DNA of 64,000 bases from Lobosporangium transversale (lineage: Eukaryota), in assembly GCF_002105155.1 (NCBI RefSeq), contig NW_019029001.1:62001-126000 (forward strand), given 5' to 3'. The notes under the pieces are model-generated. The model made no database searches. It was not told where the DNA came from and was given only the letters and a program-made list of their open reading frames with translations. Both the position numbers and the translations under genes were made by a program. Shown piece by piece: positions 1 through 64,000 of the stretch; positions within the stretch are counted from its first letter, which is position 1; each line of letters opens with the position of its first letter.

Positions 1-3000
1 CGGTGGGATGCCTGCCGTGAGTTGCGTCCAGACGGCCTAGTCGTTTCTGACACGGGTTTGATATCAATAGAGGCTTGCCCCTTTTTATTGTTTGCGCCAT
101 CTGCTGCTGAAACGCTGGTTGTCATGTCTTGGCTAGTTTTCCTTCCACCACGTCCTGAGGCACCAGATTTAGTAGGGTCCTTCTTTTCAGAACTCTCTGC
201 AGGGAGCTGAGTATCTGCTGTAGAATTGCGCTTCTTTTCTTTAAGCTTTGCGATGGCACCGTTAATGACAGCGCCATGAAGCTTGATGGTTTTTTCAGGT
301 TCCTTTTCTTGAGTCTCTGCTGCCGCGATAGAAGCTGCTATGACATTTGAATCTACCACGGCTTTATCAGCCTTGAAAGATCCTGTAGACTCAGAGCCCT
401 CATTAGTCTTGCCTGACGGTGAATGGGAAGATTTGGGTGTACTTGTCTTTGAAGTAGATCTAACTTTTGGCTCAGTAGATTTGACTGAAGGTGGAGCTGA
501 GATAAATGTCTGACATTTGTGTTTGTCATGAGGCTCGAGACCTTTGATGATGTATTGCTGGACAGCCTTGGTCTGGATACAGTACACTGAAAACCCGTTG
601 TATTCCAACGATGAGTCCGGCATAACCACAAAACTGACAATGTGCTGTGGCATTGGATACTCAATCATAAAGTCAAAGGTCGCAGTGCATGGTGCCGCCT
701 CTGCTGCTGCGCTAGCTCTAATGTAGGCCGCTTGATCAACATTGTTGGATGGCATTTCTGCTTCGGATGTTGATGTCACTTTTACCTTAAGCCCAAAGAG
801 CGAAAGGCGGACACTGTTTGCTAAAACCAAACTTGAAGTCTCGTAGTCATAGCCCACAAAGTTGAACATTCTCATCTCTTGTAGGCGCTGCGCAGCTTTG
901 CCAACAGAGGTACGACGAGTCGATGAAGGAGGTTCCTTGAAAATAAACTGGTCAAGTGGTCCTGTACCACCAACCCACCAGAGGCTTAACTCGGTTCCAC
1001 GACGGCAGGCAGTGACAACGCAGCGGGATGTAGTGGCGTCGGTCTGGTCTACAAAAATTGCATTCGTCACGCCTAGCCCGCCATGAGGAACAAATTCGTT
1101 CAACAAAGCATTCTCTGATGGTGCGTTAATATCCCAGAATTTGACTGATCCATCTTCGCTGGCTGTGACGAGAACAGAGCCATCACGAGAAAAAGAAATG
1201 TCATTGATTGCCTAAAAATTTAGAATGAGATGGGTTAAAAACCAGCAACTAATCTATCAGCACTTTATATCTTGCTTATGTCCACTAATACAAACCTGAT
1301 CATGGGCTTGAATAACGGTGGCATGCGTCCAGAGTTGCGCCTCGGTGAGCACGGGGGAACTGCCTTCCTGAGATTGGACAAGATTGCTGATATCGATGAT
1401 CAATACAGAGTGGTCATCATTATTCACAAGGGCTAGCTGCGATGATTTAACAGGGCTCCAAGCAATATGGCTGTAGCGCGGCTGATTTGATTGAGGTTCT
1501 CCGATCAGCTCCAAACATTTTGAGTATATTATATCAGTCGCATCGTGATCTGAGCCGGAAAGTTCCCAAATAATAAGCCTACTATCTTTAGCAACACTTG
1601 CTAGCAATTGGGCTCCAGAGTCTTTTGCATTAGCAAGCGAGAAGCCCATATCAATGACCTGGTCAGTATGACCACGAAGGAGAGTACGGTGTCCGAGCGA
1701 TTGTTCAATGACGCGGATTTTACCACCTAGTGTTATGGATCATAAATCCATTTCCAGAGTATTATAATGACTGTATGTGAATTTCAAAAAGATGAGTGTC
1801 AAGAAGAAACTATTGGAACTTGGGCTTGAACTAACCTTTAGCAGCATAACTGATATAGCCCTTGCTAGCAGCAACCATTTTTCCATGGTAATACTCTACG
1901 TCAGTAGGAATAAGTGTGATAGGAATGGTTTCCAAGTCTTCAGAGAAAATTGCCTCTGAGTTGTCAAGCCCGGTATCATACGTCGTCACTCCAGACCCTG
2001 GATGACTGAGATATACCCCATCTGGGATTCTAGCAATTTTAAAGCCCGATAAGATAGAATTGTTAACTCATTGTTTCTTCTAAGACTTTTTCCTCTTTTT
2101 TCTCTTTTTTTCTCTTTTTTTCTCTTTTTTTCTCTTTTTTTCTCTTTTTTTCTCTTTTTTTTCTTACCCTGAACTTCCCTTAGCCAGTTTTTGGACGCGA
2201 TGGTTCCAAGCAGAATGAGGTGGAAGAAGCTGATCAAGTTGATAACGTTTCTGGTCATCATGAGGATGAATACCAGTGTCCAGCTCTTCTCGACGTGGCG
2301 CTGGGTTGCTGAATGATGGTCGCTTTGGGAGGGGTCCTACAGAAATGTTATCCTGAGATCCTGCAATGGGTGTAGATGTTCTTGTTTGCGATGGAGATCC
2401 CGGGCTGAATTGAGCTACTGCAGGTGTGATTATTGGAGCAGTGGCGGTGACAGTAGCGGTGCTTGCTGAGCTTGAAAAAGAATGGAAAGGATTCACATAT
2501 GTGAATTTCGCCTTCGAGGTCGATTGGAGCGTGTTTTCTTTGGAAGTTGGAGATCGTGTGGTGCTTTCTCTTCTCGCTTCAACACTCTTGCTTTCTACCA
2601 AGCTCTCTATCTTACTCTCCGATAGAGGTTGTGGCGCACTGGATGAATTTTGCAGCATCGCCAATAGATTTCTAAAAGCACATGAAACGTCAGCAAAATC
2701 TGGACACTGGTTTTTTTTTTTGGCCGAACCTAATCATTCATATATCATCAACGATCACATCATAGGGCTTGCTGAATGGACTTACATTTCCTCCTTCTTG
2801 GGGCTTGGTTGGGCCTGTGATGAATCAGTACGCGGCCCTCCGAAGAGCGCTAGCTTGATATCTTCCGTCTTTTGCTGAGCAATAGTGGGTTCCTGCTTGG
2901 GTGGTCCAAAAAGCGCGAGCTTCAAACTGTTTGTGGCTTCATCCGTTTGGGAAGGAGTATGCGCTTGAGCCGTAGAGAAAGTCGGTGTTGATGTGTTGGT

Positions 3001-3414
3001 GGGGGAAACGGCCGTTGGTTGATTCAGACTCTGGAGCAGAGATGCCAAGGATTGACCTTGAGACGACGGTCGGCTTTGAAAAGATGGTCCAGATTGGAAC
3101 TGACTTATGGGTGGACCGCGTTGTCCGTGTTGCATTATTTGATGCAAGTACATTTGATGAGGATCCATGGATTGCTGGCCAAATCCATAGCCAGGCATCA
3201 TTTGACCAATGGGTGGACCAATGTTATGGTAGTATGATTGAGACTGGGCAGAAGACGGCAATTCAGCAGTAGGCTGCTGTTGTGGTCCATGCACTTGCCC
3301 TTGACTCTGTCCTTGTCCTTGTCCTTGACCGTGAGCTGGTTGCCCAGGCTGACATTGTTGGCCCTGACCTTGGCCCTGGAGCATTTCGAGAAGGGATCTA
3401 TTTTCGCTGGCCAT
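1..3414 (-). CDS. EDC4: EDC4/Ge-1/VARICOSE-like WD40 mRNA-decapping scaffold (multi-exon; 3' end runs off the window start)
   Basis: Spliced reading gives a Q/P-rich N-terminus (MASENRSLLEMLQGQGQ), then IPITLIPTDVEYYHGKMVAASKGYISYAAK-GKIRVIEQSLGHRTLLRGHTDQVIDMGFS, and WD repeats (LASVAKDSRLIIWE; LVTASEDGSVKFWD). This resembles the Ge-1 WD40 region. GT-AG introns near 2785-2672, 2167-2030, 1836-1727 and 1296-1212. Confidence 0.7.
2093..2162. repeat. (TTTTTTTCTC)n decamer tandem repeat inside an intron
   Basis: About 6-7 near-perfect copies visible directly. Confidence 0.9.
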
Positions 3415-3738
3415 TTGAGTCCACACGCTACAGTCTTAGAGCATACACGAACAGGCGTTGAAGCAGTACGAAGGGATAGAGAAAGAAGAGTGAAGCACAC
3501 AAAACAAATGGATGGAACCACGTCATTAGTAACAGAGCAAAAGCAATAAATCCGTGGGCACATCATATTTTAACTATTCCAAGCCTTGCATGCTGCTCTA
3601 TGCCCCTAAAATTCCGTACACGTCTTCATGCCTGCCGAATGGTTACTTTAACCCAGTGTTCATCAAACGAGCACCTCTCTCTTTCTCAATTCCTCTTTCT
3701 CCCTCTCTCTTCTCAACTCCATCTTGTACTCTGACTTC

Positions 3739-5764
3739 ATGTCCACAAATGTCGTACCGGGGGGCCAAAAGGCAGCAAATACTCCCTCCAACAATGTTGC
3801 TCTTGTCTTTGGTGCAGCATTTGCCCTACGTCTAGGATTGCTCAACTTGCCAGCGTTTCCCAGCATTCTGGCGGACCAGGTTGAGATCTCGACTCCCATC
3901 ACCAGTTTTAAGAGGTGTAAGCACTGATTGACTCTTACAAATTGCGTTATACCTACAGCTCGATAATGAACTGCTAAACCAATCCATGTGTCTCGTCTTA
4001 TATTATAATCTACTGCTTGATCTGAACAGTATCAGAAGGCGTGTTTCTCTTCCGTAATGGCGTACCACCATACGATGGTGGGGTATTTCACCAGGTTCGG
4101 GTCGTCCGTTGCCATTCTTCTGATCATTTTGGATCGATCTATAAGAGTAACTAATGAATTGCAACGATCAATCACCCTACTATTTTAGGCGCCTTTGCTT
4201 CTAGGACTGTTCTATCTCATCATTAATAGTCCGCCGTTAGTGAATGCATTGTACATTCTCGTTGATCTAGCAATTGGATACATGCTGCTACAAATCACAG
4301 CAATAAAGGAAAGGGATTCGACGAGTGAGAAGAAGATTATGCAGTATGGTGATAAGACTGAGGAGTCAGGAATGAGCGGTCTTACAGTGGCGAGTCTTTA
4401 TCTCTTCAATCCGTTCACAATTGTCAGCTGTATCGGGAAAAGCACGATCCTGTTCTCCAACATGGCAGTTGTAGCAGGGATATGGATGGGAATGAAGCGT
4501 ATGCAATTTTTTTATATGTGCTGCCCAATGATTCCGCAGTCCTTTGATAATGTGGATATCGTATTGCTGATGATGTACTGTTTCCTCTATATCAACGTGT
4601 CCATCATTTTAGGCAACAAGGGCCTTGCCATGTTCAGCATAGCATTGGCGACATACCTCTCTTTCTATCCTGCCATGCTCATGATCCCAGTCGTATTAAT
4701 GCTCACTCGAGGAGATATTGGCAAACAGCAACAAAAGGTAGTTGACAAGATGCGTTGCGACTACCAACTTATTACTGAAAAGGAAAAACCAATAAGGCTA
4801 ACTAGCTCATATTACCTAATAGCGGATTTCAGTCCAATGCGGGGCTCTATTCCTGGCTTGCCTGATATCTCTTTTCTTGCTCTCCTTTGTTTTAGTGGAT
4901 TCTTGGAGCTTCTTTTCTGGCGTCTATGGCACCATGTAAGTAGAAGCTACGCCTCAATTATCCCTTAGAGTTGCCTTTCAGTATTTATTTGATCTGTGGT
5001 CTTTGTTAATGATCTCACCAGTTCATACCTTTTCACCATGAAGATTGGCTGTCACCGATTTGACACCCAACCTAGGTCTACTCTGGTATTTCTTCATTGA
5101 GATGTTCGACCACTTCAGATCTTTCTTCCTTATTGTCTTTCAGCTCCATGTCTTTATCTTTGCTGTACCAGTTTCTATCAAACTTTGGTAAGGATAAGCT
5201 ATGGAAAGCCATAAATACGACCTTGGAAACCAAACACCTCGTTTAATCACGCTAAAACTATGCCCATTATGACATTTATTATTTAGGAAATATCCCTTGT
5301 TTGTATCTTTCATTTTGTGTGCCATTATGGGAACATTTAAAGGCTATCCTTCGATTGGAGATGCCGCACTATATCTCGGGCTCTTGCCTTTAAGCTCAGA
5401 GATTTTCAAGTGTAAGCCATCATACTATGGCAGCCACTATATACATTACATCATGATGTCTCCTGATATTAACTCAGTGAATTCATTTATTTTGGTAGAT
5501 ATGCGTTATACATTCCTTGTTGTGAACCTTTTCCTGTATTCTTCGCTCTTAGCACCTATCTTTTGGTACCTCTGGGTATATGTGGGGAGTGGAAATGCAA
5601 ATTTTTTCTATGCGATTGGGCTAGTCTACGGGATTGGTGAGATCATCTTGATGATTGACACCACATTTGCAATCTGCCGTCGCGACTTTGAGATATTGTC
5701 ACCACCCGAAACGTCGGGCGATCCCGCTTCTTTGGGCTGGGATCGAGAGGTTGTTCAAAAATAA
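3739..5764 (+). CDS. PIGU: GPI transamidase subunit PIG-U/Gab1/Cdc91 (multi-exon)
   Basis: Motifs [66 protein letters not shown] and [10 protein letters not shown]. Stop at 5764. Confidence 0.92.
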
Positions 5765-5842
5765 GAATAAAAATTAATGGTGGCTGTGTGTGCGATTGTA
5801 AATTTTAAATATTTCCTCTGTCTTTAAGAATCACTTTTCACA

Positions 5843-8458
5843 ATGTCAACCATGACATCGTTTGACGATGCTTTGGAAAATTTTAGGAGCCTTCTCTGTT
5901 GCTCATTGTGGTAATGCTCTCACGCTAATCGATGCCCTCTCTTTCACTGTCGCTTCATGACTTCAATGATTTTAACAAATTGTTTTACTCCTTTCCTCTT
6001 GTAGTGGCAATGAGTTAGAATCCACGGTCACAGTGAAGGAATGTGGCCATCACTTTTGCAGGTGCGGTTGTGAATATGCGGGATATGTGTCAACATAAAA
6101 ATAAAAATACCTTGATTGAAGCTGCTGAACGGAATGCCATGACTCGCATCCCTGTTTCTTTGTAATCTCCCTTAGAACATGTATCTATAATAACTTAGGG
6201 ACATTATGCAAGTGCCCTACATGTGGTATCCCTGCACGAGTTGGTAATTTGCTCAGGAATCCGTCCTATGATATCTTGGTGGCGTGCGCATCCAAACTAC
6301 GTGACCTGCACCCCTCTGGTTTGTTTCGCTTTTTTGGCGTGTACTTCCTTGATAATATGTCCTTATAAATATCACAAATAAGCTTACTAAACTTATCCTC
6401 TTCCTAACTTTGCTTGTACCTCGCTTCTTGAATGCTTCATGATTATATGGGCCAATGATTTAGCCAAACAACAAAATAACTCAGAAGCTTCGGATAGTGG
6501 AACGCCAGTTGGATCACTCCTCTGGACCTTTGACTGTGGCCCTACATTTTCAAATTCCGCTCCACTTTCCTTGGCATCCTCAGAAGTTGAGGCTCATACC
6601 TTCCCCTCCCTGAATACTATACTCGCGATCCATGACAAGGAAAGAGCACACGCCTTACAGACAAAGAATCATGCTCAGAATAATGACCAACCTAATACTG
6701 ATCAGCAGACAAGTGTCACTGAGGTTCTTCCTCATAATGAGAAGGATATTGTGCGTCAATTGATGCCACCTCCCTTGTCAACCGCACAACCACGGCCAGT
6801 ACCGACCATGTCACAGCTTCAAAGCCTGTTAGGTATACATAAAGGAAAAGGCGTTGAACCGGTCAGCTTGCAAGGCAATGAAATCCAAACAATGTCGCTT
6901 CATACAGCAAGCCAACCGGAAACACCGCCAGAAGATGTAAAGGATTTTGATCGTTGACAATATCCTCGTTTTGTCAAACCAAAATACACCAAGTACTCAT
7001 GATCACGCCTTATCTATTTACAAATATACTTAGATGCGCGAGTTTTCAAGTCCACGAATGCCATCACCTACACTTAGACTATACGAATCATCTTTGGAAT
7101 CACTTCAAGCCACAAATGATGTTTCTGTCGATCAATTTAAACAAGGAGATTCGTCTCAAAATCTAGTTCGTCCCAACAGGAAGCGTCGAATGATGTCTGA
7201 CGATACAAGAGTAGAGCAGCGATTATTCAAGGATACTATAGCTGGGGACAGGAAGTCTCCTCCAAAGACCACGAACCATGACAATGTATTCGTAGTTGAA
7301 TCATCGCAACCAACTCTCGATTTGATGACCCCTAGTTTGGTGATTCATGATAGCCTTTCGAGAGGCAGTAAACATCGTTCTTCTTCGCCTATGCACAGCT
7401 CTGTTATGGCCCAACACAATATATCCTCCAAGGCCAAAAATAGCTCTGAGCCTCTGGTCATCACCACTATATTTACTGGACTAAATAAAGAGCAGCGCAA
7501 TGATTTTGATTCGAATCTTTCACGAGTCATTGAGGCTGGACTTCAAATGGAACATATTCAAGATCAACCATTTAATGAGTCCACAACTCACATTATTACT
7601 AATGCAGATCAAGATACTCTAAACCGGGACTCGACTCTTTTATGCCCTAGGGTCCTAAAATATTTGCATGGGATGCTGTCAAGCCCATGGATTGTTGATC
7701 ACAAATGGTTTTTGGACAGTATTGAGGCTAAGGAGTGGCTACAATTACCTAACTCCCGCTATGTGATACAAGGTGATTTACAGTTCGGCCCTGCACCTGG
7801 AACACAAACTAGACGTGAGATTCGTAATCGAATGGTGAGTTTCCTGTGTTTGCCATGAACAACCATTTTCAAATACAGGATACTTTGCATTTATTCTAAT
7901 ATAATAAATTTTATTATTGACCATGCTCAGTCGCTCAAGCTTTTTCATTCTTGTCGGATGTTCTTTTATGGCTCTTTTGGGAGCTATGGCCAAAAAGCAT
8001 TTACCAGGGATGAATTGCTGAAGCTCGTCCGAGATGGAGGTGCCGAGACTTGGCTTAGAAGACCGGCTGCTGCGAAACCCTCTTCCACGCCGCCAATGTT
8101 CTCGTCAAAGGGAGTGGTAGTAAGGAACTTCTTCTCGCGAGATCGGCAGCTGTTGTATGTTACAGAGGATTTCAAGCCATGGGAGATTTCAATCGATCGA
8201 TCGTTACCAATAATTGTCTGTGATCCAAATAGTATTCCTTCTGGAGGAAGGACACTCACTCAAGCAGAAGTAAAGAAACATGGATGGCTTCGCGAGCATC
8301 AAGCAGTCTCACTTACCTGGATTTTGAACTGTATCTCATGTAGTTTAATGGGAGCTGAAGACATTTGTCTTCTTTATGGAACTGATGTAGAATCGGCGGG
8401 TGAAGAAGCCATTCACATGTTGTCTGAAGCATGGACAACTTGGCGAAAAAGGAGGTGA
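5843..8458 (+). CDS. RING (C3HC4) plus C-terminal tandem BRCT protein, BRCA1/BARD1-like (multi-exon)
   Basis: Exons at about 5843-5910, 6005-6061 and 6176-6318 splice to CCSLCGNELESTVTVKECGHHFCRTCIYNNLGTLCKCPTC. Downstream are BRCT motifs TTHIIT..CPRVLKYLHGML..WIVDHKWFLDS and FFYGSF..ELLKLVRDGGA..VSLTWILNCIS. Confidence 0.75.
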
Positions 8459-8595
8459 AACTGCAATGAGATTTCCTTAGTTTTTTACTAGAGAGCCTCC
8501 ATGGCTGGCAGATTTATACTACAACAATAAATAAAGTTCGTTTTCCCTTTACGTGAAGGCTCGCTCAAATTACAAGCGATAGATATACCCAAAAG

Positions 8596-11152
8596 GATGA
8601 AGTTATTTACACGGGTCCGTACACACCTTATTTACACTGCTCCCCGGGTCTTTATTTCATCTACAAGCGGCAGCGTGTATCCTACAGATTACATGATTCT
8701 AGCTTTTTATTTCGAAGGAGATAAGCGAAGGTCAGTCTAGAGTAGAGGGGAGTCTGGAATTGTTACTGTTGGGAGTTGCAGCGCCGTGGGAGCTGTGATA
8801 CTCATCGCGCTCTGTTGATATTCCACAGTATGCAATATTATGATGGCCTAGCTAGAAAATAATTAGGAAAATACTGAGTAAAAAACATCAGTGTGCTAAA
8901 ACGATTAGCAGTAGAAATTAGTGGCAATAACGCGCCACACAAAGACGCGATAAATCTTTGATATGAAGTATTTAGAACGAACCTGTGTCATCCTACAGAT
9001 AGATAGGTAGTTACCTGGTATAGGTCCCTCTACCAGAAAATGAACAAATACCCCATGGGTGTGGTGTGTGGACCCATATCTTATTCTCACTTACTTTTCT
9101 ACTGCTTACTATCTATCTACAAAATATTTTTCACGCTCTATTCCGCTCTACAGTCACCCGAAAGAAAGTCTGGTCAAAGTGGGTTATTTATTATTATTTT
9201 TTAATTTGAATCTCTGACAAACATCTCATTTGTGACATAAAAAATACTTCACCAACCAAGATGGAAATTTAGGTTTTTTATTAATGAGGCCAATGTGGAT
9301 AATCACTGAAGTTTCTGAGCAGTACATGCTGAGGGAAAACGGCAAGAAATAAGGATTGAAGACAGTGTTTCTCTTCATTACCATTTCGAAATTTTATTTT
9401 TTTGACCAAACTTTCTTTCAGATGATTGTACAACATGAAGCTAGTCCCTAAACGCAGTGAGCATCTACATATGCTACTGAGTATGCGACACTGCGTGCTA
9501 AAGACGACCCAAGGCAAGTTCTGGCTATTACTGGTGAAAAATCAACCCTGATTGAACATGATAACAAACTTGGAATGTAATGAGACAAAAATAAGGACCT
9601 TTATCAACGCAACAGAAAAGAGTATTTATGCCTCTTTCTATCACTATAAGTCACGGTTATGCTATTAAAGTATTTTAGCTATTTAGATATAGGGATATAG
9701 GTAATTGTGCAGGATCGACTTTGAGTGCGAACTGTCACCAACTATCAAAAGATAAGTAATCTCTCGGGTTACAAACAGGTGAGAGGATAGACATTCCACA
9801 AAATAAACTGAAGTCTACCCATTATATTTTAGTGAATTTGATAAATAAAATTTAGTATCGAGGGCGCTTGAGCTCTTAATAAAGAAGGACAGAGATAAGG
9901 ACAAAGAAGAAAGGGAAAAGAGAGTAGTAACACGACATGCTATGCATCGAAGCAATGAGTATGATCGTTTAGGATGAAGTTATTTGCACTGCCCCGTACA
10001 CACTCTATTTACACTGCTCCCCCCGTACAAATAAAAAAAAGTTATTTGCACGGGGGGTCTTTTTTTTATTTGCACGGGGTCTCTTTTTCATCTACAAGCA
10101 GCAACGTGTATCCTACAGACTACATGATTCTGGCTTTATATAAATAAGTGGAGGTGAGTCTAGAGTAGAGAGGGGTCTGGAATTATTACTGGTGGAAGTT
10201 GCAGCGCCGTGGGAGCTGCCAAACAGCTCATTTGTGACATACAAAAATACTACCATTAGACCCATATAGCGTATACGATGATTTAAATTACCACTCACGT
10301 GGGGCAGACAAGAACCCTCTCTTTGTCCTCCTTCTTAGTTGGTGCAATGTTTTAACCTAACTGATATAACTTACTATGTATGTAATATGGAGCTAAAGTT
10401 CAATAAATTTACCCTTTTATTAATGAGGCAATGTGGATAATCACTGAAGTTTTTGGGCAGTACAGGCTGAGGGAAAACGGCAAGAAATAAGATTGAAGAC
10501 AGTGCTTCTCTTCATTACCATTTCAAGTGATTGTACAATATGAAGCTGGTCCTTTAGACGCAGTGAGCATCTACATGTGCTGCTGAGTATGCAATACTGC
10601 GTGCTAAAGACGAACCAAGGTAAGTTGGCTATGATAATAAACTTGGAATGTAATGAGACAAAACTAAGGATTGTTGCGATTAGCAGTCATTTATATGGGT
10701 TTTTACTATAGCTAAGGTTTTTACCCTTTTTATTTAACGAAGATCCCTGGATCATAATAAAGACACCTTTCTTTCGTTCTCGCTACTTATTATGACCCTG
10801 GCATATTTCAATAACAGAAAAGAATATTTATGTCTCTTTTCTATCACTATTAGTCACGGTTATGCTATTAAAGTATTTTAGCCACTTAGATATAGAGATA
10901 TAGGTGATTGTGGCACGATCGGCTTTGAGTGCGAACTGTCACCAACTATCAAAAGACAAGTAATATCGGGTAAGAGGATAGATATTCCACAAAATAAGCT
11001 GAAGTCTACCCATTGTATTTTGATGAATTTGATAAACAAAATAGTATCGAGGGCGCTTGAGTTCTTAATAAAGGACGACAGAGATAAGGACATCTAAGAG
11101 GAAAGAAAGAGACTAGTAACATGGCGCGCTATGCATCATAGCAATGAGTATG
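8596..11152. repeat. Diverged tandem duplication of a ~1.2-1.4 kb non-coding unit (copy 1 ~8596-9963, copy 2 ~9972-11152)
   Basis: Shared collinear blocks: GGATGAAGTTATTT.., CAAG(C)..CGTGTATCCTACAGA, GAGGGAAAACGGCAAGAAATAA, CTGCGTGCTAAAGACG, GAGTGCGAACTGTCACCAACTATCAAAAGA, GCAATGAGTATG. Confidence 0.85.
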
Positions 11153-11635
11153 GTAGTATGATTGGTTGTACATCTACCGACACAAACTACACGTTAGAGA
11201 TTCCTAATAACTGAATTCATCGTTGTGTGCTTAATAGTGTGCGGAAATACCTAAGATGTATGCACGCGTTAAATGAAAGAAAGCATCGGGGAACCATAAC
11301 AATGCAACCAACAAAAGTGCAAAGTAAAGCTGCATAGTATATTTCAACTATAGATAAATCATTTGTAATTCTGTATTTAGTCCCAGTCGCATAAAGAATG
11401 CCAACATCTACTCTGAGCTACATACGAACTTGATAAGATATTCTGGTCAGTATTTGATGCTTAGACAGCGACTCTAGATCTAAGCCTGTGTCATGGAAGG
11501 CTTCCTGGTTATGGTGTTTAGGGCTAAAATAAAGACCCCGTACAAATAAAAAAAAAGACCCCCCGTGCAAATAACTTTTTTTTATTTGCACGGGGGGAGC
11601 GGTGTAAATAAGGTGTGTACGGGGCAATGCAAATA
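9981..11635. mobile_element. Putative non-autonomous DNA transposon bounded by ~105-bp inverted repeats built from CCCCGT(A/G)CAAATA motifs
   Basis: 9981-10085 is a near-identical reverse complement of 11530-11635. No TSD identified. Confidence 0.5.
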
Positions 11636-11903
11636 GATTTTTTAAATATTTGTACGGCCCCCGTGCAAATAAGAGGTGTACGGGCCCGTGCAAATATCTT
11701 TTTTCTATTCCCTATTATAGATAAATCGTTTGTAGTTCTTTATTTAGTCCCAGAATCACATAAAGAATATCAACATCTATTCTAGGCTAGATCGGCTTTG
11801 ATAAGTATTCTGGTCAATATTTGATGCTTGGGTATCGAGCTTGTGTCGTGGAATGCTTCCTGGTAGTGGTATTTACGACTGAAATAAAGACCCCGTACAA
11901 ATA
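11349..11903. repeat. ~190-200-bp diverged direct repeat (11349-11548 and 11716-11903)
   Basis: Both copies start TATAGATAAATC and end AAATAAAGACCCCGTACAAATA. Confidence 0.85.
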
Positions 11904-11951
11904 TCTTTTTCCCAGCGATTTAATGGCTCGTCATAAAGTGGATAAGATATA

Positions 11952-12209
11952 GGATTAATCTATTTGGCAGCCCATTGCCAAATATAGTGAACTTTCAAGA
12001 CTCTCTTTGGCAGCCCAGTTGCCAAATAACATTCATTATTTACCTGGCAGCCTACCCAGCGTTATTTGGCCTCTAACTATTTTTTTTTTTTTTTCATTCC
12101 TAGGAACCGTATTTGTATATAACGCTCATACTTTAAATTAATAAAGCTCCCGTCTTCTACGTCATAGTTATGTGTAGTGACATTGTCTTGTCTCATTTAG
12201 AAAACTAAT

Positions 12210-12240
<31 letters not shown>

Positions 12241-12495
12241 CAAGTAGGTCGCTCATACAGTTTTGGAGGTGCCATTTGGAGATCAATGCCTATGAGAGGT
12301 TTTCGCTCGGAGCAACGCGTCTCACTGCTACCTAGACGTCTTCAATAAATCATTCCCTAACCGTGTACATTGAAGACTGTTTTGTGAAGATGTCATCGCC
12401 GCTGCCCTTAGTACCTCCGGCGGCATTAGCTGTGCAAGGCAATGTATCCACAGAACGCTGCCTGTTTTACCACTGATGTTATGACCCTGTTATCA

Positions 12496-12526
<31 letters not shown>

Positions 12527-12612
12527 GTAATGTATTTGGCAGCCCAGCTGCCACCCAAGAGTGCGAAGTTAAGTGGCAGTCCCCAGAAGTAGGCTGCCAA
12601 AAAGATTAATCC
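11952..12612. mobile_element. Mutator (MULE)-type MITE with TIRs and a 9-bp TSD
   Basis: Termini GGATTAATCTATTTGGCAGCC and GGCTGCCAAAAAGATTAATCC are inverted. TAAGATATA flanks both ends exactly (11943-11951 and 12613-12621). TTTGGCAGCC subterminal repeats are present. Confidence 0.82.
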
Positions 12613-12651
12613 TAAGATATATGGGTTGTGCAAAAAGAGCATAGAGGAAAA

Positions 12652-12725
12652 TGTTTGTACTCGGACTCGAACCGAGGACCGTCTGTGTGTTAGACAGACG
12701 TGATAACCAACTACACCATACAAAC
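12652..12725 (-). tRNA. tRNA-Val (anticodon AAC)
   Basis: Reverse complement GTTTGTATGGTGTAGTTGGTTATCACGTCTGTCTAACACACAGACGGTCCTCGGTTCGAGTCCGAGTACAAACA forms a full cloverleaf with A and B boxes and anticodon loop CTAACAC. Confidence 0.95.
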
Positions 12726-13169
12726 AAACCAATTTATAATTTTGTCCTAAATCAAGGTAACTTAAGCTCACGTCCTATAACAAGTGACGTCATGGTAGGT
12801 AGGACCAGAGGTATACCTATAGTGGTACCCTCAAACCCACCCCGTCCTGCCTGGACGTGAGCTCAGCCACCCGATCCTCCCCGCTATAATAAATAGTGGA
12901 CTCTCCGTCCCTGAAGTGGTCCTTACCTTTATCTTGGTACAACACTTCAGGTATGCAACCTCATTCATCTCAGCACTAGTTACTTGTATAGTATTATATG
13001 TATCATAAACTAATAAAGACCTTTATCTTGGTACAACACTTCAGTGTGTTCTATGTATTTGCGTCTCGTTGCGGTTTTTAAGGGCATCTCAGTATAACCC
13101 CCCGGTTCTTAAGACAGTGATTTTTTCAATTGTGTCCTAATCGAGGCAACTTAAGCTCACGTCTTATCT

Positions 13170-13249
13170 GCCCAATGGCTGAGTAGTATACTCGTCAGGG
13201 CACCCCCCCTGTCTAGCCCAGGGGCCGGGTTCGAGTCCTGGTTAAGGCA
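13170..13249 (+). pseudogene. Degenerate tRNA-like sequence (tRNA pseudogene or SINE head)
   Basis: A-box-like TGGCTGAGTAG, T-arm CCGGG-TTCGAGT-CCTGG, hairpin CCCTG-TCTAGCC-CAGGG, and a partial acceptor stem GCCCAA/TTAAGGC. Spacing is non-canonical. Confidence 0.6.
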
Positions 13250-14082
13250 CATAAAAGTGAAGCACACATGTGCCAGGTCAGGGCCGACAACGTGATTTGG
13301 GGCTCTTTGGAAGCGATGTTCAAGGGCGTCAGAGAGATTCGACATGCAAGCACTCTGTTTGGTGAGGAAGATGTGGATATGGGACGGAGGAATGAGGGCG
13401 AGGATGCCCACTGGACTGTCCAAGACTTGTACCACGGTTTGGTGCCGAAGGAACTGATACAAAAATGGAAGACGATCTTCAAAACCACAGCATCGATCTC
13501 AAGGTACATTGTTTGCCGCTTTGTCAAGTCAATCGAGGAACTCGGCAGGACTGAAATCTGGAACAGACGCTGCAAAGTCACCGTCAACTGGGAAAGAGAC
13601 AATGGTATCACCTCTGTGAGCAAACGCGCCAGGGGACGCAACTGTGTTGGGAGGCACAGACATAGCAGAGGTGAATTCTTTGGCTCTCACCAGGGACAAC
13701 GACGAACAGCAGATGTGAAGGCGATCAGGACTGAGGCAGACCGGCGAGTGGCGGAAAGCTACCGGCAACAGGTGGAATTGGCGATTATGGAGCGCCTGGA
13801 AAGCTGTAAATTTTTGATGATTGAGGACAGCGGCTAAAGGATGACCTTCGCGCACAACAGGCCAAGTAGGGAGTAGAGCCGTGCCACAGGTCCTCTGGGA
13901 CCAAGGAAGTCTACTCAATGCTGACGTGGTTTATGAACAGGGTGTAGTACTGTGGCAGTATGACGATGCGGCTTCGGTCGATTATTGGATACCGCTTTAT
14001 TTGCGACCCCAGTAATGGGGCAACCCATTTATAGAGCTAACATCTAAATAAATCCTACATGACCTCGTGGGTCCTTGTTATC

Positions 14083-14109
<27 letters not shown>
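13250..14109 (+). mobile_element. 5'-truncated non-LTR retrotransposon (L1/Tx1-like) copy A: ORF2 C-terminus, 3' UTR and poly(A)
   Basis: ORF 13268-13837 carries LYHGLVP..W..IWNRRCKVTVNWERDNGIT, which I recognise as a fungal LINE ORF2 tail. It is followed by AATAAA, a GACC-N5-GGTC hairpin and an ~A27 tail. Confidence 0.75.
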
Positions 14110-14113
<4 letters not shown>

Positions 14114-14722
14114 ATTGCTCAGAGTTGGAAAGTTGGCTTCAAGACAACAACAAGGATAGCTACATATATGGCGGGGCGCTTCGTCAAGGCCATAGAAGAA
14201 TTCGGTCGTACAGAAATCTGGAACAAACGGTGTAAAGTCACCGTTGAATGGGAAAAGACTCGTGGAATCACTGCTACGAGCAAACGCGCTAGAGGAGGCA
14301 ACTGTGTTGGGGAGCACAGACGTAGTAGCAATGATTTCCTTGTCCCTTCCCTCAGACAAAGACAGAAGCTGAATGTAAAAGAGATCTACAAGGTCGCGGA
14401 TGACCGAGTCCGGGACAGTTACCTTGGGAAAACCAAACTGGACGTGATGGAGCGGCTAGGTGGAATGAAGTTTTTGATGACTATGGATAGCGGATAATTT
14501 GTCGCGTTGCGCAACAGGCCACGTCGGAAAGGTGGACTTTGAGTACCAACCACGGCGGTCAGGGTTTATGAAATCATGGATACAGCGGCTCTTGTCGTTT
14601 GTGCAGTAATAGCTGTTTATTGACTATAGTTTCTGGAGCATTTTGTTCATAGAATGTAGAAAATAAATCCCATGACCCTGAGGGTTCTTGTTATCAAAAA
14701 AAAAAAAAAAAAAAAAAAAAAA
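14110..14722 (+). mobile_element. 5'-truncated LINE copy B (related subfamily), joined directly to the poly(A) of copy A
   Basis: WKVGFKTTTRIATYMAGRFVKAIEEFGRTEIWNKRCKVTVEWEKTRGIT is homologous to the copy A ORF. It has a different 3' UTR but the same terminal AATAAATCCCATGACCC..TTGTTATC(A)n. Confidence 0.75.
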
Positions 14723-14922
14723 TTAGTAAGATCCCATGACCCTGAGCACAATAGGCCAAGTAGGGAGCAGGGCTCGTCACAAGTTCCGTAGGGATCAAGA
14801 GTTACCACTCATGCTGACGCGGTTTGTGACTAGGATGTTGTACAGTGACAGTTCAACGATGCGGTTAAGACCGATTATTGGAAGCCGCTTTATTTGCGCC
14901 CCTAGTAAATAGGGCAACCCAT

Positions 14923-15000
14923 AGGACGCAATAGTCAGACCACCTCCTCGTGGTGCGTCCTGGGCTGTTTGCTTATCTGCAGACAGGCAAAGAGTCTGAC
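14923..15000 (+). ncRNA. HDV-like (CPEB3/R2-type) self-cleaving ribozyme fold
   Basis: P1 AGGACGC/GCGTCCT; P2 GTCAGAC(C)/(GA)GTCTGAC; P3 ACC/GGT with L3 TCCTCGT; P1.1 CC/GG; P4 CTGTTTGC/GCAGACAG; J4/2 G-C-AAA with the catalytic-C equivalent at 14988. Confidence 0.85.
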
Positions 15001-15057
15001 ACTAAAAAAAAGACCCTGAGAGTCCTTGCTATCAAAAAAAAAAAAAAAAAAAAAAAA
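14923..15057 (+). mobile_element. Minimal ribozyme-headed non-autonomous retroposon with a 20-bp TSD
   Basis: Ribozyme + A-tract + LINE terminal tail (GACCCTGAGAGTCCTTGCTATC) + ~A24. Flanked by TAGTAAATAGGGCAACCCAT (14903-14922) and TAGTAAATAGGGCAATCCAT (15058-15077). Confidence 0.8.
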
Positions 15058-15159
15058 TAGTAAATAGGGCAATCCATTTATAGAGTCTATTTCTAATAAA
15101 TCCTCACGACCTCGTGGGTCCCAGCTATCAAAAAAAAAAAAAAAAAAAAAAAAAAAGAA

Positions 15160-15680
15160 TGGGCTCTCTGCTCTGCACAGCGTGATATATCGCCCGTAAA
15201 GTGATCCGCAAGTTCGTTAGCTACCTTGAGTAGCAGGCTATGGAGATGGTTTGGGAGCCACGGCGTAAGAAAACCATTGCTAAGGAGAAGGACCAAGGTG
15301 TGAGACCGAGGCAGAAGCGCGCACCACACGCTGGGCCAAGAGGCGACTGAAGCAACGGATATGGCTTTATGACAGCAGAAGGCTTTTGTCCTTGTGGTAC
15401 GGTAATGGATGCGCATCGCGGCAGGCGCTGTCCAGGATCTACGTTAGATCCGCCTGCCGCAGACAAGGTTCTGTTGCAGAGCTTGTTAGGACAGCGGAAG
15501 TTGACAACCATGGGAAGGATGAGGGCGATTCCTTTCCTGTAACAGTATGTTTTCGACGTTAAACACGGTGATGAGCAGTGGTAATAGTCGCGCGGCACCC
15601 GAAGGACTTGCCGAGGGAACGTGACTAGACTTGTGGCGACTGTAAAGCGATTCTTCTGGAGGATCGGGCATCGAGTACAT
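15160..15680 (-). pseudogene. Frameshifted Cys/His-rich (zinc-finger-like) ORF fragment, possibly the N-terminus of another retroelement
   Basis: YYHCSSPC..FRCPNKLCNRTLS..MRIHYR is spread over different frames in GC-richer DNA inside the TE island. Confidence 0.3.
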
Positions 15681-15929
15681 TCTGACTAGATAGTTCTTCA
15701 GTTTTATAGCGTTATTCGTTTAGAGAGACAAATTGTTATAAAAAAAAATCCCCCCAGAATCCCTTCGCGATCTAGGCTCGTCACCAGCCTGTGTGGCTTA
15801 TGTGCAATGCGCTAACGCTCACTGACAGGCTGGGACCAAACTTGAGGGTCACCATTTTAAATTTCTAGCACTTGGGAAAAAAAAGGTCATTTCTCCTTCG
15901 TTTGTACGACCTAGAATTTTTTTTAAGTT

Positions 15930-16080
15930 TATGAATAGGATGTTGTACTGTGGTAGTATGACGATGCAACTTCGGCCGATTATTGGATACTGCTTTATTT
16001 GCGACCCCGGTAATAGGATAACCCATTTATAGGGCTAACATCTAAATAAATCCTACATGACCTTGTAGGTCGTCATTATC

Positions 16081-16109
<29 letters not shown>
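15930..16109 (+). mobile_element. LINE 3'-UTR-only copy D with poly(A)
   Basis: Highly similar to 13931-14109 (GTACTGTGG..ATGACGATGC..GATTATTGGATAC..GCTAACATCTAAATAAATCCTACATGACC) plus ~A29. Confidence 0.8.
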
Positions 16110-16113
<4 letters not shown>

Positions 16114-16484
16114 TGAAGGATTGGCAGGAGCTAATACAAGCGCTGCTGCCTCCAAGACGGATTCATCAAGAGGAAATAGCCGGCTGCTACTCGTCAATCC
16201 TTATTGAGCAAGGGTTTTTTATATGCTCGCACTGGAAAGGCTTGGCATGCATGAAATACCCCAAGGTTCCTATTATGTGCCTTGCTGTAGTATATTCGGG
16301 CTGATCATCCGTTGACTGTTGAGAGTTATCCTACTAATGTTCACTGTTGACTTTTATATTACTGCTCATAAAGGCAAGTAGAGATGATGGTTATGATGCT
16401 GTCGCTCCAAAACAGCAATGGGAGGAGGCAAATGAGAGCCTTAACTCCAGCTACACCCAGCAATGACGGACTTTACAACCCGGG

Positions 16485-16520
<36 letters not shown>

Positions 16521-16699
16521 AATGTACTCATTTGAAATTCACTGATTGACTCAGTCTACTTTTTATCTCTGTTGCTGCTTTGTTTTATTAAGGATTATCT
16601 TTAATTCGTATCGCTTTAAGAGGCGTGCTGTATTATTAAACTAAAAAGTAGTACAAATTATAAGGGGGATGAAGGAGTTTGCTAAGGTGAGCTCTTTAT

Positions 16700-17179
16700 C
16701 TACAAGCGAAGACCATGAGTATGACCTGTAGTGGCAGCAACAGGTGCATGCTTAGGATGGTGGCGGTGTCTTTTCGGTGAGAACATGGCCCTGAGGGAAG
16801 TCATGAGACTTCTCCTGTATGGGTAAGCACCGCTTGCCATAGGAGCCCCAGCTGCTGGAGCAGCAACGGCTGCAGTTCTGCGCGAAAATGGGTTTCGACT
16901 TCGACGAACTGGATTCACAACAGCTGGTTGGTGGTGGCGTGGGCGTGAGCGAGGAGTAAAAAGACCATGGAGAGTGCGTCTGGTCTTCCGAGCAGCGCGT
17001 TGAGTCCGTACGCCTGCTGTGCCTGCAATAGGAGCAGCAGCAGGGACAGTGCTTGGGCCATAATGATGACGATGGCCACGGTAGCGCCGGGGTGCAAACA
17101 TATTCTTCAATCGTGCCATCGGTGATGGTCTATGATAGATCTGTGTTGGAACATATGCGCGACGTTGGAAAAGAGGCAT
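16700..17179 (-). CDS. Small intronless Arg/His/Pro/Ala-rich basic hypothetical protein (159 aa)
   Basis: GC-richer open frame MPLFQRRAYVPTQ...HTHGLRL with internally repeated motifs (LKNMFAPRR, LHGLFTPRS, LRAMFSPKR). Confidence 0.6.
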   Translation of the reverse strand: MPLFQRRAYVPTQIYHRPSPMARLKNMFAPRRYRGHRHHYGPSTVPAAAPIAGTAGVRTQRAARKTRRTLHGLFTPRSRPRHHQPAVVNPVRRSRNPFSRRTAAVAAPAAGAPMASGAYPYRRSLMTSLRAMFSPKRHRHHPKHAPVAATTGHTHGLRL

Positions 17180-18526
17180 GGTTTGAATATTATTATGATT
17201 TTTGGTATGATTTTTGGTATGATTTTTGGTATGATTAGAGATAGGCAATGTTGATAAAGGTTTTTTGAAAAATGGTGGGCCTTTTATAGAAGCAATGTTT
17301 ACTGTAGAAAGGTAATAGAGGGCAGCGTCATGATGATGTTTACAATGCCCTTGGATATCCTTTTTGATAGATATTGACTCGATAGGGCGTTGGGATGTTC
17401 TTACCATAATGACTTTAAACGTGTTCCTAAAGTTTTATCGTTGCATATTCGAATTAAAGCACAAAACATAATTATCGTTAATTAACAGGAACCAGCCTTT
17501 TTTAAAATAAGAAAGAAAGCCATGACTGCAGGCGCATCATGATGTGCGTGTGGTGTGTATATACTTGGGATTTTTAATCGAGTTTAAGTTTACACAAGGT
17601 AGAGTTAAAAGGAAGTATGGCGCACAGACCAGAATATCGACAAGGCGCGTCATCGACAACATCATCATGTTGCAATATAAATGTCATTGTGTATACATTA
17701 TCATCTTGGGTCACAATATTAATAGACGGCCTAGTATTAAAGCTAGTGCGGTCATGGGTTATTAGTTTTATTCTCATTCATTACCGCCTGTTTTCTTGTT
17801 TGTGGTATTGCCTAATTGAGCACGCGCACTTTCCGAGAATCACTCATAGTCTAACCAGCACTAGCATCACTGTCCCGCTCAAGTTTTTTTTCTCAGAGCA
17901 GTTGAATACACCTCAGAACTGTTTGCCCAACAACCAACACCTTTATTATTAGACTTGTTCCAGACAAAAGGGGTATCATGATGGTTACATTAATAAATCC
18001 AGTCACCCCTCGGTTGTGCAATAGCACCATTTTTCAGCATTATTTTCTGTGCCAGTTTGATGGCGCTTGCCACGGTAGTTTACAGGAAAAGAGGAACATA
18101 ACATTGGTGTTATAGAATCAATATTATCATTAACGTTGAATCGAGTTCGTAGCTATTTAGATGATCCACAAGCACATATAGGGAAAATATGCTTTATATA
18201 CATCTCTCCGTCGATTATAATTATTTTTATTAAAAAAATATATAGAAAAAAAGCACCCAAAGCATTTGAGGCAATAAGAACACAAGGAGAAGATGATAGA
18301 ATAGAGGAGTTTTAAAGGTCATTTACGATTTTTCCATTAGGCTTTCACTTCGAGGCTTTCTCCTCACTGTGTCAAAAGTGTAAACACAAGGCAAGGCGTA
18401 CCCCATGACTAAGGACTGGAGGGAACTCGCGATGTATGGGACGACGCAGGCTTAAAAGTTTATTGATACAACTCACGAAAAAGTGAAGATGGATTTAACC
18501 TAGGAGCCTTATAATATAGCTTTAGA

Positions 18527-21084
18527 TTACCTTCCCTCTTCATCATTTGCACCGTGCTTACGTTTGCTGCCTATAACTGGACTGCTTGTTATTGTAACGT
18601 CTGGATCAGGTCGAGCCGAGATGGGTATGTTATATATTATGATAAAGCCCATAAAAGGAAAAGAGGGTTAATATTGTAGGGACATTGCATCGACACAACA
18701 AAAAAGAATATTTTACTCTCGACACTGAGCAAACATGAAAGAGTAAAACGTATTTACCTTGAGGTATTGATGAACCACTTACACGGCCAAATCTCTGAAG
18801 TCCACGACCGTTGCTGTCACGTGCAGTGCCAGCAGACTGCCGTTGTTGTCTCTCCAACGTCTCACGTTCGTCAAACCATGCCTTCCAAGAAACGACCTCG
18901 ATATGTGCAGCCTCGGGTACAACACCCAATGCACGCCCTCTTACTGCTATATCCTCATTGCCAACGCAATAAGGATTCACATAATCTTCTCCAAGTCGAC
19001 CAAGAGGCACAGGTGTCGGTATGTAGGGTTCCCTATTAGACTCTTCTCCCTCACGAGCTGGTGCATAGAGACTGAGGTGGATCCAGGCGTTGTTAGAGTC
19101 CAGCCAAACAAACCGCTGAGGGTTATAGGGAGCAAAAAGATGAAATAATGTAGAGGTTTGGAACGTTGAAGGGATGTTTTTCAATAGGAAATGATGTGGT
19201 TTTTCCTGGGGCTCTGGGTCAGGACCAGCCAGATACAACGTGGGGACCTCAGATCGCATTATATGAAGTATATTGTAGAAGCTCTTCAGTTCCTCGTTCT
19301 CTAGAATTTGGATGGTAGGGTTTCCCATTAGGATACGTTTCTGCTTTTCAAGACACGCATCCTTTTCAGTAGTCGTCTCTTCGATCTCCCCTTCCTCCTC
19401 CTCTTCATCAGAATTAACTAATTTCCTCTTCTTGCGTGCGTGCTCCTCCTCTTCCTCCAATTCAGTTCTCTCCTTAGCCTTGAGAATATATCCAGCAAAG
19501 CGAAGGAAAGCTTGGCCAGTAATATAGGCGTCATACCCGGCCTCATGGTATTTGGTATCATTCTTTTCTTTTGTTGCCTTATTCTCAAGGGCTACCGATG
19601 CATCTGCCAAGTATCGATTAAAATGTCTAGCCATGACTAAATCAGAATTGAGTTATATAATCGGAAATTAATAATCCAATCGTCTCTACTGCCACACCGG
19701 CTCCAAAGAAATTAGTATTCTGATGCTACACAGCTTTTCATACCAATTTTAGGCCCGACTTCGGCAAATGGTGCTTTTTGTACGCACTCTGATACAGGTT
19801 CAAGCCCAGTTGATGCAAGGAAAGGGCTGATTAAGGGATGTCCAGCAAGATGTTTTGTATCAATAATGCTATATAATGTATTATGTTCAGAAAATACCAG
19901 TCAGTATAACAGTGGTATCCATTCAAGAAGGACGATAAATGTTGTGTACGGTATGCTGTTACATACGTGCTCCATTCTAGGTTCAAGGCTCTTTTCCAGT
20001 CCTCCAGCTCATAGGGTAAATCCCAAAAGAACTGCTGAGTGACCTGCATCAAATCTAAGAAACAGTTATGCCCGATTACGGGCTTTCCAGCATCTGAAAT
20101 CATATCCAGCACGCGACGAAGGTTCAGTGTCGGCGGTTTAGCGATTTTAGCCTGCTCCTTCTGTTGACGAAGTTCATCTGTCATGCGCTGGATAATCATT
20201 GTGCGAGCCAGCGCATCTGATTCTGCGTAAAGACCGTCATTAAAATCTGTACGGATAATTTGATGGACAAGTCGGCGAAAATAGCTGTTGGGTGCTGCGA
20301 TAGTCAGGGTCTTTTCTGTCGAGTTTTGGAGCCAATTTTGAATCTGAGAGCTGATCCAATAATATATGACATGAATCATCCATAAATGTATTAGTGGAGT
20401 TTAGGTTAATATCCATCGTATTAAAAAGTTCATGAAGATAACAGGCTGTCAAGGCTTACGCAGTATTCAACATAAAATCGCGATTACGATCATCTATAAG
20501 GATATTGCTCTGTGCCATATTTGTAGCAGCAATAGCTGACTCTTTCTCAGTTTTACGAATGATATATGCCTCTTCCTCGGTCCGAGTCATGTAAGGAATA
20601 CCATCGCGGATCCACTTATTAAAGTCGAACCCATTTTTGATAAGAAACTCCAAACTAGTACTCTGGACCTTGAAGAATCGCTCCCCCGCTTTCGCCTCAT
20701 CATCACTGGAGGGGAAACAAGGGAAATTGAAGGGCCTCGCCTCATATCCACCTATTTCATCTGACCAAGTAAATGTACAAATCCCGAGTTGGACTACAAG
20801 GAAAGCGGCAGCACTTATCGCCACTTTGGAGTAGCGGGTGTTTAAACTGTCCTGAATCTTTGGGATGTTGGTAGGCGAGGCTAGTCCTATTGATATTGTT
20901 GTTTTGCATATTTCAATCGATTCGTCAGTTTCTCCTCTCACTGTTTCTCTATTTCTCTTGATAATTAAAATTCTCTTTAGTCTATACCTGTGAATTCAGT
21001 GTCCAGCGCAATGAAGTCGCATTCAGAAATGGCCTTTTGCAGTATTGGCAGGCTAGCTTCAAACTCGCTCTTGAGGATCTCCAT
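18527..21084 (-). CDS. PARN: Poly(A)-specific ribonuclease PARN (CAF1/DEDD family with R3H and RRM-like domains; multi-exon)
   Basis: Motifs ISECDFIALDTEFTG, VVQLGICTF, SLEFLIKNGFDFNKWIRDGIPY, NSYFRRLVHQ (R3H), KPVIGHNCFLDL, IIDTKHLA and HEAGYDAYITG. The last exon (about 18600-18527) is inferred. Confidence 0.9.
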
Positions 21085-22533
21085 CGTGTCTGACTCTGGC
21101 TTATGCTCTTTGTGGCGATGAATGTGATTGTACGGTAACAACGACAGGAAGAAGAATGAGCAAAGTAGACCAAGAAGAAAGGAAGGGGAACAAGGATCAA
21201 CCAAATGTGTGTTGTGGAGTAAAAAAAAACAAAAGCGCAGACATTGACCAACCCAGAGTTGTCTGTACGTGAAAATAAGCTCGATAGACCGCAGAGCACG
21301 CTTATGCCTAATTTGGAGGGTCGTATTCAACATCGATATTGAACTGTCATTTCCTTGCGGTGTGTATTATAGTTTAGTGTTATGCCTAAATCCACAACAT
21401 TTTAAGACCCTTTCTCCCTTCTTACTAAACACTCACGCTTCTCATTCTTCACATTCCTAACGTTTTTTTATTTATGTTTATAGAGGAATCGACAGAGGAA
21501 GAGATGCGGGAAAGGAAGTCCGATCAGAAACAGGTCCTCATGGAGCATGAAGTGTGAGGTAAAATGGATGGTGCTGTTGACCTGGAATAAGATGAAGATG
21601 ACCTAGCGCTCGCACTCACTCTTTCCTTTCTGTCAGCACAAGAGACTTTTGCCAGACTCGAAGGGGCGCCCTCAGAAATAGCCCTCAGAAATAGAAAGCT
21701 AGTCCGCAAACAAGAAGGCTCTAATCGACAGGTAAGGAAGTTAGAGGACATGCATGCTCAACCGAATGTAACGCCTTAAATAAAGGCCTTTGATACAGAA
21801 TGAAACTTTGTTCCATACAAGTATATCCAACCACTAAAAAGGAAAGAAGCTGATGAACGAAGAGAGAGGATTCGTTTTACGGTACCTGGAGCAATCCAAA
21901 TTGGAGAAGGAATCTAGAGAAGTTGTTTCGACAGCCAACCTTATTTAAAGGGTAACTGTATATCTTGGTCTCTCTTCATGGGCAGTGAAGGAGGTATCGA
22001 CCGGCAAAGGTTTACGGGATATGCGAGGTATGCATAACCGATACAACTCTTGTCACAATCAATTAATTCACTATATTTCGAATCAAGAGACAATTCGCAA
22101 GATTAAGCGCAGCGTTGGATTTTAGTACAAGGATACTAGGAATGCAAAAAACTTTACTAATAAATCCGACACTTGGAATTAAGATATGAAATTCAGGTCA
22201 GTTCAGGGTATAGTTTTTGTATGACGATGAGTTTTATTGCAACTAGTTCCAAGTTGACAAGGAGGTTTACATCCAGAGCTGGAAATGTGCTATAATTTCA
22301 TGTACAAAACGCTCACCCGTGTATCCATAAGCATCCTAAAAAGTAGTTTTAATCCTGGCTTTCCTTAGATCCCGGTGAGCCCGATCCGTGACTTGATTAC
22401 AACATAAAGTCGGGAGTTTGCTCCTTAAGCTGTCCGTGTCCTAGTTGCAGATGCACTGTGCTATAAGATAAACAGTCAGCAGCAAAACCTTGTGCTTGTC
22501 CGCAATCTCAGCTTTTTTTGTATCCGTTTTTCG

Positions 22534-22564
<31 letters not shown>

Positions 22565-22704
22565 CAACATTACTGATATTAAAGATTGATATCAACTACA
22601 CACACGCTCTCATTTGCTATTTCTTCTTTAACAAATATAAGTGTATACCATTCAGCAACTGACAGCAACATAACAAAAATCTTTAAATCAGGACTCTGAT
22701 GCAA

Positions 22705-23373
22705 ATGCCAAAAAACGGTTTTATAACATCTCTGAAGCATACGAAGCACTGAGTGGCAAAGAGAAGTAGGACACTTGTGGTCAATATGGGGAAGAGAGCC
22801 TTGGAGGGGGGGGAGTAGGCCTTGGAAGGCAGATAAATCCCTTGGTGAGTTCGTTAGTGAATTTCCTTGGGGTGGTGGCCACGCTCTCACTTTTACAGCC
22901 AGTGGATATGAAAGCGAGTCTTCCGCCATCTTTTCGGGTCTTTTGATGCTTTCGGTGCAGGTATAGGTAATAGCGACGATATGGACGGTTTTACCGGTGC
23001 TAATAATCCTAGGATAAGGAGAGGTATTGATGGTGGTTATGCTGGGTACACCTATTTATCGATGTGAAGCCAAGGTGGGAACTTGACATCAAGGTTCGTT
23101 TCTCTTGCGAAGGAGATGGAGGGGAAGCAACATCTAATCTACAAGCAATTGGATGATAATTTGGTCATGAAGTTGGGGCTCACTCTGTTAGAAGATCTGT
23201 TTGGGTCCTCGAAACTAGCACCTGGTGACATTACTGTAGTACAGTCTGGACAAGGAGGGTGCTTCCTTGATGAAGAGATACCCATCTCCAAGAAACCAGG
23301 TCAGAAATGTAATCTGATTGTCAAATTCACAATAATTCCCCGTTCAGTTCAAAAGGCCTCAAGAGAATACTGA
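22705..23373 (+). pseudogene. Decayed DnaJ/Hsp40 class B (Sis1-like) pseudogene
   Basis: KKRFYNISEAYEALSGKEK*DTCGQYGEESLGG (J-domain end with an internal stop), then DNLVMKLGLTLLEDLFG..IPISKKPGQKCNLIVKF (C-terminal domain). Frameshifts and stops are present. Confidence 0.75.
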
Positions 23374-23600
23374 AAGCTTTTAATAATAATGTAACCCTTT
23401 GAGTGGCAATTAGGTCAGTATAGTTTATATATACATCCATATACGCTCTCCACCATTGTCGGCATATTTTATTTGTAACGAATTATGATAAATGGCTACA
23501 GAAAGCTCTTTTCCTGCCATTCATGGGTGAAAAGCCGACAAAGGTGTACAGAGAAGTAATAATAGTTACAATATGTAGTAGAAATAATAGTAGTAATAGT

Positions 23601-25574
23601 CTATCTCTTGACAGGGAGTGTGCAGCAGTTTCCAACATTGCATGTTTGCTCACCATTGACACAGAGTAACGCACAGTTGGATTTATCCATAATGTCTTGC
23701 TCTTCTTGAGTCAGAATGAAGTCACCGGTATTGTTGGAAACATCCACAGTAGAAGATGGAGGACTAGCATTGGCCGAGTTTACATCTTGAGCAGGGACAG
23801 AGCCTTTCAGTCTTCCAGGAAGGAAATCATCGCTCTGCGCACCAATTGAATCCGTACGAGTACTATAATTAGTCTGTAACAGACCATCGGCGTCATCTCC
23901 TGACGCAATCCTTCTAAGCTTGAGCCCACTCTTCCTCTTTGCATTGGCAACCATCTGAGAGAGATGTGGGTGCATGCCTGGAAACTCGGGTTGAATAGTA
24001 GTTGAATGGACTCCAGCGCGGTGCATAATCGTCTTGACGGCTCTAGAAACTCGTTCAAAAGCCTCCTGGTTGGTGACCAACACATGCAGGGATGCCACCA
24101 TCTTGATGTTGGTAAGCTGCCAGATATGTAGGTCATGGATTGATATCACATCTGGGATCGCCTTGATTTCTTTTCGGATTTCCTCGATTTCAACACCGAC
24201 TGGAACCCCTTGCATGAGGATAAAGGATGCAGATCGAACCAAGGGAAGAGCAGTATGTACAATAATGGCAACAATCAACAAACTAAAAGTAAAAAGGTAA
24301 GTTACATATCCTATTATGTTCTTCGAAATATTCAGGTCGAGTAGCAGGTATTTATCATGGTGCTTTACCTGATAATTGGATCCATATAGAACCTCCATGA
24401 AAGGTTGGTCTTCCACACGAACATGGCACTAAATATGACACCAACAGAACCTAACGCGTCACCCAAGACGTGTAGGAATATGCCCTGCATGTTAAGGTCT
24501 TGACCTGGTGACTTGCTCTTCTTGCTCTCACTCTGATGAGCCGCGCCATCATGTTTATGGTTGTCTTGGCGGTCTTCTTCATCCATACTGATCACGACAA
24601 TACTAGAAGGATCCTCCTGGATTTCCTTCCCCTTGTCATGACGTTCTTCATCATCAAGCTGCTTCTGAACATCAAGAGCAGCTCGCTGCAGATTCTGGAG
24701 ATTGGCTTCTTTCAGAGGAGAAATCCTCTCCAGGGAGGATTCATAATGGAAATTATGCGGTCGCTTTTCGGATGTATTTTCGGGACACGCGACTTTTTGG
24801 TTGTTTAATGTCTCTCCAGAATTGGGTTTTTCCTCGCCAGAGTCCATTTTGGCCTTTTTCTCGTCATGGACAGCCTTGCTATGACTATGACCATGACTAT
24901 GACCATGACCATGACCATGACCAGAATGCTCATGGAAGAGAAACAATCCAAGGAGATTGCAGGCGAGGCCAATTCCGCCAACAATTAATACAAGTTGAGG
25001 GTTTTCGATGTCTAAAAGAAAGAAAATGGAAGAAGAGAAATGTATTTAATGGGAATGTTTGAAATGGACGTTTAATATATGTTTCTGCTAATGGAAGTGA
25101 AAAAAAATCATTTTCTTTTACCTTCGGGTTTGAAAAATCGCTCTATGGCATCTAAAAAGATTGAAAAACAAAGAGCCAGCAAGAAGACACCATTGTACAG
25201 TGCACCAAGTAGTTCTGCTCTTTGCCATCCGTAGGATAGGGTTGACTGCCATTTAGTCTTTGCAGCCAGCTATGGTATGTCATCATGAATAGCAATTTTG
25301 TTAAAGAAAAACTTTTTTCTGTTAAAAGGATTTTCTAAACACTGTGGAAGCCCGGTGTACATAAAAAGAGCAATACGAGAGAAAAACGACAGCAACATAC
25401 TCGGATGGCGTAAAGAGCAATGATTTGAGAAAGGACATCAGACAACATATGGAAAGCGTCAGCGATCAGGGCCAATGAGCCCGTCTTGTAGCCGACAATA
25501 ATTTCGGTCAAGAACACAACAATATTGAGCCCTAAAAGCACGACAATGCGCTGGGATCGAGATAATAGGGTCAT
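23601..25574 (-). CDS. Cation diffusion facilitator zinc transporter (Zrc1/Cot1/ZnT1-like; 4 exons)
   Basis: Motifs GSLALIADAFHMLSD, SYGWQRAELLGAL, His-rich loop HEHSGHGHGHGHSHGHSH, LNMQGIFLHVLGDALG, IHDLHIWQL and GVHSTTIQPE. Confidence 0.93.
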
Positions 25575-27468
25575 TGGAGGTAAAAGCAAAGGTGCAATAA
25601 CAGTACAGAATAGATGTTGCAGGTGCGACAAAAAGAGAATGAGACAAAGGTGGACACAATGCAATGCAATGCAATGCAATGTCAATGAAGAAAAAAAAAT
25701 GATGTGCTGAAAGAACAGAGCAGTCAACAGATAGGAATAGGCGCAGAATGGTTGGGTAATAAGGTGATGAGAGAGAGAAGAAGAGGAAATGAGGAGCAGA
25801 TGAGTTCCTCTCACCCCTCCTCTTCCTCCCTGAGCTGCTTTATAGAGACCAGGAAGGGGCATAGCAGTATATAATGGAGGAGATCCTTTGCATACATCGT
25901 TTCCTTTTTCTGTCCATAACCTGTCAAAAAAGAAACTTTATGCAATTTTTTTACTTCTAGGATGACATTTCTGCTTGTAACACAAAGAAAGCTGTCAAGT
26001 GGTTGAAAAAGAGAGAGAAAAAAAATAGCGCATCATTTTGACAGACTTGACAGTTAAACCTTAAATAAAATCGCTCAAACAAAGACATTTTTTTTTTTTG
26101 ACAGGCTTGTCAGCCCAACAATTGGCCCACTTTTAAACTGTCTCTCTATCCTCTCGCACCACATGGCCATACCAATGACATGACAGCATTCAGTAAATAC
26201 CCATAGATGACTCTTTGTTGCCACTTGAGAAGCGAAGGAAGCATTGATCGGATTTAGAAAACGGAAAATGACAAATATCTGTGCCATTAGACACATTGTA
26301 GGATAATAGGCAGGTCTCCGGCCTTTGCAGCTTTCTCGGGCCATTCGGTAAACGAGCGAGACGCCTTTAGAATAATTCGAGGTTACGCCGGTGGGGAACC
26401 GAAAATGAGCTAAGCTACTAAACTATGAAGAAGTAGGCTGGTCCAGGTCTAAATAAATAGTCCATTGATTACTTTGGGGTTTATTCCATTTCCTTAGCTA
26501 TGTACGAAAGATATATTGTCGATTCAAGAGACATAGGGCAGCTCCCTACCAGCCCTCATATACGTACAAAAAAGCTATGATAGCCGATCTCCTAGAAGGG
26601 ACAATGCAAGGAGCCTTGGTGAAAATAGATGCAGTGCCCTCAGTAAAAAATATCCCTTTTCTTGAATGGATCGTCAAGAGAAGATACTTTGATGGGTGTG
26701 TAGAACCTTTCACCCCCATAGACTATCGGCGCAAAAGAGGGAGTTCTCTTATACTGCCTCGCTAGTAGGTGAGCACACCATGCATAGCCATGTCCTTCTC
26801 CGTGTGCACACTTCTTATCCTTTTGATCATATTATTTGAGCTTAAACTGCCAAAAACATGTTTTAAAGGGCTGAGATCCGCTTATTATTAAGGGTCGAAG
26901 CCTAATGCCGACTCTGCCTGGTACCTTGACCAGCTTACATCTACTTCAAAGTGTGTTGATAGGAAAGTACTAGTAAATATACGGCCGCTCATCGGACATG
27001 CAGACCCACGACCCAATCCAACTTCTTGGAGTTATTAGTTTAGAGAGGGAGCATAGATGACTACCGGATATAGGTTGGTCATGGTAGCATAGCGTCATGG
27101 CTGCATTCTCCTTGACCAGTATCTTAGGCAGTCGCGATTTATCCTACGTCCAAAAATCTCGTGCTTAAACAGGAAGCCTTTGTCTTGGAGAAATCCAGGA
27201 ACCAGAGGCCCCTGAGACAAACACAGCAACACGAAGAAATTGGTGTGGCATCAATTTACGCAAGAACAGGCACGTAACCCTTGAGTCATCCGACATGAGC
27301 AACCAAAGAAAGTAAGTACAAGCGCTTTGTCACATGACATGGTTGGATCAATTCTTTGGAGTGGCTGGTTCTGATTGGCACGCGTTATAACTTATGGGAG
27401 AGTGAGGAAAGCACATCTCATCACCATTTCTTCTTCTCATCCGTCATTCCTCTTCGAACACATTAACT

Positions 27469-29608
27469 ATGGCTGGGTGTAAGTTATAATATACTTGCTT
27501 TCTGCACAAGATATTTCAGTATCGTATGTCTAGTACAGCCATTTATTCCTACAATCATATTGGAGGACAAAGGAAATGCTGATCGGATCAACTTCAACCT
27601 CAACCTGGAACCGATTTTTACGCGGAGGATACTGTCTTCAATAAAGCATTAAGTGTCCTGGCTTACTAAAGATGATGTACCAAGAATGCTGGATAAGCGC
27701 TCCGTAACGGAATGAACTGCAGAGATGCTATCAACGGGAACACGTCTCGGTATCCAGTCTTTGTTATTGTAAAACGTTACTCTAATCCATATGCGTCCTA
27801 CCCAATATATATGGGATTGAATTCGATAGTTCGCTTTCTACACTTGATTAGGCCATTTATGGCTGTACTGCCAGAGATCGCTGCTCCAGAGCGCAAGGTA
27901 CTGAGGTGCTACAAAAAAACATGGTGACTTTCAGTAACCCTTCTATTTGTGAAATAAATGTTGATGAGGCCAGGGAGCCCTTGTATATTAATAGATGTGG
28001 AGTAAGGAGAAAAGTGAAGAACATAACAATATATTGACTCCCACGCTCCTATTTTACCATCTATCTTATTATCAAATCCGCATTGTGTATTATCCGTCTT
28101 ATTCATCTCGCTCATATTCATCGTCTCCCCTGGGAATTTTGGAATATTTAGGTCCCATTTAGACAGAAGGTTCTTTGGACAGCTGTTACTCTCTTCATCT
28201 TCTTGGTATGCTCCCAAGTTCCTTTATATGGCATTATGTCATCAGATTCATCAGATCCTCTGTACTGGATGCGTGCTATTCTCGCATCCAATCGTGGAAC
28301 TCTGATGGAACTTGGCATCACTCCTATTGTCACATCAGGCATGTTCATGCAGTTGCTGGCCGGCGCTAACTTGATTGAAGTCGACTACAGTCTCAAGGAG
28401 GATCGCTCTCTCTTCAATGGCGCTCAGAAATGTATGTCTTAGAATCCTTATTGTATAGCTGCTCTGCTGTTTTGAGTGTAGTCTTTTGTGAAGATGTTGC
28501 CTAATTAATATTGTTTTGTTTGTTTGTTTATTTTTCAGTGTTTGCAATGTTGATTGCTTTTGGCCAGGCCACTGTCTCGGTGATGAATGGATTGTACGGA
28601 CCTCCTTCGGAGTTGGGAGCCGGTATCTGCCTGCTTTTGATCCTCCAACTTGTTGTTGCTGGAGTGATTGTTGTTCTTCTGGATGAGCTCTTGCAAAAGG
28701 GCTATGGTTTGGGCTCAGGTATCTCGCTTTTCATCGCCACCAATGTTTGCGAGACCATTCTCTGGAAGGCTCTTAGTCCTACCACTTATAATGTCGGTAA
28801 TGGTCCAGAGTTTGAGGGTGCTTTGATTGCTCTTTTCCATTTGCTGTTCATTCGCTCTAACAAGTCCCGTGCTCTCAAGGAAGCTTTCTACCGCGATAAC
28901 TTACCCAATGTTATGAACCTATTGGCTACCCTACTCATCTTTGGAATTGTCATATACCTTCAAGGCTTCCGTGTCGAGATCCCTGTCAAGTCCTCCCGCT
29001 TCCGTGGACAGCGTGGAACCTACCCCATCAAATTGTTCTACACATCTAACATGCCCATTATGTTGCAGTCAGCCTTGACCTCCAACATGTTTATGATTTC
29101 TCAAATGGTTTACAATCGCTTCCCCGAAAACATCCTTGTCCGCATTTTCGGCACATGGTCTCCTTACCAAGGTACTAGCCAGATGATTGCCTCAGGAGGA
29201 CTCGCCTATTACATGTCTCCTCCTCACAGTATCACTGAAGCTCTTTTGGACCCTATCCATACGGTCGTTTATGTCACTTTCATGTTGACTGCCTGTGCCC
29301 TCTTGTCCAAGACCTGGATTGAGGTCTCTGGTTCATCTGCTCGTGATGTCGCCAAACAACTCAAGGACCAAGGTATGGTCATGGCTGGTCATCGTGATGC
29401 CTCAATGTACAAGGAGTTGAAGCGTGTCATTCCTACTGCTGCTGCCTTTGGAGGCGCCGTTTTGGGCGCTGTCTCTGTCTTTGCTGACTTGATTGGTGCC
29501 ATTGGATCTGGAACGGGTATTTTGCTTTGTACCACCATTATCTACCAGTATTGGGAAATGTTTGTTAAGGAGAGCATCGAGAATTCTGGTGATGCTCTTG
29601 CTTTTTAA
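27469..29608 (+). CDS. SEC61: Protein transport protein Sec61 subunit alpha (4 exons)
   Basis: ATG GCT GGG T|gtaagt first exon. [73 protein letters not shown]. Confidence 0.97.
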
Positions 29609-29690
29609 ACGATCAAAAGAAGTATGATGAAAATGATGGCGATTAATTAGACGCTTTAGTCGATTTTATACTGCTGTTTTTACCTTTGTC

Positions 29691-29723
<33 letters not shown>

Positions 29724-30057
29724 CTTTTTTTTCTTTTTTGTATATACTCACCTCCAAACCAATGTAAAATTTCATTACAAAACATTGAATGCACAAAAAA
29801 AAAGACAGTTTAGATGAACTATCGAGCACTTTGCTGTCTTGATGGTGACATTCTTGTCGAAAAATGCTAAAACAAAAGAAGGCACTGCAGAAGTAATGAC
29901 AGTATGGGGATTGGAGATCTTGTTATTCGGGAGTGTTAAACTAAATATATGAAGGGAGCTACAGGTGCAAGGGTGCACCAGAATAAGAGGGCTGTAATTG
30001 ATAAAGTAAATTCAGGGTTGAGCTTTGACGCGAAAAAAAAAAAAAAAAAAAAAAAAC

Positions 30058-31320
30058 ATTTGTTATATTTGTACACAAAAAAAGTATAACCATACACACA
30101 AACAGTGGTTTGATATTCAATTGAAATGACGGCCATTTGACCCCGGAACACTATATTTGACATAGTTTTATTGACACAGACACGCTTACAAAAAATATAA
30201 TCACCTCTTCTTGGTTGCATTCATTTCAAGCATCTCGTCGACGTGCTCAAAATGACTCCTATTTCTTTTGGTATTTAGTTTACGCCTTCCTCTAGTGGCA
30301 ACAGTTAAAGGGGATTGAATTGGCCCCATTAGTGTCAGCTTTGCTCGAATGGCTTCCAGGTACTCGAACTGCTCCGCGACAGGGATTTTGCTCACATTCT
30401 CAAATATCTTATTGATTGCTGCATGAAGGGGATCGTCTTTTGGGTCCTTGCTTTGTTCGATATCTGGTCGTAGATGCCAATGTTTATCTACATCCCCTAG
30501 CTGAAGAGGGGCATTGCGCTTCTTGATCTCATGGGCGCATGGCAATCCATATACCATTCGATTATATTTGCGGCATGGCTCTAGGGGCTCCTTTCTGTTA
30601 GCCCTGTCGTACTGCTCTTTGATTTTCTTAAGAGCAAAGTGGCTAACTTTACGCGGATGAAAAAAGGGCAATCATGAAGCTTCGAGCCTACATTCTGACG
30701 GATGACACCTTTACCATCAGCAGTGAGGTTGGTTCGGTACTTGCCACCATAAGCACATGCCAAATTCATGAACTTGACTGAGCTAGAGCGAATCTTGAGG
30801 GCAAATCTGTGTGCCAAGGCGATTTGCATGTAATAATCCTTTGCCTCAATCAAGGTCTCGAATTCTCTGTCTAACTTATCTTTTAATATATCTGACATGT
30901 CGATTTCGACAGCTTTCAAAGATTGACTGTCATTATCTTCTATAACACCTTCGGGGTCAGCAACAGACTCCTCATGATTAGAGTCAATAGTTGCAAGATC
31001 ATCTGGATCGGGGGGCGCAGTAGCACTCAGCAGATTGAAGCCGAGATCCGACACTGTTAGGTCATCGCTCAATATGCTGGTGGTGTCTAGGTCTGGCATA
31101 GCTACAATTAATATTATTGAGGTTGAAGAAGAAGGAATATGTGGGATACACGATGTATGCGATGTGAGCAAGGAAAAAAAAGTAAAGCGTAGGTAGGCTA
31201 ATTAATTTTATTCTTTTAAAGGCAATCTTCGTCAATTGAGGTGTCCGACCGCAGCCTCAAGCCACTACTACCCCTTAACATGTGTACAGTTATACTTTTT
31301 TTGTGTACATATATCAAAAT
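30058..31320 (-). mobile_element. Internally deleted Mutator/FAR1-type transposase remnant with ~33-bp inverted repeats
   Basis: ORF 31171-30581 has a FAR1-like domain (FETLIEAKDYY..A..HRFALKIRSS..LACAYGGKY..SKLHDCPFFI). It is frameshifted onto a SWIM-like CRKYNRMVYGLPCAH segment and no DDE domain is visible. Inverted repeat at 30058-30090 / 31288-31320 (TGTACACAAAAAAAGTATAAC). Confidence 0.7.
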
Positions 31321-31422
31321 TCAAAAAAAAAAGGTAATCAGGTTAAGGGTTGGATTTGAAACATTAATGATTAAATGAAGTCAGGAAACTGATCCCCATC
31401 ATCAACTTTTTGGAATCACATA

Positions 31423-33087
31423 ATGGCCACAGCATCAGTACCATTTGAACAGCGTTTTGTGAGGCGAGCTCGAGCATTCGATTCTCATCAAGGGATTCAC
31501 CACGGTGATCCACAGGAACAGCAACAGCAACAAAACATACAACAGTACGAACTGCTACAGGAACAAGCTTCAAACCAGCAGCACCAGGAGCAATCGCAAA
31601 ACTTGCCACAGGCTCAACAACAAACAAATCAGACACAGTCTCAGTCTGAATCCCTTCCCCCTCTTTCTTCAATTTCAGCTTCTTCAAGCTCTGTGGACCC
31701 ATCAGTATCAAGTACAAATTTAGCTCCAACTACTGACAATCATGGTCCCTCTGGGGGTTCCACTCGAGGTTATGGTCACAACTTTTCAAAGGAAGAGGAG
31801 ACATATCTTGCTGTACAACTTGCAGACCCAAAAAATGCAAGTGTCTTGAACGGTCCACCTGAGAGGCATACTGGGGACAAGCGAAAGCCTGAAATACGCG
31901 AAAAGATCCTTAAAGCATTCAATGAAGCGTTCTCTACGGCAGATAAACCAATGAGGGTGTTGGACTGGCAACTCAAGAATAAGATCATGAACATGAGGAG
32001 GCTATGGAATGAAGTACATCGTGTCGTTATCTCTGCTCATTCACCCTCTTCCGAATCATTTAAAGAAAAAATTATTCAGAAATGTCACTTTTACTATATC
32101 ATGGAAGATACCTGGTCCAAACCGATTCTAGGCGTGAATCGTAAAGGCACCAAAAATAACAAGACCAATGAGATACTCCAGCCACGAGCATCGTACTACC
32201 GTAGCAACGAAAATAATGCTCAGAACAACCAAACTAGCCCCCAGAACAACCAAACTAACTTCCAAAACAAAAAGACTAGTACTCAAAGCAATCAAATTGG
32301 CGCTAGAAATAATAGGGTCAGCAGCCAGAGCAGAGTTAGTAGCCAGAACACTAGGGCTGGGAATCGGGATAACGGAACTAGTAGTCAGAGCAATGAAAAT
32401 AACGTGCTGAATAACAGACCTAGCAGCCAGAGTAATGAAGCCAGCGTTCAGAGTAGTGGATTCAGCAGTCAGGATATTCAAAGTAATGCATATTGGGCCC
32501 AGAACAAGGAAGAAATGGCCCATGATAACGGAGCAAACGCCCAAGGTGATGAAGAAAGCGTCCAAGGTGATAAAGAAAGAGCCCCAGATAACGGAGCAAA
32601 GGCCCAGGATAGTAAAGAAAGAGCCCAAGATAATGAGACAAGAACCCAAGACAACGATACAAGAGCCCAGGACAATGGCACGAGACTCCAGGATAATGAT
32701 GGCGAAGCTTCTGAAGAGAGCCAGGAGAGTGATAGAGAGGCTTCTCGCCAGAATACTTCCCGAGGGCTCGCTCAACTGAATCGTGCCTCGAAGAGACGAA
32801 GGGAGGATTTCAATGAGGCATTTAGGGCTGCGAAACTAGAGCTGAAGCAGAAGAAGATCGAAGCGGATATTGAGAATCGTCGAGCGAAGACGGCTGCCAA
32901 GATTGAGCGAAAAAAAATAAAGGCTCAAGCAGATAGTGATGAAAAGAAAGCACGGACGAAAGCGATGCTGATGAGACTGGAAACTATTTTGAAGAGGACA
33001 GAAATTGATCGTCTGATGGCTTTAGCAGACCTGGAAAGTCATCAGCAACAGAAGGAGAAAGACGAGTTCTGTCCGGAATTAATATGA
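31423..33087 (+). CDS. Intronless Myb/SANT-like (trihelix) DNA-binding protein with low-complexity repeats and a C-terminal coiled coil; possibly Harbinger-derived
   Basis: NFSKEEETYLAVQL..IREKILKAFN..WQLKNKIMNMRRLW..KIIQKCHFYYIMEDTW. 554-aa open frame. Confidence 0.65.
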   Translation: MATASVPFEQRFVRRARAFDSHQGIHHGDPQEQQQQQNIQQYELLQEQASNQQHQEQSQNLPQAQQQTNQTQSQSESLPPLSSISASSSSVDPSVSSTNLAPTTDNHGPSGGSTRGYGHNFSKEEETYLAVQLADPKNASVLNGPPERHTGDKRKPEIREKILKAFNEAFSTADKPMRVLDWQLKNKIMNMRRLWNEVHRVVISAHSPSSESFKEKIIQKCHFYYIMEDTWSKPILGVNRKGTKNNKTNEILQPRASYYRSNENNAQNNQTSPQNNQTNFQNKKTSTQSNQIGARNNRVSSQSRVSSQNTRAGNRDNGTSSQSNENNVLNNRPSSQSNEASVQSSGFSSQDIQSNAYWAQNKEEMAHDNGANAQGDEESVQGDKERAPDNGAKAQDSKERAQDNETRTQDNDTRAQDNGTRLQDNDGEASEESQESDREASRQNTSRGLAQLNRASKRRREDFNEAFRAAKLELKQKKIEADIENRRAKTAAKIERKKIKAQADSDEKKARTKAMLMRLETILKRTEIDRLMALADLESHQQQKEKDEFCPELI

Positions 33088-34566
33088 AGGATCCATCGTA
33101 GAATAGATCTTACACTATTGTTATCATCATCCTCGCCAGCTTCATCGCTCATACAGCTGTACATCACAAATAAGTAGGTAAATAAACAAAGAACCGATGC
33201 TCTACATCCGCGAGATGTACGAAGCTATTTTAAAGAAAAACTGTCTGTGACGTCTCTCATCGCACGAATGTGGTTATGGATCCAAAAGCTGGTGAAAAAT
33301 ATGAGTGTAACCGTTTCGTTCATGGGTCTCCAGCAATGAAGTCTCTTTACATTCCAAGAAGGTGGCAGAGTACTGTTTCAGGGCGTGATGCTCCGAGACA
33401 GTGATCAACAAATGGTATGACCGTCTTAAGGTATTAATGGATTAGATTCACACCAGGGCTATGAAATCATTGATATGACCTAATGCTATTTCCCATTTTT
33501 GGCGATATCTACTTTACTTAGGACTGAATACCGCCCACAGCATACGGATGTAGGCCGGAGGTCTGTATCAGAGAAGAGGGGAAGGAGAAGGAGAATGAAA
33601 AGGAGGAGGAGAAAGGGGAGGAAGAGAAGAGGTAGGAGAAGGGAAAAGGAGTAGAAGAGGAAGTCAGATTCAAACCACCATTTTCATTGATGTGTTGGAT
33701 GACTGAGGAAATAGATATGGATCCAATGCTGGTAAAAATATTTTGAAAACAATCCGCAGAATAGTCATAGTGAAACTACCTTGCCTTGAACCCTTGTACG
33801 ACGGAGTTGAGTGTGATAAAAACGAGTACATACGTTTTTTTTGTACGTATTTCTGTTCTTCCTTTCCTTGATGATCATCGGGACAAGACCCAAAGGACGC
33901 ACACACGCACGCACATTCGTAGGTTTGTAGATGTCTGATGACCAACAGCATCATTACAATATGTTACATGATATACTGGAATGTCACTTAATTGCTGCGG
34001 AGTACACGGGTGTTAATTGGATGGCTCGTCCATTTCGCAATCATCCCAACTCTGTATACCGTTCTGGTTGAGGTTTGAGCCAGCCTATGTGGGTATCATA
34101 AAAAAATCAATCAATCATGAAGGACTTTACCCAGAGGTACTCCTTCAGGCTCAACTTCATTCATGTTATTTGCTGTTGATATTGGCTCACTCATTTCATC
34201 ATAATCATTCGCTCTTTTCTCTGACTTTTTTTTCATCTCTCAATATATACAAATAAAGTGGCGTGTGTGCTTGCAAAAATAGACGAATTTTAAAAACACA
34301 ATTCAATATGAAAAATGAATTAGTTGCGTGTTGATTGTATCATAAATATTTTATCTCTTATCTTTTTACCTTTTGTTATTTTATCATTTATCATTTATCA
34401 TTTGCATTAGCATTTCTCATTCATTTTCGTTTTATTCATTTTCAATCCCATGCATGCATTGCTACAACCCTTTCTTTAAGCTCCATTCTATTCTTTTCAT
34501 TTTTCCCTCCATCCCTTTTAGACTTATTGACGACACACACTCTCTTTCTCTCTACCTCTCTTCACT

Positions 34567-36582
34567 ATGCTGTCCACACAGCCACGATCTTTCGATGTAC
34601 TTGGCTCGTTCAAAGGCCTTTCTCTCGACTCTTCTACTTCTCATGTTAACAATGATAGCGATAATAACAACAGCACCAGCGATGGCGCCTTTCGTTCCAC
34701 TACTTCAACAAGATCAAAGATTTTACCCAAAGCATTCACGAGAGTTGCGAAGTTACAACCCAACAATAGTACAAGTCTCTTTGACAACAAACAAATCAAA
34801 ACCACAGAATCCAATTGTACTGCACGAAGAGACTCGGGCCATTGTGAAGACGCTAACGATAGCACTAATGCTTACCAGATCAGCAAAGGCCTTCAGCGCT
34901 TCAGACCAAGCTTACCCTCATTCAACAGCCAAGACTCGGACTATCTAGCTCTCCCTGCTCAACGTGACAGCAAAAAAATCACTTGCTCCTACTCGACTTT
35001 TACCAGAATCCCAAAATTGCCGAGTAATAACAGCAATAACACGATTATCCATACTGGCAGCCCTTGCAACAGCAGCAGCAGCTCCAATTTTGGCAGCAAT
35101 ACCAACAATGGCTATCATCATATCCTAAGCAGTTGCGACACTAAAAGTAATCACAACAAAAATAGTTTTGGCAGAGCCGCATCTGCTCTGTCTCTGTCGC
35201 TCTCACTTTCACCGCCACCATCGACAGTGCCTCCTCTTTCCTCTGCGTCCTCATGTTCTTCCGCTTCGACTTGCTCTCCCTCAGCTTCTTCACCGCCCAC
35301 ACGCTTTGTTTTCCCGACAAATGCAAATTGCAAGAACTGGTGGTTTGATACTGCTCTGGTAGAGACGCCACCTCAGCTGGAGGAAAGGTTTAATTTTGAT
35401 GGAAATCTAAGCTCAGGATCATATCGCTTACCCACGAGTACAGATATAAGGCCCTTTGATAGTCTCGACCACTATCCCACCCCATCTTGCTTAACTGATG
35501 GGCGCTCGCAATACAGTTCCATAAATCAGCATATCCCAACAACGTCACCATCATTACCAGAGAGCAAAGGACCATGCACTCTGGAGTTCCAGGGTCAACA
35601 ACAGCAGCAGATAAAGAGGAGAGAAAAAGAGGAGGAAGGGGAGGAGAGCAGACACCATTCTCTACCGCAGACCTCACACCAAGGATTTCAACAGATCAAA
35701 CCTAACACCAATACCAACACGTCTACAACACAAGCCCACTTCCTCAACCGGCCCCGAAACCCTTCCCCACCACCGGTTCTGACTGGGTTCTGCTCCCTCT
35801 CCAAGAATACCATCAAGAGCAGTGGAGAGCCTTCGCCTCAGGATTATTTGGGTGAAACTGACTTACCATATCCAATGCCTTCAACTCTTCAGGAGAGACA
35901 GGCGAGACAACGTAAGCGGGCGGAGCAGCTACGACAACTAAAGATCCGGGAAGAGCGCGAGGCAAGGGAGAACATTATCAATCATATCAAGAACAGCAGC
36001 GGGGGGCGCACATATGGAAGTCGTCGTTCAACATTGAGGGTGGGGTTGGGAATGCGCCGTAGGGGCGCTTCATTCAGCGCAGGAATGTACGGTATATACC
36101 CTCATTCGTACTCATGCACAGGAACTGGAACCTCATTCACTCCCGGTTCACCATCCTTGTCTCGTCCGCTCTCGATGTCGCTATCATCTTGGATGAGTGG
36201 TCACGATGATCAGAATACTCTTTATCATTTTGATCATCGCCAGCATGCGCTTCTCAAACGTTCACCATCCTCTCCAGTGAGGAGTATCAATTGCTTTAAT
36301 GACAACAGCATCAACAACATTCGAAGTAACGATAATAGCAATAATAATGAGCATAATGAAAATAATGAAAGTAGCTGTAACAAACCCAAGCCCAAAAACA
36401 AAAGTAACGGCGACATTCCCAGAAAACCTCGCATTTGCGTTGGATTCGACCTGCAGAGGACTAAAGTTTTTGAGTATGAGGTTGGTGAGGCATGGACCCC
36501 ATGCTCCAACTCTGCGCCGCCATCACCTACTGCTGTGCATAGTGCTGAAGGAGCACAGGGGTATTTTAGTCTCTACCGATGA
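34567..36582 (+). CDS. Ser/Asn-rich low-complexity hypothetical protein (671 aa)
   Basis: Long uninterrupted ORF with a short coiled coil (ERQARQRKRAEQLRQLKIREEREARE) and C-terminal RICVGFDLQRTKVFEY. Confidence 0.75.
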   Translation: MLSTQPRSFDVLGSFKGLSLDSSTSHVNNDSDNNNSTSDGAFRSTTSTRSKILPKAFTRVAKLQPNNSTSLFDNKQIKTTESNCTARRDSGHCEDANDSTNAYQISKGLQRFRPSLPSFNSQDSDYLALPAQRDSKKITCSYSTFTRIPKLPSNNSNNTIIHTGSPCNSSSSSNFGSNTNNGYHHILSSCDTKSNHNKNSFGRAASALSLSLSLSPPPSTVPPLSSASSCSSASTCSPSASSPPTRFVFPTNANCKNWWFDTALVETPPQLEERFNFDGNLSSGSYRLPTSTDIRPFDSLDHYPTPSCLTDGRSQYSSINQHIPTTSPSLPESKGPCTLEFQGQQQQQIKRREKEEEGEESRHHSLPQTSHQGFQQIKPNTNTNTSTTQAHFLNRPRNPSPPPVLTGFCSLSKNTIKSSGEPSPQDYLGETDLPYPMPSTLQERQARQRKRAEQLRQLKIREEREARENIINHIKNSSGGRTYGSRRSTLRVGLGMRRRGASFSAGMYGIYPHSYSCTGTGTSFTPGSPSLSRPLSMSLSSWMSGHDDQNTLYHFDHRQHALLKRSPSSPVRSINCFNDNSINNIRSNDNSNNNEHNENNESSCNKPKPKNKSNGDIPRKPRICVGFDLQRTKVFEYEVGEAWTPCSNSAPPSPTAVHSAEGAQGYFSLYR

Positions 36583-37087
36583 GGAAGCCAACATACTAAC
36601 TAATAAAATAAAAAGAAAAAGAAAAAAGAAAAAACCCTTTTCTATTACTCTAATTTATTCACTCTGCGTAATTCCACATGAGTTTGGGGTTTATGTAGAG
36701 ATAGTTGGGGATAAGATAAGAATGGGGTGATTTATCCTTCTCCGATATTTACTTGTGCATTTTTTGCTCTCACACTCCACAGTTGATCATTGGCTCGTGC
36801 GTAGGCAAGGGAATTACCTTACTTCTCCACATATTACACTGGGTGAATAAAATACAGACTTTCCTGCTACTCGTCTCAAACAAACATGCGCTATCTCAGT
36901 CCTCAGTTGTATCAAAGAAGTACCTCATTTATTTGTATTCCTTTTAATATGCAAGATGGTGTAATGGTGTATGAGTGGAATGGATAAATGCTATTACAAT
37001 GACAGTGACTTATAACAATAAGCCTCCTGGAGGGTATGCTACCACCTGCTCGTGATCTTCTCTTTTTTTTTTTTTTTTTTTTTATGT

Positions 37088-38993
37088 TCACACGACTGTC
37101 GCTTCGCTTTGAAGCATTCTCTGAACTAACTTCCTGCCTTTCTTCATGTGTGCCCAAAAGAGTAATCCCGCTGAAAGGATGCATACTAGTTGAAGCAGCG
37201 ACGCGACTTTAAAGCTATTATTATAGCAAGAGGGTCCCACACAAGTCATATGGCCATTCGTAGCATGGACATTGTCTGGTGCAGGAGGCATCTCTGTGAC
37301 AGCACGATCATAAAAGACTCCATAAATCTGATTCGCAATGAAAGGATTGGCGCCATTGAGGACCATGACCATGCCACAGGCTGTGCCGTAGTATCGATTT
37401 CCAAATAGATCTCGGACCATGGAGGCAAATAGGGCCCCTGTTGCACCATAAGTGGCGCCGATCAAAGCAGAACTGACAATCAGGCCTGTCAAAGACACGG
37501 CTGGGTTTGAGAACCCCATTATTAATAGAGGTACCAAGATAATGATTTCAGATCCGAAAAAGAAGATGGAGCGGGAGATACGATAGCGAGAAATGACCCA
37601 ATCTGAAAGAATACCCGAAGCGAGACGACCGAGGCAGTTACCAATCGAGATTAAGGTAACATGAGTGCCCGTCAAGGAAACCGCGCGAGCAGTTGCATTG
37701 GGATCAACTGGGTTCAAGATCGCATGAATGATTGAATCCACGTTATTGATGTATGAAAACCCTTGTTGGGAAACTTGAGCGATCACAAAAAACCAGAATG
37801 TAGACTGGAGGAGCAGCTCCCGAGGCTTCATATCAATCGTAGTTAAATAAGGGTTAAAGCTCTTGTTGGCCTTGAAGGGATCCGTTGTTGTTGTAGTAGT
37901 GCCCAAAGACATAGCAGCTGTGGTCGCATTAGGAGCTGCTTTGTCCAAGATACTATCACCCGGCAAATGATGATGTGTCGAGTCAGGGGCCCCAGGGAAA
38001 GCTTCTTCCTTATCGAGGGTAAGACTAGATTGATTCCAATTTTCGAGACGCAGTCCAGTGGGTACGCGGCCGTTATGCATTGAAGGCGTGAGAGTAGTGG
38101 TACGAGAAAGAGTTTGGACTGGGCGGGAGACAGAGGCCGTACCAGTAGTGTTAATATCAGTATCCTGCTTCTCAGGGTTTTCACTAACAATGGAACTTGA
38201 TGTGGAGTCGGAGTTCAGGATGTCGACAACTTCTTCAGGTTTTTTAATTTTCATCATTAAGATAGCACCAATCATATAAGTGGCGGTTGTAATGATGGTG
38301 AGGAATAGTAAGTAATTCTGCGTTGCTCTGGTGCCCTTGAGAACCGAAGTAGGGTCTGGAACCTCATCGTCACCCGAAAACAAATGGGTCTTGATCTGTG
38401 AAAAGAGTGTGGCAGAAAGACCAAAGAAGGCTAAGAGTACTCCAGACACTGTGCCTGAAGTGGCTGCAGAGAAATTGGCCATATTGGCAGCAAGTGCAGC
38501 CAAGTATCTTTTTTATTATTAAGAAAATAAAATAAAATAAAATAAATACAAATGAAGAAGTATTAGGATCTGGGTGTAAAAAATACAATAATGATAGTAA
38601 TAATAAAAACGCTTACCCGGCAGTGGAGGCAACACCAGCAAGGCAGTATAGAACCATGAGGAAGCCAAGGCCTCCCCATGCTTTGGCATAGGCGATATAC
38701 ATACCGCCATAACCCAGAAAAGTCAGAATCGAGGCAGTGATCATGGTCCAACGTTCCCCGTAGTGATCATAAATAGGGCCCACAATGAGAAAGCCAACAT
38801 ACATCGCCGTGTCGCCAATGGCAGCCAACAGGTTGATGTTGGAGGAGTTAAAACCAAACCGGGCCTTAAGGTCCATACCAAAAGATGCAAAGGAGAAGAG
38901 AGAACCAGACAAAGCCATGACCAGGATACCGATAGCCAAGGAGAGGTACCTGGTTGCCTTTTCGGACAAGAGTACATTGCCTTTATTGGACAT
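37088..38993 (-). CDS. MFS transporter, nodulin-like/Mch1-type (2 exons)
   Basis: Multiple hydrophobic helices. GPIYDHYGER, SIGNCLGRLASGILSD, DLFGNRYYG and C-terminal CVGPSCYNNSF. Intron at about 38616-38508. Confidence 0.88.
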
Positions 38994-40371
38994 TGTTTCT
39001 GAACAATTATTGTTGTTGCTGGAGTTGTAACGCTGTAAAAAAAAAAAAAAAAAAAAAATACGGAATGTTTGTGTTTGTTGACGAACAGAAATACACAGAC
39101 AGATCAACGGAAAGGTAAAGAGACGAGGTATGTAAAGGCTGTTTTGTAGCCAGTGGAGGACGATGTGATGCTAGGGATTATTTAAAGCAGGGTAAGATTA
39201 CCACGTAGGTGGTTGAGTAGCTGGCAAAGTAGAGCGAGAGGAAGTGTTAGGAAGTCAAGGAGAGGAATTGAAAAATATTGTGAAAACTGCTGCCCTTTAT
39301 ATACGTTTTTGAGAAATAGCCCTGATCCGCTTCCTTGTCCTGATTAAAAAGAATAAACGAATGGATATGGACCATGTTTGTATTGCATACAAGGTTAGAA
39401 GTGAGCAAGTAAGTGGTGAACTTGTTTGACACGACGTAAAGTTTTTGCATATAACCAACAAAGTTGACTCCTTTCTCAGATTGAATACCATAGGCTTAAT
39501 TCAATAGCATTCCATGGACGATCGTCGTTTTCCTTCTGTCTGGTTTGTCTGTGTATGAACTTGATGCAAACAATAGATCAAGCCCATGAAGAACGGGCGA
39601 AGTTCAGAAAATAAACCTTAATTTAATTCAATCGTATTCATTCCTTATATCATAAAAGTAAAGCGAACTCGTTTCCCATTCATTCTCCGCTACACCATCG
39701 CTTCCTCTTCCTTCTTTTGCGCGTACATGTATACTCAGCAATAACTTGGAGAGAGCAACCCCGAGGCAATGTGCTTACATCAAAAGAAAACACGAGAAAA
39801 AGTAAAAAAAGAGGGATCTGTACAGTACTGGGTTTCCTGTTTTTCATCTTTTTTGAGAATTTCGCCCATCCTTCTCTTCATTTCGTCATATTACTACAGG
39901 GATCTGTCAGCTTGTCCCTACGTCTACCTGAGCCACTGCTGCCCAACGTACCGCACACAATACGCTAAAACCTTAATTTAGCTCCGTCATCCTGTTCTTA
40001 CTCTTATTTTCACTTTTTATTCCCTAACATGCTCTAACTAATACGGGGGTACTTGAACGAGTCGAAGAAAGCATAAGGACCTCTTTATGCTATTGTTTTA
40101 AAATCTTATACGATACTTGGTATACCACTTATTTACTTATCCGTGTAGCATGTGGCCATCACTTATTGCAGAGCAATATTTATAATAAACTCACATTCGG
40201 AATGTAAGGTTGATCGTATTGTTAAAGCACTTTTCAGTTTTTTCACACCTTTTTTTGCGCCAATCAAATTACTCTCACGATCGTGTTACAAGCCACATTT
40301 AAAGCAACATGAATCGCAATTCATCTCGATGTTGCATAGCTCAAGTCGGCCTTCCGTGCAAAAGCTCATTC

Positions 40372-42684
40372 ATGGACCATCGAAAAGACTTGCAATGCCC
40401 ACAATGCCAAAGTACGGAAGCCTATGAAGAGCACGCCACTGGGGAAACTGTCTGTCATGTCTGTGGCCATGTCTTTGAAGATGGCATCATCTATACAGAA
40501 TTATCGACTACGGACACATCTGGGGAGCCTCAAAAGCAGCCTTATAGCCAGGGTACGGTTCGGGTTAATAGAACTGGCCAAACATATGGTTTTCTTTCGG
40601 ACTCTGCCCAACATCATCTCGGAGGCTATGGTTATGGATCTTTTACGCAAGATCGACGTCGACTTTATCGTGCAAAAAGATACGCTCAGATCAAAACATA
40701 TCTCTCGTTTGTAACGCGCCAGTGCGAATTGTCAGAAGCTCATATCAACAGAGCATTTTTTTTATGGAAGCAAGTCATGGCACTGATGCAGCTAAAATTC
40801 TGGACACGAGCAGCTCAAGGCGCGCTCGCTTGTCTGTACTTGGCTGTCAAGGAAGCCAAAAAGGGCATCTCGCTGGTCGAGATTGCTGTCAAGGCAGAGG
40901 AATCGCCTTACAAGGTTGGAGCACTATATAAGGCCATCAAGGGCATTCTCTTGGAAAATAGCATTCTAGAAGCTGGTAACGCCTGTTTCAATCTAGAGAA
41001 TGATCCCTGGTTGATGCTGCAAAGAATCATGAGCATCGGCACAACTGACTCGATCCAACGTGGTGACATGGAGAACTTGAGTCAGGAATTTCAGGACGTG
41101 TTGGGCGTGCACAGAAAGCCCGAGATGAAGAGAGCTTGTTTGCGAACTTTATTGGCAGCGGCCCAAAAATGCATGACAATCGCTACAGATTCTGGTCTGG
41201 CAACTGGGCGTCCTATTCCTGCACTAGTTGCAGCCTGTTTGATCATTGCAATCGAAGTACGTCTCATGGCCCCGAAATGTCCTGAAGAGCTATTTCATTT
41301 TGCGGCTATGTTATTCAGCACGTCACATTTTGCAGTTATGGCGCGATACAAAGAAGTGAGACAATGTATGCTCATCTGGGCACGTCGACTGCCATTTGTT
41401 GACAAGACTGACAAGATTAAGGACGCCAAGCTTGTGTTTTATATGGAAGATGTCCTCAAGTATTTTGGTCATTTGCAAGAACAAAATAAAAGGGTATGGG
41501 CTGCGTTGGATCATCAAGAGGGCAGCGAGGAGAGAGATGATGACGAAGATCGAGTGGGCCCTGGGGAAAATTTCATAGCAGAGGATTTAAGATTGGAGCA
41601 GCAAGACAATAGCCTTTGGACTCTTGATGACGAGGATATGGATGGTGATAAAGGAGTACCAAGTCTTAGTTTGAACAATGGTCAGCTGCGAGCAGCGACA
41701 GAGAGGCCTGCAGAAGCTCCTCTCCAGCACAATTCAACTCTATTAACAGAAGCAGCAATGCTGCGGGCCCTTCCTCCCGCATTTGTTAGCAGCGTAGAGC
41801 GTAGGAATAAGCGAATGCAAGAGATTCATGCGGCAAAACTACTGGTTAGCAGAGCCTCATTAACATCGTTCTCATCATTGTCTTCGCCGCCTTTATCATC
41901 AATATCGCCTCATGGCGATCAAAAAAGTACGCAGGATCTACCTTCACGTCGAAATCGGTTTCAAGAGCGTTTGAAGAAGCAACGAATAGAATGGATTCAG
42001 TTGCTACTCGAACATGGCTCACGAACTGAACAGGAACTTTTGGAAGCAACAGATAACACTCTTGCCTATTGGGTGAGCTCTATTAGCAATCGAAATTATA
42101 ATCCCCCACGGACCCATGAGCAACTGAACTCGGAGCAGCTAACATCCGAGGATCTGGATGAAGCTGAGTTCGAGCAATATTTGAGACCACGCTCGGATGC
42201 AAGTGCAGTGCTACGGGTTATGAGTAACATATATGATGAAGCAGAAAAAGCAAAGCAGAGAGGAATCATGCGACAAGAAGGGAAAGAGGCACGATCTAAG
42301 CGACGTGAGTTTCAGCGCCAGCAACAACAACAGCGTCAATGCCAGCAGGTGCAGTTAGGAATAAAAGCGACTGGAAAAAGAAAATTTATACCATTGCCTC
42401 CATCCAAAAAGAGATTACGATCGTGGAAGATTAACTTGGAGGCTTTGAGCGACCAAGAAGACGTTGATGGAGATAGTAGTAGGACCCGAAGAAAGGACAA
42501 GGAATACGAATCCATTGGAGGAAAGATTGATGAAGAAGGAAAAGGAGGAAAGGAGCAAGATCAGGATTTGAAAAATGATCTGAAAGAAAAGATTTTCGAA
42601 CACGATGATGGAGACAGATTCAGCGAGGAACATTGCGATTATGATGCTTGTGATGATTACCAAGACTATGAGGAGTATGATTAG
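40372..42684 (+). CDS. TFIIB-related factor, BRF2-like (Zn ribbon, two cyclin folds, pin and TBP-anchor-like motifs)
   Basis: CPQC..TGETVCHVCG zinc ribbon, ALACLYLAVK, GLATGRPIPALVAACL, LPPAF and EDLDEAEFEQYLRP. The ORF is open from 40309; the second ATG (MDHRKDLQC) is the preferred start. Confidence 0.8.
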   Translation: MDHRKDLQCPQCQSTEAYEEHATGETVCHVCGHVFEDGIIYTELSTTDTSGEPQKQPYSQGTVRVNRTGQTYGFLSDSAQHHLGGYGYGSFTQDRRRLYRAKRYAQIKTYLSFVTRQCELSEAHINRAFFLWKQVMALMQLKFWTRAAQGALACLYLAVKEAKKGISLVEIAVKAEESPYKVGALYKAIKGILLENSILEAGNACFNLENDPWLMLQRIMSIGTTDSIQRGDMENLSQEFQDVLGVHRKPEMKRACLRTLLAAAQKCMTIATDSGLATGRPIPALVAACLIIAIEVRLMAPKCPEELFHFAAMLFSTSHFAVMARYKEVRQCMLIWARRLPFVDKTDKIKDAKLVFYMEDVLKYFGHLQEQNKRVWAALDHQEGSEERDDDEDRVGPGENFIAEDLRLEQQDNSLWTLDDEDMDGDKGVPSLSLNNGQLRAATERPAEAPLQHNSTLLTEAAMLRALPPAFVSSVERRNKRMQEIHAAKLLVSRASLTSFSSLSSPPLSSISPHGDQKSTQDLPSRRNRFQERLKKQRIEWIQLLLEHGSRTEQELLEATDNTLAYWVSSISNRNYNPPRTHEQLNSEQLTSEDLDEAEFEQYLRPRSDASAVLRVMSNIYDEAEKAKQRGIMRQEGKEARSKRREFQRQQQQQRQCQQVQLGIKATGKRKFIPLPPSKKRLRSWKINLEALSDQEDVDGDSSRTRRKDKEYESIGGKIDEEGKGGKEQDQDLKNDLKEKIFEHDDGDRFSEEHCDYDACDDYQDYEEYD

Positions 42685-43535
42685 ATATATGACGTTGTGA
42701 TATAAAGACACAATTCTTAGAACATTAAATGGGTCAGTTTGCCCAAGTTATGAACGTATTCTCACGGGTCAAGGAACACGAATGAATAAGGACGCCTGTC
42801 TATTATATAAGCGTTTTTTATTTTATTTTTTTTAATAGTTTCACTTAAGACTTTAGGTAGCTAAACGAGTATGGCTATTTTAAAACATTTGTAATTGTTG
42901 CTCTCATTGCCAAGGGGTATGACTTAAAACCTTTCCGTCAGCTCTACCAGATCCATTATCTAATGAAATCGAAGAACCGACGCATTTGTCTCTGCCAAGG
43001 AAGTCGCGTTACACTGACTATGGTGTACTTCTTTGCACAGGCTTCAGATAACATTATAGCCATGGACGAGTTCTTGACAAATGCAGGAGTACTCTCAGGT
43101 ATTGTCGCAGGCAGGCTAATTGACAACCCGGCGATTGGTAGCAATAACATTGGAGCCAACAATCTCGCTTTCGATGGGCAGGATGTGGTAGAATAGGCTG
43201 GCTCTCCTATACTATAAAAACTGGTTCGGCATCGACCTTTTTTTTTTTATTTTCACGTAATATTTCTTGTGCAACAAACATTATTATTCGGTTGGTCCGA
43301 TTGTCTTCACGTGCCATTGTGTGCCCATGACAAAGGAGCACTTTTGCAACGTTCTGTGCTTCCTTAGGAGCCATCCTCATTCATCTGCTTCACATTCATT
43401 CACCTATTTATCCATTCATTTATCCATTCGAGTTACAGTACTTCATATTTCTTAGCTCATCCACATATCTTTTTTGCTCGAAATCCAAATAGCATTTATA
43501 ACGTATAGAAAAAGGGTGCTCCATCATATCACACA

Positions 43536-45208
43536 ATGCCCAGTGTGCAATCAAAGCTCTCGATATACCGCAAACTGATCCCTGCCAAATATGTCAACCG
43601 GATCGCACTGGAGCTACAGCGGACATTCTTGGTTGCATTGTCGTTACTCAAAGCCCATCGTCGCAAAGCAATATTACTATCATTGGGACCTGCAACAATA
43701 TTTAAATTTGTCACCGTAATGTTACCGATCATTAAATTGTTACCACCGACTGTCAAAGCTATCCGTGCCCTCAGCTACTTTAAATCCTCTAGCACAAATA
43801 ACGGTAATCGCAACAGAAGTAGCAGTAATAACAACAGTGGTGATGATGGCAGTAGAATCGTGGCAAATCGGGAAGCGAACACTACTGCAGCAGCAGCAGA
43901 AGGGTTGGGTTTGAGTATGGACGAACTGAGCGAGATTCTATGGACACCAGCAGAGGACACATACTGGGAACGGGTGAATGCGGTGGTTAGTCGATTTGGA
44001 TTGCACAGATTCTTGGGGATTTCGCTTGCAGGCGTTCGACCAGGACGAGTTGAAGTGATCATGCCCTTCAAGGCCGAAGTTTCGGGCGAAGGAGGCACAT
44101 TCCATGGCAAGTAAAATTAAAACAAACAAAATAAGAATAATGATACAGGACACAAAACGAGATACTCCTTATTATTACTTGCAGCATTGCAGTTTTTTAT
44201 CTCTAACTCACTTTTTTGACATATTAAACAGTAAGCCTGCTCCCGACACTTATTGCCATTACTAGTCAATTAACAGGAATGACCCTATTGCCACGACATT
44301 TTACACTCAAGCCTATCGATCTTAAATGCAACATTTTGTCAGATTGTGATGCTTCTACATACTTGCTTCTGGCTCGCGGAGCGGTGGTGGTACGAGGTGA
44401 ACACAGCATCACTATCAAAGTTGAAATCATGAAGGCCAGTGGACTGGTCCCAGGCTCGACAGAGATCATCTCCCCTTCACCTCGACCATCCATGCTTTCC
44501 TGGAAGAGCTGCCTCGGCGCTTCAACTACCAATACTTCGTCGGTGCCGATATCACCTGGCGGATTAGTTCCAGGGACATGTATTGAGCGTAGTAGGTTTG
44601 TTTTGTGTGCTTCAGGGATGCAGACTAGCGTCATCGTACGTGCAAGCATGGATCATAGTGACGAAGGAGAGTTTGAGAGCCAGCAATTGAAACGAGAGGA
44701 GGAACAGAAGTTTAATAGGCGAACATCCTCCATGTCTTCGACATCTACATTTGGTTCGCCAGCGGGTGGTATAGCAGACGAGGATGTGATTATACTTGGT
44801 GACAGTTTCCAGCCTACAACCAGCTTAAACTCCACAATAACAAGCGCAATGGCATCGAGTCGCAAAGCCTCTGCTCACAACAGCCAATCAACTACACCCC
44901 GACCTACATCACCAACAATTGCTGTGGCAAAGGATCACTCTCAACCAATGCGACTTACTAACTTAATGGATAGTAGCTCGTTCCAAATTGTGTCGCCATC
45001 TTCATCGTTCCTAGACGAGTCCAAGCATCCCGATCATGATATTCTTCAGCACCACCAACATACCACAATTTTGGCTGGATCAATCAGCAACAATAATAGT
45101 ACTATGCCCATGACTTATGCCGCTGCTGTCCGCCAGCAGCCTACTGGACTGGACAATCTCCATCAATATGAAGAGACAAGTGATACAGAAGCATGGCAGA
45201 AATCATAG
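43536..45208 (+). CDS. HotDog-fold (PaaI-like) thioesterase-domain protein with a Ser-rich tail (2 exons)
   Basis: FLGISLAGVRPGRVEVIMPFKAEVSGEGGTFH..LLPTLI..GMTLLP..IDLKCNIL..ARGAVVVRG. Intron at about 44108-44231. Confidence 0.6.
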
Positions 45209-45367
45209 CAGACCTTTAAGGCGTCGTAAAAAAAAAAAAAAAAACTTCAAAAGCAATGAGCTTAGAATTTCATTATGACAGTTATTCGTGAATCTTTTTT
45301 CTTATTATTTATTTCAGCCATGGAAATGTTAATGGAAAGTTCAGAACAGAAAAACCAGCTCCAATAT

Positions 45368-46824
45368 TTAGGAACGGGGCTTCTCCTTCTTCTCCTTCCA
45401 CAAAGCCAAGAGAGAGACACCAGAGACCTTAACGACCTTGAAACGGACACCGGGCAAATCTCCAACGCTGTTTTCGTCGGATGATAATAAAAATCAAGAA
45501 TGTTAAAGGGATGATTCGTAATAAATTAACTTAAACAGGAAAAGAAAAGAAAAGAAAAGAAAAGAGCTGATATTGGCAACTTACGCGTGGCCGGAACGAC
45601 CGAAACCAGCAATGAGGACTTCGTCGTTCTCATCGACAAAGTTCAAGCAACCATCGTTGGGGACGAAGGCAGTGATCTTCTTGCCGTTTTTGATGAGCTG
45701 GACACGGACGCACTTACGAATAGCAGAGTTGGGCTGCTTGGCCTCAACACCGCTATCAAATACAACAAGAAAAAAAAAATATGCTAGCGATAAGTCAAAA
45801 TGTCGACAATGCACGCTCCGCTTAAGTTTATGTCCTGTTTAGAGTGCCAAGAGAAGTTTCAAGAGATAGAAGTTGTTGAAAATCCATGTGATTAAGGGAC
45901 AAATTCCTGATTGTATAATGTACCAGAGTAATCGTATTTTTTTTTGGGCGAGTAGTTACTGATATGTCCAAAAGGTCTAGATTCCATCGCTATTTCTCGA
46001 TGTGATCCTGACAATGCGAGTCAATCCCGGCACCATTTATCGCTGAGAAAAGAAAAAAAAAAAACGATACGGCGTGGCGAATCCTAAAGATCATATAACT
46101 ATTTTCCTTTGTCCTCGAATCCCTGGATCATCTATATTCAAGAAAAACACAAATAATATAAAAGGAACCATACATCTTCTCAAGAACGATGCCCTTGGCA
46201 TGGGAGGAACCTCCGAAAGGGGAGAAACGGAAGGCCGTTCCGAGGGCCTGACGCTTGTAATGCTTATCAGCCCAGCGATTCTCACGGCGAGTGGTGCGGA
46301 GCTTGCGAGCGGCCTGAAGACCTCTTGGTTTACCTTTACCTGTTCACGTAAAGTCAACATGATACAAGTTGGAGAGAAAGTCAGCGTCGGATCTTTGCTT
46401 TTTTTTTTGTTGGTCTTCAATCTGATTAAATCACAAGTGATTAGCGTTTCAGTATTTGGTTGAAGGTCGAATTGGGCAGAAAATCCAGGTGTCTTTTTCC
46501 CCATGTGAAACGGTTGGATCAACGGATTTAAAGGTTCATCTAATGAGATTGTTTGATTTGCTGATGTCGATTCAAGGTCCCACAGCCAACTTTTAAATGG
46601 TTACTCCTCATCTGATCCTGAATCCAATAAAATCTGATGTCAAAAAATCCTTGAAGAGTTCCTGTTTAACAATATTGATAATAAGGATAGAGGGCACTTC
46701 TCCTGTTTCCAAATATCCAAATGGATGCATTCGTAGTGTGGACGACAATGGATGGATGTATATATCATAGTTGCCAGTGACTGTCTTGCGATTGGCTATT
46801 TCAGCAGCTAGCGTGCGTACCCAT
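45368..46824 (-). CDS. RPS23: 40S ribosomal protein S23 (uS12; 4 exons)
   Basis: ATG G|gtacg first exon, then [40 protein letters not shown] and [32 protein letters not shown]. Confidence 0.97.
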
Positions 46825-47441
46825 TTTGAAGTGATTGTAAGAGAGAGAGACCAGACGCAAGCTGCTAACCTAGCCAAATAATAATGATCCACTATCACGT
46901 GAATACATTTCGTAAGTGCATAAAAAGAATTGTGGGCAGCGCAAGTAACTGGGCGAAGCGCTTTTGATGTTCTCGCATTCGGAAACTAGAACGTTAACCA
47001 CTTGCCTTACAAAATAAGATTTTCATCTTTATAATAAGGAAAGCGCTTGCCCTTTTATCGACTCGACATTTGTATTTCGAGACAATCAAGCAACCAGGGT
47101 AGTAAACATCTTATCTCAAAGAGTACAAATGTAAACTTGAGGATCGTAGGATGCAATCGCAACAGTAATTTGCGATGACGGCGATATGACACGCTTCAAA
47201 TTTTTGCCTATTTGCGCTTGAAATTTTGTGCAAGGCGCAATTGTAAAGCGAGACCATTGTCGCAACTGGGTGCTTTTACTCATCTCTTCTATTCTCATTC
47301 TTCATTCACTATTTCAAATTTCCCGCGCCTTCATACGTTTCATTTCTTGCCATTCATTATTTCAAGCACACACTCATCCTTTAAAAATTGGCACTAGAGC
47401 TCTCAACCTAAGTATCTTTCTAACTTTCTAATAAAACCATA

Positions 47442-48938
47442 ATGGCTTCTCAAACCAACAAGTCTACTCAAATCGTCGTGATTGGAGGATCATACGGTGG
47501 CATTGCCTGTATCAAGCAGCTGCTACATAGTCTCCCTAAGGATGCAGATGCAGCCATCACACTAATTGAAAGGTTTTTTTTATGGCTATGGCTATTGCTT
47601 TAATTTAGTATTAAATCAGACATTACATAGTTTATGCATAAGCATACAACTAACGCCTGTTTTAATGGATTATATTTTTCTTAGTCGCGATAAAAGGTTC
47701 CATTGCATTGCATCCTACCGTGCATTGGTCCAGAAGGATTTTGCCAAAAATCTCTGGATCCCATACACCAATCTTTTCTCTAAGGATTCCGCCCATAGAG
47801 TGGTCCGTGGCACAGTCAAGAACATATTCTATGATCATGTTATCCTTGATGCTGGTGAACAATCTTCGTCCGATATCACTCTATCCACTTATCACCCTGA
47901 AACTGATCCTCAGAGAATCAACTTTGACTATCTTGTGATCGCTACAGGATCTCAAGTCCCGGCGCCTGCTAAGTGGGATGTCGATAATTCTGCAGATGGA
48001 CTTAAACTCTTGGACCAAGCCCGTGAAGATCTTGAGGCATCTGAGCGAATTGTCATCATTGGTGGTGGAGCATGTGGATGCGAAGAGGTAAACAGAAATT
48101 CTAACCGGTTTGCTAGCCATGACAAATATTTTCATATTTGCTATTAACGATGTATTGTCTTACTCAATAGGCCGGCGAAATCAAATATCGCTATCCAAAA
48201 AAAAGCGTAACAGTGATTCATGAAGGACCAGCATTGGTCGACTATCCGGGATATCCTCAAAGCTTCAAGGATGAAGCGCGTCGCTTCTTAGAAAATCAAG
48301 GGGTTGAGGTGATTTTAAATGAGCGTGTAGAAATCGAGGGCCTATCGCGAGAGAATGGTATTCAAAAAGCCGATAGGACTATCAAACTCAAGCACTCTGG
48401 CAGGACTATTCAAAGCGACATGCAGTTCTTTTCGACTGGCATGAGCGTTGACACTCAGCTCCTTTCTACTCTTCTTCCGTTTCCAGCGGTTTCGAGTGAC
48501 AAAAATAAAGATGCGTTTGATTTCAAGTCTCTGCTTGACCCAAAGACAAAGGCGATTCTAGTCAAATCAACACTGCAGCTCGACAACGACGCCTTTCAAC
48601 ACATCTTTGCGATCGGTGACGTGTCTAAAGCGGATCCTGTGCTTACAGCGCAAGCGGCCGTCTCGGCTGGCGAAACGGCTGCCTGCAACATTGTCAAATT
48701 AATCCAAAATGCCAAGAGCAAACATGAAGCTAAAGACTCTCTTTGTCACTCCAGCTACAAACTCGAGAAGTATCAGCATACTCGGCCTTTGATGGTCTTG
48801 GCAATGAATCCCAAAGGGGGAGTGACTCACTTGCCAGTCCTCGGGACCTGGTTTGGTAATCTAGGCGCATGGCTTGTAAAGTCAAATGATCTGTTCTCTG
48901 GCCGCTTCTGGCATGAGATGAACATGCATCGGCCGTAA
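47442..48938 (+). CDS. FAD/NAD(P)H oxidoreductase, AIF2/AMID/FSP1-like (3 exons)
   Basis: Motifs IVVIGGSYGG, FDYLVIATGS, IVIIGGGACGCE..AGEIK and HIFAIGDV. Confidence 0.88.
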
Positions 48939-49158
48939 GCATTATAAAACATCATATAGCACCTCGCAATTACCGCCACTTGTAGATACATCCAGTTCTG
49001 CTCTTAATACAAACTAGCCCATTGCTTTTCCACATAAACAATAAGATGTGCAGCATGCATACACTCCAATAAGGCTCTTGCTTTCATTTCTGTTTTATTG
49101 ACCTGAAATAACGTCTTCTTTTACAGAGCACATAGATTCATCCCTATTTAACCGGATT

Positions 49159-49593
49159 TTAGTCCTATCAAATGCATGACATAAAATAGCAATCAGTATC
49201 AACGGGAATACATGGAGAGGACTGGTTGATTATAAATAACAAGATGTAATCATTGCGATAACTTTTGGTGTACCTGGCGAGTCCTGAGAGTGCGCGTGAT
49301 GATCTTGTCGGGCGTGCTATAGAATGTGCTTAGGCATGTTAGGTACGAACAATGCAATAAATTGAGGATTGGAGCTAGAAATTGATGACAAGACTTACAT
49401 GACAGTAACTTCTGCTCCCCAACCGCTCAAACAATCGCGGTCGACGGCATTCATTAGCGATTGCGAGATGGTCTCAAACAATTCCTCAGGTTCCTGTTAG
49501 TACGAGAAAAAAAAAAAAAAAGGATTACTTTTTTCGCTTGATCGAGTAATTAAAGGTGGAGTTCAATAGGCCAATCGAACTATGAGGAGAATC

Positions 49594-49635
<42 letters not shown>

Positions 49636-49849
49636 TCATACCAGATCAGGTTCCCAAAGTGATTCGCACATTCCAAAGAGTTGATTCGAAGTAGTTCCCG
49701 AGACAACAAAGTCCTTTGCAAAGTTGATACATCCAATTAAATCTGTCGAGCAGATAAATGGTCTGTTCTCCTTATCCAATCCTGCAATTACAGGCTCCAC
49801 AAACCAAGGTCCGAATCTAAATGATGCCAAAATGTGAATAAATAAACCA

Positions 49850-49885
<36 letters not shown>

Positions 49886-50141
49886 GACGAGTTGGAAGGA
49901 CAAGCCCATTAAAATCCTAAAAGAATGCGTGTGATATCCCTGTTCCATACCGTCGCTCATAGAGGGTGGAAGAGACGAGATGAGCCAAGGTTTTGGGCTC
50001 GATCTCACGCTCTTCCCTAAGTTTGTACATGTTGACCTTGAAGCGGAACTTTTCTGCTCTAAAGAACAAAGATGATTAAAATGTCGATACGATCACGAAG
50101 GGTTAAAATACTCTCCAACAATTCGAGTTCTAAGGCCTGTG

Positions 50142-50172
<31 letters not shown>

Positions 50173-50482
50173 GCGTACAAAGTCTGAACATCCGTGGCTA
50201 GGCCAGGAAGGCCGATATATGTCTTTGGAGTCACCTGAAAAGTCTTTTTGAATTCAGTCGAGATGGTCATAGCTTGCACACCGAGACGCTTGTCACAGGC
50301 AATGGCCACGCAGTTCTTGCCTACCATGGCCACAACCGCACCTCCGTTATACTCCATAATCGACTAGCAAGACGAAGCCGTAGTTCATCACATTGTATAC
50401 AAATGTCAGTTAGAGAAAAAGAAACTTCAATTCCAGGTCCAAGTTGGTTTCCATTTAGCAAAAGACTGTCTGTATTTACCAT
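49159..50482 (-). CDS. PUP3: 20S proteasome subunit beta type-3 (Pup3/PSMB3; multi-exon)
   Basis: [61 protein letters not shown] and [15 protein letters not shown]. The first coding exon is only ATG and the last is GACTAA. Confidence 0.95.
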
Positions 50483-50856
50483 GGTGAAAATAGATGTTTT
50501 ACTAGGAAAAATAAGAGTGAGGATGTTAAGAATGTTGAACGCTAATCGGGATAGTGAATGTGAAATAGACCTGAACTTGAGACGGATAAAAAGAGAGAAA
50601 GCAGGGTTTGAATGTGTTATGTTTGAATGCGTGCCGCGTCAGGACTATTAATGTACACCTGTTCTGCAACACGCGTTCAATGCGTGTCTTTCTGTTGCGG
50701 GACACGTAACATGGTAGTAAATGGCATCGCATGAGTATCGCACGTGTGGCTTGTAATGCTTCAAGAAGGTTCTTGTGTAGTCAAAGAATTCTTTCATCCT
50801 GCAAAAACGCAGCTAAACCATTAACCCTCTTATTCCTTTATCCACATCACATCATC

Positions 50857-53026
50857 ATGGAGGGCATGAACGCAGTCTACGCTCAGGATGAGTATGGTCG
50901 TCCATTCATCATTCTTCGTGAACAACAAAAGAAGTCCCGACTTAGCGGCATTGAGGCTCAAAAGGTATTATACCTAAATATATAAATAAATCTTTTTTCA
51001 ATTTCCGTGATCTCCATCCTCTCTTTTAGGATGTTTAGTGGAGGATAGTGACTCTTACCCAACGTACCATGCAGTTTCATCGGGATGTTCATGAATGTGG
51101 ATGAAGTGCTATTGCACCTGTTTACTTGTATCACAAATGCTAGATCAGAGAGATTTTAGATTGCTAAAAAAGAACAACCGACAATCCTCATCCATTCAAC
51201 TTTAGTCTCACATTCTTGCTGCCAAAACTATTGCCAACATCATCAAGACGTCGCTCGGGCCTCGTGGTATGTTTTTTACTTCAATATCACAGAGCATCAT
51301 CACGTCCTAGTAACGTCTGATTGTAACATTAATATTGTTTTTTTCTTTATAATTTCTAAAAGGCCTTGACAAGATCCTGATCTCGCCTGATGGTGATATC
51401 ACCATCACTAATGATGGAGCCACTATTTTGGACCAGATGGATGTCCAGCATCAGATCGGAAAGCTTCTTGTTCAGCTGTCAAAGTCGCAGGATGATGAGA
51501 TCGGTGATGGCACTACGGGTGTTGTTGGTATGTCGAAATAACTTTGTATCTTTCCTTGCATTTCATCTAGAATCAACAGAAACTCATATAGCACTGTTAC
51601 CCTTATTGGTCAACCTAGTTATGGCCGGTGCATTGTTGGAACAGGCTGAGCACTTGCTTGATCGCGGTATTCATCCTATTCGTATCTCTGATGGGTTTGA
51701 GCGCGCATGCAATATTGCTGTTGCACATCTGGACAAGATTTCAGATACTGTTGAATTCTCGAGAGAAAACACAGAGAACCTTTACAAGACTGCAAAGACC
51801 AGTTTAGGAAGTAAAATGTAAGACATCAATAGCATAATTGCCAATACTTCTTTCCATCATACTTCGATTACTACCCTGTGTAGCCCGCCTTTTCAACCCC
51901 CTTTTTTTTTTTTTTTTTTTTTTCCTATTTCGTTAGTGTTTCCAAATGCCACGATCAGTATGCTAAGATTGCAGTAGAGGCTGTTCTTCAAGTCGCGGAT
52001 TTGGAGCGCAAGGATGTTGACTTTGAGCTGATCAAAGTGGATGGTAAAGTAGGAGGTTCACTGGCAGACACGGTTTTGGTCAAGGGAGTTGTCATTGATA
52101 AGGACTTTTCTCATCCTCAAATGCCACGCGAGGTAAAGGATGCCAAAATCGCCATCCTCACTTGCGCCTTTGAGCCACCAAAGCCCAAAACCAAGCATAA
52201 ATTGGATATCACATCCGTGGAAGAATACAAGAAACTCCAGACGTACGAAAAAGAGAAATTTGAGACGATGATCAAGCAAGTCAAGGACACAGGCGCTAAC
52301 CTTGTCATTTGCCAATGGGGATTCGACGATGAAGCCAACCACTTGTTGATGCAAAATCAACTCCCTAGTGTTCGTTGGGTCGGAGGCCCCGAGATCGAGT
52401 TGATTGCTATTGCCACCAATGGACGTATTGTTCCTCGCTTCGAAGATCTTTCAGCCTCCAAGCTCGGACAGGCCGGAAGTATTCGCGAGCTCACTTTTGG
52501 GACAACCAAGGACCGTATGCTTGTCATCGAAGAATGCGCCAACACCCGTGCTGTCACGGTTTTTGTTCGTGGAGGAAACAAGATGATCATTGATGAGGCT
52601 AAGCGCTCACTTCATGATGCCATCTGTGTTGTTCGCAATCTGGTTAGAGACAATCGTGTAGTCTATGGTGGTGGTGCAGCCGAGATTGCATGTTCGCTGG
52701 CTGTGTCCAAGGCCGCAGATGAAGTATCAAGCGTGCACCAGTATGCTATGCGTGCATTTGCAGAGGCTCTCGAGGCTGTCCCCTTAGCTCTTGCTGAGAA
52801 TTCCGGTCTTCCTCCAATTGAGACCTTGGCAGAAGTCAAGTCGCGCCAGGTGACAGAGAACAATAGCCGGCTCGGAGTTGACTGCCTGTATAAGGGCACA
52901 AATGACATGAAAGAGCAGTTTGTGTACGACCCCTTGATTTCGAAGAGGCAACAGATTTTGCTTGCCACACAGCTTGTCAAACATATTCTCAAGATCGACG
53001 ACCTTATCACTAGTCATGTAGAATAG
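50857..53026 (+). CDS. CCT5: T-complex protein 1 subunit epsilon (multi-exon)
   Basis: Motifs [44 protein letters not shown] and [14 protein letters not shown]. Confidence 0.97.
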
Positions 53027-53244
53027 AAATCCACTTGTTAACGCATAGAAGCAAGTCTGTCTTCCAGAAACAAAAAAAAAATCACGTGCATTTCGAGTTT
53101 ACCTGATTTCTTCATTTGGCCTAACATCTAGGCATCAAAGTAGCAGGGCGAATCTGTAGACCTTTTTCCTACTCTAAGACGCTTTTGCCTTTGTAAAGCC
53201 ATGTCTTGTTTGTGACGACTGTGAGTCTTCTGACCAAAGAGATG

Positions 53245-53273
<29 letters not shown>

Positions 53274-53276
<3 letters not shown>

Positions 53277-56200
53277 ACAGCTTTTAATGCCACAACCACC
53301 ACCTCTTCAATATCTCCAACGCATCATCTCGCTTCACCGGACAATATCCGTGCCGTCTTCTTTACAAATCTCATCCTGCTTGGTGTAAAAGATTATTCAA
53401 CACAATCAAGTAAAGAAAGTACACAACAGAAAGCAGCACATGACCTATCCAGATCAAGCTTTGTCCCAACTGAGCAGTTTATTCTTATTGATTTACATGG
53501 ATTTGGAGCCAACACATCAAAGCCATTAGAACTTCACAAACATGTTTTCGCGAAAGGTCATCAATCCACCAAGGCATTGGAGTTTGTCCTCTGGTTTTTG
53601 TTCACACGATTGAACAAAAATCTGGCTTGTGAAAGATTCAAGGAATGCTGGCCCATCATGGATCGGCACGATGCACGAGAATTTAGGAATGTAGCATTCA
53701 AATGGTTAGAAGAATTAAGGAAGGAAGGGAGCTTCGGGATCGGACACAATATGGATCCGATCAATCCATCATTGGAGTCTGGGCAAACAACAGCAAAGAC
53801 AACAATAACAGGGTTAGGCGTGTTCTTATCAACAATCCGTAGAAGTTACTTGGATGAGTCTATTGGTGTGAGGATAGAGCAATTGATTCTGATACTATCT
53901 ACTTACATCTTGGCGCATGTTGTATCGCAAGAGATGAATTGGAAAGCACATCCACAGCCATCATCTCTTATCGAATCATCATCGGAATTCTCATTGGAAA
54001 ACGAGAGAGTGATGCATAGTCTTGTCAGCGCTGCTCCGGAACATGCTAGGGATGAAGACAAGCTTTTTGCTATGGTTAATTCACATATCTTGAAATATTC
54101 TCAATTCTTTGTTCAAAACATGCAACTACAACGGAAAATTCGTCAGAAGTGGAGCTCCATGAGTACTGAGATAACTAATAGAATTCATGTTATGAATGAG
54201 GAATTGGTATGTATACTCATGGCTTAGTGGCAAAAAAAAAAAAAACAAGCTAATGATGCCTGAACGATCATTTGAAATTTTTAGGCCAAAGTTGAGGCAG
54301 AACGTCATACGTTTTTGGCATACCAACCACAATTTACACAACGGACGGAAGCTTTATCGTTACAAGAGCTGCAGATCTTGGAGGATCGTTGGATCGAGAA
54401 GATCAATGCTCAGTGGAAGCCGATTCTAGGCTTTGTGGAGCGTCATACGGATCGCAAAGAAGTCTTACAATCCTTAATGAATGCCAAATCAGGGGAAGGA
54501 ACCTCAGTATTAAGTGCAGAAGCGATCAGGCCGGATTTGCCGTTGACATTCATGCATCTTGGTGAAGGTGGATACATAGAGGTGCGCGAAAGATATATAG
54601 ATTGGGCACAGTTGACTTCATCATGTTGGTCAATATCAGCATCCAGTACTCACTCCTTTTAATTATCTTTGGTAGGCTTCATCAACCCGTGGAGTTGACC
54701 CAATGTCGATCCTCAAAGCTTGGAAGCGCTCATTACAAGTTCTTAATAATAGCGGTGCTAAATATGTTTCTGGTAGTGACAATACAACTGTCCAGTACAC
54801 GCGACTGCTGCAATCATTGTCGGAGGAGCACAGCGAGCAGCTTAAATGTATCCGAGCGCTTAAAAAACAGCTTAATACACGACTGGAAAACTCTAATAGG
54901 AAACTGGAACAACTACAGAGGTAAACTAATAGCACGAAGGCGTTGAGTACATGATACTTGCTGGGTGATAATAGCTTTTACCAAGAGCGTGTGTACTAAC
55001 ACCGACCCTTGTAATCTAGGGAGCATACCGCTAAAAAGCAGCCCTATAATCGTTTACTGTCAACCATCCATATTGATGCAGAAAGCAGTGAAACAGAGTT
55101 TAGAACGTTGTTCCCATCCGCCACAGAAATTCGTCAAGAGGCAGCTCTTAGCTCCAATCAGGTTTTGTCAATACTTGAGCCTCCGGTGTTGGGTTTATCG
55201 GACTCTTTAGCCCGCGTACATCGTATAAGGACACATGTTCATGGATCAGCACACCAGAATCAAAAGTCATCGGATCCGGAAATGAGACTCTGCGACGCAA
55301 TTAAGCATAGCTCAAGCAATATATTGCTACTGAATGCATCCTCTTCAGTCCAGCCGCCAGCTTCAATTCATTGCCAACTACCAACGATTAGCAGATTAAA
55401 ATTAGCCTCCTCAAAGCCTGCACCGATCAAGCTTCTAGACCCAAGAATAGGGAGAACTAAGACTGGTTTGACGGATTTCATTTTGACAAGGAAGCAAGCA
55501 ATAACCGAGTCGATGGCAGCAACGTCAGCATCAGTAGAACCCTCTCTAGATGTGGTGACCGAAAGCAGGTCTCCAATATACACAGCAATGGCGAAAGAGC
55601 CAGCATTCAAAGACGTTATAACCTCTCCTCAGTCATCAGCTCCCATGCAGACAAGATCTATCTTCCAGGAACGCCTTGGTGTGTCTAGAAAGAGGAGACA
55701 GTCCTCAGAGACAGAGCCAGAGCAGGGAAGTCTATTACAGTTCTCAACGCGTATGCCTGTTTTGGAGGTTGGAATTGAAGGTGGTATCGATCAACAAAAG
55801 GAGCTCTTCAGTATTTTTGGGACTGATTCAGGTGGAGTCCCAGTAACACCTTCAAAAAAGCCTAGGATATCAATGCTAGAGCGCCCATTGTTGGCAGGGC
55901 AACCACCGCCTGCGTTTGAATTGGGATTGTCTACCAAGGGAAACAATCAACCAAGCATTTTAGAGCTCACTTCAATTGAGCCACCCAAAAAGCCAGTCTA
56001 TTTCCCCAATCTGACTCTGGATGATTTGCGTGCTCCTACACCAAAGCCAACCAAAACCAAGGATGCTACTTCGGAAACAACTATGCCTATTATGTTTCTG
56101 CATACACCTGAGCGTAGGCAACTCTTTCAGAGACAAGTCGGTCCGCCATCCAAGCTAGAGCTCCCTTTCTCTGCTTTAACGCCACTGTCCACATCAGATT

Positions 56201-57699
56201 CCACGCAAAGTCGTGTGATCACTTCACCTGTTAATGCACTTTCTCGGTCTCCGTTATCGTCTTCTATTTTTTCTCGCTTCAAGGCAGGGAGCAGCTTACC
56301 ATCGAGCAAAAGCTGGTCTCAGCCAAAAGACACCTTAAATGCCGTACATCCCAATCAATTAGTGGATGAGTCATCACCATTTCAAGTGATTACACCATCG
56401 CTTGAATGTTCCATCTCTCTTGGCAAGCCTACATTGGGCAAGGGGTCTTCAGGGACTATGGCATTGTCCTCAGTGTCCAAGGATTTGATGACGGAGGATT
56501 CTGACTTTCATTATAGAATTTGCAGCAAGGACCCTTGGCAGTTGAATTCCTCAACAAATGATGGCAATAACTCTTGTCTTCCTTCTGGATCACTGATCAA
56601 GGATAGTTTGAATCCAAAAGTCGACGTTGTAACTTTTGAGAATAAACAAAATGGGATAACAACGTTGAAAAAAACACCACAGAGAACAGCCTTAACTACG
56701 ACAACTGTTGATCTAAAGGCCGGTATAAACCCATGGGGCCGTCCGCCATCCTGGAAACCAAAATCACCCAAGATGGTTGACATGGAAAGGAGACGGGAGG
56801 CTGATCGGTCAAGTCGACTGGCGACTAGAGCTATGAGACCAATGCCATCGCTAGAACCGCTCTCGAAATCAATGCTGGGCTCGCTTAAGGTCTCGGTTTA
56901 CGGCCGATCCAGAGCCTATGCTTCATCACCATCGCCTACTTTTTTCTCGTCAACGTCATCACAGTCATCAAAATCGTACTCTTCGGTCTCAAATATCCGT
57001 GAAGCTAACGGATCAATGACTACCGTAGACGGAAGTCCCATGCTTGGGAAATACGAAATCAATAATAATGATACTCGAGGATTTAGTCCGCCGCCTGTTT
57101 CACCCATACATACAAATCATTCAGAACCCACGTTCTTTTCCGAGTCTTTAGCCTCAACAGGCAAACATAAGGACGTGCTAACAGAGTCACTTTTCAAGGC
57201 TCCAGCGCAATCCGCTACAATAGGGAAATTAATGAGTACTGACGCTGTTCCAATGTCAAGAAGCTTCATACTTCAGTCTGCAATGATATCTACGCCGACC
57301 ACGTCAAAGGGCAGTCAATACCTGGCCCAACAACTCTTTCAACAAGGACAGAGACAGGTGAACAGGGACCAGTTCATCTTAGGCGACGAGTCTCTCACAT
57401 ACGGCAAAATAGAAGAGAATACAGTATTGAGCCATACTTTGGGCCGAACCTTTAATGGAAACGATACCCAAACTGAAGATAGTTATGATGATAATCAGGA
57501 TCGAAAAAGTCTCCATAACACGACGGCCTTGACTACCAGACTTGGTTCAAACACCTCTATGTTGAATTATAGAGAAGATGACCAGAGCGAATATGAAGAT
57601 GCTGAAGTAAGCATTAGAGGATTGTTTGATGAGGACATGCCAGATAGCCTAGATCCTAATGAATCTCTTTGGGAGGAGGACACAGGGTTTGTTCCATAG
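53274..57699 (+). CDS. HAUS6: HAUS augmin-like complex subunit 6 N-terminal-domain protein with a long disordered C-terminus (about 4 exons)
   Basis: KALEFVLWFLFTRLNKNLACERFKECWPIMDRHDAREFRNVAFKWLEELRK..IRRSYLDESIGVRIEQLILILS matches the HAUS6_N pattern. Confidence 0.8.
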
Positions 57700-59094
57700 A
57701 TATGTCTCAAGGAATATCGATTAAATTCAGCTGAAGCTTTATTTCTATTATTTATTTATTTTTCCAGAGTAAATTTACCGTCTCAGAACCTACAACCCTG
57801 TCATAGTTTCTCCTTATCGCCAGTAAATACGATTCTGTTACTGTGCATTGGGTTTATGTGGAAGACTCGTACTAAGTAACTGACGCAATAGTAATTAAGT
57901 GTAGTACGAAAGGATCCGTTCATTTAGATCGTTGGAATTACGGCCTACCTAAATAAGGTTTTTGTAAAGCACGAATATATCAGAGGATTCGCAGTCCCCA
58001 AAGGTGAAGCTTTATCTGCATTAAAAGATCATGGTCGAGTTAGAGTAGATATTAAGTGGCCTCTCTAAACCTTCTAAGCGAATCATAAAAGAGAGTACGT
58101 TTAATAACGCCCTGAATGCTATGTTGTGTGCTACTTTGACCAATTGGCTCGATTTATTAGACGCACTCGTTTCATCTATTTATTTGTTAGTCAAGACTTT
58201 CAACGTACGGATATCTAAGTAAGGAGCCAGATAAGGAAAGGGGTCGGATAATGCACCGGACTACGGCCGCCAAAGTAACAGGATGTGCTGAGTCAAGCGG
58301 TGTCGGACGTGAAAGAGATTCGTTTAATGTAGGCTGGGCAACAAGACAACGAGCCACAAGACCGGAGCTTCGGCTCTTGCGTTGTTAGGAAATTTAATGC
58401 TTTGCCTGGTTGAAAGTTTTATAATTTCAAATCGGGACAGGGGTAGTGAATACATGGACAGAATTGACTCGGTTTGTAGGAACCAGAAGATCATTAATCC
58501 TTGTCAAGCAACAGAAAATAATCTTTTTTGTTATCAGAAAATATATTCAAATGTCATTCTTTGCTTTAACAGCTCTTGTACATTCGTTGGCTCACAGATC
58601 CCGGCATCAGTGGGGGACAAAGGAGGGACACTATTGGTTGTATTTATTGCTTGGAGTGAAAGCTATTCAATCACCTTCTTGCTGGGCGGTGCCTTGTGGA
58701 TAGACGGGAGAGAGGTGAATTGGTAGTCAACACCAATCTATCAAACATATGCATACAGAATTACAACATGGCAAAGACCATTGGGCAGCTACAGTTTTTT
58801 GGAGTGTATGCACGCAAACATTTCAAGAATCAGTCTTGCTCAGATTAAGAACCAAGAGAGGCCCGCGAAGCACAGGGGTCGCCCTGCAAAGCATAACCTT
58901 TCTTAACATGTGACTTATGGAGAAATGGCACCGAAGGGAAATGACCGTTTTTCATTTTTTTCTTCGCCTAAACCGTGGCTGCGAATGAAGAAAAAATAGC
59001 TCCGAAAGTGGATCCGATGAACAAATCTCTCTTTTCTCGTTCCTCATTGACACATTCTATTGATCCCTAATTCTGACCTAGTTTTTATAACAAA

Positions 59095-59805
59095 ATGTCG
59101 CCCCCTACTCCTGCCTCCCCTAGTGTAACAAAGACAACACGCCCAGATCATCTCGTACTGCGTTTGATGACAGAGAAGGACAAGGAGGAAGTCTCATCAC
59201 TGTTTATTGAAACCTTTAAGCGTGAACCTTTGGGGGCAAATAAGGGCGTGAGACAAAGTGAAGGTGACGCCATAGCAGCAGCCTCTGTTGAAAATCCAGT
59301 ATCATTTGTAATTGAGGATACATCGCTACCAGGGCCTAATCGCTTAGTGGCCTTCCGCACCAGCTGTATTTTAACTGCAGAGAAAATTGCAGCAAAGAGA
59401 AAAAAAATTGAGAAGGAAGGGTCAGAGGATTGTGTTCAAGCAATCTTAGATCATATGCTTGAGCTTTGGTTCGCTAATACGACGGTCTTTAAGGACAACC
59501 CGAGTGCTAAAGTTATGAAGTTCATGGCCTTGGGAGTAAGCACTGGATATGAGGGATTCGGATTGGCAAAGGAACTGTTGAGCGTCGCAATGGACAATGC
59601 CAGAGAAATAGGGTGTGATGCAGTGATGGTGGTTGCATCTGCGTTTGCAACTCAGCACCTGTTCCAGAACCGTTTGGGATTTGAGGAAAAGGCCCGTGTT
59701 CGATACACGGACTTTGTATGGAAGAATAAAGACGGTGTTGAGGAACGTTCATTTGAGAAGCTGGAACAGCCAGAGTTTTTAATCGCCTTCGAAAAAAAAT
59801 TGTAG
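59095..59805 (+). CDS. GNAT-family N-acetyltransferase (insect arylalkylamine/dopamine NAT-like), intronless
   Basis: F..REPL motif, LGVSTGYEGFGLAKELL acetyl-CoA-binding loop and ASAFATQHLFQNRLGFE. Confidence 0.8.
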   Translation: MSPPTPASPSVTKTTRPDHLVLRLMTEKDKEEVSSLFIETFKREPLGANKGVRQSEGDAIAAASVENPVSFVIEDTSLPGPNRLVAFRTSCILTAEKIAAKRKKIEKEGSEDCVQAILDHMLELWFANTTVFKDNPSAKVMKFMALGVSTGYEGFGLAKELLSVAMDNAREIGCDAVMVVASAFATQHLFQNRLGFEEKARVRYTDFVWKNKDGVEERSFEKLEQPEFLIAFEKKL

Positions 59806-60213
59806 ACAACAAACAAGAATAAAAAGATCGAGCCAAATAAAAGAATATTTTTTTATTTTTCTTGGCGCACGGCAGTAGAAGTAACCGATGTTCCGTCTCT
59901 ATTTTTTTTTGGACAATCAGAAAGTACAAGAGCACTGTGCTCGGATAATTTCTCAACCGCGAAGTAATGGAAAAGAAAAACAATCAGGACGCCGCATTTC
60001 AAGGAATTTGTTGTCATCAACAAGTAAAAATTGCAGGGTGCAATCGGCGTGTTTTTATGCAATGATTAATGTGGTAGTCCTCTTTGATTGTTAGTTTGTC
60101 AGTCAATGAAATGGCTTATTTATTCATCGTATAAATACAAGCTGATCCACAATACAATACACTGTCTTTCTCTCTTCTACTTTTGCTACGAAGCCAATTC
60201 TTTGATTTTCTTA

Positions 60214-61314
60214 ATGCTCATGTCGATATCAAGCAGAATCAAGACTAAATACAGCGACATTAGGGATGTCACGCTTGTTGACTTTCTGGATGTATCGACA
60301 GAAACATCTTTCCCTTCATACGAGCTCTGGAAGTACCAGCCTACTATCATCATTGGTACAAAGATATCGAAGTTGCAATCCCAGTTACTTTTTCGAATCG
60401 GCACACATACACTATATCTGAACACGGATTTACGTCCTTATTTGGTTTGATTAGTGATCCGTCGTCCTGGATGCCAGTTCTGTAGAGAGGAGGCCAAAAT
60501 ATTCCACGAAAATCGGCAAATCATTGAGGAAAATTTGGTAAACAGATAAGAGAAGAAACACAAATATTGTTGGTGGTCAATGCTTTGTTGTACTCTACAA
60601 TACTAATACTTGTTTCATGATGACAAAATAATTAGGGCATGAAAATAGTGTGCATTGTACATGAGAAAGAAGGCTCAGATATCTTTCAAAAGGAATTCTG
60701 GCATGGAAAAGTCTATTTTGATCCTGAGAAAGGCTTCTACAAGGCATTTGGGTAAGAGAGTGATAATATGACTATCTAATCCATATTAATACTACGGTAA
60801 GCTTATAAAACTGCAACGAAAAATAATTGACAAATCACTTTAGCGGAGGTCGTATGCGCACAGGAAGCTGGGAACAGATGCTTCGACCAACATTTTGGAG
60901 GAATCTGGTGCGGAACAAGAGGTCAGGCGTTAAGGGTAACTTCGTAGGCGATGGACAGTAAGTCACTGTAAACTTATTTTGATTGATGGAAAAGCAAGTT
61001 TATATCACTTGTACAACATGTCATTGACACAACTTCCAACAACAATACAATACACTCAATTGAATAGTATACTCGGAGGGCTCTTTGTGGTGCAGAGTAA
61101 TGATGGAGGTATTGCATATGAACATATCGAGCGGGTGTGGGGCGACATCACGCACGCAGACAAGGTCCTTGAAGCCTGCAGTCGTGTCACAGGCGTGCAA
61201 TTGAGCAAAGATACGGTTTCGAAGGCACAACAGGATCATGACAAACTCTACAATAAGATGCAACAGTCGTCGTATGCTAAAGGGGATCAAGATCAAAACA
61301 AAGCCCGGGAATAA
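60214..61314 (+). CDS. Peroxiredoxin-like 2 (PRXL2/FAM213/SelU-like, AhpC-TSA_2) redoxin (about 5 exons)
   Basis: Spliced reading: ELWKYQPTIIIVIRRPGCQFCREEAK..VYFDPEKGFYKAF..GVKGNFVGDG..LGGLFVV..YEHIERVWGD. Confidence 0.85.
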
Positions 61315-62163
61315 CGATGTTACTGCAGCCGGTACTTGTGTAGTTGTTATATCCACCTATTCCTTTACTTCAGTTGTCAGCACATCATAACAGGGACGAA
61401 ACGTGAGTGGTGCTGACAATGCAACTCATTTGACCTTTTCTTCTCACGATCTCATGAACTCACCAAAAGCCGTTCAACATAATCTATTAAGTGAAAAAAT
61501 AATGATGATAATAAAGAACAATAATAAAAAGCTTTTTGCGCCTTCTAACCTTGGCTTGGATAGCCATATCTCGCCATGTTCCTTGAAGCGAACGACCTAG
61601 AAGAAAGCAAAGGGTAGAGAGGAGCCTTGAATTTCCTTATTCTAATCGCTACAAGAGCTACCGACCATCAAATTCTAGTAGTCTTTGAGACGATTAGCAA
61701 GATTCTCACGAACATGAATGATAATGATTGAGTACCAACTCTGTGTGACATGCATGCTCTTTCATCAGAATAAAATACGTTCATAACCAAATGATGAGAA
61801 CAACTGTGAATAAATAAATGTTGACATGCCTCATCCGTATGGGCCACAAGTATACTGACACACTCTATGCGTTAATGTTTAGTTTTCTTTGGGAACCCAA
61901 TCTTGTATTCAGGTGATCAGATAGCTAAGTGTCTAAGTGTTCTCTCAAATAGCATCAAACGATATTCTTTCATTTCCATTTATGGGGTTGAATACCGTTG
62001 CAAAAGTGTGACCAAGAGATATTAATTGATTCTCCCTTTTTCTTCATTCCCACATTCTCTTGCTCCTCTCCTCTTTCTCCACTTTTACTCACGCCTTGTT
62101 TTTTTTTTTTTTTCATCTTCGCCTTCAACTGCCCACTTGAACAACGCTTATATTTCATCCATC

Positions 62164-62858
62164 ATGGGTCTCTCCAAGCGCATCGCTGTCGCTTGCGTGC
62201 TCTCGCTTGCTACCTCTGCTTTACTCTTCTCTTCTCCTACTGCTCAAGCATCGCCTGCACCCGCGCCTGATTCATTCAATTCACTCCTCAATGAAGCTGA
62301 CCACTTTGTGGACCAGAGCATTCGTGATCTCGAATTCAATTGGGATAATATTGAGGAAAAGGTCCACGGTGTCCTTGACGACCTTTCCGACAAATTCAAG
62401 TCCAAAGTTGGCAAGGCCACAGAATGGGCCCGCACTCTCACTCACGAGAGCTTCCCTGGCGTACAGATGCGTCTAAAGGAGCCCAAGCTTTGTGACCCTC
62501 ATGTCAAGCAGGTAAAATGATTAAAATTATCGCATGAGAAGAAGAAAGCAGACTTGTAGAGATATGGGTATATGAGTAAGGAGTCTTAGGGAATTATCTG
62601 GATCCGCGTCTCCATGATCCTTATGTTATTATTTTTTTGTCTTTCCTGTCCATCTTGTCACCTGTTTTCATCTTGCGCTTGCTTTCTATCCTACTATATG
62701 TATCACTTTTTTTTTTTTGCTGCTATTGTTACGCGTGTTTATGAATATGAATGGTGTATTCGCCATGAATCCCGAAGTCAAGTTTTTTAAGCGTGTGTAT
62801 ATAAATAGGAGTCTTTGAGGGTGCGACATCAGTAATGGTGATATCTGATATCACTCGC

Positions 62859-62892
<34 letters not shown>

Positions 62893-64000
62893 ATTTGAGT
62901 TAAGAGCCCTTAGCAGTGAATAGATGAATAGATGAGGAAACAGGGGGATCACACAATGTTATGCTGTTATGCATTGCATCAGTTGTTAGTAACAAATCCT
63001 TCATGTTGTTTATTATGTGTAGTATTCTGGATATCTTGATGTCGGAAGCGATAAGCATTTCTTCTTCTGGTTTTTCGAGTCTCGCAACAAGCCCAAATCG
63101 GATCCTCTGACTCTCTGGCTCAATGGCGGTCCAGGCTGCTCGTCTCTTACTGGATTATTCATGGAGTTAGGCCCTTGTAGTGTTAAGGAGGATGGATCTG
63201 ATACCGTCTATAACCCTTATTCTTGGAACTCCAATTCGTCTATCATTTTCTTGGACCAGCCCACCAATGTTGGATATTCCTACGGCGACTCTGTCTCCAA
63301 CACCTTCACTGCTGCCAAAGATGTCTATGCTCTGCTTCAGGTCTTCTTCAAGGAGTTCCCTGAGTACCAGCGTCTGGACTTCCACATTGCTGGAGAGAGT
63401 TATGCGGGGCACTACATCCCAGCCATTGGCAAAGAAATCAACGACAATAACAAGAAGCTCGCTATTCCCTTGTATCGTGCTCCTGGTGTTCAACATATTA
63501 ACTTGGCATCACTCTTGATTGGTAATGGATTGACAGATCCCAAGACTCAGTACGAGTACTACCCAGAGATGGCTTGCAGAAACTCTTACGGCCCTGTCTT
63601 GAGCGATGCTCAGTGCGACCAGATGACTGCCGCGTATGACACCTGTGCTGATTTAATCCAGGCTTGTTATGACACCAACTCTGTATTCCGCTGCTTGCCC
63701 GCAGCCTCATACTGCAACAGCAAGATGATCGCCCCCTATCAGCAATCTGGACAGAACCCCTATGATGTTCGCAAGAAGTGTGAGGGCGGTGGAGGATTGT
63801 GCTACCCTATCTTGGATGCCATTCAAGATTATCTTAATAGAGATGATGTTAAGCAGGAGCTCGGTGCTCAGGTTGATGAGTACAAATCATGCAATATGCA
63901 GATCAACATGCGCTTTATGCTTCAAGGTGACTGGATGAAGCCTTTCCACTTGATGGTTCCTGACTTGCTCCACGATGGTGTCCGTGTCTTGCTGTATTCT
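62164..64000 (+). CDS. PRC1: Carboxypeptidase Y-like serine carboxypeptidase (S10), truncated by the window end
   Basis: Signal peptide and propeptide, [36 protein letters not shown], and catalytic [14 protein letters not shown]. Confidence 0.93.

Follow-up and report, generated by a model that had tools for sequence, protein, structure and literature searches.

A 135-bp insertion in a LINE 3' UTR of Lobosporangium transversale joins a predicted HDV-like ribozyme to a 22-nt LINE tail

The window analyzed here, a stretch of 64,000 nucleotides from Lobosporangium transversale (contig NW_019029001.1), contains a tRNA-Val gene on the reverse strand (12651-12726) with a LINE cluster upstream of it in the opposite orientation. 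This cluster is a stack of 5'-truncated LINE ends (13283-16109), all on the forward strand. Piece A (13283-14109) and piece B (14110-14722) each contain an ORF2 C-terminus, a 3' UTR and a poly(A) stretch. Over 52 aa, piece A matches a protein of Lobosporangium transversale with 100% identity. Piece C (14723-15156) is a 5'-truncated LINE 3' UTR that is split by the insertion described in this study. The next piece, D (15157-15749), is degenerate, has 27% protein identity to piece A and belongs to a more distant LINE family.

The insertion (14923-15057, forward strand) lies between two direct repeats, a left copy within the host LINE 3' UTR (14903-14922) and a right copy (15058-15077), which are identical at 19 of 20 positions. 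The chance of such a repeat at a spacing of 100 to 400 bp anywhere in the window is about 0.002. In order, the 135 bp comprise an HDV-like ribozyme fold from P1 through the end of P2 (14923-15000, with A14923 as position +1), the letters ACT (15001-15003), a linker of eight A (15004-15011), a 22-nt LINE 3' tail (15012-15033) and a poly(A) of 24 nt (15034-15057). The three letters after P2 are shared with longer donor copies from public runs (described below), since run records 1, 12 and 18 match up to 15003. The A8 linker differs both from the sequence that follows the ribozyme in a donor copy (record 18 of run X7) and from the letters directly before the tail in LINE piece B. The tail is a terminal hairpin with one mismatch, followed by TTGCTATC. 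Its nearest LINE subfamily is that of piece B (19 of 22 identical positions), followed by A (17/22), C (16/22) and E (14/22).

The duplicated stretch is present once in each of two paralogous 3' UTRs, A and E. Removal of the insert and one repeat restores a single LINE 3' UTR in the host, collinear with both (98/117 identity to A and 89/117 to E). Because these empty-site paralogs carry the repeat once, the 135-bp unit is a real insertion that splits an older LINE 3' UTR. An earlier note on this DNA, made from the sequence alone, had described exactly such a unit, with a 20-bp target site duplication (TSD), a LINE 3' tail and an older LINE 3' UTR on either side; its positions, letters and length all hold, as does each of these parts. 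No TSD was found at the six other poly(A) ends tested in the window, so the length of the unit's TSD has no counterpart among the neighboring LINE pieces to be matched with.

The anatomy also bears on an origin in two steps or at the DNA level, in which a very short, 5'-truncated LINE end of 22 nt plus poly(A) inserted first and a ribozyme-A8 segment was inserted separately at its 5' junction, or in which the segment was captured during repair. Such a history would fit both the cluster's character as a hotspot where 5'-truncated LINE ends have piled up and the resemblance of the A8 linker to a second poly(A) tail. However, a single TSD encloses the whole unit and none surrounds ribozyme-A8 alone, and a start at the scissile site suggests that the template was RNA. 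We regard this origin as very unlikely.

The fold is a nested double pseudoknot of the HDV-like type, with a 7-bp P1 (14923-14929/14955-14961), P2, a 3-bp P3 (14942-14944/14952-14954) closed by L3 (14945-14951), a 2-bp P1.1 (C14946-14947/G14962-14963) and P4 (14965-14972/14979-14986), at the base of which G14964 lies opposite G14987. The predicted catalytic cytosine, C14988 in J4/2 on the forward strand, aligns to the catalytic-C position of the Rfam models RF00094 and RF02682, and the conserved L3 letters are likewise in register with both. The complete HDV-like double pseudoknot proposed in the earlier note therefore stands, all helices, L3, P1.1 and the catalytic C being aligned to these models. 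Its P2 (GTCAGAC/GTCTGAC) is correct as a pairing but is better drawn with 8 bp instead of 7, pairing 14934-14941 with 14992 and 14994-15000 and leaving A14993 bulged. Searches with the covariance models (Rfam 15, 14000-16000) gave matches to RF00094 (31.7 bits, E 0.034) and RF02682 (26.8 bits, E 0.023), both under their gathering thresholds of 50 and 44. For the whole window the E-values are 1.1 and 0.72, respectively, again below threshold. Compared with the two models, this copy thus differs in its sub-gathering score, its A-U pair at +1 and the bulged A in P2.

An HDV descriptor, which was composed after the site had been seen, matches the window at this one site; in 1595 dinucleotide-shuffled windows it matched 76 loose sites and 4 compact ones. 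Because compact matches number only four in that set, we judge the fold to be beyond chance. It is complete and HDV-like, and the ribozyme is credible as a predicted self-cleaver. With 20 or 60 nt of upstream flank included, P1 and P4 remain paired, although the probability of the first P1 pair falls to about 0.5. Neither the descriptor nor Rfam found a second ribozyme within the 64-kb window. The G.U wobble at the cleavage site is absent, its place being taken by the pair A14923-T14961, and a T stands at position -1 of the predicted cut. In HDV, the G1.U37 wobble is described as favoring activity, with changes lowering it, and U is best at -1 (PMC1874588). Since the wobble is gone though the T at -1 is kept, this copy may, by analogy, be less efficient in cleavage. 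In a separate search, a gapped pattern matched one site in viral contigs and eight in prokaryote genomes; we rejected all nine as chance, with no P1/P3 pairing by eye and no Rfam ribozyme match among them.

Sister ribozymes were found in public runs, all labelled with the same species as the window, whose contigs were aligned on 14900-15036 (nine contigs in X1, eight in X3, two in X7 and none in X8). The tail is absent from seven of the X1 contigs and from all eight X3 contigs, which are ribozyme variants. The nearest sister (X1 record 1) is identical at 79 of 80 positions and has 190 nt of upstream sequence that is absent from the unit. Its homology to the window starts only at 14924, its own G+1 being aligned with 14923, which agrees with the earlier note's placement of the insertion start at ribozyme position +1. 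That note had also wondered whether the A at +1 marks a drifted or less active copy, and the G in the nearest sister bears out this doubt. X1 record 6 may have an A at +1 too, in an unsure register.

Among the X1 contigs, T14958C occurs in records 2, 4, 5 and 7, the sole set of four records that gives the listed depth. As the P1 partner of 14958, record 2 and the consensus of records 3 to 5 have G, and records 1 and 6, both of which have T14958, have A. P2 variants are also changed on both strands. The covarying stems that the earlier note suggested looking for are thus present (one P1 pair and two P2 pairs), as read from loose ends of 30 letters, some being the consensus of two or three contigs, and from depth sums. 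At least one sister, X1 record 3, also has the bulged A in P2. Judged from these contigs, the sister ribozymes conserve the fold through compensatory changes in P1 and P2.

Non-tail sequence follows the ribozyme on its 3' side in at least three contigs of X1, four of X3, two of X7 and three of a further run, X4, and it extends over 0.5 to 2.1 kb in the four longest X1 and X3 contigs. The 190 nt upstream are common to a near-identical group (X1 record 1 and X3 record 9), and a short CCAGGT-like motif lies just 5' of P1 in three other variants. Given these shared upstream flanks and the run-on downstream sequence, the ribozyme is apparently part of a larger repeat or lies at a target that is itself repeated. 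Summed depth gives about 9 to 22 ribozyme copies in X1, a rough guide since depth is not copy number. After P2, several donor contigs open with ACTCT, the first five letters of the LINE 5' UTR (see below), and the roughly 25 letters that follow differ between the two by eye. On 14923-15003, we thus observe a multicopy HDV-like ribozyme family in X1, X3, X4 and X7, with conserved upstream flanks and long non-tail downstream sequence. This points to a putative donor repeat, conserved and ribozyme-bearing, in Mortierellaceae.

The partner LINE encodes ORF1 and an ORF2 with APE and RT domains and has a poly(A) tail. Its full-length relative P0002 combines APE, RT and RNase H, with the RNase H domain at position 1370-1513 of the 1887 aa of ORF2. 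A relative of the partner LINE is named from Entomortierella parvispora; we take the host and this relative to belong to the Mortierellaceae, and we presume that the layout of the LINE resembles Proto1. The earlier note had assigned the integration to a local L1/Tx1-like machinery. Integration by the local LINE is supported as the probable route, but the L1/Tx1-like label is at best loose in view of the RNase H domain, and we classed the LINE by its domain content.

A scan of metagenome contigs yielded 15 LINE loci, which come from other organisms. The seven loci with a 5' UTR (L001, L003, L004, L006, L007, L009 and L010) were counted in the analysis of the 5' end, and L002, L005, L008 and L011-L015, in which the 5' UTR is absent or cut within, were left out. 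L001 has 79.7% protein identity to piece B and 80.6% identity over 139 nt of 3' UTR. An HDV-like ribozyme is present at the 5' end of none of the seven, L001 included, and so the possibility raised in the earlier note that full-length LINEs carry the same ribozyme there is not borne out in these relatives, which are other organisms' loci. With Rfam, no HDV-like ribozyme was found in LINE loci at gathering (eight loci) or at E up to 10 (eight loci), nor did blastn and the descriptor find the ribozyme in any of the 15. A covariance model of this ribozyme, run with filters off on the 15 loci, gave 14.4 bits at best, antisense within ORF2. A short pyrimidine-rich 5' UTR is common to L001, L003, L004 and L006, and L006 has just 21 nt before the 5' UTR motif. 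A LINE-alignment scan found no LINE relative among 93 viral-contig candidates.

These LINE relatives weigh on the idea that the unit descends from one parent by internal deletion, a B-type LINE subfamily having gained a 5' ribozyme and the unit being its two ends joined, as in R2 SIDE, NARTc and RIME. Two weak hints would fit: in run X7, which we guess to be RNA, the near-identical ribozyme contig has a depth of 217 and the LINE-B 3' UTR contig one of 219, and the donor sequence after P2 shares its first five letters with the LINE 5' UTR. Yet the ribozyme is missing from all seven relatives, near-identical donors share at least 190 nt of upstream sequence with no poly(A) end, unlike scattered LINE 5' ends, and the A8 linker matches neither side. 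We consider such a deletion quite unlikely.

Ribozyme and tail are bridged by one of the nine X1 contigs (record 8, 14963-15036, with one mismatch), which confirms the ribozyme-tail fusion in the read data of X1, possibly the window's own source and in that case not independent of it. No contig of X3, X4, X7 or X8 reaches across this junction, and none of X1, X3, X7 or X8 across the 5' junction (14922|14923); these gaps in coverage carry no evidential weight. The depth of record 8 is 39, against 76 to 130 for single-locus contigs, figures that serve as a rough guide only. A further X1 contig with a depth of about 53, deduced from the depth table, matches the A-tract and tail from 15004 onward at 90-95% and may represent either another chimera or a very small insertion of the LINE. 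Collapsed contigs lose rare variants, which leaves room for a few more copies of the unit; on present evidence from the contigs, it would be one locus. The self-propagating family of mini-elements proposed in the earlier note finds no support here, as there is one bridging contig and the other ribozyme contigs run into non-tail sequence.

A mobile family of low copy number would be a form of hybrid SIDE in which a master is freed from read-through transcripts by its ribozyme and copied in trans via its tail, the present locus being a daughter. The unit has both parts that such an element needs, its tail has drifted from that of LINE B at 3 of 22 sites, the further X1 contig matches its A-tract and tail, and certain hybrid SIDEs are reported with fewer than five copies (PMC3414825). 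Against this stand the single bridging contig with its low summed depth (again a rough guide) and the run-on ribozyme contigs of X3, X4 and X7, which enter non-tail sequence. In addition, the nearest sister's G at +1 is replaced by A, at a pair where changes lower HDV activity (PMC1874588), and the mismatched tail hairpin folds with -0.6 kcal/mol versus -4.8 kcal/mol for B (35-nt ends). We therefore hold a mobile family to be unlikely.

The reading that we favor, with modest confidence, is that the unit arose once as a template-switch chimera: having reverse-transcribed its own tail, the LINE RT would have moved over to the self-cleaved, oligoadenylated ribozyme RNA of another repeat. A transcript of the multicopy repeat would have cleaved itself at +1. 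The cleaved RNA would have ended 3 nt beyond P2 and received a short A tail, thereby resembling a trimmed and tailed decay product of a tightly folded core. A B-type LINE complex with APE, RT and RNase H would have nicked the old LINE 3' UTR and started synthesis on its own poly(A); after 22 nt, it would have switched to the ribozyme RNA at its A-tailed end. Copying would have continued to the cleaved 5' end, the last base being untemplated or later mutated from G to A. The outcome would be what the locus contains, namely a product of this anatomy, homologous to two separate sources and flanked by a 20-bp duplication.

The main ground for a self-cleaved RNA template is that the unit begins at the scissile site, within one base, though the donor DNA continues. 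The A8 linker, being unlike either parent, fits a tailed RNA end. Together with the anatomy, the empty-site paralogs, the sister contigs, the LINE relatives devoid of a ribozyme and the precedent of MINEs and SIDEs, this boundary makes the template-switch chimera somewhat probable in our view. Several points speak against it. The three tail differences from LINE B could reflect a separate history, and the nearly perfect TSD contrasts with the lack of any found at the neighboring LINE pieces. The X1 contig with A-tract and tail could be a second chimera, five letters (ACTCT) are common to the donor sequence after P2 and the LINE 5' UTR, and the LINE evidence comes from L001 of another organism instead of the host's own full-length copy. 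Since it carries both a release device and a tail, the unit could in principle move again.

In its structure, the unit combines features of two kinds of known elements. As in MINEs, a 5'-truncated LINE 3' part is joined in the same orientation to a foreign 5' part within a single pair of direct repeats. The 5' part of the unit starts at the predicted cut but stops 3 nt past P2, where the donor DNA continues. As in SIDEs, the 5' junction coincides with the ribozyme start (+1, to within one base), and the 3' end of an autonomous non-LTR element, a poly(A) and a TSD follow. Hybrid SIDEs and MINE chimeras have this same layout at a larger size. Despite the hybrid-SIDE layout, we file the unit as a template-switch chimera because mobility of its own lacks support.

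The R2/R1 hybrid SIDEs of Drosophila, together with the template jumps of R2, provide a precedent (Eickbush and Eickbush 2012, PMC3414825). As described there, they too join a ribozyme and a few nucleotides to a different non-LTR 3' end, with a TSD and no Pol III head. They retain 5 to 8 nt downstream of the ribozyme, compared with 3 here, and R2Dwi_SIDE measures 529 bp, compared with a LINE part of only 22 nt in our unit. They are also multicopy, rDNA-targeted and shown to cleave, whereas the unit is fungal, evident in one copy and predicted to cleave. The MINEs of Magnaporthe grisea are likewise fungal, with a cellular RNA placed 5' of a 5'-truncated LINE in the same orientation, direct repeats of 10-20 bp and template switching as the explanation (Gogvadze et al. 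2007, PMC2104539). Their 5' part is a full-length RNA of 1.1 kb, captured repeatedly (31 MINEs), and the parts of that report drawn on here mention no ribozyme; the 5' part of our unit is in contrast an 81-nt ribozyme out of a longer repeat, followed by the A8 linker. NARTc, RIME and SIDER of trypanosomatids are short non-autonomous retroposons headed by a 77-nt HDV-like ribozyme (PMC4035085). According to the same source, they form abundant families with both ends from one parent LINE and a 5' end that is also a promoter, whereas the relatives of the tail donor studied here have no ribozyme. Further background is found in portions of PMC3774820, PMC6765202 and PMC13708176.

The partner LINE resembles TRE5 and NLTR-B of social amoebae, which are APE-type elements located upstream of tRNA genes in the opposite orientation, and it shares an RNase H with NLTR-A and NLTR-B (PMC5911963). 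Reverse-strand tRNA genes lie about 150 bp from the LINE in L003 (1-330) and L004 (1-325), two of the seven loci with a 5' UTR, as against 39-64 bp in social amoebae (PMC5911963); the likeness is one of layout. In the window, the LINE stack starts about 560 bp upstream of tRNA-Val. A TRE5-like targeting of tRNA genes by this fungal LINE is possible.

A search of the literature on ribozymes in Mucorales, Mortierella and fungal retrotransposons turned up no description of such an element, or of the ribozyme-bearing repeat, in this group. Fungal HDV-like ribozymes are reportedly listed by Ruminski 2011, Webb 2009, and Webb and Luptak 2011, and these papers or their supplements might cover this group. 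Flies, trypanosomes and Magnaporthe already provide examples of the architecture, so a single copy amounts to a curiosity rather than a new class, and the repeat that donated the ribozyme is the more interesting lead. The unit is nevertheless a compact natural record. Because the captured copy starts at the predicted cut, this fungal HDV-like ribozyme probably cleaves in vivo, and some 22 nt plus poly(A) may suffice for this LINE to begin copying. If a chimera, it would illustrate how two unrelated repeats can give rise to SIDEs headed by a ribozyme. A more far-reaching joint reading, which we put forward as doubtful, is that the unit would be the first, or one of the earliest, copies of a minimal SINE-like element and that, in addition, Mortierellaceae would harbor a repeat with an internal HDV-like ribozyme. 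Such an element would be promoterless, 111 nt long plus poly(A), and composed of a self-cleaving ribozyme taken from one repeat and a 22-nt recognition tail taken from a second one. The conserved ribozyme with its bulged P2 would then reside inside a repeat (retrozyme-like or site-specific) and not at a LINE 5' end.

Some minor observations concern the surroundings of the unit. A direct copy of the B tail hairpin precedes piece C (14723-14745), and an inverted copy of its own 3' UTR precedes the full-length LINE in L001 (912-930). These tail-derived extras at the 5' junctions hint that the RT switches template readily. About 30 nt before piece A, there is a tRNA-like head (13177-13250) with a T-arm and A/B-box-like motifs, which ARAGORN reports only below threshold and which has a weak mascRNA match (E 0.044). 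A similar head occurs at 25-97 of L001, followed by a LINE tail at 690-911, and such units are possibly tRNA-headed SINEs or another chimera. Closer to the tRNA gene, a 41-bp duplication (88%; 12738-12778 and 13128-13167) surrounds a piece of 350 bp that contains TATA and AATAAA motifs and may be a solo LTR. The region 8594-11903 contains several direct and inverted repeats of 40-350 bp with 77-95% identity, including an inverted pair of 109 bp (9981-10088 and 11527-11635), which are perhaps DNA transposon remnants. Finally, runs of at least 12 A number 18 on the forward and 10 on the reverse strand of the window, many of them 20-35 nt long and located outside the LINE stack.
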